IMG/VR virus record: IMGVR_UViG_3300033148_006032
Reading direction: 5' to 3' (one strand)
DNA length: 64,000 nt
Source: an uncultured virus (IMG/VR IMGVR_UViG_3300033148_006032)
Lineage: Duplodnaviria > Heunggongvirae > Uroviricota > Caudoviricetes
A program made the translations under genes and the position numbers. The notes below the pieces were generated by a model. It ran no database searches. It worked only from the letters and a program-made list of their open reading frames with translations, and was not told the origin of the DNA. Below are positions 1-64,000 of this stretch, in pieces. Each line of letters opens with the position of its first letter. The first letter of the stretch is position 1.

Positions 1-103
1 ACTGTCTAGTTCATATTCAAGTTCACCTGATAATATTTTTTTTCTTATGCTATAATCAAAATAAAACATCTTTCCTGCTCCATCACTTACCAAACTGAAA
101 AAT

Positions 104-355
104 TTACACATAATTTTCATTCCTTTCTAATACTTTTATAATAGCTTCGCAACATTGTTTTGCTTTGGCGTGTCGTATTATATACGTCCCATTGTATGTC
201 AAATATGGCCCGTCATGCCATAACTGCTCAGGTTCCAATACAATGATAATAGCTTCAACATATTCCTCAAACAATTCATCCGCTTTTAGCTTTTCCTCAA
301 CCTGCCATACTGCGTTAAGGTCATTGCAGTAGTCAGGTAAAACACACCAAATCAT
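104..355 (-). CDS. hypothetical phage protein
   Basis: 83-aa ORF on the same strand as the neighbouring replication genes; no motif recognised. Confidence 0.5.
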   Translation of the reverse strand: MIWCVLPDYCNDLNAVWQVEEKLKADELFEEYVEAIIIVLEPEQLWHDGPYLTYNGTYIIRHAKAKQCCEAIIKVLERNENYV

Positions 356-510
356 TCTTCCACACTCGTTTTCCCCCTGTATAAAAGGCCTTCCATATTA
401 TCAACATCTAGTCCTATATATTCAACTATCTTTAGGTTTATGTCCATGTCCATGTCTGTCATTTTATTCCTCCCACTTCTATAAATTCCTACAAACTTCC
501 CATTCTCATT

Positions 511-543
511 TATATTATACAACGCCCTCTAATTTCATTTAGG
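511..543 (-). promoter_or_regulatory. putative phage middle promoter, CCTAAAT-N2-AATTAG-N6-TTGTATAATATA
   Basis: Same 33-bp motif with identical spacing at 55499-55531; both intergenic, upstream of - strand genes. Confidence 0.6.
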
Positions 544-549
544 TACTGA

Positions 550-1815
550 TTATTCTCGGGCATATGTTTTTCCAGTCAAAGCATCCCTTTCCTGATTATC
601 TTCCTTGGCTTGTTCCCTTCTAAATGCAGCAAACCGACCATCCCGGATATCAAACATTTTTATTTGGCATCTGTCTATCCACGATTGATTATTAATCCAA
701 TCTATGTAATATTTTATCAGACTGAGAGAACCTGGCAGAAGGCTTTGCAAAGATTTGGTCAATTTTTTCTTCTGCTCCTGTTCAATTTGGGTATATAAAT
801 TAAGCAATGTTTTCACCAGCATAGTTATATCGTCCGGACGATCTATATGGAGTAGGAGTTTTGCAGGTTTACAACAATTATTCAGGAATGATTTTCTTAG
901 AATTTCATCTGGGAATTGCTGCTCTATTAATTTTTTTATATTGTTTGTTGAATCTCCACTTCCTGTATTCATAGGAGTATATTCATTTTTATAGTTTCCT
1001 TCCAAAACCTTTATCATATTATTTTCATTCATTAACCAATCGAAATTACAACCTGACCAAGCTTTATTCTTACCAGAAAGAAACTGGGATGTTTCTGCTT
1101 CCTGAAATACTTGTTTCATTACCTGGAGTGGGTATTCTTTCAATCTGGCAGTAATTGTTTTTTTACGTTTATCTGTCAACTTAATTATCTTTGGAAGAGA
1201 TGGACAATATCTGTGATACATTTTGACTACCTTATCAATTTTAGATTTGGAAGATTTTTCTTTTTCTTTATTTGGAACAACCTTTTCTGGACCTAAGAGT
1301 TTTAATTCCTGTTTTGGATTTTCATTGTTTGAACTAGTATTATTATTTTTGTTTTTATTATCTTCTTTTATATCTTCTTTAGTAAGACTTTTTTTATAGG
1401 GTGTTATGATTTTTATAATAGAGGGATATAATTTTTTTAATATCCCTCTATTAATATTATTATATCCCTCTTCCGTAATCATTTTTTGAAAAATACTGGA
1501 ATATTCTGGGTTAATAAATATCTTTCTTACTTCCCTTCCATCTGGTAGTTTTAGGTATTCAACATTGATAAGTTCCCAGAATTTTAGATTGGAAATAGCA
1601 TTTGATATTGTTTGTCCTTTCAATCCAAGACATCCTCCCAGCCATTTATTACTAGCCCAGCACCCCTTCTCCGTCCATGATAAGTTTCTGATGAAACCAA
1701 ACAATATTTTTTCTGTGGATGATATCTCTGGATGAAATAAGACTTCTGCGGGCATTCCAATGTCTGGAAGTCCCCAAGGATTCTTTTCCGTTTCCGGTGG
1801 TTTGCTTCTTTCCAT
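550..1815 (-). CDS. phage replication initiator (N-terminal winged HTH; C-terminal replisome-organiser-like domain)
   Basis: N-terminal ISSTEKILFGFI...CWASNKWLG...TISNAISNL HTH; low-complexity linker; SQFLSGKN..W.CNFDWLMNENNMIKVLEGNY motif typical of Firmicutes phage initiators. Confidence 0.75.
   Translation of the reverse strand: MERSKPPETEKNPWGLPDIGMPAEVLFHPEISSTEKILFGFIRNLSWTEKGCWASNKWLGGCLGLKGQTISNAISNLKFWELINVEYLKLPDGREVRKIFINPEYSSIFQKMITEEGYNNINRGILKKLYPSIIKIITPYKKSLTKEDIKEDNKNKNNNTSSNNENPKQELKLLGPEKVVPNKEKEKSSKSKIDKVVKMYHRYCPSLPKIIKLTDKRKKTITARLKEYPLQVMKQVFQEAETSQFLSGKNKAWSGCNFDWLMNENNMIKVLEGNYKNEYTPMNTGSGDSTNNIKKLIEQQFPDEILRKSFLNNCCKPAKLLLHIDRPDDITMLVKTLLNLYTQIEQEQKKKLTKSLQSLLPGSLSLIKYYIDWINNQSWIDRCQIKMFDIRDGRFAAFRREQAKEDNQERDALTGKTYARE
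1394..1471. repeat. iteron-like repeats, candidate replication origin inside the initiator gene
   Basis: Perfect 14-bp inverted repeat TAATAGAGGGATAT (1416-1429 / 1440-1453) plus degenerate copies 22 bp further out on each side; AT-rich context. Confidence 0.55.
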
Positions 1816-1992
1816 TTATACTTCACCTTCTATATCAAGTTGAAACACTTTTTGTAATTTTTTGTAATTTTCAGGATTTGGATGCATTACTCCCTTTTCC
1901 CACCAGATATATGTGGATAGAGAAACTTCTATCTTTTTTGCTGCTGCTACCTGTGTCAGTCCTAGTTCTTTCCTTCTTTTCTTTAAATCCAT
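1816..1992 (-). CDS. XRE/Cro-like HTH protein, 58 aa (absent from ORF track)
   Basis: Hand translation MDLKKRRKELGLTQVAAAKKIEVSLSTYIWWEKGVMHP...; classic HTH_3 pattern; stop abuts the initiator start. Confidence 0.8.
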   Translation of the reverse strand: MDLKKRRKELGLTQVAAAKKIEVSLSTYIWWEKGVMHPNPENYKKLQKVFQLDIEGEV

Positions 1993-2029
1993 TTTTATTT
2001 TCTCCCTTTTTTATACAATAGTAATTACT

Positions 2030-2058
2030 ATTATATAATAAATTTATAGAAAAGTAAA
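2030..2058 (-). promoter_or_regulatory. sigmaA-type promoter (TTTACT-17-TATAAT)
   Basis: Near-consensus hexamers with 17-bp spacer upstream of the HTH and initiator genes. Confidence 0.55.
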
Positions 2059-2067
2059 GTATAATTT

Positions 2068-2979
2068 TTACTTTTCTAATTGTTTTACGAAATAATCAGC
2101 ATCTTCCTGTTTCATACTTCCAGGGTCATTTGGTACCTTCTCAATATATACTTTTTTGCCTAATGTTTTTAGTTTGGTCGCTAGTTTTTTGGCCTGTTTT
2201 TGTGCATGTGATTCATTGTCAAAAACGATAAAAAACCTATCATTATGTTTGGCAAGCTGCAAAACCTGCTCCATCTTGAATGCAGTTCCAAAGGTAGCTG
2301 CTGCTACGTTTCCAAACCTCCAGACATCTGCGGGTCCCTCAACTACAATAATACCTTGTGAACGTTGCCAATATTCTTGTTTGCCATATAGAATAGTTTT
2401 ATGGTGTATTTCTTCCCGCTTCATTGGGCAGACCAGGTATTTTCTTTCACTCTTTCCTGTTATATCACGGGCAATAAAACTAACGATTTTACCGTCCCAG
2501 TAAATGGGTATTAAAATTCGGTGTGGGTATGATATTCCGTCCAAGAAACTGATTGGTGCCGTCTGTAAAATACTCCATTCTTGTTCCAGTAATTTCGGAT
2601 CAAATCCTCTTTTTTTTAAGTATGCCTTACCCTGCCTGTTTAGAGGTAAATTGGGCGTTGGGAATTTGAAGGGGTATATAGACACTTTTGGCTCAACTGT
2701 CCGGTTTTTCTTATGGATTGAGGCTCCCTGGCATTCTTTCAGTATTTGTTTTACTTCCGGGTAGGGAAGATTCAGGATTTTCATTAGTGCTTCCATTATT
2801 GAATGCACACCGCATCTCCAGCAATTACAGGCTTTGAAATCTTCACTGATGCCTAAATGAAAATCTTGTGACCCTGCACAAAATGGACAATGGACATTAA
2901 TCCATCCTTGCGAAGCGTGTTTATGACCTTCCGTTATGTATGGAACATTATGCTCAATTAATATACGTATGCCATTCAT
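2068..2979 (-). CDS. DNA primase (Zn finger + TOPRIM)
   Basis: CPFC...HLG...CNCWRC zinc-binding domain; VVEGPAD and VFDND-like TOPRIM motifs. Confidence 0.85.
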   Translation of the reverse strand: MNGIRILIEHNVPYITEGHKHASQGWINVHCPFCAGSQDFHLGISEDFKACNCWRCGVHSIMEALMKILNLPYPEVKQILKECQGASIHKKNRTVEPKVSIYPFKFPTPNLPLNRQGKAYLKKRGFDPKLLEQEWSILQTAPISFLDGISYPHRILIPIYWDGKIVSFIARDITGKSERKYLVCPMKREEIHHKTILYGKQEYWQRSQGIIVVEGPADVWRFGNVAAATFGTAFKMEQVLQLAKHNDRFFIVFDNESHAQKQAKKLATKLKTLGKKVYIEKVPNDPGSMKQEDADYFVKQLEK

Positions 2980-2980
2980 T

Positions 2981-3523
2981 TTAATACGTCTCTGAGAAGA
3001 TCTGATTTAATTCTGTAAATGTACTCCATATCGTGCTCCAGCTCCATTTTCGTTTTCTCAATTCTTGGTATAGTATTCCCCGGCATTTTTTGGGTGTGTC
3101 TACTGGGAGGTAAAGGTTCCTTTCTTTCAATATTATATTACATAGCGCCCTCGCCTCCGGGGATAAAACTGAAAGTATTTCTTTTTCATGTTCCTGGGCT
3201 AATAGGTATTGCTCGGGTAATCCATCTACGGATTTTGCGCAGTCTTGTATGTTTTCAATTGCTATTTCGTGTAGGTTTTCTTGATTTTTGACTTGTAATA
3301 AAGAGTTTAATCTGCGACATATAACATTATACATATACGTACTTTTTTTGCCTTTTTTGCTGTCATATCCATTTTCTGTTTCCAGATATGTGATACAGCC
3401 AATCTGAAAAAGGTCGTCAAAGTCAAGTCCGGTGGTTTTGACATAAGACCACGCAATGTCCCGTATTAGATTAATATCTTCTTCTAATGTTCCTTGTACT
3501 TTTTTGCTTTTATCCATTTCCAT
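2981..3523 (-). CDS. sigma-70-like RNA polymerase sigma factor
   Basis: Region-2-like DFDDLFQIGCITYLE...YDSKKGKKSTYMYNVI. Confidence 0.7.
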   Translation of the reverse strand: MEMDKSKKVQGTLEEDINLIRDIAWSYVKTTGLDFDDLFQIGCITYLETENGYDSKKGKKSTYMYNVICRRLNSLLQVKNQENLHEIAIENIQDCAKSVDGLPEQYLLAQEHEKEILSVLSPEARALCNIILKERNLYLPVDTPKKCRGILYQELRKRKWSWSTIWSTFTELNQIFSETY

Positions 3524-3559
3524 TGTTTTATACTCCTTTGAATATTAGTTTTTTTGTAT

Positions 3560-5197
3560 TTAATAATCTTCATACTCCTTCATTAATTCACTTAATAATC
3601 GAGTTTTTTCAACTTTCTCTCCGTCAAGTATTGCTGTGAGTACTTTTCTTTTCTTATCCAACAATGAGGCAATCTTTGTTTCGATTGTGTTTTGGGCGAG
3701 TAAAAAATAGATAGTTACTGCATTTTTCTGCCCAATTCTGTGGCATCTGTCCTCTGCTTGGACGAGTTCCCCTGGACTCCAAGGTAGTTCAAGGAACACC
3801 ACGGAAGATGCTGCTGTTAGAGTTAGTCCAGTCCCGGCAGCTTGGATATTGCCAATAAATAATTTTATTTTTGGATTATTTTGGAAAGCATTTTTGTTTT
3901 CCTCCCGTTTTATAGAGGAGACGGAACCATCGTATCTCACCGCACAATCTTTGAATTTATCTATTATTGTATCAATTACATTTTTATGAACGGTAAATAG
4001 CACAAGTTTACCTGCTCCACTATTCAAGAATTCTTGAATCCATTGAATTGTTTGTTTCATTTTTCCTTTTACGGCTAATTGTTTCAGTGCTTCTATCTTT
4101 ACTAGGTGTTCCGCCGCTTGTGCTTTATTTGCGGCAATGGTTCCTTTTTGGTGTCTTAAATATCTAATGAAATTTGCTTCCGCCGCGTTATACTCTTCTG
4201 CATTGGTTATTTCCATAGGTACGTAAGAATATGTTTTGTCTGGAAGGTCTTTTAGAACATCCACTTTTTTCCTTCGTATCATTACTTCCTGCAATTTTTG
4301 GTAGAGTTGTTTTTGATTGGATGCACCTGAATAATCCCATCCAAATCCATTGTGTTTGGCATCGCAGTAGGTTCTTACATAGGTCATGAAATTTGGAAAA
4401 ATATTCCGATCAATCAATTGAATTATATAGAATCCTTCTATTGGTCGGTTTGTAATAGGTGTCCCTGTAAGTGCAAGGACATATGGGCATTTTTTTGCTA
4501 ATTTCCGGGTTCCCTTTGTACGGAATGATGTAGTGGATTTGCAGTAATGAGCTTCATCTATGATCAAAATACTAGGTTTGAGATCAATGAGATAGTCCAC
4601 CCATCCTGTCCTTTTAATTTCTCTGAATCGTTTCCTTCCTGCACTATCCCTGTATTCTTCATATGTGTTTGCTAAAATATCATAGTTGATAATAAGGATA
4701 TCTCCCGTGATACAAGAGGAAGGTTTCTTACCATACAGTACTTGTACATTCTGCTTTCCGGGCAGGGTGACTTCAATTTCCTTCGCCCAATTTAATTTCA
4801 GATGTGCTGGGCAAACAATAATTACTGGTTTTCGTTTTGGATGTAAATGAAGCCACCCAAGAGCCTGTATTGTTTTCCCCAGTCCCATTTCATCTCCGAT
4901 GAGTGCTCGCCCGTTTCTTTTCTCTATAAAAGCCACCCCCTCTTTCTGGAATGGAAACAAAGTTTTTTTCAATTTTCCGATTTGGTCAATTTCTTCTACT
5001 GATTGCTGTAAGTATTTTGTTAGGCATTGGATGGCGTCAAGAGATAGAGGACATGTGCAATATTTTTTGCCTGCGGCATTCTGATGAAATTTCCTTCCCG
5101 GGATACTCTTAATTGTACTGAGAAATGCCGGGTTAAAATCAAATTGGATTTCATTTATACCTCTATCTATAATTTTAAGTGGTTTTATTCTTTCCAT
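3560..5197 (-). CDS. SNF2-family (SMARCAL1-like) helicase
   Basis: GDEMGLGKT, DEAH, ALTGTP and QAEDRCHRIGQ motifs. Confidence 0.9.
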   Translation of the reverse strand: MERIKPLKIIDRGINEIQFDFNPAFLSTIKSIPGRKFHQNAAGKKYCTCPLSLDAIQCLTKYLQQSVEEIDQIGKLKKTLFPFQKEGVAFIEKRNGRALIGDEMGLGKTIQALGWLHLHPKRKPVIIVCPAHLKLNWAKEIEVTLPGKQNVQVLYGKKPSSCITGDILIINYDILANTYEEYRDSAGRKRFREIKRTGWVDYLIDLKPSILIIDEAHYCKSTTSFRTKGTRKLAKKCPYVLALTGTPITNRPIEGFYIIQLIDRNIFPNFMTYVRTYCDAKHNGFGWDYSGASNQKQLYQKLQEVMIRRKKVDVLKDLPDKTYSYVPMEITNAEEYNAAEANFIRYLRHQKGTIAANKAQAAEHLVKIEALKQLAVKGKMKQTIQWIQEFLNSGAGKLVLFTVHKNVIDTIIDKFKDCAVRYDGSVSSIKREENKNAFQNNPKIKLFIGNIQAAGTGLTLTAASSVVFLELPWSPGELVQAEDRCHRIGQKNAVTIYFLLAQNTIETKIASLLDKKRKVLTAILDGEKVEKTRLLSELMKEYEDY

Positions 5198-5244
5198 TAT
5201 TTAATCCTCCATGCCCTCATTATCGCAAATACATTCTAATCTTT

Positions 5245-5361
5245 CAAATTCAATCACCCATACCGGGAAACTTCCACGCTGCCCTTTTTTGCAGAATGCG
5301 TAACATCCTCCTCTTTTATTATCACCACCAAATTCAATCACTCATACTGGGAAACTTCCAC
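5245..5361. repeat. 33-bp imperfect direct repeat, 84-bp period
   Basis: CAAATTCAATCAC(C/T)CATAC(C/T)GGGAAACTTCCAC at 5245-5277 and 5329-5361. Confidence 0.8.
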
Positions 5362-5653
5362 CTCCTTCATTATTACCATCACAGTTTTCTGGTTCCCGTA
5401 TATATACATACCATCGGACAGCCCGCCGAGTAATATCTCCAATAATTGGTTTCCTTAATAAATTTCCGTTACAGGATTTAGGTAGGAATTTCCAATCATT
5501 TTCTGCAATACACTTAGCGATGGTCTGCTCTTTGGTGTATTTTTTAGCGTGGGTAACAAACTTAACATCTTGGCATCCATCACTAAAATTCATATAGTCA
5601 AATATACTCATTTTTTTCATATACTTTCCCCCATCTAAATTTTTTCTTGACAC
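5342..5653 (-). CDS. hypothetical protein, possibly truncated by a TGG>TGA change inside the duplicated segment
   Basis: Ends GSFPV*; the in-frame duplicate 84 nt downstream reads GSFPVWVIEF. Confidence 0.5.
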   Translation of the reverse strand: MSRKNLDGGKYMKKMSIFDYMNFSDGCQDVKFVTHAKKYTKEQTIAKCIAENDWKFLPKSCNGNLLRKPIIGDITRRAVRWYVYIREPENCDGNNEGGGSFPV

Positions 5654-5928
5654 CCTCCACCTGTATTATTCTTCCCATGGTTCTTTCCATGTTTCTTCTT
5701 GTTTTGAATATTTCACTGTATCAATATTGAATTTACGTGTTACTTCTCCGTTTTCAAGAACAACATCGTAAAACCACTTATCTCCTTCTCCAGCCGGACG
5801 ATGTTCTAGTATTTCCTATTGCTATATTCACGGTCTTTGCAATAATATTGAAGATTTTTTCTGTGTTATCCATTTTTTCTTTGATTATTTTCATTCCTAT
5901 TTACCTCCTTTAAATAAGATATGTTTTT

Positions 5929-6240
5929 TCAAAGTATTTTTTCTATCTCTTTGAATTTTTCAAACAGAGCATGAAACCTTTTGAAATCAACATCACCATT
6001 GACATAAAAAGCATTATCATCCTTCATAGTATAACCGTTGTCGTTTATTGCTATTTTTGCAATATGATAATCTAATCCCATTTCCTGACTCGTTCTTTCG
6101 TATGTGATTTTTTCCTTTTTTGGGAAGTTAGTTTTGAAAATATATCCTTCTCCCGGACCTAATACGTTATTCCTTTTATCTGTAATAATTTCGCTTTTTT
6201 CCAAATATGATAAATCTGATAAACCAATGTTACTATACAT
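5929..6240 (-). CDS. hypothetical protein
   Basis: 103-aa ORF with GGAGG RBS. Confidence 0.6.
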   Translation of the reverse strand: MYSNIGLSDLSYLEKSEIITDKRNNVLGPGEGYIFKTNFPKKEKITYERTSQEMGLDYHIAKIAINDNGYTMKDDNAFYVNGDVDFKRFHALFEKFKEIEKIL

Positions 6241-6308
6241 AGTAATACCTCCATTTAAATATTATTTAAATCCTTTCTGTTCTGTTTTCCCTCCTAAATA
6301 AATAAATA

Positions 6309-6337
6309 TTGTATTTTCCAGTAAAGTATTATATAAT
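6309..6337 (+). promoter_or_regulatory. promoter of the packaging operon (TTGTAT-17-TATAAT)
   Basis: Nearly identical to 25561-25589, including the GTAAAGT spacer motif. Confidence 0.6.
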
Positions 6338-6460
6338 TATTAATAATACCTATAAACGTAAGGTAAATGTTAAGTACATGTTAAGTATATAACAGATGCA
6401 GAAGAATTACAACACTTTTTTAAAAAATTTTTAAAAATATATTTGAGGAGTTCAGATTTA

Positions 6461-7159
6461 ATGATAAGGACAAAACAAGGTAGTAAAAAAGAACAGAATG
6501 AAGAACAAAAAGAATTTATGGAATATTTAAAAGTTCTTAATTTTACTATTGATAATGATTTTGACAGTTCAGAATCAGTAGAGGAAGGTTTGGTAAAAAG
6601 GATAAAACCTAAGCAAAGAAAATATTTTATCCTTGATAAGAGTATTGTAAATTTAAATAATATATTGGATAGCACATTGCCAACAGATGATGTCATAAAA
6701 TTGATTAGCTTCACTGGTGGATTTGCATCAATAAGTTTTATCGGCTATGTGGTGGAAAAGGAAAATATTCTTGAACTTACGGCATCAACCCTGCGAATAG
6801 GGGAAAAGCAGTTTAATTATTTAGCAGAATTACAAGAGGCAGGAAAACTTTTTAAGGCTACATATTTTATTAGTCCATTTATGCGACAAGATCAGAAATT
6901 ACAAGATAAATATAATTATTATAAGCATTTTAATGAGGTCTGTTTGCGGTATAATTGGGAAAAGGTAGTTGTGAATAATCATTCTAAAATAATATTAATG
7001 AGAACGGAAAATAATTATTATGTATTGGAAACATCTTCCAATTTAAATGAAAATCCTAAAATAGAACATTACAGTTTTGAAAATGATAAGGAACTATACG
7101 ATTTTTATTATGATTTTTTTCAACAATTAAAAGAAAGAAGGGTGCAGGAAAATGGTTAA
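6461..7159 (+). CDS. phospholipase D-superfamily-like protein (possible nuclease)
   Basis: Single HxK motif (NNHSKIILM) followed by ETSSNLN; RBS GAGGAG. Confidence 0.55.
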   Translation: MIRTKQGSKKEQNEEQKEFMEYLKVLNFTIDNDFDSSESVEEGLVKRIKPKQRKYFILDKSIVNLNNILDSTLPTDDVIKLISFTGGFASISFIGYVVEKENILELTASTLRIGEKQFNYLAELQEAGKLFKATYFISPFMRQDQKLQDKYNYYKHFNEVCLRYNWEKVVVNNHSKIILMRTENNYYVLETSSNLNENPKIEHYSFENDKELYDFYYDFFQQLKERRVQENG

Positions 7160-7766
7160 AGGGAAGTTGACAGAAAAACAGAAAAGATTTGGGGATGAAT
7201 ATTTAATAGAGCCTAACGTAACACATGCAGTCAAAGCCGCGGGATATAAGGTTAAGAATGACAATAGCGCAGCAGCACAAGGCTCCAGATTATTAAGAAA
7301 TGTTAATGTGGCTGAATATATCCGAAAGAAACAGATAGCAAGAGAAAAAAGAACGGAAATAACCCAGGATAAAGTTTTAAAAGAATTGGCAGGAATGGCT
7401 TTTGATGACATAAAAAACTACTTATCATTTTGGACAGAAAAAATAAATATTGGTGAAACGAAAATGGGGGTACCAATAGTAGCACATAAACCAATGGTGG
7501 AGATAAAAGATAGTGATAAAATGGACACCAGAAATATATCTGAGGTTCAACTGGGGAAGGATGGGCAATTTAAATTCAAATTATACAGCAAGAAGGATGC
7601 GCTGGAACTCCTCGGGAAACATCTGGGTATGTTTTCTGACACCATTAAGCATGTTGGTGATGGCGGTGGTCCGATTGCACATAAATTTGATTTTTCGGAC
7701 GGGGCTGTTAAGGAGGCGTACAACAAATTATATGGAATAAAGGAAAGCAGCATAGAAAAAGAATAG
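7152..7766 (+). CDS. terS: terminase small subunit
   Basis: LTEKQKRFGDEYL...AAGY...QGSRLL N-terminus and KDALELLGKHLGMF C-terminus. Confidence 0.9.
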   Translation: MVKGKLTEKQKRFGDEYLIEPNVTHAVKAAGYKVKNDNSAAAQGSRLLRNVNVAEYIRKKQIAREKRTEITQDKVLKELAGMAFDDIKNYLSFWTEKINIGETKMGVPIVAHKPMVEIKDSDKMDTRNISEVQLGKDGQFKFKLYSKKDALELLGKHLGMFSDTIKHVGDGGGPIAHKFDFSDGAVKEAYNKLYGIKESSIEKE

Positions 7767-7785
7767 CTTGAAAGGGGTGTTATGA

Positions 7786-7893
7786 ATGATTGCAAAATGT
7801 CCAGGTGGAAAGATTCGTTCAGGGGGTAAAGGACAAGGATTAGGCCGTGGTGGTGGTAAAGGACCAATAGGAAAGCCGCGTATTGTAATGTAA
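7786..7893 (+). CDS. 35-aa Gly/Lys-rich peptide (absent from ORF track)
   Basis: MIAKCPGGKIRSGGKGQGLGRGGGKGPIGKPRIVM with RBS AAAGGGGTG just upstream. Confidence 0.5.
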   Translation: MIAKCPGGKIRSGGKGQGLGRGGGKGPIGKPRIVM

Positions 7894-8042
7894 TATAGAA
7901 AGAACAACATAATTAATCATAATCTTCATTTTATATTTATGATTAATTATTAATTATGTTGTTAATAAGGAGAAATGATAAAAATATTAAAAAGTAAATA
8001 TAAATTTTACTCGGAATCATATGAAAAGGAAGTGGGGAGGAA

Positions 8043-8651
8043 ATGAAAGTAGCTGTATTATGTGAGTTTTCTGGAATTGTAAGAGATGCATTTATAAGGA
8101 ATGGGCATCAGGCTATATCCTGTGATTTGCTTGACACTGAGATATTAGGTCCTCATATTCAAGGTGATTTGAGGGATTACGATTGGTCTGGATATGATTT
8201 AATAATAGCACATCCATCATGTACGCATTTAGCTGTATCCGGGGCAAGATGGTTTAAGAATAAGCAAAAAGAACAGGCAGATGCTCTGGAATTCGTCAAA
8301 TATATTATGGCAATACCGGTGTATAGAATTGCCATAGAAAATCCCGTATCAGTGATATCAACTCGTATAAGAAAGCCTGATCAGATAATTCAGCCGTATG
8401 AGTATGGGCATCCAGAGACAAAGAAAACATGTTTATGGCTCAAAAATCTTTCTTATCTTGAACCAACAAATATAGTAGTTCCGGAATATATCATAGGAAA
8501 AGATGGTAAGAGATATTCTCCGGTACATTATTGTAGTCAAGGGAAGGGCAGTGAAGAACGTTGGAAAGTAAGAAGTAGGACATATCAAGGTATAGCTGAT
8601 GCTATGGCTGCGCAATGGGGGAAATTAATTAACAAGGAGAAAAATTTGTAG
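8043..8651 (+). CDS. phage cytosine-methyltransferase-like protein
   Basis: MKVAVLCEFSG SAM-binding start, AHPSCT (PC-like) and IENP motifs. Confidence 0.7.
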   Translation: MKVAVLCEFSGIVRDAFIRNGHQAISCDLLDTEILGPHIQGDLRDYDWSGYDLIIAHPSCTHLAVSGARWFKNKQKEQADALEFVKYIMAIPVYRIAIENPVSVISTRIRKPDQIIQPYEYGHPETKKTCLWLKNLSYLEPTNIVVPEYIIGKDGKRYSPVHYCSQGKGSEERWKVRSRTYQGIADAMAAQWGKLINKEKNL

Positions 8652-8667
8652 AAGAGGAAAAAGATCA

Positions 8668-9183
8668 ATGTTAAAACTTGCATATCCGTATAAAGAGCAA
8701 TTACAGGAAAAATATAACCAAGTCATCTATGATGAAAAATACAAGTTCTATAATATTTCCTCCTACTGGACATATGAATTTATAATGGATAAGAATGGCT
8801 GGGACCGATTAGATTTTGTGAGTGTAGATGCAGATGGTTTCATAATTGGTTATTTAGGAGCTGCTCTTGCAAGACCAATGAATTTTGTTGATGGTTTATC
8901 CATTTTGAATTTTGGGGAAAAGGGTAATTACTGCTTTGCGAAAGATTTACATACATTTTTAATTGATTTGTTTTTGAAATTCAATTTTTATAAGATATCC
9001 TTTAGTATTGTGGTTGGAAATTCAATAGAAAAAATGTATGATAAATATGTTTTGAAACATGGTGGGCGGATTATTGGGCACAATAAAAAACATGCAATGT
9101 TGTATGATGGACAATTATATGATGTGAAATATTATGAACTCTTCAAGGATGATTTTCAGAAACATAGGAATTGTAGGAGTTGA
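8668..9183 (+). CDS. GNAT/RimJ-like acetyltransferase
   Basis: FNFYKISF...GNSIEKMYDK...GGRIIG...YDGQLYDVKYYE RimJ-like pattern. Confidence 0.6.
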   Translation: MLKLAYPYKEQLQEKYNQVIYDEKYKFYNISSYWTYEFIMDKNGWDRLDFVSVDADGFIIGYLGAALARPMNFVDGLSILNFGEKGNYCFAKDLHTFLIDLFLKFNFYKISFSIVVGNSIEKMYDKYVLKHGGRIIGHNKKHAMLYDGQLYDVKYYELFKDDFQKHRNCRS

Positions 9184-9554
9184 AGGAGTGTACTCAGATG
9201 AATCGGATTGAAAAGCGTAAAAAAGTCTATAATAAATGTAATGGGCATTGTGCATATTGTGGAAAAAGTATTGAGTATAAGGATATGCAGCTTGACCACA
9301 TAAGACCGAAATGTCAAGGTGGTACAGATGACATAAATAACCTTAATCCTACCTGCCGGAGATGTGACCACTATAAAAGGTCAATGTGTTTATCAACTTT
9401 TAGAGCTATGCTGAAGACATTACATTTACGCATTAGAAATAATTATATATGCAAGGTGGGTGAGGATTTCGGAATTATAAAAGTGAAACCTTGGGATGGT
9501 GTGTTTTATTTTGAAAAGCACAAAGAAAGGGTGGATAAACCCGTTGGGATGTAA
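9180..9554 (+). CDS. HNH endonuclease
   Basis: CAYCG...DHIRPK..GG.DD.NNL.P.CRRC. Confidence 0.9.
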   Translation: MKECTQMNRIEKRKKVYNKCNGHCAYCGKSIEYKDMQLDHIRPKCQGGTDDINNLNPTCRRCDHYKRSMCLSTFRAMLKTLHLRIRNNYICKVGEDFGIIKVKPWDGVFYFEKHKERVDKPVGM

Positions 9555-9558
9555 GACA

Positions 9559-10956
9559 ATGGAACGGACAATAGCTCCAGTTAATACTGCATTGACACAA
9601 CCAACAAGGAAACTCCATGTTGTAGATGTGGATGATACATTGGGTGGAAAAGCACCACGTACGAAAGAGCACCTTGCCTTGTATTGTGCTTTTGTGTTGG
9701 GCGTTAAAATAGCAACCCCAGCTGCATGTGCTATCCATGCTTCTCCATTGGATGCCTTATGGGATGCTTATGTGGATGAGGAATCCTTCCTTATTTGGCA
9801 TGCCATGCGAGGTTCTGGAAAAACCCTTTTACTTGCAGTTTTGGCTTATTTGGAAAGTACATTCAAACCATACTGTGGCACAACAATTTTAGGGGGTTCT
9901 CTTGAGCAGTCGCAGAAAATAATTTCATATTCAGCCCAGCTTTGGGAAAGGCCAGGTGTGCCAAAACAGTTATTGCTTGGTGGGGTTGTTGGCAGAGGCT
10001 ATAAATTGAAAAATGGTTCTTGGGTACATGCGCTTGCTGCCTCCCAAAAGTCTGTTCGAGGACCACATCCACAAAGGTTACGGTTGGACGAAGTGGATGA
10101 GATGGCGGAGGAAATATTTGATGCTTCTTTGGGGCAGCCTAAAGCAAACCATGGTATCCCAGATCAGGTAGTGGCTTCTTCAACATTACATCACGCTTTT
10201 GGTATGATGGCGGAATTGATAGATAAGAGGGAAGAACGGGATGCGAAATTATTTCAATGGTGTGTTGAGGAAGTTCGGGCTCCCCGGGGATTTTGGACAG
10301 ATGAAGAGATTGCAAGAAAACAAAAAATGGTGACCAAGGCGATGTGGGATGCAGAATATCTTTTGAAGCGTCCATCGGTTGGGAAATCAATATATGATTT
10401 TGAAACTGTGGAAAGAGCATACCAGAGAGGAAAAGGAATTGATTTCAGGAAACAAGCCGGCCGTATATATCCCGTTGTAGAAGGAGGGCTTGATTGGGGG
10501 TATTCTGTTACTGCATTTCATCTTATTCAGGACGTGAAGGAAAAGTACATTTGCCCAGAAACACATAGATGGGAACTAATAGAATTAACGGAAAGGTGCC
10601 AACAGATTGCTGATATTTGTATTGCGAAAAATGTATCCGTTCTGTATACAGATATGGCGCCCAAGGATAGTAATGTTACATTACTTAGAATTTTGAGACA
10701 GAACAGAGTCAAAACAAAACTTCACCCGGTGGCGTTTAATAAGTGGAAGGATAAAGGAATTGATACTATGCGGTATCTTCTTGAAAGGAATTTGATAGAT
10801 ATTGCAGATAAGACGGCAAAGGAGAAACTTCAAAAATACCATTATAAGAATATGGAATTGGAACAAGTAGCCAAGGAAGATGATCATGATCCTGATGCTT
10901 TTTGTGCTTGGGCTGCATCAAAGAGTTGGTTATTGGGTAATGGAAAAAATAAGTAA
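9559..10956 (+). CDS. terL: terminase large subunit
   Basis: Walker A RGSGKT, RGPHP...LDEVDE Walker B, GLDWG nuclease motif, DDHDPDA C-terminus. Confidence 0.9.
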   Translation: MERTIAPVNTALTQPTRKLHVVDVDDTLGGKAPRTKEHLALYCAFVLGVKIATPAACAIHASPLDALWDAYVDEESFLIWHAMRGSGKTLLLAVLAYLESTFKPYCGTTILGGSLEQSQKIISYSAQLWERPGVPKQLLLGGVVGRGYKLKNGSWVHALAASQKSVRGPHPQRLRLDEVDEMAEEIFDASLGQPKANHGIPDQVVASSTLHHAFGMMAELIDKREERDAKLFQWCVEEVRAPRGFWTDEEIARKQKMVTKAMWDAEYLLKRPSVGKSIYDFETVERAYQRGKGIDFRKQAGRIYPVVEGGLDWGYSVTAFHLIQDVKEKYICPETHRWELIELTERCQQIADICIAKNVSVLYTDMAPKDSNVTLLRILRQNRVKTKLHPVAFNKWKDKGIDTMRYLLERNLIDIADKTAKEKLQKYHYKNMELEQVAKEDDHDPDAFCAWAASKSWLLGNGKNK

Positions 10957-11033
10957 GAAAATTATATAAAAATGGTATTGATTGTGTTATAATATAAGTA
11001 GGCAATGAAATGAAAAGAAAGGGGTTGATATAC

Positions 11034-12533
11034 ATGTCGTTTCCAGAACCTGGAACAGCTTTTCCACCAGTGGATTATCAGAGTTGGTATAATCGTATTT
11101 TAGAATGGTCCGCCTGGTTTTCAGGGGATCCACAGCAGCTTTTAGACCTTTATTCTTCCACTATTTATTTTCCGGATACGGATATTGGTCGGTTTTGGGC
11201 AAGAATGGAAGCATCGGAAAGGTCAGGGTGTGTTCATCTACCTGTAGCAGGAGATATTTCTGCTACTTCTGCAAATCTATTGTTTTCTGAGGCTCCCATA
11301 TTTTCCTATGACGAAAAAGCTTCAGGAGGAGATAGGATTATTGATTTCATGAAGGAGAATGGATTTTTGAACTTGATTCTTGAGGCAGCGGAGTTATCTA
11401 CAGCATTATCCGGCGTATTTCTTAAGTTGGATGTGGAACCCGACTTAGTAAAAATCCCAGTCTTGAGTATCATTACGCCATTGCAGGCCATTCCATATTT
11501 TTGGAGAGGAAGATTGTGGAAGGTTTTGTTCTTTCGTACTGTATTGGAGGAGCAAGGAGGGTCGATTGTTTGGAGATTGTTTGAATTACGGTATAGGGAA
11601 AACAAAAAACTCGTGATTGAATATCGACTATATAAAGGCAGCAATGATCGGGTAGGACATGTTATGGACCTTAATTCTATTGATGAAACTGCAAATCTAG
11701 GACTGGAAGATATCACATTTGATATTGATGGGATCGGGTGTGTATATATTCCAAATATGCGTCCAAATAGACTTATACCAGGTTCTCCACTTGGAATTAA
11801 TGACTATTCGGGTGTCATAACATTGATGGATAGTTTAGATTTTGCTTGGACCTCTTGGATAAGGGATATTGAGTTGGGTATGGCGCAACTGTTAATCGAT
11901 GAGGAGTTATTAGAGCATCCTGACGGGAGCTACCTCACCCAAGAAACGGAATCAAAGGCGAAGTTTAACAAATTTCAGAAGGCATTTATCAAGTTGAATC
12001 TCTCACCTTGGCGAATGGGTGATGAGAATGTTAAACCAATTGAGCAAGTTCAATTTGATATCAGGACAGATGCTCATATGAAAACCTGTGAAACTTTACT
12101 TTTCCAGATTATCAATCAATGTGGATATTCTCCGCAAACATTTGGTATGGTTGATTCTGGAAGAGCAGAGAATTCGAGTGGTACGGCATTGCGCATAAGG
12201 GAAAGAAAATCATTGTTGACAAGAGAAAAGAAATCCAGGTATTGGCAACCTGAATTATGGAGCTTATTTTGGCAGATGCAGCAATTGGATGTGCAAAGTG
12301 GCCTTGCACCAAAGAGCTATACACCACAGGAAGTTGATGTGACATTACAGGATAGCATAATTGCGGATGAGCAGGAAAAGTCAGAGACTCTTCGCAATTT
12401 GGAACAAGCAAAGGCAGTGAGTACCTATACAAAGGTGAAAATACTCCATCCAGAATGGGATGAAAAATCGGTTGAGGAGGAAGTGCAACGAATTTTGGAT
12501 GACCAAGGTGCACCTCCACCGTTGTTTGAATAG
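11034..12533 (+). CDS. portal protein (SPP1/A118-like)
   Basis: Follows terL; GINDYSG...MDSLDFAWTSWIRDIELG; GYSPQTFG; C-terminal HPEWD. Confidence 0.85.
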   Translation: MSFPEPGTAFPPVDYQSWYNRILEWSAWFSGDPQQLLDLYSSTIYFPDTDIGRFWARMEASERSGCVHLPVAGDISATSANLLFSEAPIFSYDEKASGGDRIIDFMKENGFLNLILEAAELSTALSGVFLKLDVEPDLVKIPVLSIITPLQAIPYFWRGRLWKVLFFRTVLEEQGGSIVWRLFELRYRENKKLVIEYRLYKGSNDRVGHVMDLNSIDETANLGLEDITFDIDGIGCVYIPNMRPNRLIPGSPLGINDYSGVITLMDSLDFAWTSWIRDIELGMAQLLIDEELLEHPDGSYLTQETESKAKFNKFQKAFIKLNLSPWRMGDENVKPIEQVQFDIRTDAHMKTCETLLFQIINQCGYSPQTFGMVDSGRAENSSGTALRIRERKSLLTREKKSRYWQPELWSLFWQMQQLDVQSGLAPKSYTPQEVDVTLQDSIIADEQEKSETLRNLEQAKAVSTYTKVKILHPEWDEKSVEEEVQRILDDQGAPPPLFE

Positions 12534-12551
12534 GGTAAAAGAAAGGAGGTA

Positions 12552-12902
12552 TTGAGCATGGCAAAAGTAATTAAATTGGATTACCCGAATAGAGAAGATT
12601 ATATTTATGCCATATATTGTCCTGCTTGCAGATGTACTCATGGATTTACTGAAAGATGGACTTTCAATGGGGACTTTGAAAAACCTACCTTTAACCCTTC
12701 TATGTTGGTAAAAAGTGGGCATTATATGCAAGAGCACAAAGGAGATTGTTGGTGTGACTATAATAGAAAACATCCAGATAAACAAACTCCTCATAAATGT
12801 ATCATATGTCATAGTTATGTAACAAATGGAAAGATAAAATATTTGAGTGATTGCACACATGAATTTGCAGGAAAGACCATTGATTTAGAGGATATGGAGT
12901 AA
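12552..12902 (+). CDS. Cys/His-rich phage protein (DUF6527-like)
   Basis: CPAC..H...WTFNGD.EKPTF.PS...CHSYV.NG.I.YL.DC.H pattern. Confidence 0.6.
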   Translation: MSMAKVIKLDYPNREDYIYAIYCPACRCTHGFTERWTFNGDFEKPTFNPSMLVKSGHYMQEHKGDCWCDYNRKHPDKQTPHKCIICHSYVTNGKIKYLSDCTHEFAGKTIDLEDME

Positions 12903-12922
12903 AGGAAAGGAGGATTAGGAAA

Positions 12923-13162
12923 ATGGAAGGAGTTCATTATAAATATGCGAATGGAACATTGCTTGGTGATGGTAAGGATGTATATGATTTGCCAATATGT
13001 AATTTTGCATATTCTGATACTGGTAATCATGCTGTGGAAAGTTGTTGGAAAATGACATTTAAGGAGCGTATTAAGGCTTTTATTAAAGGTAAAATATATT
13101 TTCAGTGTATGGGAAATATACATCCACCAATCCGTCTTACTGTTGAATCAGTGATGGAGTAA
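12923..13162 (+). CDS. hypothetical phage protein
   Basis: Strong RBS; SCWKMTFKERIK...GKIY...HPP. Confidence 0.6.
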   Translation: MEGVHYKYANGTLLGDGKDVYDLPICNFAYSDTGNHAVESCWKMTFKERIKAFIKGKIYFQCMGNIHPPIRLTVESVME

Positions 13163-13182
13163 GGAAAGGGTAAGGTGCAAAG

Positions 13183-13644
13183 ATGGAAAAAGAAAATGCG
13201 AAGTATTCATGGGAAAGTCAATGTGAATATGAATATCGAAAAGAAACAGGAAAGATTGCTGTAGAAATAAGTTTGGCACTAACGGCAATAGGAGAGGTTA
13301 CAGCATCGAAAACTTACGATTATGCAGAAATCAAGGAGAAAATAGACAAATGCTATAAGACCGTACGTTATATGGCTATACCAAAGTTGTATGAGAATGT
13401 CCATAAATATTTGCAAGAGGCACTTCATTCCTATGCTCAGGCATTAGAATTGTTAGTGGGTGCTGCAAAGAATACGGATGTTGAAGGAGTACACAGAGCG
13501 GGAAGGATTATTGAAGAAGGTAATTGTTTCATTAAAATTACCAAACTTCGGATATGGATGCATGTTGAAGATCGGATTAAGGAAGATAAAAATGTTGGTA
13601 GTATAGATGGAGCTGGAAAAGTTGTAAAATTGCCTACGGGGTAA
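13183..13644 (+). CDS. hypothetical helical protein
   Basis: In-operon ORF with RBS. Confidence 0.6.
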   Translation: MEKENAKYSWESQCEYEYRKETGKIAVEISLALTAIGEVTASKTYDYAEIKEKIDKCYKTVRYMAIPKLYENVHKYLQEALHSYAQALELLVGAAKNTDVEGVHRAGRIIEEGNCFIKITKLRIWMHVEDRIKEDKNVGSIDGAGKVVKLPTG

Positions 13645-13686
13645 AAGAAACTCCCAGTCTTTCGGGTAGGAAGGAGGAGGAAGCGG

Positions 13687-13899
13687 ATGAATAAATTCGA
13701 GGTTATTATCACTACCGGCTACATAGACATAGACACAATAGATAAAATGACGGAAAAGGGATGGACTTTCATCGTAACTGTTCCGGCAAAACTGATACAC
13801 CCACATGCGGCGGAAACAGATAAGGCTACCTTATTTTCCAAGTATGAGGAAGTAGAAATGAAGGATGCACCTGAAACATGCGGAAATGAACCGGTATAA
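13687..13899 (+). CDS. hypothetical protein
   Basis: Strong RBS GGAGGAGG. Confidence 0.55.
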   Translation: MNKFEVIITTGYIDIDTIDKMTEKGWTFIVTVPAKLIHPHAAETDKATLFSKYEEVEMKDAPETCGNEPV

Positions 13900-13943
13900 A
13901 TAAAAATACCCTAATGGTATAAGGGCAGGAAGGAGGCAGCAAA

Positions 13944-15590
13944 GTGATTAGTCCGGTAAGATATGATAGCGTCGCAGGATCATTGGCACTTGCAGGGGAA
14001 GATGCCGTTCTACAAGTCGGGGACTCTTTACGAAAGCTTCATTTGTCTGCCATCAAGAATCCAGAAAATATCATTGCTGCCGGAAAAGTTTTTGATTCTC
14101 GGACAAGAATGACATTATCAGCATGGAATAAAAAATGGCAAGCATGGACCGGAGATGATTTGGCTGGGGCGTATCTTACAGGCGCTTCCTATGCAGATAA
14201 TGAGATGGCATTGTTAGGATTAGCAAAAGGCGAAGGAAAAATCACATCTGGAGTAACCCTTGCTGGAAAAGATGCGGTTTTGGCGGGTACGAAAGGAATA
14301 TCAAATAGTGTGAAGTCCTCATTTTTAGTTTCTGGATTACCCCATCATTTGACTTTTTATAACACCTTTAAAGAGGCTACCGTTTCTTTATTAGAAAAAA
14401 CAAGCCTTCAAATCCTTAGAACGACTCAAGATTTGCATAGAAATGTTGCTATTATGGCTGGGGAAGCAACATTTAAGGAAGCAGATATATTCACGCGTAA
14501 AATTTTATCTCAAACAATGTTGGATGATTATGCAAAAAGAGGATTGACTTCTGTTGTGTATAAGAATGGTGCGCGTGTAAGTATTGATGCTTATGCTGAA
14601 ATGGTTGGCAGAACAATGAGCAGTCATGCGGCAGTACAAGCCAGTTTGAATAGATATACAGAATATGGATATAATTTGGTTAGGATAACCAGTCATTTCA
14701 CGGCTTGTGAGTTATGTGCTCCATGGGAAGGTCAGATATTAAATAAGAATGGTGGGGATGCTAAATATCGTGGTTTGGATGAGGCAATAGCTGCCGGATT
14801 ATTTCATCCAAATTGTCGTCACGATGTTAATCCTTATTTTCCAGGAATATCACCGGATAAACTTGTGCCTCGGGTGGATACGGCAACCCAGAAATTAATT
14901 GATGAGCATGGGTACGTCCCAGCGCAGAAAATAACTTATAAAGCTGAGCAGCAGCAGAGATATATAGAAAGGAACATTAAGAATTGGAAGAGAAGAGAGT
15001 TGGTTTCCCTTGACCCGGTATTACAGAGAAAGGCACATAGAAAAGTATTGGATTGGCAGTTAGCACAGAGAAAACATATAACGCAGAATCCATTCTTACG
15101 CCGGAAGTATGATAGGGAAGGGATGAAAGGTTGGTATGATAAGGTTAGGGCTTCCCGTGTTTCTGTCCCGGTCCCTGTTCTTCCTGTTCCTCCAATTCCT
15201 CCGTCTGTGCCACCACTTAAGGTATGGGGTAGGCAGGCGTTAGATACAATTGATAATAGAGCACCAAATCAGAAAGCATGGGAGGCTTTCATGAAGGATA
15301 TGGATATGTTATATGATGAGGATTATATTGTTAGATTAGGTGATGATATCTATGAAATAAGGACTGAGGGATGGTTTGATGATTGTATGGAATCACGAGG
15401 TTTGGGTAAAACTAGCAAGGCGCAAATACGTGATACTTATAGAGGGATAATGGAGGCAGAGAGTGGATGGAAAGTGGATATTGCAGGATATATGGAAGAA
15501 TATTCTGATGCGACTTATGGAGTTACTTATGTAGGGAGAAGAGTGGGTCAGGTAGAAAAATCTTTGAGGGTGGTACAAAAAACGAAGTAG
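13944..15590 (+). CDS. minor capsid protein (MuF/phage_min_cap2-like) with C-terminal extension
   Basis: YAEMVGRT, SH..ACELCAPWEGQI, GLFHPNCRH and QR.IER.IK.WK motifs; Pro-rich linker then about 125 extra residues. Confidence 0.85.
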   Translation: MISPVRYDSVAGSLALAGEDAVLQVGDSLRKLHLSAIKNPENIIAAGKVFDSRTRMTLSAWNKKWQAWTGDDLAGAYLTGASYADNEMALLGLAKGEGKITSGVTLAGKDAVLAGTKGISNSVKSSFLVSGLPHHLTFYNTFKEATVSLLEKTSLQILRTTQDLHRNVAIMAGEATFKEADIFTRKILSQTMLDDYAKRGLTSVVYKNGARVSIDAYAEMVGRTMSSHAAVQASLNRYTEYGYNLVRITSHFTACELCAPWEGQILNKNGGDAKYRGLDEAIAAGLFHPNCRHDVNPYFPGISPDKLVPRVDTATQKLIDEHGYVPAQKITYKAEQQQRYIERNIKNWKRRELVSLDPVLQRKAHRKVLDWQLAQRKHITQNPFLRRKYDREGMKGWYDKVRASRVSVPVPVLPVPPIPPSVPPLKVWGRQALDTIDNRAPNQKAWEAFMKDMDMLYDEDYIVRLGDDIYEIRTEGWFDDCMESRGLGKTSKAQIRDTYRGIMEAESGWKVDIAGYMEEYSDATYGVTYVGRRVGQVEKSLRVVQKTK

Positions 15591-15691
15591 AATATTGTTT
15601 GCATGTGTTGATTGTTGAAAATTATGCGGTAGATGTGTATTTAGATGGAAATTTTGTTGAAAGAACCAAATTATTTTAAGGGGGTTATAAA

Positions 15692-15970
15692 ATGCCATAT
15701 CCAAATGAACATTCTTGCAGATTAGTTGAGCCGGATAGGTTTCGGCCAGGATCTTTTCGTCGTGTTACCAGAAAATTAGATGGGAAATCGTATGACATTA
15801 TAATGGGGAAGCTAATAGGGGAAGACACGATGACAGAACAAGCATATAGATATGATAGGAAGATATGGACTGTTGAACAAGCACGAAGACATTGTAAAGA
15901 TCATGGAGGAAGATTTGAAGCGGCATCTGGTCCGGCGAATGAAGCAATTCGTAGAGCAGCGGGCAGGTAA
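15692..15970 (+). CDS. small head-associated protein ending in a scaffold-like tail
   Basis: MPYPNEHSCRL... start; ends NEAIRRAAGR, like the scaffold's NSLIRRAAGR. Confidence 0.7.
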   Translation: MPYPNEHSCRLVEPDRFRPGSFRRVTRKLDGKSYDIIMGKLIGEDTMTEQAYRYDRKIWTVEQARRHCKDHGGRFEAASGPANEAIRRAAGR

Positions 15971-15976
15971 GGAGGG

Positions 15977-16429
15977 TTGACGGTGAAAAATAAGATTGAG
16001 TTCAAAGTTTGTAATCAGGGAAATAATCCGAAGGCATATAAGGAATGCCAACAATTTATAGAAAAGTGGCAGGAGCTATTAAGAATTCAAGATTGGAAAA
16101 TAATTCTTGAATTTTATTCAGCAAAAGAAATAGAGGAATTTGAACTTGGGGAAATGCGAGCTGTCTGTGAGAGGGTGTTCGAAAATAAAACTGCAAAAAT
16201 TTGTATTAATATTGAAAGTGAAAATGAAGAACTTAATGCGTCTATGGAAGACACATTATTACATGAGCTATTACATATTGTAACTGGTGAGTATGCATGG
16301 TTCGCAGAAGAATATTCAGATAAATCAAAACAAACAATTAGTGTGCTTAAATTGAAATTAGAACAGTTGGTTGAAAGTTTGGCAAAATCTTTCGTGGTAC
16401 TGGGGGGGAAATCAGCAGGAAAATATTAA
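15977..16429 (+). CDS. putative Zn metallopeptidase
   Basis: WQELLRIQDW and TLLHELLH (HExxH). Confidence 0.7.
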   Translation: MTVKNKIEFKVCNQGNNPKAYKECQQFIEKWQELLRIQDWKIILEFYSAKEIEEFELGEMRAVCERVFENKTAKICINIESENEELNASMEDTLLHELLHIVTGEYAWFAEEYSDKSKQTISVLKLKLEQLVESLAKSFVVLGGKSAGKY

Positions 16430-16441
16430 GGAGGAATAAGA

Positions 16442-17158
16442 ATGAGTTTGGTCATCCCGAGGATCGGCTTTGGTGCCTATAATCGAAAAAAAAGAGAAAA
16501 TATGCAAGAAATTTTATTGCGGGTGCAGAATGTTGGTTTCAAATTGTTTGATACGGCCAATGCATATGGGGGAAGTGAAGATATGGTTGGTCAGGTTATC
16601 AATAGTGCTTCTTTTGTTATTACAAAGATTAGTAATATACAACAACGGTCAAGGGATATTGAAACAGCATTCCAGGAAAGTCTCCAAAAAACAAAAAGAA
16701 TAGATACCTATATGATACATTGGCCGGTGAAAGGATATTTTCAGGATACATGGAAGCAGATGGAGTGGTTGAAGGGGACAGGGCAAGTCAAACATTTGGG
16801 AGTCAGTAATTTCAGAGCTGCTCATTTGAATACATTATTGTCAACCGCAAAGATTTTACCATTTGTGAATGAGATTGAATGCCATCCTCTGAATACACAA
16901 AAAGAACAGATTGAGTATAACAGGAAAAACGGCATTAAGATCATAGCTCATACACCATTAGGGAGGATGCATCCACTGATATTAAATAATAAGACTTTGC
17001 GAGGTCTTGCAGATAAATATAAAAAATCAATAGCACAGATTATTCTTCGGTGGCATGTGCAGCAAGATAGAATACCAATACCACATACATCAAACATTGA
17101 TAGGGTTGCGGGATATATGAATATTTTTGATTTTTTGCATGATATCCAAAGAACTTGA
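16442..17158 (+). CDS. aldo/keto reductase (C-terminus appears frameshifted)
   Basis: IGFG, FDTANAYG, DTYMIHWP, LGVSNF, NEIECHP, AQIILRW; +1 frame continues ISKELESIDGINQD to 17231. Confidence 0.9.
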   Translation: MSLVIPRIGFGAYNRKKRENMQEILLRVQNVGFKLFDTANAYGGSEDMVGQVINSASFVITKISNIQQRSRDIETAFQESLQKTKRIDTYMIHWPVKGYFQDTWKQMEWLKGTGQVKHLGVSNFRAAHLNTLLSTAKILPFVNEIECHPLNTQKEQIEYNRKNGIKIIAHTPLGRMHPLILNNKTLRGLADKYKKSIAQIILRWHVQQDRIPIPHTSNIDRVAGYMNIFDFLHDIQRT

Positions 17159-17250
17159 ATCCATTGATGGGATAAACCAGGATAAATGGTTGGGGTTTAC
17201 CCCATCAAAAGATATGTACTGGAGAATATAAAAGAAAGGAGGAAAAGTGT

Positions 17251-17880
17251 GTGGAGAATAAAATTGAATTAAGTATAATTATTCCTTGTCACAATTTAGA
17301 AAATCATATTGATAAATGTTTGGACTCTATTCTGCAGCAAGATATTGCAGATATTAGATGTGAAATTATTTTCATTTGTGATAGTTGCTCTGATAATACA
17401 GAAGAAAAAATTGTCAAAAAAATGAACTCTTTAGATGCAATGGAATGGCACTGGAAAGTAAGAAAAGTTAATTATAAAAGTCCGGGTTTGACAAGAAATG
17501 AAGGGATGAGTCTTGCAAAAGGTGAGTATATTTGGTTTATAGATGGAGACGATTGGCTAATTGGTGATAACGCCATAGAAGTTATTATAGATTTATTTCG
17601 TGATAATCCTTCTACAGATGTTGTTAGATTTAGATTTGATAGTCAGGGATGTCCGAATAAAGGAATTTATATAACCCTCTGGCAATATGTGTTTAAAAGG
17701 GAATTTATAAAAGATATCAAATTTCAAGGGGGGTTATTTGATGAAGACGTAGCGTTTGTTCAAGAAGTGAGAAGCAGAAGTCCTAAGATTAAAAGGATAT
17801 ATGATTATTTCTATTGGTATAATTTTCCTCGTGAAGGAAGTTTAACTGAACAAAAACTTATTAAAAAAAAGGGAGGATGA
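17251..17880 (+). CDS. GT2-family glycosyltransferase
   Basis: SIIIPCHN, DSCSDNT, RNEG...AKGEYIWFIDGDD, ED. Confidence 0.9.
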   Translation: MENKIELSIIIPCHNLENHIDKCLDSILQQDIADIRCEIIFICDSCSDNTEEKIVKKMNSLDAMEWHWKVRKVNYKSPGLTRNEGMSLAKGEYIWFIDGDDWLIGDNAIEVIIDLFRDNPSTDVVRFRFDSQGCPNKGIYITLWQYVFKREFIKDIKFQGGLFDEDVAFVQEVRSRSPKIKRIYDYFYWYNFPREGSLTEQKLIKKKGG

Positions 17881-17886
17881 AGTATA

Positions 17887-18666
17887 ATGATTAGAGCACA
17901 TTATTTTAAGAGTGTGAACAATTTCGGAGACCAACTTGTTGGCCCGATTATTAAATGGCTATGCGGTGAGGATGTTGCATGGGTTGGCAACAAAGTTGAG
18001 GGGAAATTATTATGTATTGGAAGTGAAATAACCAGGGGTGTAATGAGGAAGAATGATGTTGTATGGGGGTATGGTGGGAAATATCAGAAAGACATGGTTG
18101 TCCCTGAAGGAGTCAAGATATTAGCCACACGAGGGAAAAAGACGGCTGCCTTACTCAAAGACACTAGAGTAAATGTATTTGGAGATCCTGCGTTACTGAT
18201 AGCAAAAGTGCATAAGGCTCCTGAAAGAACGGAGGAATATAACATAGGCATAATTCCACATTTTACGGATGCTAAATTTTTTACGCATATCAAACATAAG
18301 AAGGCAAAGTTGTTCAATATTCTTGATGATAAATGGAAGATAATTGAAGATATGCATAAATGCAAAGTGATTCTTTCAACCAGCTTGCATGGTTGCATAG
18401 TGGCAGAAGCGTATGGCATTCCGGTAGTATGGATAAAGCCTGCCAAATCTATTGTTGGCGGTTTGGAATTCAAGTGGAACGATTATTTTTCAGGAACAGG
18501 TAGACCAGCACAGAAGCCGTATCAGTTACCACATCCAATTACATTGAAGGATTTGGGTAAGGCTAAATTTCAGACATTGCCAAAACCGATAATTGATACA
18601 ACTAAACTGGAAAAGGTATGGCGTGATTTTTATAAATCGCCGGGGATAAACAAAATAAGAAAATGA
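17887..18666 (+). CDS. polysaccharide pyruvyl transferase (ExoV-like)
   Basis: NFGD, IGS, RG, GDPALL, IIPH and STSLHG..VAEAYGIP motifs. Confidence 0.85.
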   Translation: MIRAHYFKSVNNFGDQLVGPIIKWLCGEDVAWVGNKVEGKLLCIGSEITRGVMRKNDVVWGYGGKYQKDMVVPEGVKILATRGKKTAALLKDTRVNVFGDPALLIAKVHKAPERTEEYNIGIIPHFTDAKFFTHIKHKKAKLFNILDDKWKIIEDMHKCKVILSTSLHGCIVAEAYGIPVVWIKPAKSIVGGLEFKWNDYFSGTGRPAQKPYQLPHPITLKDLGKAKFQTLPKPIIDTTKLEKVWRDFYKSPGINKIRK

Positions 18667-18681
18667 ACATACTGCGGGGAG

Positions 18682-20754
18682 GTGAAGAAGGGAAAGATGA
18701 GAAGCACAATAGCAGTTAGTAATATTTCGAATAGGACAATCAAAATTGGGGATTTAGTGTTTCCTTCCCGGGAAGAAAAGGTGGTTGCAATTGAACTGAC
18801 CTCGATGGACTTTCAAAAAATTCGGGCGGAGCGGTGCTTGAAGTTGGGGAAGCCAGGTGAACTAAAGAACTATCTTGAACCCGCCAAGAAAGGAAAGGAA
18901 ATGAGGAACATTCCCCGGGGAAGAACAAAGGAAGTGGGGAAGATGAAAAGAACTCCTTTTGTCAGTATCATAACACCATGCTATAATGGGCAATCTTATT
19001 TGCATAGATATTTTCAGTCCATATTGAAACAAACATATAGAAATATTGAGTTAATTTTTGTGGACGATTGTTCAACGGATAAGACAAAGATTATTGCTGA
19101 AAATTATAAGCCGAAGTTAGAAGCAAAAGAAATTAAAGTGAAAATCATATGCCTTCCTAAAAATGTTGGTGTATCAGGTGTGGTAAATGTAGGGCTTAAG
19201 CGTTTTACTGGTGCTTATCTAATGTTTCTTGATAGTGATGATATTATGTATCCAAACCACATTGAGCGAAAAGTGTGTTTTTTGGAGCAAAATAAACAAT
19301 ATACTTGGATGGCTTGTCGAATTAATAAGGTCAGCCATTCAAAAAAAATAGGTATTCTTGAGGTTGCCCATAAAAAAGAAACAGAGAATATTTTTGAACG
19401 TCTTATATTAAGTCAAAATGTATGTTATAATCCTATATTGTATATGTATAAGGCCTCTTGTTTTTTGGAAGTTAATCCATCAAGAAAGATTCATAATACA
19501 CGACATGGACAGAATTATCAATTACTTTTGCCAATGGCGTATAGGCATAAGTGTGCTTTTCTTGATGAAATCCTTGGGAACTATATTGTGCGGGCAAATA
19601 GTTTATCGAGAACAATTAACCGTCCAAAGGAGCTTGATAGAACAAACAAGCGGGAGAAAATGCTTATACATACTATCAATAATATCAATGGGATTGGGAT
19701 AATGGATAGGCAAAAATATATCAATATGGTGAAGCGGAAATATGGGAAATATGGGAAATATAAAGGGAAAGATATAAAAAAAGTAATGTTAATCGGAGGA
19801 ACTGGCGTGTTGAGTCGTGACGTGGCTAAACAATGTATAGCGTCCGGCATGGGAGTATGGATGATAAATAGAGGTAATAAAAAATCACCAGAAGGGGCAC
19901 AGGTTATAATTGGTGATATAAATAAGATGACTTCTGGTAAACTTGGAAATATGAAGTTTGATGTCGTAATTGATTTTTTAGCTTACGTACCAAAGCAGTT
20001 AGAAAAACATCTTAAATTGTTTCGGGATAGATGTGCACAATATATTTTTATTAGTACTGCCACGGTGTATTCCAACAAAAAGGAGAAGGTTTTGGTAACG
20101 GAAAGCAAGGCTGTGACGAATGTGGATTGGAGTTATTCACGAAATAAGATAGAATGTGAGAGGTTATTAAAGAAATCTTATAATGTGGCAGCGGAATATT
20201 ACACAATAGTTAGACCGTACATAACCTATGGAGATACTAGGATACCATATCCTTTTATCTCCAGAAAGAGTCAATGGACTCTTATTCATACCATACTTAA
20301 TGGTATGACTATTCCAATATGGGGTTCTAATTTATGTACACTGACGCATACCGAAGATTTTGCGAGGGCGTTGGTGGGATTATTCACTAATAAAAAAGCA
20401 AGGAATGAGGCTTTTCATATTACATCTGATGAGTACATGACATGGTATAAGGCACTGGTCTTAATTGGAAAAGCAATTGGAAAAGCACCTAAAACTATAC
20501 GTATCCCAGCCAAAGAGATTGAAAAAATGTTTTTAACTATGAAAGGTGAATTGACGTGTGATAAATCCCATACAAGGATATTTAATAATGCGAAGATAAA
20601 AGACGCTGTGCCCGGATGGAAGTGTCATATTAATTTTGCGGATGGTATAAAGCGGACAATACAATACTTCCAAGACCATCCTAATATGATGCGGGTGAGT
20701 ACGGCATGGGAAGAGAAAGCAGAAAGTTTGATTAATACATGGAAGGAGAGATAG
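18682..20754 (+). CDS. fusion: small N-terminal domain + GT2 glycosyltransferase + NAD-dependent epimerase/dehydratase
   Basis: VSIITPCYN...VDDCSTD...FLDSDD; then IGGTGVLS, YIFIST, YSRNK (YxxxK), IVRP. Confidence 0.85.
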   Translation: MKKGKMRSTIAVSNISNRTIKIGDLVFPSREEKVVAIELTSMDFQKIRAERCLKLGKPGELKNYLEPAKKGKEMRNIPRGRTKEVGKMKRTPFVSIITPCYNGQSYLHRYFQSILKQTYRNIELIFVDDCSTDKTKIIAENYKPKLEAKEIKVKIICLPKNVGVSGVVNVGLKRFTGAYLMFLDSDDIMYPNHIERKVCFLEQNKQYTWMACRINKVSHSKKIGILEVAHKKETENIFERLILSQNVCYNPILYMYKASCFLEVNPSRKIHNTRHGQNYQLLLPMAYRHKCAFLDEILGNYIVRANSLSRTINRPKELDRTNKREKMLIHTINNINGIGIMDRQKYINMVKRKYGKYGKYKGKDIKKVMLIGGTGVLSRDVAKQCIASGMGVWMINRGNKKSPEGAQVIIGDINKMTSGKLGNMKFDVVIDFLAYVPKQLEKHLKLFRDRCAQYIFISTATVYSNKKEKVLVTESKAVTNVDWSYSRNKIECERLLKKSYNVAAEYYTIVRPYITYGDTRIPYPFISRKSQWTLIHTILNGMTIPIWGSNLCTLTHTEDFARALVGLFTNKKARNEAFHITSDEYMTWYKALVLIGKAIGKAPKTIRIPAKEIEKMFLTMKGELTCDKSHTRIFNNAKIKDAVPGWKCHINFADGIKRTIQYFQDHPNMMRVSTAWEEKAESLINTWKER

Positions 20755-21356
20755 AATTGGGTGATTATATAGGTTTGAAGGATTTTAAAGGTTTGAAAAT
20801 CGTGGGTGGGAAACTTGCTCCAAAAGTTAAGAGTGTTTTTATATTGCATAAAAATGCAAAGATGGAATTGCATGGTAATTTTGTCACAAATGCCAATTGC
20901 ATTTTTCCGAATGGTAGAAGTACAATAGTTCGGTTGGATGCAAAGGCGCTTTTGAAAACTAATGGCAATTTCACTGTATTTTATGGCGGTGATATTATTG
21001 TGTTCAAGGGGGCTCGATTGGAATTAGGAGCTAGTTTTTGCAATTCAGATATTAAAATTAGGTGTTATAAGCATATAAAGATCGGTAATGGTGTAATGAT
21101 AGGTCATGATGTTACCATTATGGATACAGATGCGCACCCTATGAATTATGAAGGATACGACATGACAAATGCAGTTATTATTGAGGATAATGTGTGGCTA
21201 GGTACAAAGGTCACTGTCTTGAAAGGTGTTAGAATAGGGAAAGGTTCTGTGATTGGGGCGGGGGCAGTAGTAACAAAAAATATTCCACCTAATTGTTTGG
21301 CAGTAGGAGCACCAGCAAGGGTGATTAAGAAGGGGATAAAATGGGGAACGAAATAA
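20739..21356 (+). CDS. O-acyltransferase, hexapeptide (LbH) family
   Basis: IEDNVWLG..VTVLKGVRIG.GSVIGAGAVVTKNIP...GAPAR. Confidence 0.9.
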   Translation: MEGEIELGDYIGLKDFKGLKIVGGKLAPKVKSVFILHKNAKMELHGNFVTNANCIFPNGRSTIVRLDAKALLKTNGNFTVFYGGDIIVFKGARLELGASFCNSDIKIRCYKHIKIGNGVMIGHDVTIMDTDAHPMNYEGYDMTNAVIIEDNVWLGTKVTVLKGVRIGKGSVIGAGAVVTKNIPPNCLAVGAPARVIKKGIKWGTK

Positions 21357-22195
21357 AAGTTTATGCAGCGTGGTCTCTTGATGATGAGATAAGATTCAAC
21401 AGTACATCTGGAGGTATATTTACAGAGTTAGCAAAGGCAGTTATTAATCAAGGTTATGGTGTGGTTGGTGCGAGATATGGCAGTAATAATATGGTTGTGC
21501 ATGATTTAATTGATAAAGTTGAATACATTCCGGTACTTCGGCAATCAAAATACGTGCAAAGTGTTATGGGGGATATCCGAGGGAGAATGAAAGGCAAGAA
21601 AATTATGTTTGTTGGATCTCCTTGCCAATGCGCAAGTGTAAAGGCGGATATAAAAGTTGATTTTGTCTGTCGAGGTGCGAATTCTCAGAAGGCGTATAAA
21701 AGCTATTTGCAAATGTTAGAGACTCAATACAAGAGTAGAATCAAGCGGGTGTGGTTTAAGAATAAGACGTATGGTTGGCATAAGTTCAGCACGCGGATTG
21801 ATTTTGAAAATGGTAAAATGTATTTGAAAGATCGGAGTAATGATTTATACATGCTTGGATATATCAAGCATAATTTATTTATGCTTGATAGATGTTATAA
21901 ATGTAAATTCAAAGGTTTTCCCAGGCATTCTGATATTACCTTAGGAGATTTTTGGGGTGTTAGAAAAGCACTTGACCCAAATAAAGGTACGTCATTGGTA
22001 ATTATAAATACGGAGAAAGGGCAAAAGTTGTTTGATAATCTGAAAATATATAAGGGGGATTCAACATTTAAGGAAGCTGTAAGACAGAATCCCTCCATTG
22101 TGAGACCCCCAATCAAAGGAAAACATTCCGATCGATTTATGAAATTGCTTGACAAATACCCATTTGATGAATGTTTTAGGATGTGTGGCTTATGA
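21341..22195 (+). CDS. FrhB/F420-reducing hydrogenase beta-subunit-like protein of polysaccharide loci
   Basis: STSGGIF, SKYVQS, GSPCQC, VC.G, CYKCKF...SDITLGDFWG. Confidence 0.8.
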   Translation: MGNEIKVYAAWSLDDEIRFNSTSGGIFTELAKAVINQGYGVVGARYGSNNMVVHDLIDKVEYIPVLRQSKYVQSVMGDIRGRMKGKKIMFVGSPCQCASVKADIKVDFVCRGANSQKAYKSYLQMLETQYKSRIKRVWFKNKTYGWHKFSTRIDFENGKMYLKDRSNDLYMLGYIKHNLFMLDRCYKCKFKGFPRHSDITLGDFWGVRKALDPNKGTSLVIINTEKGQKLFDNLKIYKGDSTFKEAVRQNPSIVRPPIKGKHSDRFMKLLDKYPFDECFRMCGL

Positions 22196-22836
22196 GCATT
22201 CCAAAGATAATCCACATGATATGGATCGGGCAGAAACCTTTTCCGTATCAGAAAAATCTTAATAGTTATAAAAAACACCATCCGGAATGGACGATTTATC
22301 TTTGGACGGATAAGAATATCCCAAAAATGACAAACCAAAGAATATATGATTCTATTCCTATTTTTGCAACGAAGGCAGATATATTGAGACTTGAAATATT
22401 AGCGAAATATGGTGGCGTCTATGTTGATGCTGATAGTATATGTTTGAAACCATTAGATACTTTGGTCAAAAATGAGGATTGCTTTTTTTCAACCAATTGG
22501 AAGGGGAAAATAGAAATAAATTTCATGGGATGTACTCCTTCCAATAAATTGATGGAAACGCTGATAAAGAAATTGCCGAAATATTGGGCGCGGAAAAGAA
22601 GAGAAAAATGTGAATTCAATGTGTATTGTATATATCGTTTTATCCGAAAAAAGATATCCAATTATGAATTCACAAAGTTTGCACGAAAATATAATTGCAT
22701 GGCAGAGGAGAGGACACATGAAACATATATTATTCAGAAGATGGATCATACGTGGGCAGGGGGGAAACAATTTAGACTTCCTGCTCTAGAAGAGGCTGTG
22801 GAAAGAAAAAAATTGACTGAGGAGGTTGCGTTATGA
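22192..22836 (+). CDS. DXD glycosyltransferase (GT32/OCH1-like)
   Basis: IPKIIHMIWIG, ADILRLEILAKYGGVYVDAD. Confidence 0.9.
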   Translation: MSIPKIIHMIWIGQKPFPYQKNLNSYKKHHPEWTIYLWTDKNIPKMTNQRIYDSIPIFATKADILRLEILAKYGGVYVDADSICLKPLDTLVKNEDCFFSTNWKGKIEINFMGCTPSNKLMETLIKKLPKYWARKRREKCEFNVYCIYRFIRKKISNYEFTKFARKYNCMAEERTHETYIIQKMDHTWAGGKQFRLPALEEAVERKKLTEEVAL

Positions 22837-23495
22837 TTGATGTTATATACCTTGCAGCAGGCCAAGGAAAAAGAGCTAAGCTTGGGTATCCAAAACAATT
22901 TGCCAGATTGGGAGGTAAACCTATTATGATTCATGCCTTGGAGATATTACAGAACATGGGTGAGATGGGGCGTATTATTATCCCATGTGCGGATGTGTAT
23001 GAAACAAGGCGGTATATGAATTCTTATGGGATAATTACGGCAGCACTTATTCCTGGCGGAAAAACAAGACAAGAATCTGTATATACTGCATTGCAATATG
23101 TTAATACGGAATATGTACTCGTGCATGAAGCCGTACGCCCTTTTATCACGGAGGAATTTGTTCGTATGGTTATTAATATTGATGGGGATTCTGTAACTCC
23201 AAGAAGGCAATCTATGGCGACTGTGATAGATAATGATGGTAAGTGTTACAATAGAGATTGTTTGGGCGAGGTTCAAATGCCACAGAAATATCGGACTTCC
23301 GTATTGCGTGCAGCACATAGGAAAGCGTTGGATGAGAAAAGATATGATTCTACGGATGATGCCGCTATTGTATATAATTTGAAGGGTTCTGTAATGGTAG
23401 TAGAGGGGTTGGAAAATAACATCAAAATAACAACTCCATTAGATTTGACGATTGCGGAGGCGATATATAATGCGTGTTATTGTGACAGGGAGTGA
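22833..23495 (+). CDS. IspD/TarI-family cytidylyltransferase
   Basis: LAAGQGKR...PKQF, GGKTRQES, HEAVRP, QMPQ, TDD, NIKITT..DL. Confidence 0.9.
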   Translation: MIDVIYLAAGQGKRAKLGYPKQFARLGGKPIMIHALEILQNMGEMGRIIIPCADVYETRRYMNSYGIITAALIPGGKTRQESVYTALQYVNTEYVLVHEAVRPFITEEFVRMVINIDGDSVTPRRQSMATVIDNDGKCYNRDCLGEVQMPQKYRTSVLRAAHRKALDEKRYDSTDDAAIVYNLKGSVMVVEGLENNIKITTPLDLTIAEAIYNACYCDRE

Positions 23496-24102
23496 ACGAG
23501 GCATAGGAAAAGCAATGGCAAGGGAACTTTGTAACCGGGGTCATTTCTATTACGGGTTTAGTCGTTGGAATGACATTGATGTATCCGATTATGCGTGTGT
23601 ACAACGCGCTTTTGATGAACTATCAGAGGAGCCCCCTGATGTTCTTATTAATAATGCTGGTATTGTGGAATTGGGTAGTATATTAGAATTGACAGAAGAA
23701 TCATGGAAAAGACAATTTGAGGTGAATATGAATGGTGTATTTTACTGCACCAAGGAGTATGTGCGAATTGCGAAAAATACAGGAGGTAAGATAATTAATA
23801 TTGCATCTACTGCGGGAACAGGAGCACGGCCTGGACGTTCTGCGTATGCAGCGAGTAAGGCAGCGGTCATTAATTTTAGTTTGTCCATGGCTGAGGAATT
23901 GAAACCGTATGGGATAAAAGTATATTGTGTTGCCCCAGGAGCATGTGATACAGATATGCGGCATGAAATAGCACCAGATGATGATTTTGAAAATATGCTT
24001 TCCCCCGGGCAATTGGCAAGGTTTATTGTTGACATTGCGGAGGATGGATATATGTTGGATAATCAGGTCATAACAATGCGAGGAGGAAGGCATATTACAT
24101 GA
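23470..24102 (+). CDS. short-chain dehydrogenase/reductase, likely partner of the cytidylyltransferase in CDP-polyol synthesis
   Basis: TGSERGIG, NNAG, NIAS, YAASK; overlaps the cytidylyltransferase gene. Confidence 0.85.
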   Translation: MRVIVTGSERGIGKAMARELCNRGHFYYGFSRWNDIDVSDYACVQRAFDELSEEPPDVLINNAGIVELGSILELTEESWKRQFEVNMNGVFYCTKEYVRIAKNTGGKIINIASTAGTGARPGRSAYAASKAAVINFSLSMAEELKPYGIKVYCVAPGACDTDMRHEIAPDDDFENMLSPGQLARFIVDIAEDGYMLDNQVITMRGGRHIT

Positions 24103-24150
24103 GGAGGAGAAATTTGAGGAGGAGAAATTTGAGGAGGAGAAATTTGAGGA
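24100..24150 (+). repeat. 15-bp tandem repeat, about 3.3 copies
   Basis: (TGAGGAGGAGAAATT)x3 followed by TGAGGA. Confidence 0.9.
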
Positions 24151-24202
24151 TGTTAAAATTATTGAGGAGGTTAGCCGAAATAAACTTGAAGGAGGTAAGG
24201 TC

Positions 24203-25321
24203 ATGAAGCAAATAACTGTTTTTAATAAGCATCATTTCCCTATTGGACTTGAGGGACACGTTTTTCCACCAGGGAAAGAGGTTTTGATTGATATTGAAGT
24301 AAACTCATCAAATTTTCGAAATATCCGTGCAAATAAAGGTTTGCGTGTTGGGAAAGTAAATAATGCTGAATATAAGAAAAAATATATGTCAGATACATAT
24401 TACAGATATAGCATGGTATATGATGCTTATTCACAGCATCGGGGTAGTGCTTATGAACAGGCGATAGAAGCACTGGCTACCCCGATAAGCAAATACCTAC
24501 CAAAAAATGAAGTTGGATTCACAAGAGTTCCGTCACCTGGATGGAATCTTCGGTTTTTCTCCGAATTGCGAATTAATCAACAAGGGAAATATCCAGTTGG
24601 TCCAAATGATATTTTTATGTCGCACGGAATTGGGGATAAGGATTATTGGTTGGCGTCCAAAATAGGAGGTTACAAGCATGTATTAGTCCCGGGACCTGCT
24701 TGGAAGAAAAGAATTGAAGCAGGAAAATATAGAGGAGAAGTTCATATTGTTGGGTACACAAAACTTGATCCTCTTTTCAATGGGGAATATAAGAAGAATG
24801 AATTTGATAAGCCATTTGTTGTATGGGCGCCTACTCACGGGTATAATCATAAGCATAAAGGGCGTTCAAGCTATCCACAATGCATGTCCTTGATTAAAGA
24901 AATCCCAGATTGTTATAAGACGGCTATGGCGTTGCATCCAACATCTCGGATGAATAAGAAAAATAAACATGATGTGACAATGCAAGAACTTCTTGATGCG
25001 GATGTTGTTATTGCTGATGCAGGTAGTACCCTGTATGAAGCATGGGCATTGGGAAAGCCTGTTATTTTCCCAGATTGGATATGTAAAAAGGATGTATTAG
25101 CCCATTTTAGCCCGGGAAATCTTGAGTACCAAATATATGATAAGCAAATAGGATATCATGCAAAAAATATGAAACATTTGATTAAATTGATTGATGTTGC
25201 AATAGCCCAGGGGATGCAGCAGGCTGAAATTGAATTCATGGAAGGGATATTCCCTTCTAACTTAAGAGGAAAAGCTGGAAAAATGGCAGCTAGTGTATTA
25301 AAAAGTATTGTGAAAAAATAA
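24203..25321 (+). CDS. CDP-glycerol/ribitol phosphotransferase (TagB/TagF/TarF-like) with small N-terminal domain
   Basis: HG, GYTKLD, WAPTH, LHP and ADVVIADAGST motifs of the glycerophosphotransferase family. Confidence 0.8.
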   Translation: MKQITVFNKHHFPIGLEGHVFPPGKEVLIDIEVNSSNFRNIRANKGLRVGKVNNAEYKKKYMSDTYYRYSMVYDAYSQHRGSAYEQAIEALATPISKYLPKNEVGFTRVPSPGWNLRFFSELRINQQGKYPVGPNDIFMSHGIGDKDYWLASKIGGYKHVLVPGPAWKKRIEAGKYRGEVHIVGYTKLDPLFNGEYKKNEFDKPFVVWAPTHGYNHKHKGRSSYPQCMSLIKEIPDCYKTAMALHPTSRMNKKNKHDVTMQELLDADVVIADAGSTLYEAWALGKPVIFPDWICKKDVLAHFSPGNLEYQIYDKQIGYHAKNMKHLIKLIDVAIAQGMQQAEIEFMEGIFPSNLRGKAGKMAASVLKSIVKK

Positions 25322-25339
25322 GGAGGAGGAAGTAAAGAA

Positions 25340-25510
25340 ATGGAAGGTAAAGGTAAAGATGCATTAAAATCAATATCGATAACACCACAGGAGGAAGCAC
25401 TCTTGGAATTTTTCAGAAAGGAATTGCAATATGGGGAAGCCCGGGTAGTTGTGAAAAATGGACAACCAGTTAATGCTTGGCAAACTTTGAAAAATGTAAA
25501 ATTTGATTGA
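25340..25510 (+). CDS. 56-aa protein, DUF2292/YezD-like (absent from ORF track)
   Basis: ...LLEFFRKELQYGEARVVVKNGQPV...; strong RBS. Confidence 0.65.
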   Translation: MEGKGKDALKSISITPQEEALLEFFRKELQYGEARVVVKNGQPVNAWQTLKNVKFD

Positions 25511-25560
25511 ATAAAGGAATATTAAGGAGTTGAGGGAGTCAATGAAGATTTAAAAAAGTA

Positions 25561-25589
25561 TTGTATTTTTTGGTAAAGTGTTATATACT
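25561..25589 (+). promoter_or_regulatory. promoter of scaffold/capsid/tail genes (TTGTAT-17-TATACT)
   Basis: Twin of 6309-6337. Confidence 0.6.
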
Positions 25590-25642
25590 TATATATAATA
25601 TAATTGAATATTGATTTTCCGCAAGGAGATCAGGAACCCGAG

Positions 25643-25688
25643 GAACGGGAATTGATGAGTACAGCCATTGATTCCCGTTCTTTGTTTT
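25643..25688 (+). terminator. intrinsic terminator or attenuator hairpin in the scaffold leader
   Basis: GAACGGGAAT...ATTCCCGTTC stem followed by TTTGTTTT. Confidence 0.6.
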
Positions 25689-25772
25689 GGTTTAGAATAG
25701 AGAGGCCACGCTGGGGCACTTAAATAAATTCCACGGAAATGATGGTCGACGGACGATAAACGGGAGGATTAT

Positions 25773-26471
25773 ATGAAAAAGATTTGGAAAAGGTTATTGA
25801 TGTTTGGTTTGTTACTGCCCGTGATACCTGTTTTTGGTATTCCTGAGGCAGGGGACTCTGACACCGGGGGTAATGAGGATGATGGGAAAGACGGTGGGGA
25901 TGGTAAGGATGGCAAAGACGGCGCTGGTAAAGATAATGATGGTGCCGAGGGTAAGAAAGATGATAGCACTACCGGAAGTAAGAAAGATAAGGAGCAAGAT
26001 AAGTTATTTACTCAAGATGAACTTGATTCTGTGATTTCGCGAAGATTAGAGCGCGAACGGAAAACTTGGGAACAGAAGATTGAAGCTGAAAAGAAAAAGG
26101 CAGCTATGACGGAAGCTGATAGACTAAAAGCAGAAAAGGAAGAAGCTGAAAAGAAAGTAGCAACTGTTACAGAAAAGGCAACGCAAAGACTTATTAAATC
26201 AGAAGTGATAATGCAAGCCTCTAAATTGAATATCATTGATTCTGAGGCCGCCTTCCTTCTGTTGGACCACACGGGAATCACTGTCGAAGATGACACTGAT
26301 GAAGTGCGTGGGGTAAAGAAAGCTTTAGAACTTTTGGTGAAATCCAAACCGTATTTGGTGAAAGCAAAGGATACGGAACAGAAGAAAACAGGGGATGATC
26401 AGGCTGATGACAAAGGGGGCAAAGGTCATCGTACCATGAATTCGCTAATTCGTAGAGCAGCAGGCAGGTAA
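25773..26471 (+). CDS. capsid scaffolding protein (DUF4355-like)
   Basis: Acidic Gly/Asp N-terminus, FTQDELDSVISRRLERE, coiled coil, KPYL; directly upstream of the capsid gene. Confidence 0.85.
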   Translation: MKKIWKRLLMFGLLLPVIPVFGIPEAGDSDTGGNEDDGKDGGDGKDGKDGAGKDNDGAEGKKDDSTTGSKKDKEQDKLFTQDELDSVISRRLERERKTWEQKIEAEKKKAAMTEADRLKAEKEEAEKKVATVTEKATQRLIKSEVIMQASKLNIIDSEAAFLLLDHTGITVEDDTDEVRGVKKALELLVKSKPYLVKAKDTEQKKTGDDQADDKGGKGHRTMNSLIRRAAGR

Positions 26472-26530
26472 GTAAAAGTAAGATGTAATTAATTTTAAAA
26501 AATAAGAGATAAGAAAAGGAGATGGTAGGC

Positions 26531-27514
26531 ATGAGTTATATTCCACGTTCTGGTACGGAAGCATTGATGCCAGAGGAATTTCAGAGGGAAATTATTCAGG
26601 GTGTTCCTGAAATGTCATCTGTTATGTCACTTGGAAAGAAGGCGCCTGATATGAGTAGGCAGCAGAGGAGGTTGCCTGTTCTTTCCGTTTTACCGACGGC
26701 TTATTTTGTAAGTCCGGGACCTACAGTAAGAACTGATGCGTCGGATATTAATTTTAAGCAAACAACAAGAATGTTGTGGGAAAATAAGTATCTTGACGCA
26801 GAGGAATTGGCAGTAATTGTGCCTATTCCAGAAAATGTATTAGACGATTCCGATTATGACATATGGGGAGAGGTAAAACCTAAATTGTTAGAAGCCTTTG
26901 GATTGACTTTCGACCAGGCTGTATTTTATGGAACGAATGCTCCAGCAATCTGGCCTGATAATCTTGTATCGGCAGCGACAGCCGTAGGGAATTACGTGCC
27001 GCTTGGTACCAATGGTGATTTGTATGATGACATTATGGGTGAAGATGGAGTTATTGCTACGGTGGAAGAGGATGGATTTATGGTCAATGGTCATGTGGCG
27101 GCAATGAATATGAGAGGTAAATTGCGGGGATTACGTGACTCTGATGGAAATCCTATTTTCAAGGCATTGTCAAGAGAAGGTGTGCAGGGGAAAACAAGGT
27201 ATGAGCTGGATGGAGAAATTATGACTTTTCCTCGTAATGGTTCTGTAAATGCTGCTAATAGTCTTCTGATCTCTGGGGATTGGTCGCAGCTTATTTACGC
27301 CATGAGGAAAGATGTTACTTGGAAGATATTGACGGAAGCGGTAATACAAGATCCTATAACGGGAGAAATAGTATATAATTTACCGCAGATGGATATGGTT
27401 GCTATCAGGGCGGTCATGCGATTGGCATGGCAGGTTCCAAACCCAATTAATAGATTACAGCCAGATGAGGATGAAAGATATCCATTTGGCGTATTAGGAC
27501 CGGCAGGAAGCTAA
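26531..27514 (+). CDS. major capsid protein (HK97 fold)
   Basis: LMPEEF.REII, AEELAVIVPIPENVLDDS, FDQAVFYGT, GDWS, DMVAIRAVMR. Confidence 0.9.
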   Translation: MSYIPRSGTEALMPEEFQREIIQGVPEMSSVMSLGKKAPDMSRQQRRLPVLSVLPTAYFVSPGPTVRTDASDINFKQTTRMLWENKYLDAEELAVIVPIPENVLDDSDYDIWGEVKPKLLEAFGLTFDQAVFYGTNAPAIWPDNLVSAATAVGNYVPLGTNGDLYDDIMGEDGVIATVEEDGFMVNGHVAAMNMRGKLRGLRDSDGNPIFKALSREGVQGKTRYELDGEIMTFPRNGSVNAANSLLISGDWSQLIYAMRKDVTWKILTEAVIQDPITGEIVYNLPQMDMVAIRAVMRLAWQVPNPINRLQPDEDERYPFGVLGPAGS

Positions 27515-27570
27515 AAGGAGAAGAAATTTTCTTTTTTATTCTTTTTGTTGTTTAGATTGGAGGAAAATTA

Positions 27571-27936
27571 ATGGATGTTGTTTTTAAAAAGAGGCGATAT
27601 TATCAGGGTAAGCTTCGTAATGTCGGGGACGTTGTAAAAAATATGGGTTACAAACATGCCCGGGCATTCCTTACTGTTAAGGCTGCTATTTTATATGTCG
27701 CTCCACCGAAGAAGAAGGCACCTCCTTTGAAATTGGAAAGGACGGTACGTACTACTGTTCCTGTTGTGGAGACTGAAATTGTTGATGATGAAGTTATTGT
27801 TGATGTAAATGAAGAGTCTTATGTAATTAAGGATCTTTCTTATCGTGAATTACAACAGATTTGTCGAGAGAAAGGATTATCCGCAAGGGGATCGCAGGTG
27901 GAATTGATTGAACGGCTTGAAGTGCTTGAAGCATAG
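27571..27936 (+). CDS. head accessory protein with C-terminal SAP-like domain
   Basis: LSYRELQQICREKGLSARGSQVELIERL SAP motif. Confidence 0.7.
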   Translation: MDVVFKKRRYYQGKLRNVGDVVKNMGYKHARAFLTVKAAILYVAPPKKKAPPLKLERTVRTTVPVVETEIVDDEVIVDVNEESYVIKDLSYRELQQICREKGLSARGSQVELIERLEVLEA

Positions 27937-27964
27937 AAAAGATACACTGTGAGGAGGTACGTAT

Positions 27965-28348
27965 ATGTCTTATATTACAGCAGTGGAATATAGCACGTTG
28001 ACGGGGAGACCTGTGGCAGAGGCAACAGATGTCCGAATCAATCGTGCTTCTATGCTCCTTGATGCTCGTATTGGGAATTATCCGCCGAACATTACTACTG
28101 GATGGAAGTTGGATTTGGATGATCTGCTCATAAACCAAGAAAAAGCCGTGCAAGAATGGATTGCCTACATGATTGCATACTTGTATGATAATGATGACTC
28201 AGCTCCATCTGCAGCAAGTTTGCGGTTAGGACGATTCAGTGTCACTGAACAGGGGCAGCAAGGGCAGAAGATGCCTGAGCGGTTGGGTTTTGCAGAGGCA
28301 CTCTTGGCGAGTTCTGGGGTGATTAAGAGGGGAGTTGCGCTTAAATGA
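27965..28348 (+). CDS. head-tail adaptor
   Basis: MSYIT..EY, RAS..LD, S.RLGRFSV pattern; position after capsid gene. Confidence 0.7.
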   Translation: MSYITAVEYSTLTGRPVAEATDVRINRASMLLDARIGNYPPNITTGWKLDLDDLLINQEKAVQEWIAYMIAYLYDNDDSAPSAASLRLGRFSVTEQGQQGQKMPERLGFAEALLASSGVIKRGVALK

Positions 28349-28683
28349 GTATTCAATATAATCGATTAATGACTCACACATTGACTATTCGTAAGCGCGG
28401 CAGGGATTGGCAAGGTGATTTTGTAGACATTGAGACTACTGAGGATGTAAAGGGGTTCATCCAATATGGAAAGAAGCTTGTGACAGATCGAAAAGGAGAG
28501 GAAGTGATTGCTTCGGCAATTGTATTTCTCAAAAAAGATGCTCCAATCGATCCGGAATATGAATATTGGATGGTGGATCATGTAGCACCGTATACCCGGG
28601 AAAACTTGGAGAGTATTATTATTGATTCAATAGATGATCCAAGAACCGGGAAAACACACCATTATGAAATGGCGGTGAGGTAG
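28345..28683 (+). CDS. head closure/stopper protein
   Basis: Gene order; ends HHYEMAV. Confidence 0.6.
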   Translation: MSIQYNRLMTHTLTIRKRGRDWQGDFVDIETTEDVKGFIQYGKKLVTDRKGEEVIASAIVFLKKDAPIDPEYEYWMVDHVAPYTRENLESIIIDSIDDPRTGKTHHYEMAVR

Positions 28684-29055
28684 ATGGGTTGGAAAGGTTG
28701 GAAAGGGACAGAGTTGGAGGCTTTGGTGGCTGCAGGTCGTAGGGAAGCTGTACGAAAAACTTGCCATGTGATTTTAGAAGCAAGTCAGGCAGAGGTACCA
28801 CATGATGAAGGTACACTAATGCGTTCTGGTATTGTACTGATGGCTCCCGATGGGTCTGCTGAGGGCGTTATTTCGTTCGGTGGTGGTAAAGGTACAGGAC
28901 ATCCGATTGTTCCATACGCGGTGAGGTGGCATGAGAATAGTGCAGACTTTCAAAAAGGAAGAAAGCACTTTTATCTCCGGGATCCTTTAAATCGTTTAGG
29001 TTCTTTGACATTGCAGAGTGCCCTTGCAGCGGAATTGGGAGGTCGGTTGAAATGA
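28684..29055 (+). CDS. neck protein (HK97 gp10-like)
   Basis: VPHDEGTLMRSG, PYAVRWHE, YLRDP. Confidence 0.7.
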   Translation: MGWKGWKGTELEALVAAGRREAVRKTCHVILEASQAEVPHDEGTLMRSGIVLMAPDGSAEGVISFGGGKGTGHPIVPYAVRWHENSADFQKGRKHFYLRDPLNRLGSLTLQSALAAELGGRLK

Positions 29056-29459
29056 TTGCTGAACAATTTGCCTTGTATCTACATACACAGAAATATGGAA
29101 CACAAAATCTTGATCTTTTTGTTGCTTTTCAACCAAATGAACCAGCTAATTGTATTATTGTATATGACGAATCTGTATCTGTTTCTTCGGATTCTCATGC
29201 GGTGTCCGTTGATGAGTTTGGTGTGCAAGTGTTGGTTAGAAATACAGTATATGGAACTGCCCGGGATAAGTCCATGATGATTCATAAGGCATTGGTAGGT
29301 TTTGGTGGAAGAAGTTTCGTTATAGGAGGATTGGTAGTAAGTGCTGTTTTTATTGTGACCACACCAACCTCGATAGGAAAAGATGATAAAGGAAGAAATG
29401 AGTGGTCAGCACATTATCGTGTGCGGGTAGAATCAAAAGGGGACGCGTTTAGAAGTTAA
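29052..29459 (+). CDS. tail terminator protein
   Basis: QVLVR and IGKDDKGRNEWS motifs; gene order. Confidence 0.7.
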   Translation: MIAEQFALYLHTQKYGTQNLDLFVAFQPNEPANCIIVYDESVSVSSDSHAVSVDEFGVQVLVRNTVYGTARDKSMMIHKALVGFGGRSFVIGGLVVSAVFIVTTPTSIGKDDKGRNEWSAHYRVRVESKGDAFRS

Positions 29460-29475
29460 ATAAAATAAAAGTGGG

Positions 29476-29916
29476 GTGCGTATATTGGCAACGGAACAGG
29501 AAGTAAAGTTTGGAAATACCATTATAGAAATTGATGATGTTGTTGTGGCGAAAGTAACAAGTTTCGGTAGAACTGTTTCCATATCCGAAGAGGATATTAC
29601 GGGAGCAGAAGATGTTGTGGAAGGTGTGGATGTTTTACATCTAGTATTTACTGCAATAGCGGTTGGTGAAACGGCCAGTCTTGAGGGTATTGCTATGGAG
29701 AGTGATACAGGATTGGATGTTGGTCAAAGTGATTTAAGGGATGCTGCTGAATCGGGGACGGAAGTTGTGTTAAGGCACACAAGAAACACTGGTTACGGAC
29801 ATGCATTTACGGGATTTTTCACATCCTATGGTGAGACTGGTTCTACAACTGGAGTATACAGATTTACGGGAGCTTTCAGGATTAATTCTAAGGTGGAGAT
29901 TACTCCAGGCTCATAG
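29476..29916 (+). CDS. major tail tube protein
   Basis: Acidic beta-rich 146 aa between tail terminator and chaperones. Confidence 0.7.
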   Translation: MRILATEQEVKFGNTIIEIDDVVVAKVTSFGRTVSISEEDITGAEDVVEGVDVLHLVFTAIAVGETASLEGIAMESDTGLDVGQSDLRDAAESGTEVVLRHTRNTGYGHAFTGFFTSYGETGSTTGVYRFTGAFRINSKVEITPGS

Positions 29917-29938
29917 AATTTAGGAGGGATTGAAGGTA

Positions 29939-30385
29939 CGTATGAATAATAAAGAAAGAATAAATTTTTTGGATACCAAGGTTGAGGAATTGGGGGAACA
30001 ACAGGCAAATGATTTGGTAATTGATTATGATGCTGCCTTGAAGGAATATAAGCAAAAAAGCAATCCTTACAAGATAAAATTTAAGGGTCGGATTTTTGAT
30101 GTTCCTCGAAGTATGCCATTCTCCTTCAGCATGTTTTATATGAGGTATTGCCTTGTGAAAAAACAGGGTAAGACAATATTCCAAATTCCTGATGAGCGTA
30201 TCCATGAATTTATTGAAAAGATGTTTGGTAGGCTTTTCCTTAAGACATTGATGAATTCTGATGATGTGGATATGAATTTTGTTATGGGGACACTTGTTCC
30301 AGATATTTTTGAAAAATGGGGATATGGAATAAATACTCCAAGAAAAGATGATTTAGGAAAAAACGTGCAGACCCCAGACTCTTAA
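29939..30385 (+). CDS. tail assembly chaperone (G-like)
   Basis: Position before tape measure; ends at a slippery site. Confidence 0.7.
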   Translation, partial: RMNNKERINFLDTKVEELGEQQANDLVIDYDAALKEYKQKSNPYKIKFKGRIFDVPRSMPFSFSMFYMRYCLVKKQGKTIFQIPDERIHEFIEKMFGRLFLKTLMNSDDVDMNFVMGTLVPDIFEKWGYGINTPRKDDLGKNVQTPDS

Positions 30386-30399
30386 TTTGGGCTTGGGGT
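30358..30399 (+). other. programmed -1 ribosomal frameshift signal
   Basis: In-frame A AAA AAC heptamer (30358-30364) and ACCCCA...TGGGGT hairpin 6 nt downstream; -1 frame open into the 30400-30615 ORF. Confidence 0.85.
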
Positions 30400-30615
30400 G
30401 TGCTTGAAGCTGATTTTATGAGGTATTATAACATTGATTTGGTTGAGGAAAGCGTAAATAATACATTATCTTGGCGGAGATTCCTATTATTTATTCAGGC
30501 ACTTCCTCCAGGGTCAGCGTATGAAAGATGGTTATCAAATAATAAAAATCGACAATTTGCTGAATGGAATGGGGAAATTGTCGATGAGAATATAAACCAG
30601 GTAAAAAGAAAGTAA
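30361..30615 (+). CDS. tail assembly chaperone GT, C-terminal part reached by frameshift
   Basis: -1 frame KRADPRLLIWAWGVLEADFMRYYNIDL...LSWRRF. Confidence 0.8.
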   Translation, partial: KRADPRLLIWAWGVLEADFMRYYNIDLVEESVNNTLSWRRFLLFIQALPPGSAYERWLSNNKNRQFAEWNGEIVDENINQVKRK

Positions 30616-30632
30616 AGGAGGGGCGATGATAA

Positions 30633-33503
30633 TTGGCTTTTGTAGTTGGAGAAGTTTCTGCACCAGTTACAGCTGACGCCACACAATTTGGTGCAACTAT
30701 GAATAAAGTGAAGGTACAAGGTGAAGTTGTCGCTTCTGATATTGGTAAAAAGTTTGCGGCGCTTGGACAGCAAATGGAGAAGGTTGGTAAAAGTCTTACT
30801 AAATCTTTGACAGTGCCCCTTCTTGGAGTTGGAGTGGCTGCGTTTAAGATGGGTAAGGATTTTGAAAATGAAATGCAAAAGATTGTTGGTCTTGTTGGGG
30901 TTGCTCAGAAACAGGTAGATTTGTGGGGTGCTGATATTTTGGAAATGGCGCCTGAGTTAGGGAAAGCTCCGAAGGAACTTGCGGAGGCTTTATTTTTTGT
31001 TACATCTGCTGGGTTACGTGGGGCAGAAGCCATGGATGTATTGGAGAAATCTGCCAAGGCATCCGCCGCTGGATTGGGTGAGACGAAAGTCATAGCAGAC
31101 CTGGTCACATCCGCGGTAAATGCGTATGGCAGTGAGAGTTTATCAGCGGCGCAAGCCACGGATATTCTTGTAAATGCGGTACGTCAAGGTAAGGCTGAGG
31201 CGCCAGAACTTGCTGCGAGTATGGGAGCAGTTCTACCCATTGCGGCTGAAATGGGAATGTCCTTTGACCAAGTAGCAGCGTCTGTAGCTGCAATGACAAG
31301 AACTGGTACTGATGCCGCGCAGGCAAATACCCAGCTTAAGGCAATTTTAGTATCATTATTAAAACCGTCCAAACAGGCGGAAGATGCTTTGAAAATGATG
31401 GGGGTTTCTTCCAAAGAATTGCGGGAAGAGATACGCGAAAAAGGTTTGATGTCCGTATTAGAAAAATTGAGATTGTTGACTAATAAATATGGAGAGGAAA
31501 TCATGGCGCAGGTATTTCCAAATATACGTGCGTTAGCTGGTTCTCTTGACTTGATGGGAGCAAATGCAGAGGAAAATATTGCAATATTTGATAGTTTGAA
31601 GAATTCAACAGGATTACTTGATGCAGCGTTTGAGGGAGTTGCAGAGACAGCGGAATTTAAATGGCAAAAAACCATATCCCAGGTTCAGAGCAGTATGGTT
31701 ACTTTATGGGACACACTCAAAGGGTCAATCGTACCAATCATTGAAAAACTTGGTGAAAAAATAAAAGAGACTACAGAATGGTTTCAGGCACTTGAACCAC
31801 AGCAACGGGAAAATATTGTCAAGTTTGCTGCAATTGCGTTGGCTATTGGGCCTGTTCTTGTTGTTGGAGCGAAGTTGATAACTGTAATAAAAAGAATAGG
31901 AACTGCATTGACATTCTTGGGAGCAAATCCGATTTTACTTGCCATAGGTGCTGCCTCTTTGGCACTAGCTGGAATGGCTGCCGTATCTACTGCAAGTACC
32001 AAGACAATAAAGGAAGAAACTGAGAAGAAAATTGCAGCGTATAAAAAACTTGCCGAAGAGGGATTGAAGGCCGTTGATGCTCTTCATAAAGGAGAAATAG
32101 AAGCTTTAGAAGAAAAGACAAAAGAAGAAGCGCGCATGTACCAGGAGAACAAACAAAAGATTGAAAAATGGTATCTTGAAGAAATTGAAGCCGCTGAAGG
32201 AAAGACAGAAGCATTAATTGAGGGTTTAGAGGAGGAACAAGATGCACTTGAGAAAAGACATAATGAGGCTATTAAAAAAATTAGGGAAGAGTATGGAGTT
32301 GTTGAAAGAATTACCAAGAGCAAAGTTGAATTGGTCAAAGATTATTATCAGGTACAAATCAAGGAAGCACAAAAAGCTCATCAGGTAATTATAGATGCAT
32401 TGAATGAGGAATTACAAAGACGAAAAGGAGTTATTGACAGAGAAGGCAGTCTTGTTATTGGGGAAATGGAGGACCGCATTTCATTGCTTGATGGAGCTAC
32501 TAAAGAAGAAGTTGCCTTGGAAAAGAAAAAGCGATTAGAAAGTAGAGCAATTGCACTTGAAGACATGATAGCAGCGGAAACTGATGTTGAAGCCAGAAAA
32601 GCATTGATACGGGAACGAGAGGATATAATCGGGCGAATTGTTGCCATATCAATAAATAAGGAACTTGAATTAAAAAAATGGGCTATTCGAGAGGAAATTT
32701 TAGAAGAGAAGAAAAGGATAGCCGAGAGGAAATCACATCTTGATACTCAATACATAGAAGATAAGAAGGCTTTAGATACATCTTTGGCGGAACAGGTCGT
32801 TTCTTTAGAAGGAAAACGAGATGATGAGATACGAATTATACAAGAAGAACGGGAAGCAAAAGAAACAGCGGAAACTCAAAAATATGAAGCCACCAAACAA
32901 AGTTTGGAAGATCAGATTACGGAGCATCAAGAGCATCTAAAAGATTATCGGAAAGAGCTTGCAAAGGAATATGATGAAAAACTTAAGCATGAGGCAAATC
33001 AATATAACTTGAAGAAGGCTGAATTGGAATTAGAACTTGAAGCTGTAAGAAAAAAGGTAAAAGATGAGAAAAAGATTATAGAGGATGCTCAGGCTGCTAA
33101 TATCGCCATGGCTAAGGAAGAAGAAAAGGCAAAAATCCAAGCTCAAGGAACTTTTTTGACGAAAGTATTTGACTATATTGGAGGCAAGGAAGGACTTGTA
33201 AAAGATGTATCGGAATTTGCAGATAAGTATTTAACAGGGGTAGATTATAGTGGTCCAGGTATTCCACAGTACGCCTCTGGTACTACTTTTCACCCTGGCG
33301 GTCCTGCTATTGTAGGTGAACAAGGTTTGGAAGTAATTGATTTACATAGAGGAGCTTCCGTAACTCCTATCATGGGTGGGAATAATATTGGAACAAGTAT
33401 TGGCAATCAGAATATTCATATCAATGTGACCGGGGGATGGGATGCCCGGGAAATGGCGAATAAAATTGTACGAGAATTGCGGTTTTTGGGAATAAGTATA
33501 TAA
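30633..33503 (+). CDS. tape measure protein
   Basis: GKSLTKSLTVPL, TP901-type core, long coiled coil, YASGT..HPGG.AIVGEQG.E. Confidence 0.9.
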   Translation: MAFVVGEVSAPVTADATQFGATMNKVKVQGEVVASDIGKKFAALGQQMEKVGKSLTKSLTVPLLGVGVAAFKMGKDFENEMQKIVGLVGVAQKQVDLWGADILEMAPELGKAPKELAEALFFVTSAGLRGAEAMDVLEKSAKASAAGLGETKVIADLVTSAVNAYGSESLSAAQATDILVNAVRQGKAEAPELAASMGAVLPIAAEMGMSFDQVAASVAAMTRTGTDAAQANTQLKAILVSLLKPSKQAEDALKMMGVSSKELREEIREKGLMSVLEKLRLLTNKYGEEIMAQVFPNIRALAGSLDLMGANAEENIAIFDSLKNSTGLLDAAFEGVAETAEFKWQKTISQVQSSMVTLWDTLKGSIVPIIEKLGEKIKETTEWFQALEPQQRENIVKFAAIALAIGPVLVVGAKLITVIKRIGTALTFLGANPILLAIGAASLALAGMAAVSTASTKTIKEETEKKIAAYKKLAEEGLKAVDALHKGEIEALEEKTKEEARMYQENKQKIEKWYLEEIEAAEGKTEALIEGLEEEQDALEKRHNEAIKKIREEYGVVERITKSKVELVKDYYQVQIKEAQKAHQVIIDALNEELQRRKGVIDREGSLVIGEMEDRISLLDGATKEEVALEKKKRLESRAIALEDMIAAETDVEARKALIREREDIIGRIVAISINKELELKKWAIREEILEEKKRIAERKSHLDTQYIEDKKALDTSLAEQVVSLEGKRDDEIRIIQEEREAKETAETQKYEATKQSLEDQITEHQEHLKDYRKELAKEYDEKLKHEANQYNLKKAELELELEAVRKKVKDEKKIIEDAQAANIAMAKEEEKAKIQAQGTFLTKVFDYIGGKEGLVKDVSEFADKYLTGVDYSGPGIPQYASGTTFHPGGPAIVGEQGLEVIDLHRGASVTPIMGGNNIGTSIGNQNIHINVTGGWDAREMANKIVRELRFLGISI

Positions 33504-33521
33504 TATATAGGGTGGGGTAAT

Positions 33522-35237
33522 ATGGCAGTTAAAATATTGATACAGGCATATGATTCAGATGATACGGCGGAGGCCGGAACTACTACAACGAATATAAAAA
33601 TGACCGCACATGGTTTGTCTGTAGGAGATCACATAATCAATTCTACACGTAATTCCATACCGCCTGCTTTTGATAATATAGCCAGCCGGAGGGTTACGGC
33701 TGTTCCTGATGTGGATAATATAACTGTGGAAGCAATATCGGGGCAGACCTCAGGTGATACGATTAGGAAATACATACATGTAGATCGTACCAATTATTTT
33801 TCTCCTAAATCATTACATATTTTAAGGCAATCTGAATATCGCCGTAATTGTATATTTTCTCTTATTGCAACCACGGCGTATAGGCCGAGAGCTGGGGAGG
33901 ATTTGGTGGTTAAAGAAGATGGAAATGTAATTTTTGGTGGAGTTATTAATTCAGTCAAATCGCGCAGAATAGGGATGACCACAAGAATTATGTATACAAT
34001 ATATTCCGAAGGATATGGTTCCCTACCTGGAAGAAGAACAGTACAAAACTCACATAGTAATACGGATGCCGGAACACTCGTTGAATTTTACGTTGATAAT
34101 TATTTGTATGAAGAAGGCATATCCAAAGGTACAATTGATACAGGAGCCACAATCTCGGTTTACGATGCTAATAGTAAATCCATTCAGGATATATTAAATG
34201 AGCTTGCTACTATGTCTGGATATAAATGGTATATAGATGATAATAAGGCACTCTATTTCTTCCAAGATGATGCGGTAATTGTAGAGGCGGCGCATGACCT
34301 TGATAATAATACATTTAAGAATTTTCGAGATGTTCTCTTGGATGAGACTATTGACCAATATCGGGATAAACAGTTTTTCCGAGGAACTACAGGCTCTGAT
34401 GGATATTTGATCCAGGTGACATCTGTAAATGCTACCCAGGTTACTGAAAGACAAAATATTGAAGGTCTGAGTGGATACTATGGGAATGTAAAATGGGATT
34501 CCGATTTTGATGATATAACCAATGCAGAAACAGCAGCGGAGAATGCGCTGAAAAAATCTGGAAAGGTTCTTCCTTCTGTAATAAGTTTTGATACAGAGGT
34601 TGTTGATTTTGTCCCCGGGACAAAATTAAAGGTAGAGCTTGTTGATTGGGGAATAAGTTTGTCTTATTATTTAATTGAATCTGTGGAAATATATGATCTA
34701 AATGGGATAATATTACGTTCCAGAGTCAGTGGGACTAGGCGTGATGATAGTTCATTTTCCACACAAAAATCTGATGATGCTGCTACCTTTTTTGGAAATC
34801 TTGTGAAGGCCGCAAAAAAAGGAGAAGCAGGAGTAAATACTCTTGTGCCTGATGATGCCGGTAATTTGTATTCTGTATCAATATTTGTTCAAAATGAGGA
34901 ACCAGCAAGACCTCGCGGAAAATCACTTTGGGCAAATCCTGCAGATCCTTCAACATATGATATTCAAGAAATAGCTGGGGACACAACGATCACACCGCGT
35001 GGTCCGAAATATATTGAAGTAAGTGGGGAGACGACGGTGACTTTATTTGCATCTGCTGGAAATGATGGGGTAATACGGAAAATAGCAAATGTAGGCAATG
35101 ATTTAGTAACAATAGATGGAAATGGGGCAGAAACAATAGGGGGAGCGTTAACATTGTTATTGTACCCGGGAGATGCAGACCATCTTCCTGAAAGTGTTGA
35201 AATTACATGTAATGGTATTAGTTGGGATGTGATGTGA
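33522..35237 (+). CDS. tail tip/baseplate hub protein
   Basis: Follows tape measure; IFGGVI, LNELATMSGYKWYID hub-like pattern. Confidence 0.65.
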   Translation: MAVKILIQAYDSDDTAEAGTTTTNIKMTAHGLSVGDHIINSTRNSIPPAFDNIASRRVTAVPDVDNITVEAISGQTSGDTIRKYIHVDRTNYFSPKSLHILRQSEYRRNCIFSLIATTAYRPRAGEDLVVKEDGNVIFGGVINSVKSRRIGMTTRIMYTIYSEGYGSLPGRRTVQNSHSNTDAGTLVEFYVDNYLYEEGISKGTIDTGATISVYDANSKSIQDILNELATMSGYKWYIDDNKALYFFQDDAVIVEAAHDLDNNTFKNFRDVLLDETIDQYRDKQFFRGTTGSDGYLIQVTSVNATQVTERQNIEGLSGYYGNVKWDSDFDDITNAETAAENALKKSGKVLPSVISFDTEVVDFVPGTKLKVELVDWGISLSYYLIESVEIYDLNGIILRSRVSGTRRDDSSFSTQKSDDAATFFGNLVKAAKKGEAGVNTLVPDDAGNLYSVSIFVQNEEPARPRGKSLWANPADPSTYDIQEIAGDTTITPRGPKYIEVSGETTVTLFASAGNDGVIRKIANVGNDLVTIDGNGAETIGGALTLLLYPGDADHLPESVEITCNGISWDVM

Positions 35238-36151
35238 TGGGTATATGGGTGAGATTAGTAGGAAACATAAGATATTATGTTGATGCAGCTGCTTTTTTAT
35301 ATGCTACTGGAGGTCAAATCAGCCACCACGCTGGTGACAGTTCGTTGGATTGTGATGAATATAATTCTATAACAAATGGATGGACTGTGCGTGCCGATAT
35401 GCCCGTACCGACACGTCAGAGGCATGCAGGGAGTTCTATACTGGGAAAAGGCTATATATACTGTGGCTTAGCGGTAGCACGCGTGCAAGACTGTGATGAA
35501 TACGATAATTCGTTGAATTCATGGGATAATAAAACTGATTGCCCAGCTCCAGCCAGGTACCTTTTGACTGCCTCAACTATATTGGATAAAGGATACATTT
35601 TTTGTGGGAATTCTTCTGGTGGGGATCTTCAAGACTGTGATGAGTACGATTCGGTTGGTAATAGTTGGGATAACAAAACAGATGCTCCAGTGCCTGCCAG
35701 GCGCGAACTTGCCTCCTGTATGATTGATAATAAAGCATATATTATCGGTGGGTATTCTGGTGGTTATAGAAGTGACAATGATGAGTACGACTCTGTTGGA
35801 GATAGTTGGAATAGTAAAACGGGCACAACTGCAACAAGCAAATGGTCTGCATGTACAATATCAGGAAAAGGATATTTATTTGGCGGACGAACTGCCGGAG
35901 GAATCCAGAGGTTATGCAAGGAATATGATGCGGTTGGGGATGCTTATACAAAAAAAACGGATATGACACTTGGGCGTACCAGTGCGGCTGCGGGGACTTC
36001 CGAGGAAAGAGGTTACATTTTTTATGGCGCAGAGGAGGTTACTGGGCGTTCAAAGGTTTGTGATGAATATGATCCAGTAGGGGATAATTGGGTAGATAAA
36101 ACAGATGGAATTGACCCAACTCGGTATGAACTTGCCGGGTTTGGAATATGA
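35237..36151 (+). CDS. Kelch-repeat beta-propeller tail-associated protein
   Basis: Six repeats of KGYIFGG...CDEYD...NSW..KTD.P..R. Confidence 0.85.
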   Translation: MGIWVRLVGNIRYYVDAAAFLYATGGQISHHAGDSSLDCDEYNSITNGWTVRADMPVPTRQRHAGSSILGKGYIYCGLAVARVQDCDEYDNSLNSWDNKTDCPAPARYLLTASTILDKGYIFCGNSSGGDLQDCDEYDSVGNSWDNKTDAPVPARRELASCMIDNKAYIIGGYSGGYRSDNDEYDSVGDSWNSKTGTTATSKWSACTISGKGYLFGGRTAGGIQRLCKEYDAVGDAYTKKTDMTLGRTSAAAGTSEERGYIFYGAEEVTGRSKVCDEYDPVGDNWVDKTDGIDPTRYELAGFGI

Positions 36152-36163
36152 GGAGGTAATTTT

Positions 36164-36799
36164 ATGTTAAGTTTGCAGGAATTATTTGAAGACCATCAAA
36201 TGTACCATAGTGAGTTTCAGCAAGATTATTTTATAACTTCGAAGTCTGGTGGGACTCCTTACGGGATGTATAAACAGGCATTAAGGGAATTACACAAAAG
36301 ATACAGAGGATTAAAGGGTCTGTACGCAGAAAAAGAGCTTTTGCAAGTTGACATCGATGAGCTGGCAGTGAAAAAAACTTGTGATCAGTTTGACCAACGC
36401 AGAAATAAAATTAAGCACACACAAAAAATTATGAGCATGGAGGAAATGGACAAGAATATAAGTGAAACTGAAAGAGAATTTAAAAGATTCTATCAACAGG
36501 CAGTGGTATTAAAAGAACAAATTGGAGAACTCACAGAAGTTAAGCGAAGGAAACTGGATGAGGAAATGTGGCTATACAAATTTAAAGAACGAATTGCTAT
36601 TGATTTCTTATCGCTTGGAAGGGTACAGCACAATACTTTGGAAAACATAATGTGTTTACCCATGGAGCGGCGGCGGAAATTACTATATTTTGTGAGAGAG
36701 GAACATCAAGAAGAATTAATTTTATGGTATGAGAATAAACAAGCCAATCCGCTGATATTACCAGATAATGATGTTGATATTAAGCACATAATGGAGTGA
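36164..36799 (+). CDS. hypothetical coiled-coil protein in the tail module
   Basis: RBS GAGGAGG; helical composition. Confidence 0.6.
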   Translation: MLSLQELFEDHQMYHSEFQQDYFITSKSGGTPYGMYKQALRELHKRYRGLKGLYAEKELLQVDIDELAVKKTCDQFDQRRNKIKHTQKIMSMEEMDKNISETEREFKRFYQQAVVLKEQIGELTEVKRRKLDEEMWLYKFKERIAIDFLSLGRVQHNTLENIMCLPMERRRKLLYFVREEHQEELILWYENKQANPLILPDNDVDIKHIME

Positions 36800-36805
36800 T
36801 TATAC

Positions 36806-38584
36806 ATGATAAGAAAAAAATTGTTAGCAACAATAACTGATACAGCTTCACTCACTATTGCCCAAATGGGAGAAATTATCGCTAATAAAGCCACTTCTTT
36901 TACAATTACGGTTGTGGCTGCTGCTACTAAACATAAAGGCCTCTGGTATAAAATTATAAACATTGGTGCTGGTGCGGTAACAGTTGCAGAAGATGGAGTT
37001 GGTACATTAATTATCCTGAAACAAAATGAGAGTATTACAATAGAATGCGATGGTACGTCATGGATTAATCCAGCTATGGGTGCTGATGTAGGAACATTAA
37101 CAGAGCAGGAATTATCAAACAAAAATTTAACACCGAACGTTGGTGTTGGTATAGCGGCTGCAAGTGCACAAGATGCTATACATGTATATAAGAGTGTGGC
37201 CGGGACAACTGGTATACGTATAGAAAATCCAGATACAACCGATTCCGGAACGACGAAATCTGGGATATCTTTGCATACTTGGACAGGGGCAGCTACAGCG
37301 GAAACATTCTTGCTTACAAGAAATGTTCAAGGGTATGGTCATCTTTTGAACCAGTCTGAATATTCAGGAACACCGGATATTGGACTTCGCTTTGAACAAG
37401 AAGGTAATTATCCAATATATTTTAAGACGAACAGTACGGACAGAATAACGATTTCGGGAAGCGGCAATGTAGGTATAGGAACAATAACACCGAATTCAAA
37501 ATTAGATGTTAATGGTAATATTCGTTTGTCTGGTGGAACGCATGATTTTATTTTTTCGACAGACCCAAGCCTTGCTACATGCCAGCTTCAAAATCAATCA
37601 TCAGGACAAACAACATCATTACAGCTCTTCACTAAGGACGGTGACGGTACGGATGATTGTAATTTCTTTCTTTATGGTGTTGGTACACCAGATGCATGGA
37701 GCGTAAATTACGAAGCCGTCAGATTAAAATATGAAAACTCTACTACTCATTATGAATTAGCTTCTGTAGCTAGTGGAACAGGTATGGTCAGACCATTAAA
37801 ACTGTATACAGGAGCAAATACATCACAATTAGTATTAGCGACAGATGGCAATGTCGGTATAGGAATAATTCCAACGGAAAAATTACAGGTATCCGGAAAC
37901 ATATTCCTGACTACCGATTCACAAAAAATATTATTCGGCACTGGCAAGGACATGAGCCTATATTACAATGGAACAGACGGATACATAAAAACAGATGAAG
38001 TCGCTCCATCCGATTTGCATATTACATGTGGAGATGCTAAGACATTAGAATTAGATACCCCGGTCTACAGAGATATAAATGTCGGAGGTATGATACTACT
38101 GAAACCTGCGGCATCCGCACCTGATATAGATACCTTTGTTGACAAAAACGGGGATGATACAACAATACCGACATATGCGTTTGCGGTTGATGAATATTTG
38201 TCCGGAGGATTTGAGATAGACCACGATTATAAAAATGGAACTAATATAATCTTTCATGTCCACTGGCAGGGAATTGCCGCTCCAACGGGCACAGACAATG
38301 TACAATGGAGACTGGTATATACGATTCTGAGGGACGATACACCCTTAGAACCTGCTGTTGCTATAGATTCACCCGACACTACATTCGACACGCAATATGA
38401 CGTGAAAAGAACCGATTTCGCTGCAATTGACGGAAGTGGTCTTCTGATGGGGGATCAGTTCATGTACAAATTATATAGGGTAACCGCAACCGGGGATGCA
38501 TATGCTGGGGATGCGTTAATCGGGACGAATGGCTTACATGTAGAAGTTAACACTCTCGGGAGTAGAAGTATAACATCAAAATGA
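36806..38584 (+). CDS. tail fibre/receptor-binding protein
   Basis: Repeated GNVGIG...P..KL.V.GNI fibre motifs; Thr/Gly-rich. Confidence 0.75.
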   Translation: MIRKKLLATITDTASLTIAQMGEIIANKATSFTITVVAAATKHKGLWYKIINIGAGAVTVAEDGVGTLIILKQNESITIECDGTSWINPAMGADVGTLTEQELSNKNLTPNVGVGIAAASAQDAIHVYKSVAGTTGIRIENPDTTDSGTTKSGISLHTWTGAATAETFLLTRNVQGYGHLLNQSEYSGTPDIGLRFEQEGNYPIYFKTNSTDRITISGSGNVGIGTITPNSKLDVNGNIRLSGGTHDFIFSTDPSLATCQLQNQSSGQTTSLQLFTKDGDGTDDCNFFLYGVGTPDAWSVNYEAVRLKYENSTTHYELASVASGTGMVRPLKLYTGANTSQLVLATDGNVGIGIIPTEKLQVSGNIFLTTDSQKILFGTGKDMSLYYNGTDGYIKTDEVAPSDLHITCGDAKTLELDTPVYRDINVGGMILLKPAASAPDIDTFVDKNGDDTTIPTYAFAVDEYLSGGFEIDHDYKNGTNIIFHVHWQGIAAPTGTDNVQWRLVYTILRDDTPLEPAVAIDSPDTTFDTQYDVKRTDFAAIDGSGLLMGDQFMYKLYRVTATGDAYAGDALIGTNGLHVEVNTLGSRSITSK

Positions 38585-38655
38585 ATATGTAATACTAGTA
38601 AATAGATTTAAAATGTAGTATAATATAATATAATATATTAAATAGGAGGTTTTTT

Positions 38656-39000
38656 ATGAAAAAAATTAAAATTACGGACTACTTGGCAAAGGGAAGAAAT
38701 ATTGATATCAAAGAATCAATCGCCTCAATATTGTTTCATCCTATGTTGCAGCTTAATCACTTAGAATTATTTCGCAATAGTGAGATTATGGCAGAAATCA
38801 AAGCGTGTACTGATGAGTATATAATATTGGCAGACCCCCAATATAAAATATTGGAAAAGGCCGTGGAAACAATAAGAGGGTGGTCTGAGGATAGTATTGA
38901 ACTGGTAGGCAGAATTATTAACGCCGAAACGGTTAAAGCGTTTGAAAAAATAGAAGGGGAAGTTGCGCATAAATTAGACAAAGAAAAACCTACCTCCTAA
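38656..39000 (+). CDS. hypothetical protein
   Basis: RBS AGGAGG; preceded by AT-rich region containing TATAAT (about 38600-38630). Confidence 0.6.
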   Translation: MKKIKITDYLAKGRNIDIKESIASILFHPMLQLNHLELFRNSEIMAEIKACTDEYIILADPQYKILEKAVETIRGWSEDSIELVGRIINAETVKAFEKIEGEVAHKLDKEKPTS

Positions 39001-39075
39001 ACAGGTAAGAATATTTTTAAAAGGAAGGCGCAAAGGAAGAAAATATCCGGTGACGGGAATAATAGAGGTGGATTT

Positions 39076-39627
39076 ATGAAAAAAAATATAGGTAATGTAG
39101 TTAATGTATTGACATTCCTATGTGTATTTTCTATATTAGTATCAATCATCACAAAGTTATTTGGTACTACTATATTTGATACATCGGGTGCATTAAACAA
39201 TTGGGAGTTTTTGAATTTTGAATGGGTGCAATACATAATCAATGGAGGATTTATATTACTCCACTATTATTTAATCGTAGGTTGTATTACAAGACTTGAA
39301 CCAAAAAAGTTATTTTTTAAATTATTACCATTTGTATTGTTGATCATTGTCTTGTTCTTTATCCCACAAAAACATTATATGATTTTGAGTTCCATAATCA
39401 TGCTAGTGACGTGCATTGCATTATCTCCGTATTTTTCAACCATAATAAAATTTATTATTAATTTTGTAATTATTTGTTTATTTCAGCAAGTAATGATATG
39501 GCTGAGGTATAGTGATATATCTTCAACTGCATTATTCGTCAGTACTGCTGAAAAAATAACAATAAATATAGATCAGACAATATTCTTAACACTATTATAC
39601 TGTCTGAATAGAAAGGGGGTGAAATGA
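39076..39627 (+). CDS. multi-pass membrane protein, possible kinase-less AgrC-like sensor
   Basis: About 5-6 hydrophobic segments; directly upstream of the peptide and AgrB-like genes. Confidence 0.55.
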   Translation: MKKNIGNVVNVLTFLCVFSILVSIITKLFGTTIFDTSGALNNWEFLNFEWVQYIINGGFILLHYYLIVGCITRLEPKKLFFKLLPFVLLIIVLFFIPQKHYMILSSIIMLVTCIALSPYFSTIIKFIINFVIICLFQQVMIWLRYSDISSTALFVSTAEKITINIDQTIFLTLLYCLNRKGVK

Positions 39628-39728
39628 TGCCAGGTTCTTGGTTTTTCATAGGGGAAAAGACAAAAGATTCATTCCAGTTTGGACTGAAGAAATTAGGTGA
39701 TTGCTTATGCAATTTCTTCAGCATGTAA
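39624..39728 (+). CDS. AgrD-like peptide precursor, 34 aa (absent from ORF track)
   Basis: MMPGSWFFIGEKTKDSFQFGLKKLGDCLCNFFSM; RBS AAAGGGGGTG; ATGA overlap with the upstream stop. Confidence 0.5.
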   Translation: MMPGSWFFIGEKTKDSFQFGLKKLGDCLCNFFSM

Positions 39729-40072
39729 AGGACTTCTTAAAAACTGCCAGCTTTGTATTATTTGTAATTATAACACAAGGCTGGCAAGCTTTGGGTATAA
39801 TCTTTATATCCATATTAAACAATAGACCATGGGAATGTCTGTTCATATTTATAGGATTCGTTATGGGTAGGCATTTTTTCGGGAAGAGCTATCATGCTCC
39901 GTCTTTGTGGGTATGCACTATAATAACCTGGGGAGTCTTTTACTTTTTGACCTCAGCTATACCAACGTTTCAAGTTAGTGTTACTCTTCCTTGTGTGTTT
40001 GGCGTAGGGTTGGCCTATGCTCTCTCAAGGATTAATGACTTTACGGAACAGAAAGGAGCGCGTAATGGGTGA
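39707..40072 (+). CDS. agrB: short AgrB-like membrane peptidase
   Basis: GRHFFGKSYHAPSLWVC matches AgrB R-x3-G-x2/3-HA-x5-C with His/Cys 7 residues apart; hydrophobic. Confidence 0.7.
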   Translation: MQFLQHVKDFLKTASFVLFVIITQGWQALGIIFISILNNRPWECLFIFIGFVMGRHFFGKSYHAPSLWVCTIITWGVFYFLTSAIPTFQVSVTLPCVFGVGLAYALSRINDFTEQKGARNG

Positions 40073-40286
40073 AATATATTCTTGGCTACAGTTTATAATT
40101 GTGGTAATTGGATTGATTTCCGTGTTTCTCCGTATTGGAAATTCACAGGGAAAGCAACAGGAAAAAAACAAGAATGTTGAGAAGAAACTCGATATTCACG
40201 ATAAAAAAATAGACATATTGGAAGCAAATATTTCAGAAATAAAATCCGATCTGTCTTATATAAAAGGAAGATTATTGCCAAAATAA
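40065..40286 (+). CDS. holin-like protein (1 TM + coiled coil)
   Basis: N-terminal TM, coiled coil ending LSYIKG; directly upstream of endolysin. Confidence 0.55.
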   Translation: MGEIYSWLQFIIVVIGLISVFLRIGNSQGKQQEKNKNVEKKLDIHDKKIDILEANISEIKSDLSYIKGRLLPK

Positions 40287-40300
40287 GAAGGAGGTATGGT

Positions 40301-40897
40301 ATGATAAAAGTTTTGAACACCCCCAAGCTTTCAAAAAACTTTACTTTGTCTGAGTTTGTATGTCCGGACGGTAATAGGGAAGTAATAATAATTGATGAGC
40401 TTGTGAAACGCTTACAGGCTCTCAGAGACGTATTGGAAAAACCTGTGAGGCTTGTATCCGGATATCGAAGCAAGTCATACAATAAAAAAATAGGAGGTGC
40501 CAAAAATTCTCAACATCTGTATGGTAATGCCGCAGATATAAAGGTTTCTGGTATACATCCTGCTGATGTGGCCAAGGCTGCGGAACTTGTTGGATTTCGT
40601 GGAATTGGTATATACACGCACAATGGAAATAATTTTACACATGTTGATCTCCGGGGAAAAACAACTTACTGGAAGGACTCAAAAAGTGGAAAACTAGTCA
40701 ATATGAAAATGATTGAAGGGTATACCAAGGAATATAGTTTGCCAAAAACAACAGATACGATTATTATTGAAAAAGAAAGATTAATTGAGAAACAAGTACA
40801 GGTTATCAAGCGCCACGAAGAACGTTTTAAGTCTGTATTTGAATTAGCACAAAAAATATTAAATTTAAAAGGAAAGGAGAATGATCATGCAGAATAG
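40301..40897 (+). CDS. endolysin, peptidase M15A family
   Basis: NFTLSEF, SGYRS..YN..IGGAKNSQHLYGNAADI, FTHVD.R. Confidence 0.9.
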   Translation: MIKVLNTPKLSKNFTLSEFVCPDGNREVIIIDELVKRLQALRDVLEKPVRLVSGYRSKSYNKKIGGAKNSQHLYGNAADIKVSGIHPADVAKAAELVGFRGIGIYTHNGNNFTHVDLRGKTTYWKDSKSGKLVNMKMIEGYTKEYSLPKTTDTIIIEKERLIEKQVQVIKRHEERFKSVFELAQKILNLKGKENDHAE

Positions 40898-41081
40898 ATG
40901 GAAATCGAAAGTATTATGGGCTTCCATAGTAGTTCAAATAATTGCAATAGGTCAGCTGGTTGGATTATGGCAATTAATAGGTGTTGATGCCGGACTTGTT
41001 GGCGATGTAGCGGCTGGAATACTTGGATTATTGGTAACTATAGGAATTATAAATAATCCAACAAATAAACACAGCTTTTAA
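40881..41081 (+). CDS. holin
   Basis: QNRWKSKVLW, two TM segments, GIINNPT. Confidence 0.8.
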   Translation: MIMQNRWKSKVLWASIVVQIIAIGQLVGLWQLIGVDAGLVGDVAAGILGLLVTIGIINNPTNKHSF

Positions 41082-41112
41082 TACTTTTAAGTATCTGATC
41101 AAACAATCAAAC

Positions 41113-41160
41113 AAAAAAAAGAGTCCTATTCGGATATGGTTACCAAATAGGGCTTCTTTT
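41113..41160. terminator. bidirectional terminator between converging operons
   Basis: A-run, GAGTCCTATT...AATAGGGCTTC stem, T-run. Confidence 0.65.
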
Positions 41161-41171
41161 CATTTCTAATT

Positions 41172-41360
41172 TTATAGGTTAATATATTCTGTGAAATCCA
41201 AGCCATGTTCCCTGCAAAATTTGATTACTGCCAAAGTGACTTTTTTGCCTCCACCTATACCACATTTCATAAATCGGTGTAAATGGCTCGGATCAATATG
41301 TAGCTCTCTGGCAAATCTGTTATAATTTCCAGCACAGAATTTGTTCATTAATTCAAACAT
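41172..41360 (-). CDS. XRE-like HTH protein
   Basis: NYNRFARELHIDPSHLHRFM..G..GG. Confidence 0.7.
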   Translation of the reverse strand: MFELMNKFCAGNYNRFARELHIDPSHLHRFMKCGIGGGKKVTLAVIKFCREHGLDFTEYINL

Positions 41361-41370
41361 GCCTTGTTTG

Positions 41371-41757
41371 TTAATACCCTTTTCTCCTTCCTATTTTTCT
41401 CAAGATTAATTTTATCTGCGAAAAAAACATAGCTCTTATCTCGAAAGGTTGAGCTATTCTTACCTTGTTGCCGAGTGGTAAATTTGACTGCTGTAAGATT
41501 ATTTCAAGCCCTTCTAAGTAACCCATGTACTCAAGAGGACATGTAGCAAACTTAAGTTTAAGTCCTCTATTTGTAATCTCTATTACTCTTCCATACTTGT
41601 TATAAGGATGGAAGAGTATACTATTTATTTTAACTTTATTTTGAGGCTTGAAAAATAGCATAAAATCTTTTATCTTTAGCTTTTCTCCATAACTAGGCTT
41701 GGGACTTCCAACCCCATCTATGTCCTTCATTTTTTTTACATACTTTTCACTTTTCAT
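41371..41757 (-). CDS. hypothetical early protein
   Basis: RBS AAAGGGG. Confidence 0.55.
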   Translation of the reverse strand: MKSEKYVKKMKDIDGVGSPKPSYGEKLKIKDFMLFFKPQNKVKINSILFHPYNKYGRVIEITNRGLKLKFATCPLEYMGYLEGLEIILQQSNLPLGNKVRIAQPFEIRAMFFSQIKLILRKIGRRKGY

Positions 41758-41793
41758 GATTTTCCCCTTTCTGGCGGTAGGTCGCCACCCCTG

Positions 41794-41958
41794 TTATTCT
41801 TCATTTTCTTCTACATGTGTTATTTTTAAGCTAAAATCTAGCATTTCACCTTCCCAACCTTCAGGAAATAAAGCTGAGATTTCATCCTGTCCATCTTCAA
41901 CATATACATCATAAAAAGTAATACTGCTTTTTAACTCTCCTGAAATCCATTTTCCCAT
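41794..41958 (-). CDS. 54-aa acidic hypothetical protein (absent from ORF track)
   Basis: MGKWISGELKSSITFYDVYVEDG...; fills the gap between neighbours. Confidence 0.5.
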   Translation of the reverse strand: MGKWISGELKSSITFYDVYVEDGQDEISALFPEGWEGEMLDFSLKITHVEENEE

Positions 41959-42356
41959 TTTTTTTTTACATCCCCCTCTTTTAATTTAATAGTAGCCTTT
42001 TCTTCAATTTCATTTGCTTCACAAATAATTCTTTTACCGTCATGATTAACCTCATTTTTGAATTTCTCTACTGCATCAGTGCCCGTTAGGACATCATCCG
42101 CATACGCATAGAAATCCTCCGAATAAGGATATAATAATTCATGCCCACTGTAACAATTACCATTCCGCACTTCCAGAATAGGTGTGAGCGAAACATTTCG
42201 CTCACCACTTTCACAGTAGTTCTCATATTTTTCAGAAATTTCATCCTCCGAAAATGATTCTTCCTGAATTTTTACTCCACCTATTTCCCCCCAAAAAACA
42301 TAAAGTATGTCATTTTTGTACTGTCCAACCTTAATTCTATAAGTTTTATCTCCCAT
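41931..42356 (-). CDS. hypothetical early protein
   Basis: RBS GGAGGAGG. Confidence 0.6.
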   Translation of the reverse strand: MGDKTYRIKVGQYKNDILYVFWGEIGGVKIQEESFSEDEISEKYENYCESGERNVSLTPILEVRNGNCYSGHELLYPYSEDFYAYADDVLTGTDAVEKFKNEVNHDGKRIICEANEIEEKATIKLKEGDVKKKWENGFQES

Positions 42357-42382
42357 TTTCCTGCCTCCTCCAATTTTACATT

Positions 42383-42444
42383 TAGCCTGCCATCCTCAGC
42401 ACCGGGCGGCTATGTCCAGTGGACGGGGAAATCCCCGTTCCGGC
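42383..42444 (-). ncRNA. type II hammerhead ribozyme (variant core)
   Basis: GCC-GGAA-CGGGG(AUUU)CCCCG-UC-CACUGG(ACAUAGCCGC)CCGGUG-CUGAGGA-U-GGC-A-GGCUA; loop-I UAGCC pairs with 3' GGCUA; GGAA replaces GAAA. Confidence 0.7.
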
Positions 42445-42656
42445 TATACTTTCTTTTTATAGCTGATGTAAAACAACTCACCATCCTTCGATACCATGTC
42501 AGGTCTAGGAGGATGATCATCATACCCCACATCTTTTATACTTGACTTATAGTTTTTTATGCAATCTTCTATTTCCCCGAAGTGGTATTCTTCAATGCCG
42601 TGTTCAGCATTAAAATTATTACCTTCCAAGTCTGTAAGCCAAAATCTCCATTTCAT
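42444..42656 (-). CDS. hypothetical early protein
   Basis: ATGA-coupled to the upstream gene. Confidence 0.6.
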   Translation of the reverse strand: MKWRFWLTDLEGNNFNAEHGIEEYHFGEIEDCIKNYKSSIKDVGYDDHPPRPDMVSKDGELFYISYKKKV

Positions 42657-42955
42657 GCCAATTCCCTTCTTTCTATTATTTTTATAGGATGTGCAATGAT
42701 TCCATCACCACAATCCCATTCATCCGCGTACTCACCCTCAAAAACAACAATTTCGCCGCCTTGGGCTTTCCACTCGCTTAAAGGCATTACGCCTTCAAGA
42801 TATTCAATAAGGGATTCAAAACTTTCACAACAACAGATACCATCTGTACTGTTTTCTCCAACACCGGCTTCGCAATGTCCACCATTGAAACTTTGGTGTT
42901 GTTGCATTTGCTCTAATGTTATTCCCTTATCTGCATGGTATCTGTAAAATGTCAT
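42653..42955 (-). CDS. hypothetical early protein (start corrected to 42955)
   Basis: RBS GGGGGTAG at the end of the 101-bp repeat; MTFYRYH... Confidence 0.6.
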   Translation of the reverse strand: MTFYRYHADKGITLEQMQQHQSFNGGHCEAGVGENSTDGICCCESFESLIEYLEGVMPLSEWKAQGGEIVVFEGEYADEWDCGDGIIAHPIKIIERRELA

Positions 42956-43052
42956 TTTCACTACCCCCATAACATATATTACCTTTTCAGGTTGAGCGGA
43001 GGGGACTTTCATCCCCCGTCCGGCTTTCACGGACGCGTCCCTTGCCCTGCTA
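42952..43052 (-). repeat. 101-bp identical repeat, copy 1 (stop-ribozyme-RBS-ATG)
   Basis: Identical to 44510-44610. Confidence 0.95.
42988..43050 (-). ncRNA. twister-sister ribozyme, copy 1
   Basis: CAGG-GCAAGG-GA-CGC-GUCCG(UGAAAGC)CGGAC-G-GGGGA(UGAAAG)UCCCC-UC-CGCUCA-A-CCUG: GCAAGG/CGCUCA internal loop and UGNAAGY loop. Confidence 0.8.
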
Positions 43053-43325
43053 TCTCTCATCATCTTGTAGATATTCAATGTGGTTAATCTTGTGTTCCTC
43101 CCTTGTTACAAAATACTCGTAATCAATTAGATTAACCCATCTGCTGTAATTTTCTTCTTCGATATCAGTTTCAAATCCATAAGCGCTCGTATCTCTTATC
43201 ATTTTTTCTAACTCTATTGCCAGTTTGTTGTCATCAAATTCTGGATATTCATTTTTTAGAAATTCTAAATTTTCTTCTAATAAATCTTCTCTTTCAATAT
43301 TTTTGCCGTTAAAAATAATTTTCAT
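43050..43325 (-). CDS. hypothetical early protein
   Basis: First gene after an early promoter; RBS GGAGG. Confidence 0.65.
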   Translation of the reverse strand: MKIIFNGKNIEREDLLEENLEFLKNEYPEFDDNKLAIELEKMIRDTSAYGFETDIEEENYSRWVNLIDYEYFVTREEHKINHIEYLQDDER

Positions 43326-43371
43326 TTTCACTACCTCCAAATAATTTTTTTAACTCCCTCTTACAATTACT

Positions 43372-43400
43372 ATTATAATATATATTACTATATAGTACAA
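43372..43400 (-). promoter_or_regulatory. strong sigmaA early promoter (TTGTAC-17-TATAAT)
   Basis: Near consensus; twin at 47459-47487. Confidence 0.75.
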
Positions 43401-43550
43401 GTAAAGAAAAGGGCAAATATGAGGATATAACACTATTTACCCCTGAATTACATACATTACCTACCTATATCCCTAAATTTTACTCTTGTTTACTCCGATT
43501 TACTCCATATATCTAGTTTTTTATAAAAAAGATTTAAATTTATTTTATGC

Positions 43551-43614
43551 TGCCCGGGATTGTGAACCGGGCATCCGCATTACAGGCAGGGGGCATCCTG
43601 CCGTCACTCTGCAA
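43551..43614 (-). ncRNA. twister ribozyme (circularly permuted, P5-type opening)
   Basis: UGCA-GA-GUGA-C-GGCAGG..CCUGCC-UG-UAA-UGCG-GA-U-GCCCGG-U-UCAC-AA-UC-CCGGGC: P1, P2, P4 and pseudoknots T1 (UCAC/GUGA) and T2 (GA/UC) all pair. Confidence 0.75.
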
Positions 43615-43641
43615 TTTATTCTGTGGGTCCTCCTCCTCTTG

Positions 43642-43836
43642 TTATATCTCATCAACATAGAGGGATTTAGCATCATCCCAGTATCGCATATTACTAGAAA
43701 TCCATTCTTCTGCGCGATACCTCGTTTTATATAGTCTTGCTTGTCTGAATTGGTGAGTAAACATCCCCGTTTTCCAGTGTAAATATAATTTTCCGTATCG
43801 CACTGCAAATTCTGTAATTTTACATTTTGCCCCCAT
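43642..43836 (-). CDS. hypothetical early protein
   Basis: RBS AAAGGAG. Confidence 0.55.
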   Translation of the reverse strand: MGAKCKITEFAVRYGKLYLHWKTGMFTHQFRQARLYKTRYRAEEWISSNMRYWDDAKSLYVDEI

Positions 43837-43990
43837 TTTGGCTTACTCCTTTCTGCGTGTATTTCGCTTGATATTGTTTTACGAGTTCCCGGACAATGGC
43901 AGCTCTTGATCTTCCTGTCTCTGCTGATCTCTTTGCGATAAAATTAAATTGATCCTGATCTAGATACAAATTTAACATTGTTTTCCTCAT
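43820..43990 (-). CDS. ribbon-helix-helix (CopG-like) protein, 56 aa (absent from ORF track)
   Basis: MRKTMLNLYLDQDQFNFIAKRSAETGRSRAAIVRELV; RBS AAGGAGG. Confidence 0.7.
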   Translation of the reverse strand: MRKTMLNLYLDQDQFNFIAKRSAETGRSRAAIVRELVKQYQAKYTQKGVSQNGGKM

Positions 43991-44058
43991 TCAATTACCT
44001 CCTTTCCTCGTTAAGTAAACTACCAGACCCAGCCTCTCAACCGGGTCTATTTTTGGTA

Positions 44059-44190
44059 TTATTCCTCGGTTATTTGCTTTGCCAGCAGCTTTTGAGCTTT
44101 ACATGCTGCTGAAATTGCCTCCTCCTCACTTGGATTATTTGAAGAAAGAGCAAATAACTTCTGAATTTTTTCAATAACTTTTCTTTCCAT
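44059..44190 (-). CDS. stand-alone DUF2786-like peptide, 43 aa (absent from ORF track)
   Basis: MERKVIEKIQKLFALSSNNPSEEEAISAACKAQKLLAK; RBS AAGGAGG. Confidence 0.7.
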   Translation of the reverse strand: MERKVIEKIQKLFALSSNNPSEEEAISAACKAQKLLAKQITEE

Positions 44191-44327
44191 TTATTTTTCC
44201 CTCCTTTTATTTTCTCAATCAACTTGATTTTCCTTATACACTGCGAAAGTTGCAAGTCCTCTTTGTATAGCAAGAATCAGATATATGCCTCCATATATAA
44301 ATTTTTTCTTCCCCATAAATTTTTTCT

Positions 44328-44513
44328 TCATTTTTTTCTCACCCCCAGTTCCAATATTTGTGTTGTTTGTCCACTTGCATTATTAATGGCCTCTTGTTTT
44401 GTTTTTCCGAACCCTAACCTCCCATCAGGTAAAACAACTTGCACGTAATTATCATTAGTATTAACAATATAATTCCCTTCAAGGTCATACCTTATCGCTT
44501 TGATTTTTTTCAT
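44328..44513 (-). CDS. hypothetical early protein (start corrected to 44513)
   Basis: RBS supplied by the 101-bp repeat. Confidence 0.55.
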   Translation of the reverse strand: MKKIKAIRYDLEGNYIVNTNDNYVQVVLPDGRLGFGKTKQEAINNASGQTTQILELGVRKK

Positions 44514-44610
44514 TTTCACTACCCCCATAACATATATTACCTTTTCAGGTTGAGCGGAGGGGACTTTCATCCCCCGTCCGGCTTTCACGGACGCGTCCCT
44601 TGCCCTGCTA
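44510..44610 (-). repeat. 101-bp identical repeat, copy 2
   Basis: Identical to 42952-43052. Confidence 0.95.
44546..44608 (-). ncRNA. twister-sister ribozyme, copy 2
   Basis: Identical to 42988-43050. Confidence 0.8.
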
Positions 44611-44811
44611 CTATCTTTGTATTTCGTGCTTACATATTACATTTAATTCCTTATCTATTATTCTTGTATATGGTGTAAGGCATTTTTTGAGTGTTTCTAA
44701 ATCATCACACATGGACAATTGTTTCCATCTATGTGTTTGGTGAGTTCTATTTTTTGTTAATGGTTCTTGTATGATATAAAATTCCGCGTATTCTAGCATA
44801 TAATCCTTCAT
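44611..44811 (-). CDS. hypothetical early protein
   Basis: RBS AGAAAGGG. Confidence 0.55.
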   Translation of the reverse strand: MKDYMLEYAEFYIIQEPLTKNRTHQTHRWKQLSMCDDLETLKKCLTPYTRIIDKELNVICKHEIQR

Positions 44812-44876
44812 AGTTTTCTACCCTTTCTGCCGAGTACAACGCCCCCGGCTTGGCTTGTCTATTATCCGTGTTCGGA

Positions 44877-45302
44877 CTACCATTCCTCTTGTGCCTCACA
44901 AGCTTTATTCAAACCGTTTAACAATGAACTATTATTTTTTACTTCATCCAAAGTGAAGCCAAGAGCATCAAGAGTATCTGTTACATCATCTGTGTACGTA
45001 TATTCGTGGTTTGCAAGCTCATAATAAAACATATCGAATATAAAGCCATCCCCGGTTGTGTCTTGTTTTATAGCTGCTTCCATTTCCTTGTGATGACTAT
45101 CAAACATAGTGTGAAATGCATTCTTATCTGTTTTCTTGTAATATCCTCCACCACCAAGACTATAAATTTTGTCTGTGTCTGTAGATTCAAGCCCAAGTTT
45201 TTTCATGCCCTCTTCAAATTGCTGGTTGTTAAACGAAAAGAACATAGGGAAACTGTTCACTTCTTTTTGTTGCTTTTCTTTTAGTACTGTATAAGTATTC
45301 AT
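44877..45302 (-). CDS. hypothetical phage protein
   Basis: FPMFFSFNNQQFEEGMKKLGL...MFYYELANHEY; RBS GGAGG. Confidence 0.7.
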   Translation of the reverse strand: MNTYTVLKEKQQKEVNSFPMFFSFNNQQFEEGMKKLGLESTDTDKIYSLGGGGYYKKTDKNAFHTMFDSHHKEMEAAIKQDTTGDGFIFDMFYYELANHEYTYTDDVTDTLDALGFTLDEVKNNSSLLNGLNKACEAQEEW

Positions 45303-45655
45303 AATTACCTCCATAATTTTATTTTTATTACTCTGGTAACGGGTTTTTGCAGATACCCGCCAAACTGTTTTACAATATTCTGTTAGTCTTGTATTGCTAC
45401 TAACTCATCACCTAATTCAAATATCATATAATCCTTTTCTCCGTCTATCACGCTGCACACATACCTGTCCATGTCCTTTGCTTTTCCCTTAATTAATTTT
45501 GCGAATCCAAACCCATCAACATATATTTCTTTGATTTCTGCTCTATTCATGTTTTACCCCCATTAAATATATTTTATTGCACTGGAAACGGGGTTTTTAC
45601 AGATACACCCGTTCAAAACTGTGTTATACTCTTCTTGATAACTTCCCAATTTCGG

Positions 45656-45838
45656 CTAATTTGCATCGTGGTGCCTTTTAGAAAAAGTCTGCATCCATTC
45701 ACTTAATATTATAGACGCCTCCCCTTCTGTTAATTCTGAGTAGGCTTTCATTAGATAAGGAATTGCACCATACATGTTTGTCACTCCACTATCTATCAGT
45801 TCATCTAAGAATATAAAATATTCTTCATTCTTTATCAT
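45656..45838 (-). CDS. hypothetical early protein
   Basis: FLDELIDSGVTNMYGAIPYL; RBS GGGAGGG. Confidence 0.6.
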   Translation of the reverse strand: MIKNEEYFIFLDELIDSGVTNMYGAIPYLMKAYSELTEGEASIILSEWMQTFSKRHHDAN

Positions 45839-45881
45839 CTTCTTCCCTCCCTTCCCCTCTGGGGTATATTATATGAGATTT

Positions 45882-46103
45882 CTATACAAATTTATTCGTG
45901 CCTCTTTTTTTCCATCCAAAGTCCTTGTACCCTTGTAAAATGGTCTCCTTGTAGGATTGACTGGGTGAACTTTTTTTACCACGTCGCTCAGGGTTGAGGA
46001 TGTACATTTGGATTTTGTTTAGTTCCTTTATTTGAATGTTTATCCATAGTATACCGGATTTTTGTAGGGTTCCTCCTTTCACAAATAAACTATCAACTTT
46101 CAT
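45882..46103 (-). CDS. short protein resembling the C-terminus of gamma-glutamylcyclotransferase-like phage proteins
   Basis: MYILNP...PSQSYKETILQGYKDFG; N-terminal YGS motif absent. Confidence 0.4.
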   Translation of the reverse strand: MKVDSLFVKGGTLQKSGILWINIQIKELNKIQMYILNPERRGKKSSPSQSYKETILQGYKDFGWKKRGTNKFV

Positions 46104-46113
46104 AATTCACCTC

Positions 46114-46320
46114 CTATTGCTGTTTTTTTCTTTTCTCCTTAATTCCAATTTTTAATAACTGCTCATACACGGCTATTTTACTGATTTTCATCCCTGTTTT
46201 TTTAGAGATTGCCTCCTGTATTAATTCAACTTCCTTAACTATGTCTTGGTCAATCCTCAAACTTACTTGTATCCGTGCTTTCAAGTTATAGCACCTCTCT
46301 TCTGTAATTTTACTGGGCAT
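46114..46320 (-). CDS. RHH/Arc-like DNA-binding protein
   Basis: IQVSLRIDQDIV...G..ISK..VYEQLL; true start probably an internal TTG. Confidence 0.55.
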   Translation of the reverse strand: MPSKITEERCYNLKARIQVSLRIDQDIVKEVELIQEAISKKTGMKISKIAVYEQLLKIGIKEKRKKQQ

Positions 46321-46539
46321 CTTTTACATGAATCTGTATCTTCCAGCCCACCACATTCTTCACATAATTCCTCCAGCCTACATCTACTACAGTTTTTCTC
46401 TAATGGTCCAAGTGTTTATGGACAACCACATTTTTCGCAAATACATATATCCATTTCTACATCCTTCTCTATCTGTTTATTTTTGTCTTTTTACTATCTT
46501 TTTTAGCAATATTCATTTCATTTTTCTCCACTTATGGGT

Positions 46540-46899
46540 CTATATTAGGCTGTTAATTAATCGCAATCCTTTTATTGGTAGTGGATCCAGACCAAGGCAA
46601 TCTTTTTCTATCTCCTGCACTTCTACTATTCGCTCAATTTTATAACCATTCTTTTGGAAAATATGTAAATTCTCCATTAATGCCGTAGAAGCGTCAATAA
46701 TTATAATATGGAAAATCTCGGCCTGTGCCATTAAGGCGACTAAATCCGGAATTTCTTTTGCCCAACATTGTGTTAATACAAGTTCATTTGTTTTGTAGTA
46801 ATTTTTCTTTGCTTTCAAATATGCTCTTAACAATGTGCCCTCCCCTGGTGTACAATTGCCTTCTTCCAATAATTCTTCTAATACTTTATTTCTTTCCAT
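46540..46899 (-). CDS. hypothetical phage protein
   Basis: RBS GGGAGG before ATG at 46899. Confidence 0.65.
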   Translation of the reverse strand: MERNKVLEELLEEGNCTPGEGTLLRAYLKAKKNYYKTNELVLTQCWAKEIPDLVALMAQAEIFHIIIIDASTALMENLHIFQKNGYKIERIVEVQEIEKDCLGLDPLPIKGLRLINSLI

Positions 46900-46925
46900 T
46901 TGTACTACCTCCCTAAATTTATTTT

Positions 46926-46986
46926 GGCCTGTACTCATCAGTGGTAGTAGACCATCTCCGCCATTCCCTCTTCCGAGGGATTCGAC
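46926..46986 (-). ncRNA. type II hammerhead ribozyme (U15.1-A16.1 variant)
   Basis: GUC-GAAU-CCCUC(GGAA)GAGGG-AA-UGGCGG(AGAUGGUCUA)CUACCA-CUGAUGA-GUAC-AGGCC; loop-I GGUCU pairs with 3' AGGCC. Confidence 0.7.
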
Positions 46987-47458
46987 TTAATTTTTTTTGT
47001 ACTTACATACTTTGCACCAACCTCTTTCTTGTGCCTGTTTGACTGTAAGGGCTTTGTATTTGCATTTTTTACACGGAGTATCAATCTCTTTTTTCATTTC
47101 GTTTTCCTCCTAGTTTTTTTTCATTTTTGTTATGCCTTTTCAAAACGATTAATATTTTCTGTAACTAATCCTATTGCTATTGTGTACCCTATACCATTTT
47201 CCTTCATTTCTTTTTTGTACCATTCTTTTAGTGCCTTTAATTTAATTACATGTTTCATGTTTGTTGTTGTATTTGTCATTTTCAATTATCTCCTTTTTTT
47301 CATTTTTATTATATCCTTTTAAATTGTTGTACGCTGCCTTTTTAATTCTTCTTTAATAACTCTATTAACTTCCATTAATGGTGTTACTTTTTTATTAGTT
47401 TTTATTGTCTTTGTCATTTTCATTATCTCCGTTTTATTAATTACTTACTACATTTACT

Positions 47459-47487
47459 ATTATATTATATAGTAATATATAGTACAA
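47459..47487 (-). promoter_or_regulatory. strong sigmaA early promoter (TTGTAC-17-TATAAT)
   Basis: Twin of 43372-43400. Confidence 0.75.
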
Positions 47488-47641
47488 GTTGTAATTGTGT
47501 CATATATGCTGATATTATACTGTTTACCCGGATCTACACCGGATTACCTATCAATGTTTCTAAATTTTACTCCTATTTATTCTTGTATGCTCTTATTTAT
47601 TAATTTTTTGTAAAAAAAGATTTAAATTTTTCCTGATTTAC

Positions 47642-47684
47642 AAAAAACCCTACCAAATACATACAAATTGGTAGGGTTTTCTTT
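47642..47684. terminator. intrinsic terminator ending the replication operon
   Basis: AAAACCCTACCAA...TTGGTAGGGTTTT inverted repeat with flanking A/T runs. Confidence 0.75.
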
Positions 47685-47821
47685 GTTAGGGGGTTCTACT
47701 ATAGTCTTAATAATTTTGTTTTTCCTATAGTTTCAGTAATGCAAGTATCCAATATTCCCTTAACGGGTAAGCGAATCATTTGCTTTTCCAACCGCAGTCA
47801 CCTTCTTCCTTCACACTTCCT

Positions 47822-48457
47822 TCACACTTCCTTTACCTTACTGATGCCATCTTTATTTTGCGTAACATGAAATACCTTGTCTGCATGGGCGGTTATGTCT
47901 TCCCTGGAAACCCGTTCATCACTAACCATAATAATTTGTAATTTCAATTTCTGGCTGATTTCTTGGATTATTGCCAATGCCCGCCTATTGGCTTCTTCCC
48001 CTTTCAATCTTGAAAAGGGTTCATCCAGTAATAACAACGATCGAACTTTTTTATCTCTCCGCATTGATCTGTATGCTATTTGCAGGGCAAGGGAGGCAAC
48101 ATCGATTGCCCCACCCCCAACACTTCCTATAGGCGGAAATTCCAGATTCCGACGAGTGAATAGAATTTCGACTTCTGTTTTTCCTCGCTTTTCCTGGAAA
48201 TTCAATTTCAGGCGGTATGGATCATCAAATACGGCTTCCATTGCCAAACTCACCTGCTCGGATAAATGATATTCAAGTTGCTTCTGGGTGGCAAGGGCTA
48301 CTCGTTTGACAATTTCTAAAGCCTGCTCATGCTGCACAAACAATTCTTTATCGGATTGCATTTTCTCCTCTAGGGTTGTTATGGATTGCTGCAATTGATC
48401 GTGTTGCCCTTTTTTGCGTTCCAGGGCATTTCGTAATATCTGTATTTTTTGATTCAT
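47822..48457 (-). CDS. SbcC/Rad50-like ATPase, C-terminal half
   Basis: Coiled coil, signature-like VGGG, Walker B LLLDEPF, MVS. Confidence 0.8.
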   Translation of the reverse strand: MNQKIQILRNALERKKGQHDQLQQSITTLEEKMQSDKELFVQHEQALEIVKRVALATQKQLEYHLSEQVSLAMEAVFDDPYRLKLNFQEKRGKTEVEILFTRRNLEFPPIGSVGGGAIDVASLALQIAYRSMRRDKKVRSLLLLDEPFSRLKGEEANRRALAIIQEISQKLKLQIIMVSDERVSREDITAHADKVFHVTQNKDGISKVKEV

Positions 48458-48788
48458 TTTTCCTTCCTTCCTGCTTAACCAATTCAAGTTTTGGCCTGTG
48501 CAAATCCTTTTGTATCTGGGTCATCTTCTTAAATAATAGTGCCGCACGTATGTCCTCTCCATATATTGTCTCAATAGCTTCAGTTATGTCCTCCAAGGCC
48601 TTGTGATATTGCTTCACTATGTTCAATAGTATATTATCATGCTGCTGGGTGATACATGCCTCATGATAATATACTATACGACCACAACTACAAGTGAGGG
48701 TGTTTTTAGAGAGAATTATTCTCTCCACCCTTTCTTTGACTTCCGTCATTGGGGTCACCATAGCTCTAATATCCTCAACAATTTTCAT
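48348..48788 (-). CDS. hypothetical protein
   Basis: Start overlaps the upstream stop; C-terminal part overlaps the next gene. Confidence 0.5.
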   Translation of the reverse strand: MKIVEDIRAMVTPMTEVKERVERIILSKNTLTCSCGRIVYYHEACITQQHDNILLNIVKQYHKALEDITEAIETIYGEDIRAALLFKKMTQIQKDLHRPKLELVKQEGRKNESKNTDITKCPGTQKRATRSIAAIHNNPRGENAIR

Positions 48789-49066
48789 TACATCTCTCCT
48801 TCCTCTTCTTTTTCTTGATCATCCATTAAGTCCTCAATCTTCTGTATTCCCTTGCGAATAGACCCTTCCATCTCTTCCAATTCTTGTGTCTGTTTCTCAA
48901 TAAGGGCCTCAGCCTCCTGAATCGTTTTCACTTCGAATTCTTCTAATTGTTTCATCAGGCTTTTTAATTCCCCTTGCAGCTCGGATCTTTCAGATTTCTT
49001 TTCCTCCAAATCTTCTTTCAAATTTAATAATTTTTGTCCTAAATTTTCTCGGTCTCGAGAGCCCAT
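48788..49066 (-). CDS. small coiled-coil protein, possible SbcC arm segment
   Basis: Heptad-rich 92 aa between SbcD and the SbcC C-terminal half. Confidence 0.6.
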   Translation of the reverse strand: MGSRDRENLGQKLLNLKEDLEEKKSERSELQGELKSLMKQLEEFEVKTIQEAEALIEKQTQELEEMEGSIRKGIQKIEDLMDDQEKEEEGEM

Positions 49067-50025
49067 AAAATCACATCCTTTATTTTTTGTGGTGTTTCGT
49101 TTTTAATGAAAAAAGCCTCCAGATTTTTTTTGAATGAAATGCCCACTTCCCAGTCTCCTTTCATCTGTTCAATATATGCTGAAATGTGTTCTTCCCTCCC
49201 ATTTTTCCTATCAATATGTTCCTGGTTGTGTACATCCTTTTCGATGGGAAAGAAGGCAGGAACTACCTTATTTTCCTCTGCATAATAGAGGTAGCACCTT
49301 GGCTTATAATTTTCTTGGTCTGCATTCATTCTCAGCATACTCCCTGGATTGACAAGTACACAATCACCTTCTTGAGAAGTGAAGCCACCGTGATTATCCC
49401 CTGTTAAAATAAGATTAAAGTGTTCCCCGAACATTTCAAATATATTTTGGTCTGTCCAGCTATTCGTACTCCATGGAGGGACTTGTCCTTTCCAAACTAA
49501 TTCATGCAGTATCAGTATTTTTCGCTTCTGGGTGACTGAACGGAGAACCTCCTTAGAATCAAAGCCCTCAAGCTCCCCAAAGGGTTGTCCAACCACAAAT
49601 AAATCGTTTGGGCATATTATAGATTGCGCCGTCTTTGCCTCCCCTACACCTAAGATATAGAGGTCATCATTGTCAAAAACAGCATCCAATAGAGATAATG
49701 CTGATTTCTCATAATATTCCAGGGAATGCATAGGAAGATCATGCTGTCCCGGAATACTAATGAATGGTTTTGGTAGGTAATCATACGCCATTGAACAAAG
49801 CCAGGGACTAGCTTTCCAATGATCAAATACATCCCCTGCACATAGTATAGGACAGTAATTGTTCTGATTACTCAAGGATTGCAAGAAAAACAGTTTATCC
49901 TTTTGCGCCTGTAAATAGTCATCCGTACGGGAAACCGGAGTGGTGTCCGTCAAGTGTAAATCTGATACTAGGATGGCAGATGCTAATTTTGGTTTTATAC
50001 TTCGTATTTTTTCTATTTCCAACAC
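49039..50025 (-). CDS. SbcD/Mre11-like metallophosphoesterase nuclease
   Basis: SDLH, AGDVFD, PGQHD, LH, TGDNH, NPGS motifs. Confidence 0.9.
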   Translation of the reverse strand: MLEIEKIRSIKPKLASAILVSDLHLTDTTPVSRTDDYLQAQKDKLFFLQSLSNQNNYCPILCAGDVFDHWKASPWLCSMAYDYLPKPFISIPGQHDLPMHSLEYYEKSALSLLDAVFDNDDLYILGVGEAKTAQSIICPNDLFVVGQPFGELEGFDSKEVLRSVTQKRKILILHELVWKGQVPPWSTNSWTDQNIFEMFGEHFNLILTGDNHGGFTSQEGDCVLVNPGSMLRMNADQENYKPRCYLYYAEENKVVPAFFPIEKDVHNQEHIDRKNGREEHISAYIEQMKGDWEVGISFKKNLEAFFIKNETPQKIKDVILWALETEKI

Positions 50026-50034
50026 TCCTTCCTA

Positions 50035-50178
50035 TTATTTTTTCAATTTCCCGCTATTCAGCATACTGAAATAGGTGGCCGTAATCTGTTTGTCGCTCAT
50101 TTTTGCAACCCGGTTTGCCTATTCTTCTGCCCCGGGATAAACTGCAAGAATCGCCTGTTTCATTAATTCTATACTCAT
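50035..50178 (-). pseudogene. small gene interrupted by an in-frame TAG
   Basis: MSIELMKQAILAVYPGAEE*ANRVAKMSDKQITATYFSML; RBS GGAGG; TAG at 50119-50121. Confidence 0.5.
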
Positions 50179-50192
50179 TGCATAAACCTCCT

Positions 50193-51383
50193 TTATACCT
50201 CTATTTTGTTATCACATAGTGGACAATATTCTGGAGCCAATTCGTGGAATTCCTCTTCTATTTGGTCAATCTTTTTTTGCAGTAAATCTATTGTTGTTAC
50301 GGTCCTTTGTCCACAAATTACAATTTGCTTCAATTTTTCCAATACGTATTTCATATCCTGGCAATTTGAAAATAAATTACGCGTTTCCTCCAGAAGAGAT
50401 GTGGTTTTTTTTATATATCCCATTGATTTCAGAAGAATGCGAACCTCCTTAATCCTACTTGATGCTAACTGTAATATAGCAATTTGTTCTGTTTTCTTCT
50501 TCCAATTCTCAAATGTTATTTTTGCCTGTTTCAATGTCGAAAGTCCTTCACCCACATATTCAGTGGAATTGAGGGTATCCTGGATTTTCTTTATCTTTTT
50601 TACTACGGTGGTACATCCAGCATGCTTCAAACATTTATTCTGGTATCTATTATGTAATTTTTCCATCCTAATACATTCCTGAAATAGGACAGGAATATGT
50701 TCTGTATTTTTCAATTTTTCTTCTATGTTTTCTGCCTTCTCTACCATCTGCTGTAAGGATTCCAAAACTTGAGCTTGTTTCATCCTTCCCGTCTCCAGTC
50801 GTTCCACCCGTTTTAAGCGTTTTTCAATGATTGGAATATTTGTATACTGCTCCATTCCTTCGACATATTCAGCAAGCTGTTTTTTGTCATGTATGATATC
50901 ATTATCAAGCTGGCTATATCGTTTTTTTAATCCGGCAAGGGTATGGTCAATATCATCAATGGCAGCCGCCTTATTCAACATTTGTGCAGCCTCCCCAGGT
51001 GTATTCGCAAGTAGAAATGGAGGGCTCATCTGTGCTTGGATGCTGGAAGCGTCCATTTGCAGAATATCTGTGACCTCCTGTGGTACATTATGCCCAAATG
51101 CAGCTAATACTTTCCCGTTGATGACATATTCATTTTTTGTGGTCGTGCGAATTTTTTCAATGATATTTCCTTCGGAGGTGTGTAAAATGACCTTAGTTTC
51201 CCCTCCCCATTCAGAACAAAAGGCATCCCCCAAAGGGCGGTTAGAACAAACCCAGTTAATCGCTCGTAAGATTACAGATTTTCCAGTGTCGGAAGGGCCT
51301 ATGATTACATTTGTTCCGGGTATGAATTCTATAATTGTGTTTTTATGCGATTGGAAGTTCATTATTTCAATTTTGGTTAACAT
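50193..51383 (-). CDS. SbcC/Rad50-like ATPase, N-terminal half with zinc hook
   Basis: NFQSH, Walker A GPSDTGKS, Q-loop, coiled coil, C-terminal CPLC. Confidence 0.85.
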   Translation of the reverse strand: MLTKIEIMNFQSHKNTIIEFIPGTNVIIGPSDTGKSVILRAINWVCSNRPLGDAFCSEWGGETKVILHTSEGNIIEKIRTTTKNEYVINGKVLAAFGHNVPQEVTDILQMDASSIQAQMSPPFLLANTPGEAAQMLNKAAAIDDIDHTLAGLKKRYSQLDNDIIHDKKQLAEYVEGMEQYTNIPIIEKRLKRVERLETGRMKQAQVLESLQQMVEKAENIEEKLKNTEHIPVLFQECIRMEKLHNRYQNKCLKHAGCTTVVKKIKKIQDTLNSTEYVGEGLSTLKQAKITFENWKKKTEQIAILQLASSRIKEVRILLKSMGYIKKTTSLLEETRNLFSNCQDMKYVLEKLKQIVICGQRTVTTIDLLQKKIDQIEEEFHELAPEYCPLCDNKIEV

Positions 51384-51588
51384 TGATTCCCTCCACCTCC
51401 AAGATTTTTGGATATGTAGCATCCGTATACTGACTGATTTTGTTTTTCCTACCTAATTCTTTGCCCAAACAAGTAGGTCCAATTCCCCGCCTAATAGATT
51501 CCATTTTTTTAAGGACTCTGCCGCATTTCCGGCATATGCCTGTGTATGTTCCTGTGAGCGTATCCGGATTAAAATGATAAGAGAACAT
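51367..51588 (-). CDS. small Zn-binding protein (DUF6011-like)
   Basis: CRKCGRVL...SIRRGIGPTC. Confidence 0.65.
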   Translation of the reverse strand: MFSYHFNPDTLTGTYTGICRKCGRVLKKMESIRRGIGPTCLGKELGRKNKISQYTDATYPKILEVEGINVNQN

Positions 51589-51593
51589 ACAAA

Positions 51594-51983
51594 TCAGCCT
51601 CGCTTCCTTAATAATTCAAAAAACTTTTCTGCATCCATCACAATGATTGGGTTACTGTGGCTTTTTTTTACCACCAATAACCAATCCGTTCCCTCCACTT
51701 GGTTGCTTTTTGCCTGTATAATCCATGCAGGAAGTGCCCAAGATTCCTGCCATTTGCATTCCACAGAGAAGGGAAATTTTTTTTGGGCATCACCAACCAA
51801 TCTGACATCTGTCCCATTTTGACATCCCTCCCGGGAAGCAATATGTTCATCCTTCCCCCAGGGCATATCCAATAATTTTGATATCTGTTGGCAAGTCCAT
51901 TGCTGCAATGATCTACCTTTCGCCTTTGCCGAGGAAATTGATATTCTTTTCTTTTTTGTAGGTGCCTGTCTTGTCCTTACCAT
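51594..51983 (-). CDS. PD-(D/E)XK Holliday junction resolvase-like nuclease
   Basis: KAKGR, GTDV, SVECK.QE, QA. Confidence 0.75.
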   Translation of the reverse strand: MVRTRQAPTKKKRISISSAKAKGRSLQQWTCQQISKLLDMPWGKDEHIASREGCQNGTDVRLVGDAQKKFPFSVECKWQESWALPAWIIQAKSNQVEGTDWLLVVKKSHSNPIIVMDAEKFFELLRKRG

Positions 51984-51987
51984 TGAT

Positions 51988-52188
51988 TTAAGATCCCTCC
52001 TTCTCAGCAGAACAAAGAGAATCTACACAAAACCCAACGAAATCCGCTGTTTCTATTGTTCCTCCATCACCACCTCCAAAACATAAAGAAAATGGATATT
52101 TCTTATTATGTGCAATTACGTTCATTTCAGCTTCTGGATTATATTTTTGTAGTCGTACAGTCAGATCCTTAACTTTCATATCTACCAC
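51988..52188 (-). CDS. hypothetical protein
   Basis: MKVKDL...LQKYNPEAE phage motif. Confidence 0.55.
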   Translation of the reverse strand: MVDMKVKDLTVRLQKYNPEAEMNVIAHNKKYPFSLCFGGGDGGTIETADFVGFCVDSLCSAEKEGS

Positions 52189-53252
52189 TCCCTTGGTTTT
52201 CTTTCTTCCTCAAATTGTGCTTCTATTTCATTCCAGCGTTCGATTACTTTATCTTTCAATTTCTGCTCCAAGCCTTCTTCCTCGATTGTTTGAATAGCTC
52301 TCACAATTGACTTACCCAATTTGAGATCATTAAGCATGTATATGGTATCGCGTGAATTGGCCTTGAGAAATTGTAAATTCCCGCGTATATCATCTATCCC
52401 ATAATCATATAAAATATTCACTTCTGCTATATGATAAGGTTTCCAAACAGAGGATTTGAATACTTCTACCTTTGTCTTAATTCCTATTGTCCTTTCATGG
52501 TCTGTACCATGTATAGAACGTTTCATCTTGATTTTTTGTGGAGTAAGGCATCGTAGGCGGAGACTGGAATAAAATCCAATCGCCTCCCCCCCTGGGCTTT
52601 TGTGTTTCACTCCATATGGCCCTGCATCCGCATTTTGGCGAACTTGATTTGAGCAGACCATTAAAATATTTTTTTGGGAAATGATACGACAGGTTTTTCT
52701 CAGCTCTTCACTGAATTCTTTGGCTCGACGCATCCCCATTTTATCCCCTTCCTCCTTATCCATTTCCAAGTCTGTAGATAAGGCTGCTAAAGAATCTGCA
52801 AATACTCCATATACGGATGTACCCTCTACTTCCTCACTGTCTGGCACCCATTTTCTAACAGATTTGAACATCTCCGGAATAGTATTTGGTATACTGTATT
52901 CTATTTCCTGTGGAACAAGTCCAAACATCTTAGCAAATTGTTTATTGAGTCGTGCTTCCGGATCGTGGAACATGATATTTCCACTCCTTTTTTGCAGCAG
53001 CCCTGCTATTTGGCAAAGTAATACTGTTTTCCCAGCAGAAGAAGGTCCAAAAATTTCAACAAATATACCAAGCGGGATACCTCCCTCCCGAAATCGACCG
53101 CCACTAATGGCTAAATCCAATAATGTAGAACCAGTTGATATGGTTATATTCTTCCCATCATATTCTCCAGGCTCCAATAGATTTCTATTTCTGTCCTCTT
53201 TTTGCTTTCTTTCAACTTGCACGCTTAGTTTTGTTCTCTTCATTCTATACAC
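52182..53252 (-). CDS. recA: RecA/UvsX-like recombinase
   Basis: STGSTLLDLA.SGG, EIFGPSSAGKT, DSLAAL, NQVR, PGG.A..FYSSLR. Confidence 0.9.
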   Translation of the reverse strand: MYRMKRTKLSVQVERKQKEDRNRNLLEPGEYDGKNITISTGSTLLDLAISGGRFREGGIPLGIFVEIFGPSSAGKTVLLCQIAGLLQKRSGNIMFHDPEARLNKQFAKMFGLVPQEIEYSIPNTIPEMFKSVRKWVPDSEEVEGTSVYGVFADSLAALSTDLEMDKEEGDKMGMRRAKEFSEELRKTCRIISQKNILMVCSNQVRQNADAGPYGVKHKSPGGEAIGFYSSLRLRCLTPQKIKMKRSIHGTDHERTIGIKTKVEVFKSSVWKPYHIAEVNILYDYGIDDIRGNLQFLKANSRDTIYMLNDLKLGKSIVRAIQTIEEEGLEQKLKDKVIERWNEIEAQFEEERKPREW

Positions 53253-53638
53253 CCCACCTTGCTTTTTAATTTATTTATTATATATTCAAGGTGGCTTTTT
53301 GTTATTTTCTTCCGCCTTAAATTTCTTTCAATTTCACACATGTATTGTTCCTGCTCCTTCTTGCTCATATTCCCACTTTCTATTACCCTTCTTTGCCATT
53401 CAAATACCGCTCTTTCTATCAGGATGTCCATAATTTCTTTCTCAGTTTTTTCTACAGTATTCACCCATTGCATTATGATTTCCTTTAGGATACCTTGAAT
53501 ACTCTTTCCAAAATAAACAGAAAGCAATCTTAAACAATTAGCGGATGGCAAGGGAAGATAAGCCCCCACCAATTTACTTTTGTCTTGTGCTTTTTCTCGT
53601 TGACTCTTGAATGGATTTCTCTTCCCTTTCTCTACCAT
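53240..53638 (-). CDS. hypothetical protein, possibly RHH-like
   Basis: In-operon ORF with RBS. Confidence 0.55.
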   Translation of the reverse strand: MVEKGKRNPFKSQREKAQDKSKLVGAYLPLPSANCLRLLSVYFGKSIQGILKEIIMQWVNTVEKTEKEIMDILIERAVFEWQRRVIESGNMSKKEQEQYMCEIERNLRRKKITKSHLEYIINKLKSKVGCIE

Positions 53639-53673
53639 ACCACGCCTCCTCTCTTAATTTTTTATTTTTCCTA

Positions 53674-54792
53674 TTATTCTGCGTCTATGCAATCCTCCCA
53701 TTTGTCACAAGCGTCACACTCGTCATATTCCTCGCAATCTGTGCCAAACTTATATCCATGAGGACATTGGTTCTTTTCTACTTTTTTCTTTGATGAAGTG
53801 GATTTAGGCTTCACAGTGGATTTTGTTTTTGTAGTTTTGGAACGCCCCGGTGCGTCTTCATCTTCATCATCATCTTCATCATCATCTACTTTTGGACGTG
53901 CCCTTTTGACCTTTGGCTTCCTATCATCTTCATCCTCGTCTTCATCATCATCTTCATCATCATCATCTACTTTTGGACGTGCCCTTTTGACCTTTGGCTT
54001 CCTATCATCTTCATCCTCGTCTTCATCATCATCAATTTCATCTTGATTGAGTTCTCCAAAAAACAGGGTTTCAATAACTTTATAGGTAGGTACAATTAAG
54101 ATATCATCTAATGTTGGAATTTCATCCAAGATGCCCTCTTCGTACACATCTTCTCGGTCCATAAAGTCTATCCTGGACGTTTCCGCAAATTTATTGGTCC
54201 CTAACTGATTTTCAGTGAAGCGAATCTTGAGGGTGTATCCATCTTCCAAATCTGGAAATGTTTCGTATTCCTCATTTTCCTGGATTTCTTCATTTAATTT
54301 TTCCTGGAATAAAAACTGACTGATATCCCAGATATGCGGTGTTTCTGAATAATCTTTGCTCCCTTTTGGAATCACCACATACAGATTTCGCATGGAAGGT
54401 TTCAATGCTTTTACAGCATCGTCATCCCACATTGCCCCATCTTTTAGTAACTGCTTTCGATATTCACAGATCGGACATTTTTGCTTAATGCTTGATAGAC
54501 AAACCACTGAGTCCTTATTAGCTCCTATATTTCGATGTAGCCAATACGGTAATTTATACCAAAGTTCCCCAGGAACAGCTATTGCATATTCGTCATCTCT
54601 ATCCGGGTGATTTTTGCTGGACACGATATATGGCATGATATCAATAGACACCCTCGATTTTGGTTCCTCCTTATAAATTTTCAATCCTTTCGGGAGATTG
54701 AGATGCCCATATTGGGCTCCACGAGTTTGTTTTGCCGCATTTCTGCCAACAGCGCCTTTAAATCTTTTCCTACTTTTCTTTGCCTTTGCCAT
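53674..54792 (-). CDS. single-stranded DNA-binding protein (T4 gp32-like) with acidic tail
   Basis: H...VVC...CPICE zinc motif, DLEDGYTL, long D/E tail with internal tandem duplication (about 53860-54035), Cys-rich end. Confidence 0.75.
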   Translation of the reverse strand: MAKAKKSRKRFKGAVGRNAAKQTRGAQYGHLNLPKGLKIYKEEPKSRVSIDIMPYIVSSKNHPDRDDEYAIAVPGELWYKLPYWLHRNIGANKDSVVCLSSIKQKCPICEYRKQLLKDGAMWDDDAVKALKPSMRNLYVVIPKGSKDYSETPHIWDISQFLFQEKLNEEIQENEEYETFPDLEDGYTLKIRFTENQLGTNKFAETSRIDFMDREDVYEEGILDEIPTLDDILIVPTYKVIETLFFGELNQDEIDDDEDEDEDDRKPKVKRARPKVDDDDEDDDEDEDEDDRKPKVKRARPKVDDDEDDDEDEDAPGRSKTTKTKSTVKPKSTSSKKKVEKNQCPHGYKFGTDCEEYDECDACDKWEDCIDAE

Positions 54793-54943
54793 TACGTATT
54801 ACTCCTTTCTCTTGCACATTTGTGAAAAATAATCTTAGCCCTAATAACTTGCCAATTTGCCAGCTTATTGAAAGCGGGATAGTGATTAGAATTAGAATTA
54901 CACTTACTATCAATATTGCAATGATATCTAATCCTTCTTTCAT
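54770..54943 (-). CDS. small membrane protein, 57 aa (absent from ORF track)
   Basis: MKEGLDIIAILIVSVILILITIPLSISWQIG...; ATGA overlap with the upstream gene. Confidence 0.55.
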   Translation of the reverse strand: MKEGLDIIAILIVSVILILITIPLSISWQIGKLLGLRLFFTNVQEKGVIRNGKGKEK

Positions 54944-55473
54944 GGCTTTTCCTCCTCTGTAAGTGGGCTTGGGGCACGTCTACGCTGGATTTTTACTTTT
55001 GCATTTTCCTGCTTTCTTTTGCTTTCCTGTAACCATTCTTGCGATAGATTTCTAGGTGTTTGAGGCCCTGCAAAATAAGATGTTGATAACAATCTAACCA
55101 AGTTTTCCAATGTCGTTTTCTTTTGGTCAAACGCACGAACAACAGCAATCGCCACATCATACTCATACTTAGCCTTTATATACGTTTGTACCATTTCCTG
55201 ATATACCTTTTGTAGGATAATAGTACTCTGAATGGCACCTTCTGTGACCTTAGCAAGTCCATACATTTCTGGAACTTTCCTGATGTCCATTTCCGTCTTT
55301 GCCTTGCACACATCTAATTGCTCCTTGATTTCATCCAATTTTTTCTTCATGTTGGCAGCATGCACAGTATATTTTTGCATTAATTCTGCTTGTTTTAACC
55401 ATTCTATATCAAGCGCGTTTGGATCTATTCGTACATCTATTTCATAGTTCAAATCCTCTTTTCTAATTTTCAT
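54940..55473 (-). CDS. UvsY-like recombination mediator
   Basis: IDPNALDIEWLKQ, KVTEGAI, helical; near SSB and RecA. Confidence 0.55.
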   Translation of the reverse strand: MKIRKEDLNYEIDVRIDPNALDIEWLKQAELMQKYTVHAANMKKKLDEIKEQLDVCKAKTEMDIRKVPEMYGLAKVTEGAIQSTIILQKVYQEMVQTYIKAKYEYDVAIAVVRAFDQKKTTLENLVRLLSTSYFAGPQTPRNLSQEWLQESKRKQENAKVKIQRRRAPSPLTEEEKP

Positions 55474-55498
55474 GATTACACCTCCTTTCCTATTATAT

Positions 55499-55531
55499 TA
55501 TATTATACAAAATAGCCTAATTATATTTAGG
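55499..55531 (-). promoter_or_regulatory. putative phage middle promoter, twin of 511-543
   Basis: CCTAAAT-AT-AATTAG-GCTATT-TTGTATAATATA. Confidence 0.6.
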
Positions 55532-55540
55532 CTAAACTGT

Positions 55541-56491
55541 TTAATCATTTTCACCAAACAATGCGCCATAGCAGGCCAATACCAAACCTGCAAAGTCTGA
55601 ATTGAAAAAAGGCTCCACAAATTCTTCCATAATCCCTGCTATTCCAGGTTTTCCACTATTCAAAAGAACCGCTTGACAATAGCCAAGAACCGCTCTCCTT
55701 ATACCTTCTACATCTTCATCCTTTAACCCCTTCAATATATTTGAAACTTTTTTCCAAGATTCTCCATTCACTAATGCTCTGCATAATTCAATCGTTTTTG
55801 ATTGTGTTTCCGCAATTTTTTTAGCCATATCCAACCTTTTTTCCTCTCCTACGGATAATACTTGAGAAAGGATTTGAAGGGCGTTTCGAGGATGACCAAG
55901 GCTGTCTTGTGTAATTTGTTCATATACTTCCTTTGCTATAGAATTTCCTTCAGCCTTAACCACGCGTCGTAATAATATTTTCATTTTTCGGTCTGTCAAT
56001 GGATTAACTTGGAATTGGGCGCATCTACCACGGATAGTTGGTAGAAGTTTCTGCGGGTCTGTCGTGCAAAGAATATAATATATCCCTTTAGGAGTGTCCT
56101 CCAGAGCTTTTAGCAAAGCACTCTGTGCATCCTTTGTAAGTTTATGGCATTCGTCCATTATCCAAACCCGGCATGAACTTTCCAAAGGTCTATATTTACT
56201 TTGCTTTCTAATTTCTCGAATTGTGTCTATCCCACGGAAGTCCGCAGAATCAATCTCAATCAGATCATTTCCTTTCACACCAAGCATATGTGCAATAATT
56301 CTCCCTAATGTTGTTTTCCCGCATCCGGTAGGGCCGTGCAGTAATATACTTCGTGGAGTAGGTTGATCACCATTCAATTGGGTTTTCAACACTTCCAGCA
56401 CATCTTCATTTCCAACTATTTCTTCAAGGGTATTTGGTCTGTACTTTAAATACAATACTTTTTTTTCTTCACTACTTTTCATTCTTTCCAT
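55541..56491 (-). CDS. dnaX: clamp loader, DNA Pol III gamma/tau-like
   Basis: LYLKYRP, GPTGCGKTT, IMDECH, ALLKALED, TIRGRC. Confidence 0.85.
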   Translation of the reverse strand: MERMKSSEEKKVLYLKYRPNTLEEIVGNEDVLEVLKTQLNGDQPTPRSILLHGPTGCGKTTLGRIIAHMLGVKGNDLIEIDSADFRGIDTIREIRKQSKYRPLESSCRVWIMDECHKLTKDAQSALLKALEDTPKGIYYILCTTDPQKLLPTIRGRCAQFQVNPLTDRKMKILLRRVVKAEGNSIAKEVYEQITQDSLGHPRNALQILSQVLSVGEEKRLDMAKKIAETQSKTIELCRALVNGESWKKVSNILKGLKDEDVEGIRRAVLGYCQAVLLNSGKPGIAGIMEEFVEPFFNSDFAGLVLACYGALFGEND

Positions 56492-56622
56492 TCTTTTTAC
56501 GCTCCTTGTGTATATTATAGTATTGATACTTTACTAACCCACGAAATTTCATGTTGTTTCCTTGTCTATGTGTATTTACGCCTTTTCAAGAGTAAATTGA
56601 TTGTGGGCGATTTTAGGGCGTT

Positions 56623-58011
56623 TTACGCCTTGGCAGTTTCGATCCAAGGTTTATCCACACCGTACCTTGTAACTTCGATTTCCAAAGGCACATTAATCCA
56701 TTTCCAAATTTTTGGCAATTCCTCTCTGACTATTCTATGCGCTGTATTTTCAATATGCTCACGTTCATCTGGATGGACATCCATAACAATAGAATCATGT
56801 ACCTGTCCAATCAATTTTGAATCCCACTTTTCCTTTCGCATAATTTCATCCAATAAAGTAAAAGTCAAGAGGAGGCAATGGAATGCTGTCCCTTGTATGG
56901 GGTAATTGGTAAGTTCATTTTTTCGCATCATTCCGGAACAGGTAAATCCTGTCAACATCTTCATATACCCCAGTTTTTGGTATTGCCGTATCCATGTTTT
57001 TTTCCAGGCGTTGTATATCTTGAAGCGATTGTTCCAAAAATCGTCCTCTACCAGTCTCATATGCTCAATAAATCTGTCAAATGACCGTATTTTTTGTTCC
57101 CGGAAATGATCTGATATATGACTTCCATCCGGTAATTCAATCCCCATGCCCTCCCGCCAAATGCGCTGAGGAAGTTCTACCCATTCTGCAATTCCTTTGG
57201 CATTATTTCCGTAATAATCACCATAGAATTGGGGAAATACAAATCCATTTTTTGCAGCTTGTCTCATTCTCCCATGAGCAGGGATACGCTTGTCCAAGGT
57301 ATCAAACATAAAAATTTGTTTCGCCATATCCAAATGCATGTCAGATTTTTTATCTCGGACATAATTCAACATCACTGGATCCTTATGATAACAGCAACTG
57401 ACCATAACTTCAATGGAAGAAAAATCCGCTTCTATCAGCATATGTCCTGGACGTGGCAGTAATGCACGGCGGCAAATTTGCATGGCCTCTTTATCCCGTT
57501 TTGGAATGTTTTGGAAATTCGGATCCGAACTGCTTGAGCGAAAAGTCCGCACCGTATGCAGCTTAAAAAAGGGGTGAATGTATCCATTTATCTCTGCTCG
57601 CATAAAGGAACCTAAATAGGTTTCTTTTATTTTAGATAACTTGCGAATTTGTAGGATTGCATTCAGCTCTGGCATATCTATTTGCTTTAATGCATCTTCA
57701 TCGGTGGCACCCATTCCTCCTTTGTCCGTCATTTTTGGAGGTTCTATTTTCAGTATCTTATAGAGTATTTTCGCCAATTGATGATTGCTATGGATATTTG
57801 TCTTGTTCCCGTAGATATGTCTCCATTGGCGGTAGAGTTTTGAATCCTCTAATTTTTTTTGCAGGTATTTCATTTTCCTTTCCAAGTGTTTTTTCTTCTG
57901 TTCACAATACGCCACATCAATTCTGATACCCTGTCGTTCCGCCCGCGCGAGTGCTAAAATACCATTATGTATTAATTGATAGGCCTCTGCTGTGGTTGCT
58001 GTGTTTTTCAT
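56623..58011 (-). CDS. polA: family A DNA polymerase, polymerase domain only
   Basis: SSSDPNFQNIP, motif A ADFSSIE, motif B RQAAKNGFVFPQFYG, NYPIQG, motif C QVHDS. Confidence 0.9.
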   Translation of the reverse strand: MKNTATTAEAYQLIHNGILALARAERQGIRIDVAYCEQKKKHLERKMKYLQKKLEDSKLYRQWRHIYGNKTNIHSNHQLAKILYKILKIEPPKMTDKGGMGATDEDALKQIDMPELNAILQIRKLSKIKETYLGSFMRAEINGYIHPFFKLHTVRTFRSSSSDPNFQNIPKRDKEAMQICRRALLPRPGHMLIEADFSSIEVMVSCCYHKDPVMLNYVRDKKSDMHLDMAKQIFMFDTLDKRIPAHGRMRQAAKNGFVFPQFYGDYYGNNAKGIAEWVELPQRIWREGMGIELPDGSHISDHFREQKIRSFDRFIEHMRLVEDDFWNNRFKIYNAWKKTWIRQYQKLGYMKMLTGFTCSGMMRKNELTNYPIQGTAFHCLLLTFTLLDEIMRKEKWDSKLIGQVHDSIVMDVHPDEREHIENTAHRIVREELPKIWKWINVPLEIEVTRYGVDKPWIETAKA

Positions 58012-58012
58012 A

Positions 58013-58477
58013 TTATGCCTCCTCCATTATTTTCAATCTACCACGAATATGCATTAAAATTTTACCTAAATAATTCTTCCCTTTTCCATTGCAAACTCCC
58101 CAGAAGGCATCTCCCCATGTATTTCCCTCAATCAATTGTTCTTTTCCTGTACTCAATAATTGTTGTTTCAATTCTGATTGAATAAATTTAAGATGGCAAA
58201 GTTTATATATAATATGAACTTTACTACCTTCCCAGTCCGTTCGTAATGGAATTTTCCTTCCATACGCTTTGGCTTCTCTTGCCGTTTTAAGAACTGAAAT
58301 GGTCCTGCGTTTTCCAATATCCAATGTTTTTGCCGCCTGAAAGGCGTGTTCTGTAGATGGGTATATGATTCCTTCATAATTGATATGGCATGGAAAGAAA
58401 TTACTCAGGAAAAAGTATTTTCCATTAAATGCATTTATCATACAAGATTCCCTCCTTTTCATAATGGTAATTTCCAA
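58013..58477 (-). CDS. NADAR (YbiA-like) family protein
   Basis: FLSNF, YPSTEHAFQAAK, LLSTG...LIEGNTWGDAFWG...G.NYLGKILM. Confidence 0.9.
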   Translation of the reverse strand: MEITIMKRRESCMINAFNGKYFFLSNFFPCHINYEGIIYPSTEHAFQAAKTLDIGKRRTISVLKTAREAKAYGRKIPLRTDWEGSKVHIIYKLCHLKFIQSELKQQLLSTGKEQLIEGNTWGDAFWGVCNGKGKNYLGKILMHIRGRLKIMEEA

Positions 58478-58700
58478 TCAATTGCTTCCTCACCTTTCCT
58501 TGAATCAGCAAAATAAGGATCTCCCAAATGGAAATATTTATCTATTATCTTCTCATACTGTTCTTTCAATTTTTCGTCAGTCCTTGGATATGGCACAACA
58601 AACAATATCCATAATCCTATGCATGATTTTCTCATGCGGAATGAATATTTTCCCCGGTTTCATTATTTTTTCTTTCATTCTTCCTCCTCCTTTTCTTAAC

Positions 58701-59579
58701 TCACAATAATTTTGGTTGTACTTGTGTTATATTTTTTAGATTCTTCACTGCCTGTTTGTAATAACTATATTTAAGTTCTATCCCTAGTCCCTTCCTCCCC
58801 ATTTTCACGGCTTGATAAATCTCAGAACCAATACCTATGAATGGAGAAAAGATAATATCTCCTGGATTACTCCATAGGCCTATTGCTCTTTCAATTACAT
58901 CCAATTGTAATGGAGCAATATGTTTTTCATCTTGCTCCTCCCGGGCAGAGCCTTTTTGCAATGTTTTTGATTGATTTATATCCCCCCAAATTGTTTCTGC
59001 CCATTTTTGCCATAGAGCAACTGGAAAATCTTTTTTATTATGCACAATAGGATTTTTATTTTCCCCAGGTTTTCTCATGATTACTAAATAATCTGGATTC
59101 GCCACTCTGGACATTGCAGAATCTTTGCATAGTTGTTTATGTAACAGGCCAAGTGCTTTTGTTCTTGTTACCTCAATCACCGGACATTTTCTAATGGTAA
59201 CACGCGTATGATAAATAAATCCGCACCTTTCAAATAATTTAATCAATCTGCCTGGTAAATCTTTATATCCAATAACACCATCCTTTTGCTTTAACATCGG
59301 CTGATCCCAACAGTGTACTGCCATTAATCTACCTGGTTTTAGAATTCTATATAAATCCTTTGCCAGAAATGAAAAATGACGGAAAAACTCATCATCACTT
59401 CTTGAATTTCCTAAATCTCGTTCAGAATTGCTATACACGTATAGCGTAGAAAATGGAGGCGAATACACGTGTAATCCTATAGATTCATCTGGGATTTCTT
59501 TAATTATTTCACAGGAGTCCCCCAGGTATATTGTATAATCATCTGTTATTACTTGATCTTTAACATTCATCTTTTTCAC
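58701..59579 (-). CDS. N4C/N6A DNA methyltransferase
   Basis: YSPPF catalytic motif; SPFIGIGSE SAM-binding motif. Confidence 0.85.
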   Translation of the reverse strand: MKKMNVKDQVITDDYTIYLGDSCEIIKEIPDESIGLHVYSPPFSTLYVYSNSERDLGNSRSDDEFFRHFSFLAKDLYRILKPGRLMAVHCWDQPMLKQKDGVIGYKDLPGRLIKLFERCGFIYHTRVTIRKCPVIEVTRTKALGLLHKQLCKDSAMSRVANPDYLVIMRKPGENKNPIVHNKKDFPVALWQKWAETIWGDINQSKTLQKGSAREEQDEKHIAPLQLDVIERAIGLWSNPGDIIFSPFIGIGSEIYQAVKMGRKGLGIELKYSYYKQAVKNLKNITQVQPKLL

Positions 59580-60945
59580 TCCTTAGCCATTTTGGTAAAA
59601 TCATTTTTTTATTTGCCAAATATGTGTCTATCTGTCGTCCAGTTGCATTAATATTTTGTCGGGTTAATTCTTTTGTGTATTCCACCATTTTTTTCATCAT
59701 CTGCTCTGCATCCTTTTCTTTCCGTTCTAAATTTGCTTTGACTGCCCCTTCCAATTCACTAGTGATAATATGTATATTCGTTGGATTTGTTTGTCCAAAT
59801 CTCCAACACCGTCTAATTGCCTGATAATACTGTTCAAATGAATGAGATATTCCCACAAAGACCATATTGTGGCAGATTTGAAAATTCATTCCAAATCCAC
59901 AAATACTGGGCTTGCTGATAAGCACACGAATTTTTCCATTTGCAAAATCCAGCATAGCCTTTTCCTTATGTCCATCTGAATCGCTCCCTTTGACTTCGAC
60001 CGCATTAGGGATGGATTTCTTCAACAATTCGGATTCTGCATTCAAGGTACACCATATCAAAAATGTTTCATTTGTGGTGTTGACTAATTCTGCGCATTTG
60101 GAAACCCGTTCATGTATGGTTGCCCTTTTAACGTCTCTCTGTTCTTGTAATGTCTTCGCTTCCATGACAAAAAATCTTCCTTTTGTGAAGGTATCCGTCT
60201 TAATTATATGTTGGTGTACTTTTAATTCTGGTAATTCAAACTTTCTGTCCTCATATCCTAAATCAGAAGGTTTGGAAACCACGGCACCCCAACCAGCTAT
60301 CCATTCCCAGAATTTATCTTGGGCGTGTTTTTTTACCCTCCATTTAGAAGTATCTCCCCCGTCATGAACAAAAAAAGTGGCAAGCATTTCACTATATTTC
60401 ATGATGCCTAAAAATTGACAATGATTCCCTAATTCCATGAAATCATTCGGAGCTGGAGTAGCTGTACATGCTAATCGATATGGTGTGTCTGCGAATATTT
60501 CAATGAGCTGGTTTCTGGTTTTTCCATTCATAGATTTTAGGATACTTGATTCATCCAAAACTATTCCTTCAAACTTTTTCGCATTGAATTTGTGCAATTT
60601 CTCATAATTGGTAATGTTTATTCCAAGAGAAACAATATCCGTTTGAGATTCACATAAATTTATATTCAACCCGATCTTTTTTGCCTCATTGATTGTTTGT
60701 TTACTCACAGCTAATGGTGCTAAAATCAAAACTGTCCCAGGAATAAATCTAGCCCATTCACATTGCATCAATGTCTTTCCCAATCCAGTACCTGCGAATA
60801 TGGCAGCTTTTCCTTTTTTTAGTGCCCAAAAAACCAAATCACGTTGAAATTCGAATAATATATTGTGTAACGCTTCTCTGGGTATATGTAATCCATAATT
60901 TTGTGGAAGGAATTGTTTCGATTTTAAAAATTCTTGATAATCCAT
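59560..60945 (-). CDS. SF2 (SNF2-like) helicase coupled to the methyltransferase
   Basis: GTGLGKT, LDESS, TATP, GFGMN, QAIRRCWRFGQ. Confidence 0.85.
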   Translation of the reverse strand: MDYQEFLKSKQFLPQNYGLHIPREALHNILFEFQRDLVFWALKKGKAAIFAGTGLGKTLMQCEWARFIPGTVLILAPLAVSKQTINEAKKIGLNINLCESQTDIVSLGINITNYEKLHKFNAKKFEGIVLDESSILKSMNGKTRNQLIEIFADTPYRLACTATPAPNDFMELGNHCQFLGIMKYSEMLATFFVHDGGDTSKWRVKKHAQDKFWEWIAGWGAVVSKPSDLGYEDRKFELPELKVHQHIIKTDTFTKGRFFVMEAKTLQEQRDVKRATIHERVSKCAELVNTTNETFLIWCTLNAESELLKKSIPNAVEVKGSDSDGHKEKAMLDFANGKIRVLISKPSICGFGMNFQICHNMVFVGISHSFEQYYQAIRRCWRFGQTNPTNIHIITSELEGAVKANLERKEKDAEQMMKKMVEYTKELTRQNINATGRQIDTYLANKKMILPKWLRSEKDEC

Positions 60946-60946
60946 A

Positions 60947-62194
60947 TTATGACGTTTCCCTCCTTTCCTTTCCCATTATCTTCATTTGTAGCAAGGCCAA
61001 TCTGAATTCAAGGAGGCTGTCTATTCCACAATACAGGAGCAGCTCCCTGAACGAATTTTTATCCTTGGTTAACTCCATAATTCTATTTGTTTCATTACTG
61101 CTTTTACTTTTCAAAAAAGGTGCCACACTATCATCATATCCTAAAACTCCGAATTGAACGTATGCTTGGAATTTTAATCCAGTAATTCCTGGAAGGTTAT
61201 TGAGAATATGGGTTGCCTGCATTGTGTCAAATGCCCAAGGGTCTGGGCTAATCCCACACATAACATTCATCCAGGTGTCCTCATATTTCATGTTAGCTGC
61301 TATCTTTCCAATCCTTGGATTTTTCAGTAATTGCCGCAGTAATCTGAGGTATTTTTGCCGTGTTGGAAAGGGAATTACATAGGCTTTATTAACTTCTGCA
61401 CAGAAAGAAATACAAACTATCTGATGTTTTTCCTTATCGTATGGCTTTAATCCTGTGGTCTCAATATCAAATGCCAATAATGGAGGAGCCTCATCATTCA
61501 AGGTTGTTAGTACTTCTTCAATATCCTCAGATATGATAATACAATCCTCTTCATTTTTGAATTTAGGGAAAGGTACCGTCACCTTCGCAAAGGCTTGTTT
61601 GAGGTCATTAGTCCAAATGACCTCGATTTCATTCGCTTCATCTTGCCTCTCCACGAAGGAAGGATGAAAAGTAGGGCAAACCCAAGCATTGTATTCTCTG
61701 TCTGGAATTGTCCATCCTCTCCATTTTAATATCCCGCCCAAATTTTTATTCCATTTATATCCTATCAAAGAAGATAGAGCAGATTCTCCCAAGAGGATAA
61801 TTACTTTTGGTTGATACCCTTGTACCACAGCTAAAATCTTTTGTCGGCAGCATGATATTTCGTATTCTGTCGGTGCCCTGTTATTCCCTCTTTCATCTAC
61901 AGGCCGGCAATTCACCGCATTAAGACTGACACAATCCTCGAAAAGGTCTATGTCTAACTGTCTGAATTTTCGTTGAAGTGCCTTGCCTATTTTCCCTTGC
62001 CAAGGAATACCCTTTTTATCCTCTTCCCACCCGGGGAACTCCCCAATTACCATAATGCACTTCTTAAATTGCCCATAAGGTTTTATCCTGGGGGATAATG
62101 CATGTTTGTATAGTTGGCAAGAAGCGCACGAAAGTACACCTTTTTCGGATTTGTATGGTAACACATTTTTTTCTACCTCAAAGAATCCTTTCAT
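60947..62194 (-). CDS. family-4 uracil-DNA glycosylase-like domain fused to 3'-5' exonuclease (N-terminal half of DNA polymerase)
   Basis: CASCQL, IGEFPG, NCRP, TFHPS; then FDIETTG, NMKYE, DTM, YCGID exonuclease motifs. Confidence 0.85.
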   Translation of the reverse strand: MKGFFEVEKNVLPYKSEKGVLSCASCQLYKHALSPRIKPYGQFKKCIMVIGEFPGWEEDKKGIPWQGKIGKALQRKFRQLDIDLFEDCVSLNAVNCRPVDERGNNRAPTEYEISCCRQKILAVVQGYQPKVIILLGESALSSLIGYKWNKNLGGILKWRGWTIPDREYNAWVCPTFHPSFVERQDEANEIEVIWTNDLKQAFAKVTVPFPKFKNEEDCIIISEDIEEVLTTLNDEAPPLLAFDIETTGLKPYDKEKHQIVCISFCAEVNKAYVIPFPTRQKYLRLLRQLLKNPRIGKIAANMKYEDTWMNVMCGISPDPWAFDTMQATHILNNLPGITGLKFQAYVQFGVLGYDDSVAPFLKSKSSNETNRIMELTKDKNSFRELLLYCGIDSLLEFRLALLQMKIMGKERRETS

Positions 62195-62284
62195 GCTTTC
62201 CTCCTTCTCCGAACCTTATATCCGCAATCGAAACACTCAGAACCATTGAAACCCCAGTAACCACATACGGGACATTTACGCATA

Positions 62285-62542
62285 CTATTCCCCTCCCTTC
62301 TTATTCGGCATGATTAAACGTGGGTGTTCATATACATGTTTTGGAATATCAATACCAGCATCTACCAATATAATAAATTCGGAAACTCCCCCGAATAAAC
62401 CGGGGAGGATTCCCTGTTTTTGAAACGCCTCCACCTCTTCCCAGATTTCGTATAAATCACATTTTGATGTTGTATATTCCTCCTTAGTATAATACTTCCC
62501 ATTAGTTTTGAAATAGGTTAATTTAACCTTTAGTCCTTTCAT
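62285..62542 (-). CDS. hypothetical protein (start corrected to 62542)
   Basis: MKGLKVKLTYFKTNGKYY; RBS GGAGGAG. Confidence 0.6.
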   Translation of the reverse strand: MKGLKVKLTYFKTNGKYYTKEEYTTSKCDLYEIWEEVEAFQKQGILPGLFGGVSEFIILVDAGIDIPKHVYEHPRLIMPNKKGGE

Positions 62543-63570
62543 TACTTCTCCTCCTCCGGCACCATTACCGCAACCATATGCTTCCAATTTTCCCCACTGA
62601 ATCCGATTTTCCCCACTCCAATTGTACAATTCCGGAGTTTTCCAAAAATACTTAACAAAAACTCAATACCGATTATAAATTTGACTGGTTTTCCTGTGTA
62701 TTTTGTTCGGGTTTTTTCCTCAAACCAACCGTATTCATTTTCAGCAATTACCTTTACTTGTCCATCCTTAATTTGTATGGTTATGATAGGAATATCCCCA
62801 TGACTTGATGCCTTCTTGGAAAATACATTTGCCCTTTCCAATATCTGCTCTATATTTTTTGGGAATTCAAATTCTACGCCCTCAAATTCTAAATGCTTAC
62901 TTGTATCTGGAAATTCATTATTCAGAATCCGGCAGGAAAATATTGTACCATCCTCCGTTTTAAAATGCAGCCAACTTTCCCCTATTGCTACTGATGTCAC
63001 AGCATATTTGACAAGCTCCTTCGCTGCGGATGCGGGGATAAGACATGCTTTTATTGGCATTGTTTTATCCAAGGTATGTAGCACGATTTGATATGAGTCA
63101 GATGCTTGAATATTTTCTTTGTCAATACTGACACATGTTAGCACAGGCCGGCTCATATCCCGAGAGCAACAGGGATAACAGAATTTCAATGCTTCTACGA
63201 AATTCTCAGGAAGTTTTTTCCATTTTTCAATCTTGCCAATTTCTACCTCAATGGGGAGTTTGACCTCCTGCTCAAACACAAGCCCGGCTTTTGACTTACC
63301 CGCTTTGATAATTACCTGATTTTCCTCCCAGGTAATATCAATTTCATCTTTTTTCACTTTGTCTAAAAATTTATAAAGGGCTTGCGCTTTAATTGCCCCT
63401 GTTACATCTAATCCTTCTACCGGATGTGAGATACTGATTTCATCATTGTACGTAACCACCTTACCCCCCATAAAGGTAAAACTAGTAGTTTGTTCTATCA
63501 TTTCCTTGTTTGCCAATCCAGGTCGTACCTTTTCCAATGCTTCTTGTAATTGCGTTTTATTAACTTTCAT
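62542..63570 (-). CDS. dnaN: sliding clamp, DNA Pol III beta-like
   Basis: 342 aa; SRPVLTCV, ASDSY, FSCRIL...FPD and terminal VMV patterns of the beta clamp. Confidence 0.8.
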   Translation of the reverse strand: MKVNKTQLQEALEKVRPGLANKEMIEQTTSFTFMGGKVVTYNDEISISHPVEGLDVTGAIKAQALYKFLDKVKKDEIDITWEENQVIIKAGKSKAGLVFEQEVKLPIEVEIGKIEKWKKLPENFVEALKFCYPCCSRDMSRPVLTCVSIDKENIQASDSYQIVLHTLDKTMPIKACLIPASAAKELVKYAVTSVAIGESWLHFKTEDGTIFSCRILNNEFPDTSKHLEFEGVEFEFPKNIEQILERANVFSKKASSHGDIPIITIQIKDGQVKVIAENEYGWFEEKTRTKYTGKPVKFIIGIEFLLSIFGKLRNCTIGVGKIGFSGENWKHMVAVMVPEEEK

Positions 63571-63745
63571 ATGCTGTATCCTCCTTTAGATTTTTGATTG
63601 TTTGTAAAATTTTTATTGCCTCATTACTTAACAATGCTGGTGTTATAATATGATAGTAACTTAGTAGTCTATTATATATTAGCAGCATTCCTCCTTGTCG
63701 GCAAGAATCATTCCCGGGGACAACAGAAGCCAAACAAATTTTCAT
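63560..63745 (-). CDS. hypothetical protein
   Basis: MKICLAS...RLLSYY; coupled to neighbours. Confidence 0.5.
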   Translation of the reverse strand: MKICLASVVPGNDSCRQGGMLLIYNRLLSYYHIITPALLSNEAIKILQTIKNLKEDTAYES

Positions 63746-63975
63746 GTCTGTTTCCCCCGTTTGGCTATTTCAAATGCCTGAATAACATGATCTGTTAGTT
63801 CCTGTGTATTATTTGCTCCAGAGGAGAAATAGAAGAAAACTAACCGATTATAATCCGACCGTTTTACGGCTGCTCGTAAAACGGATGCCTCTTTTTTCAT
63901 GGTGATCATTTGTAGGAAATTACCTGCTAAATATATTAGCATAATGCACCTTTCCTCCTTAAATTTGAAAATCAA
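63742..63975 (-). CDS. hypothetical protein, similar in pattern to its neighbour
   Basis: MLIYLAGN...RLVFFY. Confidence 0.5.
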   Translation of the reverse strand: MIFKFKEERCIMLIYLAGNFLQMITMKKEASVLRAAVKRSDYNRLVFFYFSSGANNTQELTDHVIQAFEIAKRGKQT

Positions 63976-64000
63976 TTCTTTTCTTTTTTTCCTTTGCTAT

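Follow-up and report, generated by a model that had tools for sequence, protein, structure and literature searches.

Three overlapping genes from an uncultured phage (IMG/VR record IMGVR_UViG_3300033148_006032), together shorter than 1 kb, form a unit that we read as a minimal AgrB/AgrD-type peptide-processing cassette, receptor-less and expressed late in the phage operon; we put the probability of this reading at about one half. The unit consists of a six-helix membrane protein, a small cysteine peptide and a half-size AgrB-like protein, encoded by translationally coupled genes that always occur together. It looks like the smallest known kit of the cyclic-signal-peptide kind, without a receptor of its own. 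In the literature covered (open journals, main texts), neither a half-size AgrB nor a cassette of such layout was found, and the phage agr genes described there, those of phiCDHM1 and related phages, are exclusively full-length, host-like homologues. The initial annotation had proposed an agr-like signalling module wired to the lysis cassette, with a kinase-less membrane protein as the sensor of a cyclic peptide, or else a module that would jam or mimic the agr system of the host. As a whole, that interpretation is partly supported: the outcomes named beforehand as speaking against it (no AgrB match, unconserved His and Cys, an unconserved peptide) did not occur, and the sensor role is not borne out.

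Layout of the locus

The window, by which we mean the whole 64,000-nucleotide stretch that was analysed, carries four coupled + strand genes at 39076-40286 (ORF map), and the ORFs were found where they had first been described, with endolysin and holin genes following. The first gene of the unit encodes a six-helix integral membrane protein of 183 aa (39076-39627). Its TGA overlaps, within an ATGA, the ATG of a small ORF for a cationic peptide of 34 aa (39624-39728, as delimited by the ORF map and conservation). A Shine-Dalgarno-like string, AAAGGGGGTGA (39612-39622), lies within the end of the membrane-protein gene just upstream of the peptide ORF, and a second candidate ATG at 39627 would give a 33-aa product. 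The third gene (39707-40072), with AGGTGA ahead of it at 39695-39700, encodes a 121-aa protein of the AgrB family with four predicted helices, assigned by Pfam AgrB, hhalign and AF2. Its codons 1-7 overlap, in another frame, the codons of the Cys-x-Phe-Phe-x-x core at the peptide C-terminus (39708-39725).

The fourth gene encodes a 73-aa protein with an N-terminal membrane anchor and a coiled coil (40065-40286, alignment A3), and is the first gene of the lysis cassette. That the AgrB-like gene runs into this first lysis gene was read correctly, the overlap being 8 bases; its most likely start is ATG 40065 and not 40017, and AAAGGAG precedes it at 40052-40058. Downstream on the + strand lie an endolysin of the Peptidase_M15_3 type (40301-40897; Pfam 1.2e-25, PHROG endolysin 4.4e-39) and a 66-aa holin (40881-41081; PHROG holin phrog_297, 4.6e-6), the latter scoring slightly below the Pfam Phage_holin_1 cut-off of 22 bits (20.5 bits, E 6.9e-4). 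Between the tail genes and the holin, 16 promoter-like sites were seen against 14.6 expected, which is no excess, and no + strand terminator was found; together with the overlap of the AgrB-like stop and the next start, this agrees with expression of the unit along with the late genes. No promoter-like signal private to the three-gene unit rose above background.

A half-size AgrB-like protein

On its residues, the 121-aa protein is an AgrB-family core, as first proposed. It matches Pfam AgrB (PF04647) with an E-value of 3.5e-8 and 33.5 bits (cut-off 23), the alignment running from residues 13 to 97 and covering profile positions 21-104 of 185. Each of 17 relatives matches the same profile at E <= 0.001 (best 1.2e-9). 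Its small size compared with canonical AgrB, about 190 aa, had also been noted and is a property of the family, since its 40 clusters all measure 106-143 aa. Longer or fused forms of the core were not found, which is weak evidence; one lead from BFVD is UniProt A0A8S5R960, a 429-aa protein of virus sp. cti5L29 that carries an AgrB annotation and would tie the two membrane proteins together if it joined a six-helix protein to AgrB.

The putative active-site stretch, R-x3-G-x3-H-A-x5-C, extends from Arg55 to Cys70 (codons 39869-39916) and is contained in GRHFFGKSYHAPSLWVC, residues 54-70. All 40 relatives keep His63 and Cys70, which stand seven residues apart, and at least 90% of them keep R55 and G59. 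The stretch aligns to the R...HA...C of the AgrB proteins of phages phiCDHM1 and Davies, R55 pairing with the Arg of both with a one-residue insertion. With the AgrB of Brevibacillus phage Davies, hhalign gave a probability of 81.6% (E 1.1e-5) and 41% identity over the catalytic stretch. Passages of PMC10196373 describe H77 and C84 as the catalytic residues of S. aureus AgrB and report that R70 and G75 are needed for proteolysis. Alignment thus shows that the core retains a predicted Arg/His/Cys set of the kind needed for AgrB proteolysis; the conserved Gly stands four residues before the His, against two for G75 of S. aureus AgrB. The AF2 model of the core, of moderate confidence only (pLDDT 67), has four helices and places R55 at the end of helix 2, H63 in a turn and C70 in helix 3, in agreement with R70, H77 and C84 as discussed in parts of PMC10196373. 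According to a passage of the same source, AgrB had no available structure as of 2023; searching the PDB sequences with a profile likewise gave none.

Full AgrB has about 190 aa, six membrane helices and a cytoplasmic loop with K129-131; the core lacks the C-terminal half. In S. aureus AgrB, mutations of K129-131 leave peptidase activity in place and abolish AIP formation (reported in part of PMC10196373). Because the C-terminal half including this region is missing, the core might cut without cyclising.

The small cysteine peptide

The small ORF is, as judged from its pattern of substitution, a genuine coding gene, in line with its first description. Among 12 distinct loci, its last 29 codons align without a gap and the TAA stands at the same place; the residues F, G, F, G, C, F and F are invariant. 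Codon-position identities are 0.78, 0.81 and 0.64. Where the peptide frame is the only one in use (13 codons, 11 loci), it contains 0 stops and has a pN/pS of 0.44; the other forward frames contain 15-18 stops. GAAAG.GGGGTGA or AGGTGA-like strings precede the peptide start in the related loci. Codons 3 and 4 of the AgrB-like gene, which read NTT and YTT in 12/12 loci, have a fixed third and a variable first position, as expected from constraint in the peptide frame, where they overlap the Phe-Phe codons. Because the TG of the AgrB-like start codon comes from the invariant Cys codon, conservation of the Cys is partly forced.

Across the unit family the peptide is cationic (net charge +1 to +9) and about 31 aa long. 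Its N-terminal two thirds are conserved as W-x-F-L-G-[EK]-K...F...L-K-K-x-G, and it always ends in Cys-x-Phe-Phe-x-x-stop, the distance from Cys to stop being fixed in 12/12 loci; in the window the core is Cys29-Asn-Phe-Phe-Ser-Met, followed by the stop. The five residues after the Cys leave room for a five-residue ring and a one-residue leaving group; the peptide gene, however, precedes that of the enzyme. Variation is greatest at the last residue, as would be expected of a leaving group, and the pattern of variable positions next to the invariant Cys and Phe-Phe is reminiscent of the differences between agr pherotypes. The charged follower of 14-15 residues that is typical of AgrD is missing, since the stop comes five residues after the Cys in all 12 loci. 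In S. aureus AgrD the follower holds residues essential for AgrB cleavage, according to passages of PMC10196373. The hydrophobic moments of 11-residue windows reach 0.58-1.10 and are equalled in 0-11% of shuffles. In AgrD the amphipathic part is an N-terminal leader; here the strongest amphipathic window falls mostly on the C-terminal half, Cys and Phe-Phe included, a peak that would also fit a membrane-surface helix.

The six-helix membrane protein

The AF2 model of the 183-aa protein consists of six long helices (pLDDT 77.5, pTM 0.69). Lys and Arg are confined to the N-terminus, the loop 73-78 and the C-terminus, which predicts an N-in/C-in arrangement; the C-terminus and the AgrB active-site loop both lie on the K/R-rich, presumably cytoplasmic, side. 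In every related locus a homologue (alignment A2) precedes the peptide ORF, and the two genes overlap. As a separate observation on this junction, an A-run occurs in 6 of the 12 loci.

No match to the six-helix protein was found in Pfam, PHROG, NCBIfam or PADLOC. A profile search of 1.84 billion representative proteins returned only 24 relatives (73-230 aa), none of them fused to a kinase, and an Atlas search retrieved its own family only, with a few Bacillota or Uroviricota labels. Structural comparison gave no match at E <= 0.001 (Foldseek, PDB) and a best Z of 6.6, within noise, against 48,161 chains (VIA-align). Comparison with phiCDHM1 AgrC by hhalign gave a probability of 0.2%, with a single-sequence template of low power, and a single-sequence test against Davies gp45, also of low power, showed no likeness. 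In the relative P0024 the six-helix protein and the peptide form a single in-frame fusion, as one would expect of a maturation or export partner more than of a receptor, and the distant relative P0036 has a tail resembling the peptide leader. The proposal that this protein is a kinase-less, AgrC-like sensor found no support: the family searches gave no match, none of the 24 relatives is fused to a kinase, and the fusion in P0024 suits a receptor less well.

We also considered a divergent AgrB paralogue, in view of the similar length and helix count. Nothing was found against Pfam AgrB at E <= 1, and hhalign gave at most 0.2% against alignment A1 and the AgrB proteins of phiCDHM1 and Davies, in a test of low power; this candidate found no support. 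A programmed frameshift from the six-helix gene into the peptide was set aside as well. The relation between the two frames is +2 in the window and in locus L016, +1 in ten loci and in frame in P0024, and a Shine-Dalgarno-like string and a start codon are present throughout, so independent initiation of the peptide is the simpler reading.

Distribution of the unit and its relation to the lysis genes

The order membrane protein, small ORF, AgrB-like protein and coiled-coil protein recurs in 14/14 related loci fetched, which together with the window represent 12 distinct variants; a contig end cuts the membrane-protein gene in 3 of the 14, and one contig stops before the coiled-coil gene. Among distinct variants the AgrB-like proteins share 53-67% identity. 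The arrangement exceeds chance, and in 12/12 distinct loci the first three genes stay together as a unit. All loci with the unit come from uncultured phages or metagenomes, and the carriers are probably a group of uncultured siphovirus-like phages infecting Bacillota. No relative of the unit turned up in 185,579 species genomes (pattern scans, alignments A1 and A2). Among 50,697 phage records, blastn found no match to 38600-41100 and tblastn none to the AgrB core, the six-helix protein or P0036. Viral-contig scans with the distant relatives P0036 and P0038 yielded no relatives, and no sequencing run, RNA included, was listed as containing the region. Tyrosine integrases occur in 2/5 related records, so some carriers are temperate; in the window phage no integrase or other lysogeny gene was seen among the ORFs scanned.

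The unit sits between tail-fibre genes and the lysis cassette, and the expected synteny with lysis genes is retained in all related loci. The endolysin downstream varies (M15_3, M15_4 with S8, Amidase_2, Amidase_3 or unassigned) and the unit stays unchanged. At locus L024, the coiled-coil gene, an amidase and a holin follow the tail fibre gene directly and the unit is absent. The unit is therefore a separable insert, and the coiled-coil gene, although directly downstream of the AgrB-like gene in 12/12 distinct loci, is part of the lysis cassette and not of the separable unit. Wiring to the lysis cassette, as first claimed, holds for position and coupling; beyond these it does not, given a locus with lysis genes and no unit.

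Two identities were tried for the coiled-coil protein and rejected. Rz-like PHROG matches, weak and with a best E of 1.3e-4, were found in 6/12 members; these are all that would suggest a spanin, and the K/R distribution predicts a cytoplasmic coiled coil. Nor does it appear to be the true AgrD, despite its canonical place after AgrB, as there is no conserved Cys, Ser or Thr at a fixed position and the protein occurs without the unit in L024. The K/R distribution would also put its juxtamembrane stretch on the side of the membrane that holds the AgrB active-site loop.

Proposed role and alternative explanations

The receptor-less processing cassette was weighed against four other explanations. 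It is unlikely that the unit is an intracellular lysis accessory, in which a membrane-acting peptide, or trimming of the peptide or the coiled-coil protein by the AgrB core, helps or delays holin action and no signal is exported. The coupling to lysis genes, the charge and amphipathic moments of the peptides and the predicted location of the coiled-coil juxtamembrane stretch on the active-site face would suit such a role. However, the Phe-Phe never varies and the Cys always stands at the same distance from the stop, which suggests a specific substrate of an enzyme and not a general membrane-active helix. Past the anchor of the coiled-coil protein, which L024 carries in the absence of the unit, no fixed position holds a conserved Cys, Ser or Thr. 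Decidedly unlikely is the initial model, whereby a kinase-less six-helix sensor of an AgrB-made cyclic peptide sets lysis timing through protein contacts to the lysis machinery. That no kinase or regulator was seen, as the annotation had noted, agrees with it: no histidine kinase or LytTR domain was detected in the window (89 ORFs scanned, E <= 1e-4), and 0/5 related viral records, which are 44-73% complete, carry one of the AgrC/AgrA type. Published phage genomes also hold kinase-less agr-like cassettes with membrane proteins before AgrB (Davies gp44-gp46 was checked), and the unit adjoins and is coupled to the lysis cassette in 12/12 distinct loci. Yet the six-helix protein has no output domain and, in the window, a C-terminal tail of just six residues; a fusion to the peptide precursor, as in P0024, would be odd for a receptor; the low-power single-sequence tests showed it to be unlike phiCDHM1 AgrC and Davies gp45; and lysis is independent of the unit, because L024 has the same lysis genes without it.

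The region between tail fibre and lysis genes is a common site of accessory cargo. The unit lies at this site, is present or absent between otherwise similar cassettes and has some temperate carriers, all of which would suit moron-type cargo with no signalling function: a small peptide of the bacteriocin-like or exclusion kind, a protease to mature it and a membrane protein for immunity or export, directed at competing bacteria or superinfecting phages. We regard this as improbable, since PADLOC matched none of the three proteins, no promoter-like signal of its own stands out, the ORFs scanned in the window phage include neither an integrase nor another lysogeny gene, and a membrane protein, a peptide and a protease equally suit a signal-making unit. 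The remaining explanation, that the small ORF is no gene and the AgrB-like protein a decayed remnant without peptidase role, is already strongly disfavoured and hardly credible. AT-rich DNA yields short ORFs easily, and the overlap with a start codon dictates the Cys codon, but the ORF is open with the same end in 12/12 loci and shows wobble in its own third positions, the competing forward frames are filled with stops, a Shine-Dalgarno-like string precedes it, and the AgrB-like relatives (40/40) keep His, Cys and a uniform length.

In the processing cassette that we favour, the AgrB core, its active site facing the cytoplasm, would attack the C-terminal end of the peptide and cut off one (or two) variable residues there. 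Transfer of the acyl group to the peptide's own Cys would then close a small thiolactone ring, Cys-x-Phe-Phe-x, which after removal of the leader would keep a short N-terminal extension. The six-helix protein may bind the conserved leader part, and would either replace the missing half of AgrB or export the product. Since the unit is proposed to be expressed together with the lysis genes, synthesis of the product would fall late in infection and its release would come no later than lysis. A host agr-type receptor or some phage factor outside the cassette would then read it. We infer the cyclisation, the export, the receptor and any effect on lysis timing.

A fuller version is possible but tentative. 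Here the unit would produce, on its own, a cyclic peptide that varies by pherotype, and at its centre would stand the smallest working AgrB known, a four-helix core of 121 aa that needs neither C-terminal half nor follower. A new six-helix partner would keep hold of the leader and take the product out of the cell, and the unit would be fired with the lysis genes, so that cells on bursting would signal to host agr-type receptors or sibling phages. A working half-size enzyme would define the smallest catalytic unit of AgrB, and it would show that a separate membrane partner can take over the substrate recognition otherwise provided by the follower. It would also mean that a maker of peptide signals can reside in a late operon and not in the lysogeny region, without its own receptor, which points to manipulation of neighbouring host cells or communication at lysis.

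Comparison with known systems

Arbitrium (AimP/AimR/AimX), found in SPbeta-like phages, relies on linear peptides that are Sec-secreted, cut outside the cell and bound by an intracellular phage receptor. The likeness to the unit lies in a phage-encoded short peptide that possibly carries information between infections; elements of the arbitrium type were not seen in the Pfam scan of the window (89 ORFs).

With the agrBDCA systems of Staphylococcus and Clostridia the unit shares a membrane cysteine peptidase, predicted in the unit, with Arg, His and Cys at a His-Cys spacing of seven (PF04647), and a small adjacent precursor in which the Cys is followed by hydrophobic aromatic residues, both encoded in one coupled operon. 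The enzyme, however, has 121 aa and four predicted helices here, as against about 190 aa and six. Parts of PMC10196373 and PMC8251862 describe AgrD as having four ring residues after the Cys and a charged follower of 14-15 residues, in contrast to a total of five residues here. The precursor gene precedes the enzyme gene, whereas the agr order is agrB-agrD, and an extra six-helix partner is obligatory while AgrC and AgrA are absent.

Clostridium phage phiCDHM1 carries agr genes, as reported in part of PMC3901668. In its genome (HG531805) these are likewise phage-borne, lack agrA and adjoin holin and endolysin genes. Its AgrB is full-length (197 aa, 122.8 bits to Pfam) compared with the half-size protein here; its AgrC of 453 aa has a HATPase_c_5 domain, whereas the unit has no kinase; and its 37-aa AgrD has a follower, unlike the present peptide. 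The agrC-agrB-agrD genes of this temperate myovirus lie on the opposite strand in the lysogeny-side region, in contrast to the coupled genes on the late-gene strand described here.

In Brevibacillus phage Davies (gp44-gp48, KC595518), one or more membrane proteins are encoded upstream of an overlapping AgrB gene, together with a small peptide gene and no kinase, as in the unit. A low-power test detected no relationship between the Davies membrane proteins and the six-helix family. The 39-aa peptide of Davies, encoded after AgrB, lacks a Cys and carries a tail that resembles a follower. Next comes a protein with a weak LytTR-like match (E 0.0074, short of the cut-off), and the cassette adjoins an integrase. 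Davies AgrB is longer and closer to the Pfam AgrB profile (172 aa, 80 bits) than the protein of the unit, at 121 aa and 33.5 bits, and it is this protein, gp46, that gives the best profile match to the catalytic stretch of the half-size enzyme.

Organisation of the locus

Six closely packed genes occupy the + strand between 39076 and 41081. The first encodes a hydrophobic protein of 183 aa, here termed the six-helix protein (39076-39627), and is followed by a small ORF of 34 aa (39624-39728), preceded by AAAGGGGGTGA, whose ATG overlaps the upstream stop codon as ATGA. An AgrB-like protein of 121 aa comes next (39707-40072, with AGGTGA ahead of the gene), and then a 73-aa protein in which a coiled coil follows an N-terminal anchor (40065-40286). 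The initial annotation had placed the start of the latter at 40017, which is less likely than 40065; ATG 40065 has AAAGGAG ahead, and from it the gene shares 8 bases with the end of the AgrB-like gene. A Peptidase_M15_3 endolysin (40301-40897) and a holin (40881-41081) complete the run.

A domain scan of the ORFs identified the entire 64-kb window as phage. Genes for the small and large terminase, portal, capsid, tail terminator, tape measure and tail fibre-like proteins lie on the + strand, and those for a family A DNA polymerase, RecA, clamp loader, sliding clamp, SNF2 helicases and a replication initiator on the - strand. No tRNA genes were found in the window, and no integrase, kinase or LytTR protein among the 89 window ORFs scanned at E <= 1e-4, in agreement with the absence of kinase and AgrA noted initially. 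The structural module also contains a string of genes for the metabolism of sugars and polyol phosphates (16442-24102), located between the minor capsid protein and the scaffold/capsid genes: an aldo/keto reductase, two family-2 glycosyltransferases (one fused to an epimerase), a polysaccharide pyruvyl transferase, a hexapeptide acyltransferase, an FrhB/FdhB-like protein, a DXD glycosyltransferase, an IspD-like cytidylyltransferase and a short-chain dehydrogenase. These may serve virion glycosylation or host-surface modification. A Kelch-repeat beta-propeller protein of 309 aa is encoded among the tail fibre genes (35222-36151), and a similar repeat protein occurs upstream of the unit in the related locus L004.

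A short AgrB-like protein with the catalytic signature of AgrB

The 121-aa protein matches Pfam AgrB with 33.5 bits (threshold 23, E 3.5e-8), the match being confined to residues 13-97, corresponding to profile positions 21-104 of 185. Relatives numbered 17 by word-indexed search, all 17 of which match Pfam AgrB, and 40 by profile. All are 106-143 aa long and 47-68% identical to the window protein, and short length is thus the rule across the family and no accident of this genome. His63 and Cys70 are invariant in the 40-sequence alignment, with Arg55 and Gly59 kept in at least 90%. Both the AgrB assignment and the His/Cys pair of the initial annotation are therefore upheld.

According to PMC10196373, AgrB proteolysis requires R70, G75, H77 and C84, residues spread over the end of helix 2, the turn and helix 3. 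Using hhalign, the R55-H63-C70 stretch was aligned to the R...HA...C stretch of AgrB from the Clostridium phage phiCDHM1, and a comparison with AgrB of the Brevibacillus phage Davies gave a probability of 81.6% (E 1.1e-5, 41% identity over 44 columns). Both templates are bona fide AgrBs, scoring 122.8 and 80 bits to Pfam AgrB, respectively. An AF2 model (pLDDT 67) contains helices at 2-38, 41-58, 64-84 and 93-120 and positions R55, H63 and C70 as PMC10196373 describes for AgrB, while the K/R distribution predicts a cytoplasmic location for the active-site loop. Match, motif and placement together identify the protein as the catalytic core of AgrB, lacking the first ~20 and last ~80 profile positions. 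We found no longer, fused form of the protein, which is weak evidence, and no match of the family profile to PDB sequences at E <= 10.

A family-specific N-x-R-P-W-E-C motif spans residues 38-44 (window 39818-39838) in the first predicted outer loop. N38, P41 and C44 are invariant in 40/40 sequences, and Davies AgrB shares the N and E. C44 is a second conserved Cys, predicted to lie on the face opposite the active site. One family member, P0007, is deposited under a 'Candidatus Odinarchaeota archaeon' MAG; since all other members have phage context, its 3,235-base contig appears to be phage DNA that was placed in an archaeal bin.

A conserved small ORF for a putative peptide

We collected 14 related loci from viral and metagenome contigs. 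Together with the window these represent 12 distinct variants, as three pairs are near-identical and three contigs are present in two collections. Every locus has an ORF of 30-41 codons at the same site, overlapping both neighbouring genes and preceded by a Shine-Dalgarno-like string. Its last 29 codons align without gaps, with F, G, F, G, C, F and F invariant, and it always ends Cys-x-Phe-Phe-x-x-TAA. Mean column identity by codon position is 0.78, 0.81 and 0.64. The coding test was restricted to 13 codons overlapped by no other gene in 11 loci, L007 being excluded because its upstream gene extends further. Here the peptide frame has 0 stops and a pN/pS of 0.44, whereas the two remaining forward frames contain 15 and 18 stops. 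An antisense frame is likewise free of stops (0.53), which is common for mirror frames. The peptide ORF proposed from the window sequence thus holds across the loci.

Invariance of the Cys is partly forced, because its TGC codon supplies the TG of the AgrB-like ATG. Codons 3 and 4 of the AgrB-like gene are NTT and YTT in 12/12 loci; the third position is fixed and the first varies (Phe, Ile, Leu, Val), the signature of a constraint imposed by the peptide's Phe-Phe codons. The peptides are cationic (charge +1 to +9), and their strongest amphipathic window lies mostly over the C-terminal half.

The six-helix protein

No match to the six-helix protein was found in Pfam, PHROGs, NCBIfam or PADLOC. 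The AF2 model (pLDDT 77.5, pTM 0.69) has six long helices, and K/R residues occur only at the N-terminus, in one loop and at the C-terminus, predicting an N-in/C-in topology. Among 1.84 billion representative proteins, searching with a profile yielded 24 relatives of 73-230 aa; none is fused to a kinase or other domain, and the 8 scanned have no Pfam match. In P0024 (206 aa), a six-helix relative runs in frame into a typical peptide including the Cys-x-Phe-Phe-x-x end. The tail of a distant relative, P0036, resembles the leader part of the peptide and ends before the Cys.

PDB fold searches with the model returned nothing above noise. The best BFVD match is A0A8S5R960, a 429-aa viral protein annotated AgrB (E 0.065, probability 1.00, TM 0.61 over 186 columns), which also ranks 11 with the AgrB-core model (TM 0.46 over 126 columns). 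On these model comparisons it may be a fusion of six-helix protein and AgrB core, and is taken only as a lead. Separately, in six loci (L004, L005, L006, L009, L011 and L013) the six-helix ORF has 6-8 consecutive A as its last bases, directly followed by TAA, where a one-base slip would, in silico, link it to the last ~22 peptide codons. The run may be mere Lys-rich coding or a route to a tethered form; the window's own ORF end has no such run.

Lysis context and modularity

The coiled-coil gene follows the AgrB core in 12/12 distinct loci. In the locus L024, a near-identical coiled-coil gene directly follows a tail fibre gene and precedes genes for an Amidase_2 endolysin and a holin-like protein, with none of the three upstream genes present. 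The unit therefore comprises three genes and stands as an insertion in front of a lysis cassette whose first gene is the coiled-coil gene. Downstream lysis enzymes vary among carriers (M15_3, M15_4 with subtilase, Amidase_2, Amidase_3 or unassigned). In L002, a Peptidase_S8 (subtilase-family) protein is encoded at 5879-6808, between the holin and the M15_4 endolysin.

Between the window's tail genes and holin there is no + strand terminator-like site and no excess of promoter-like sites (16 versus a shuffled expectation of 14.6); most simply, the unit is part of the late transcript. Across five related viral records (44-73% complete), a tyrosine integrase lies a few kb downstream in 2/5, and HATPase_c_5 and LytTR were found in 0/5. 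The family was not found in the 185,579 species genomes and the 50,697 deposited phage records searched.

Proposed function and comparison with known phage agr genes

The evidence best supports reading the unit as a minimal AgrB/AgrD-type maturation cassette. The C-terminal end of the peptide would be the target of the AgrB core at the cytoplasmic face, the six-helix protein would serve as the core's docking or export partner, and production would fall late in infection. The initial annotation had instead proposed a kinase-less membrane sensor that tunes lysis. The position of the unit beside the lysis genes is consistent with such a role, and we found no positive support beyond it. In low-power comparisons the six-helix protein has no detectable sequence relation to AgrB or to the phiCDHM1 AgrC sensor. 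The in-frame peptide fusion in P0024 favours docking or export over a receptor role.

Set against AgrD as presented in PMC10196373 and PMC8251862, the peptide shows a conserved part resembling a leader and a Cys with aromatic residues after it; a charged follower is absent, and one or two residues at most could be removed. The AIP pattern would be matched by a ring of the Cys plus four residues, formed with release of the variable last residue as the leaving group, and also by a cut after the conserved L-K-K-x-G-x that left two residues ahead of the ring. Cyclisation is plausible but uncertain, because the follower is absent and the short protein lacks the part of AgrB in which, according to the mutant data in PMC10196373, mutations abolish AIP formation yet spare cleavage.

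The cassette is real, conserved and unusual. It retains the catalytic signature but falls short of full membership of AgrB (in architecture) and AgrD (in the follower). Neither a half-size AgrB, nor a precursor lacking a follower, nor this cassette was described in the literature searched. The agr genes known from phages are host-like homologues of full length, as in phiCDHM1 and in the review PMC11945551. Tblastn with phiCDHM1 AgrB matched 13 phage records, and we inspected the agr genes of four of these phages: phiCDHM1, Davies, a gut phage contig with canonical agrC-agrB-agrD, and Ruminococcus phage NatCom_29429, in which a receiver-LytTR regulator is encoded near a full-length AgrB. The Davies cassette (L028, 26243-28658), beside the integrase, encodes two paralogous membrane proteins of ~220 aa, a 172-aa AgrB (the only one of these genes named in the record), a 39-aa Cys-less peptide with a follower-like tail and a weak LytTR-like protein. 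It is the nearest published-genome analogue of the kinase-less layout.
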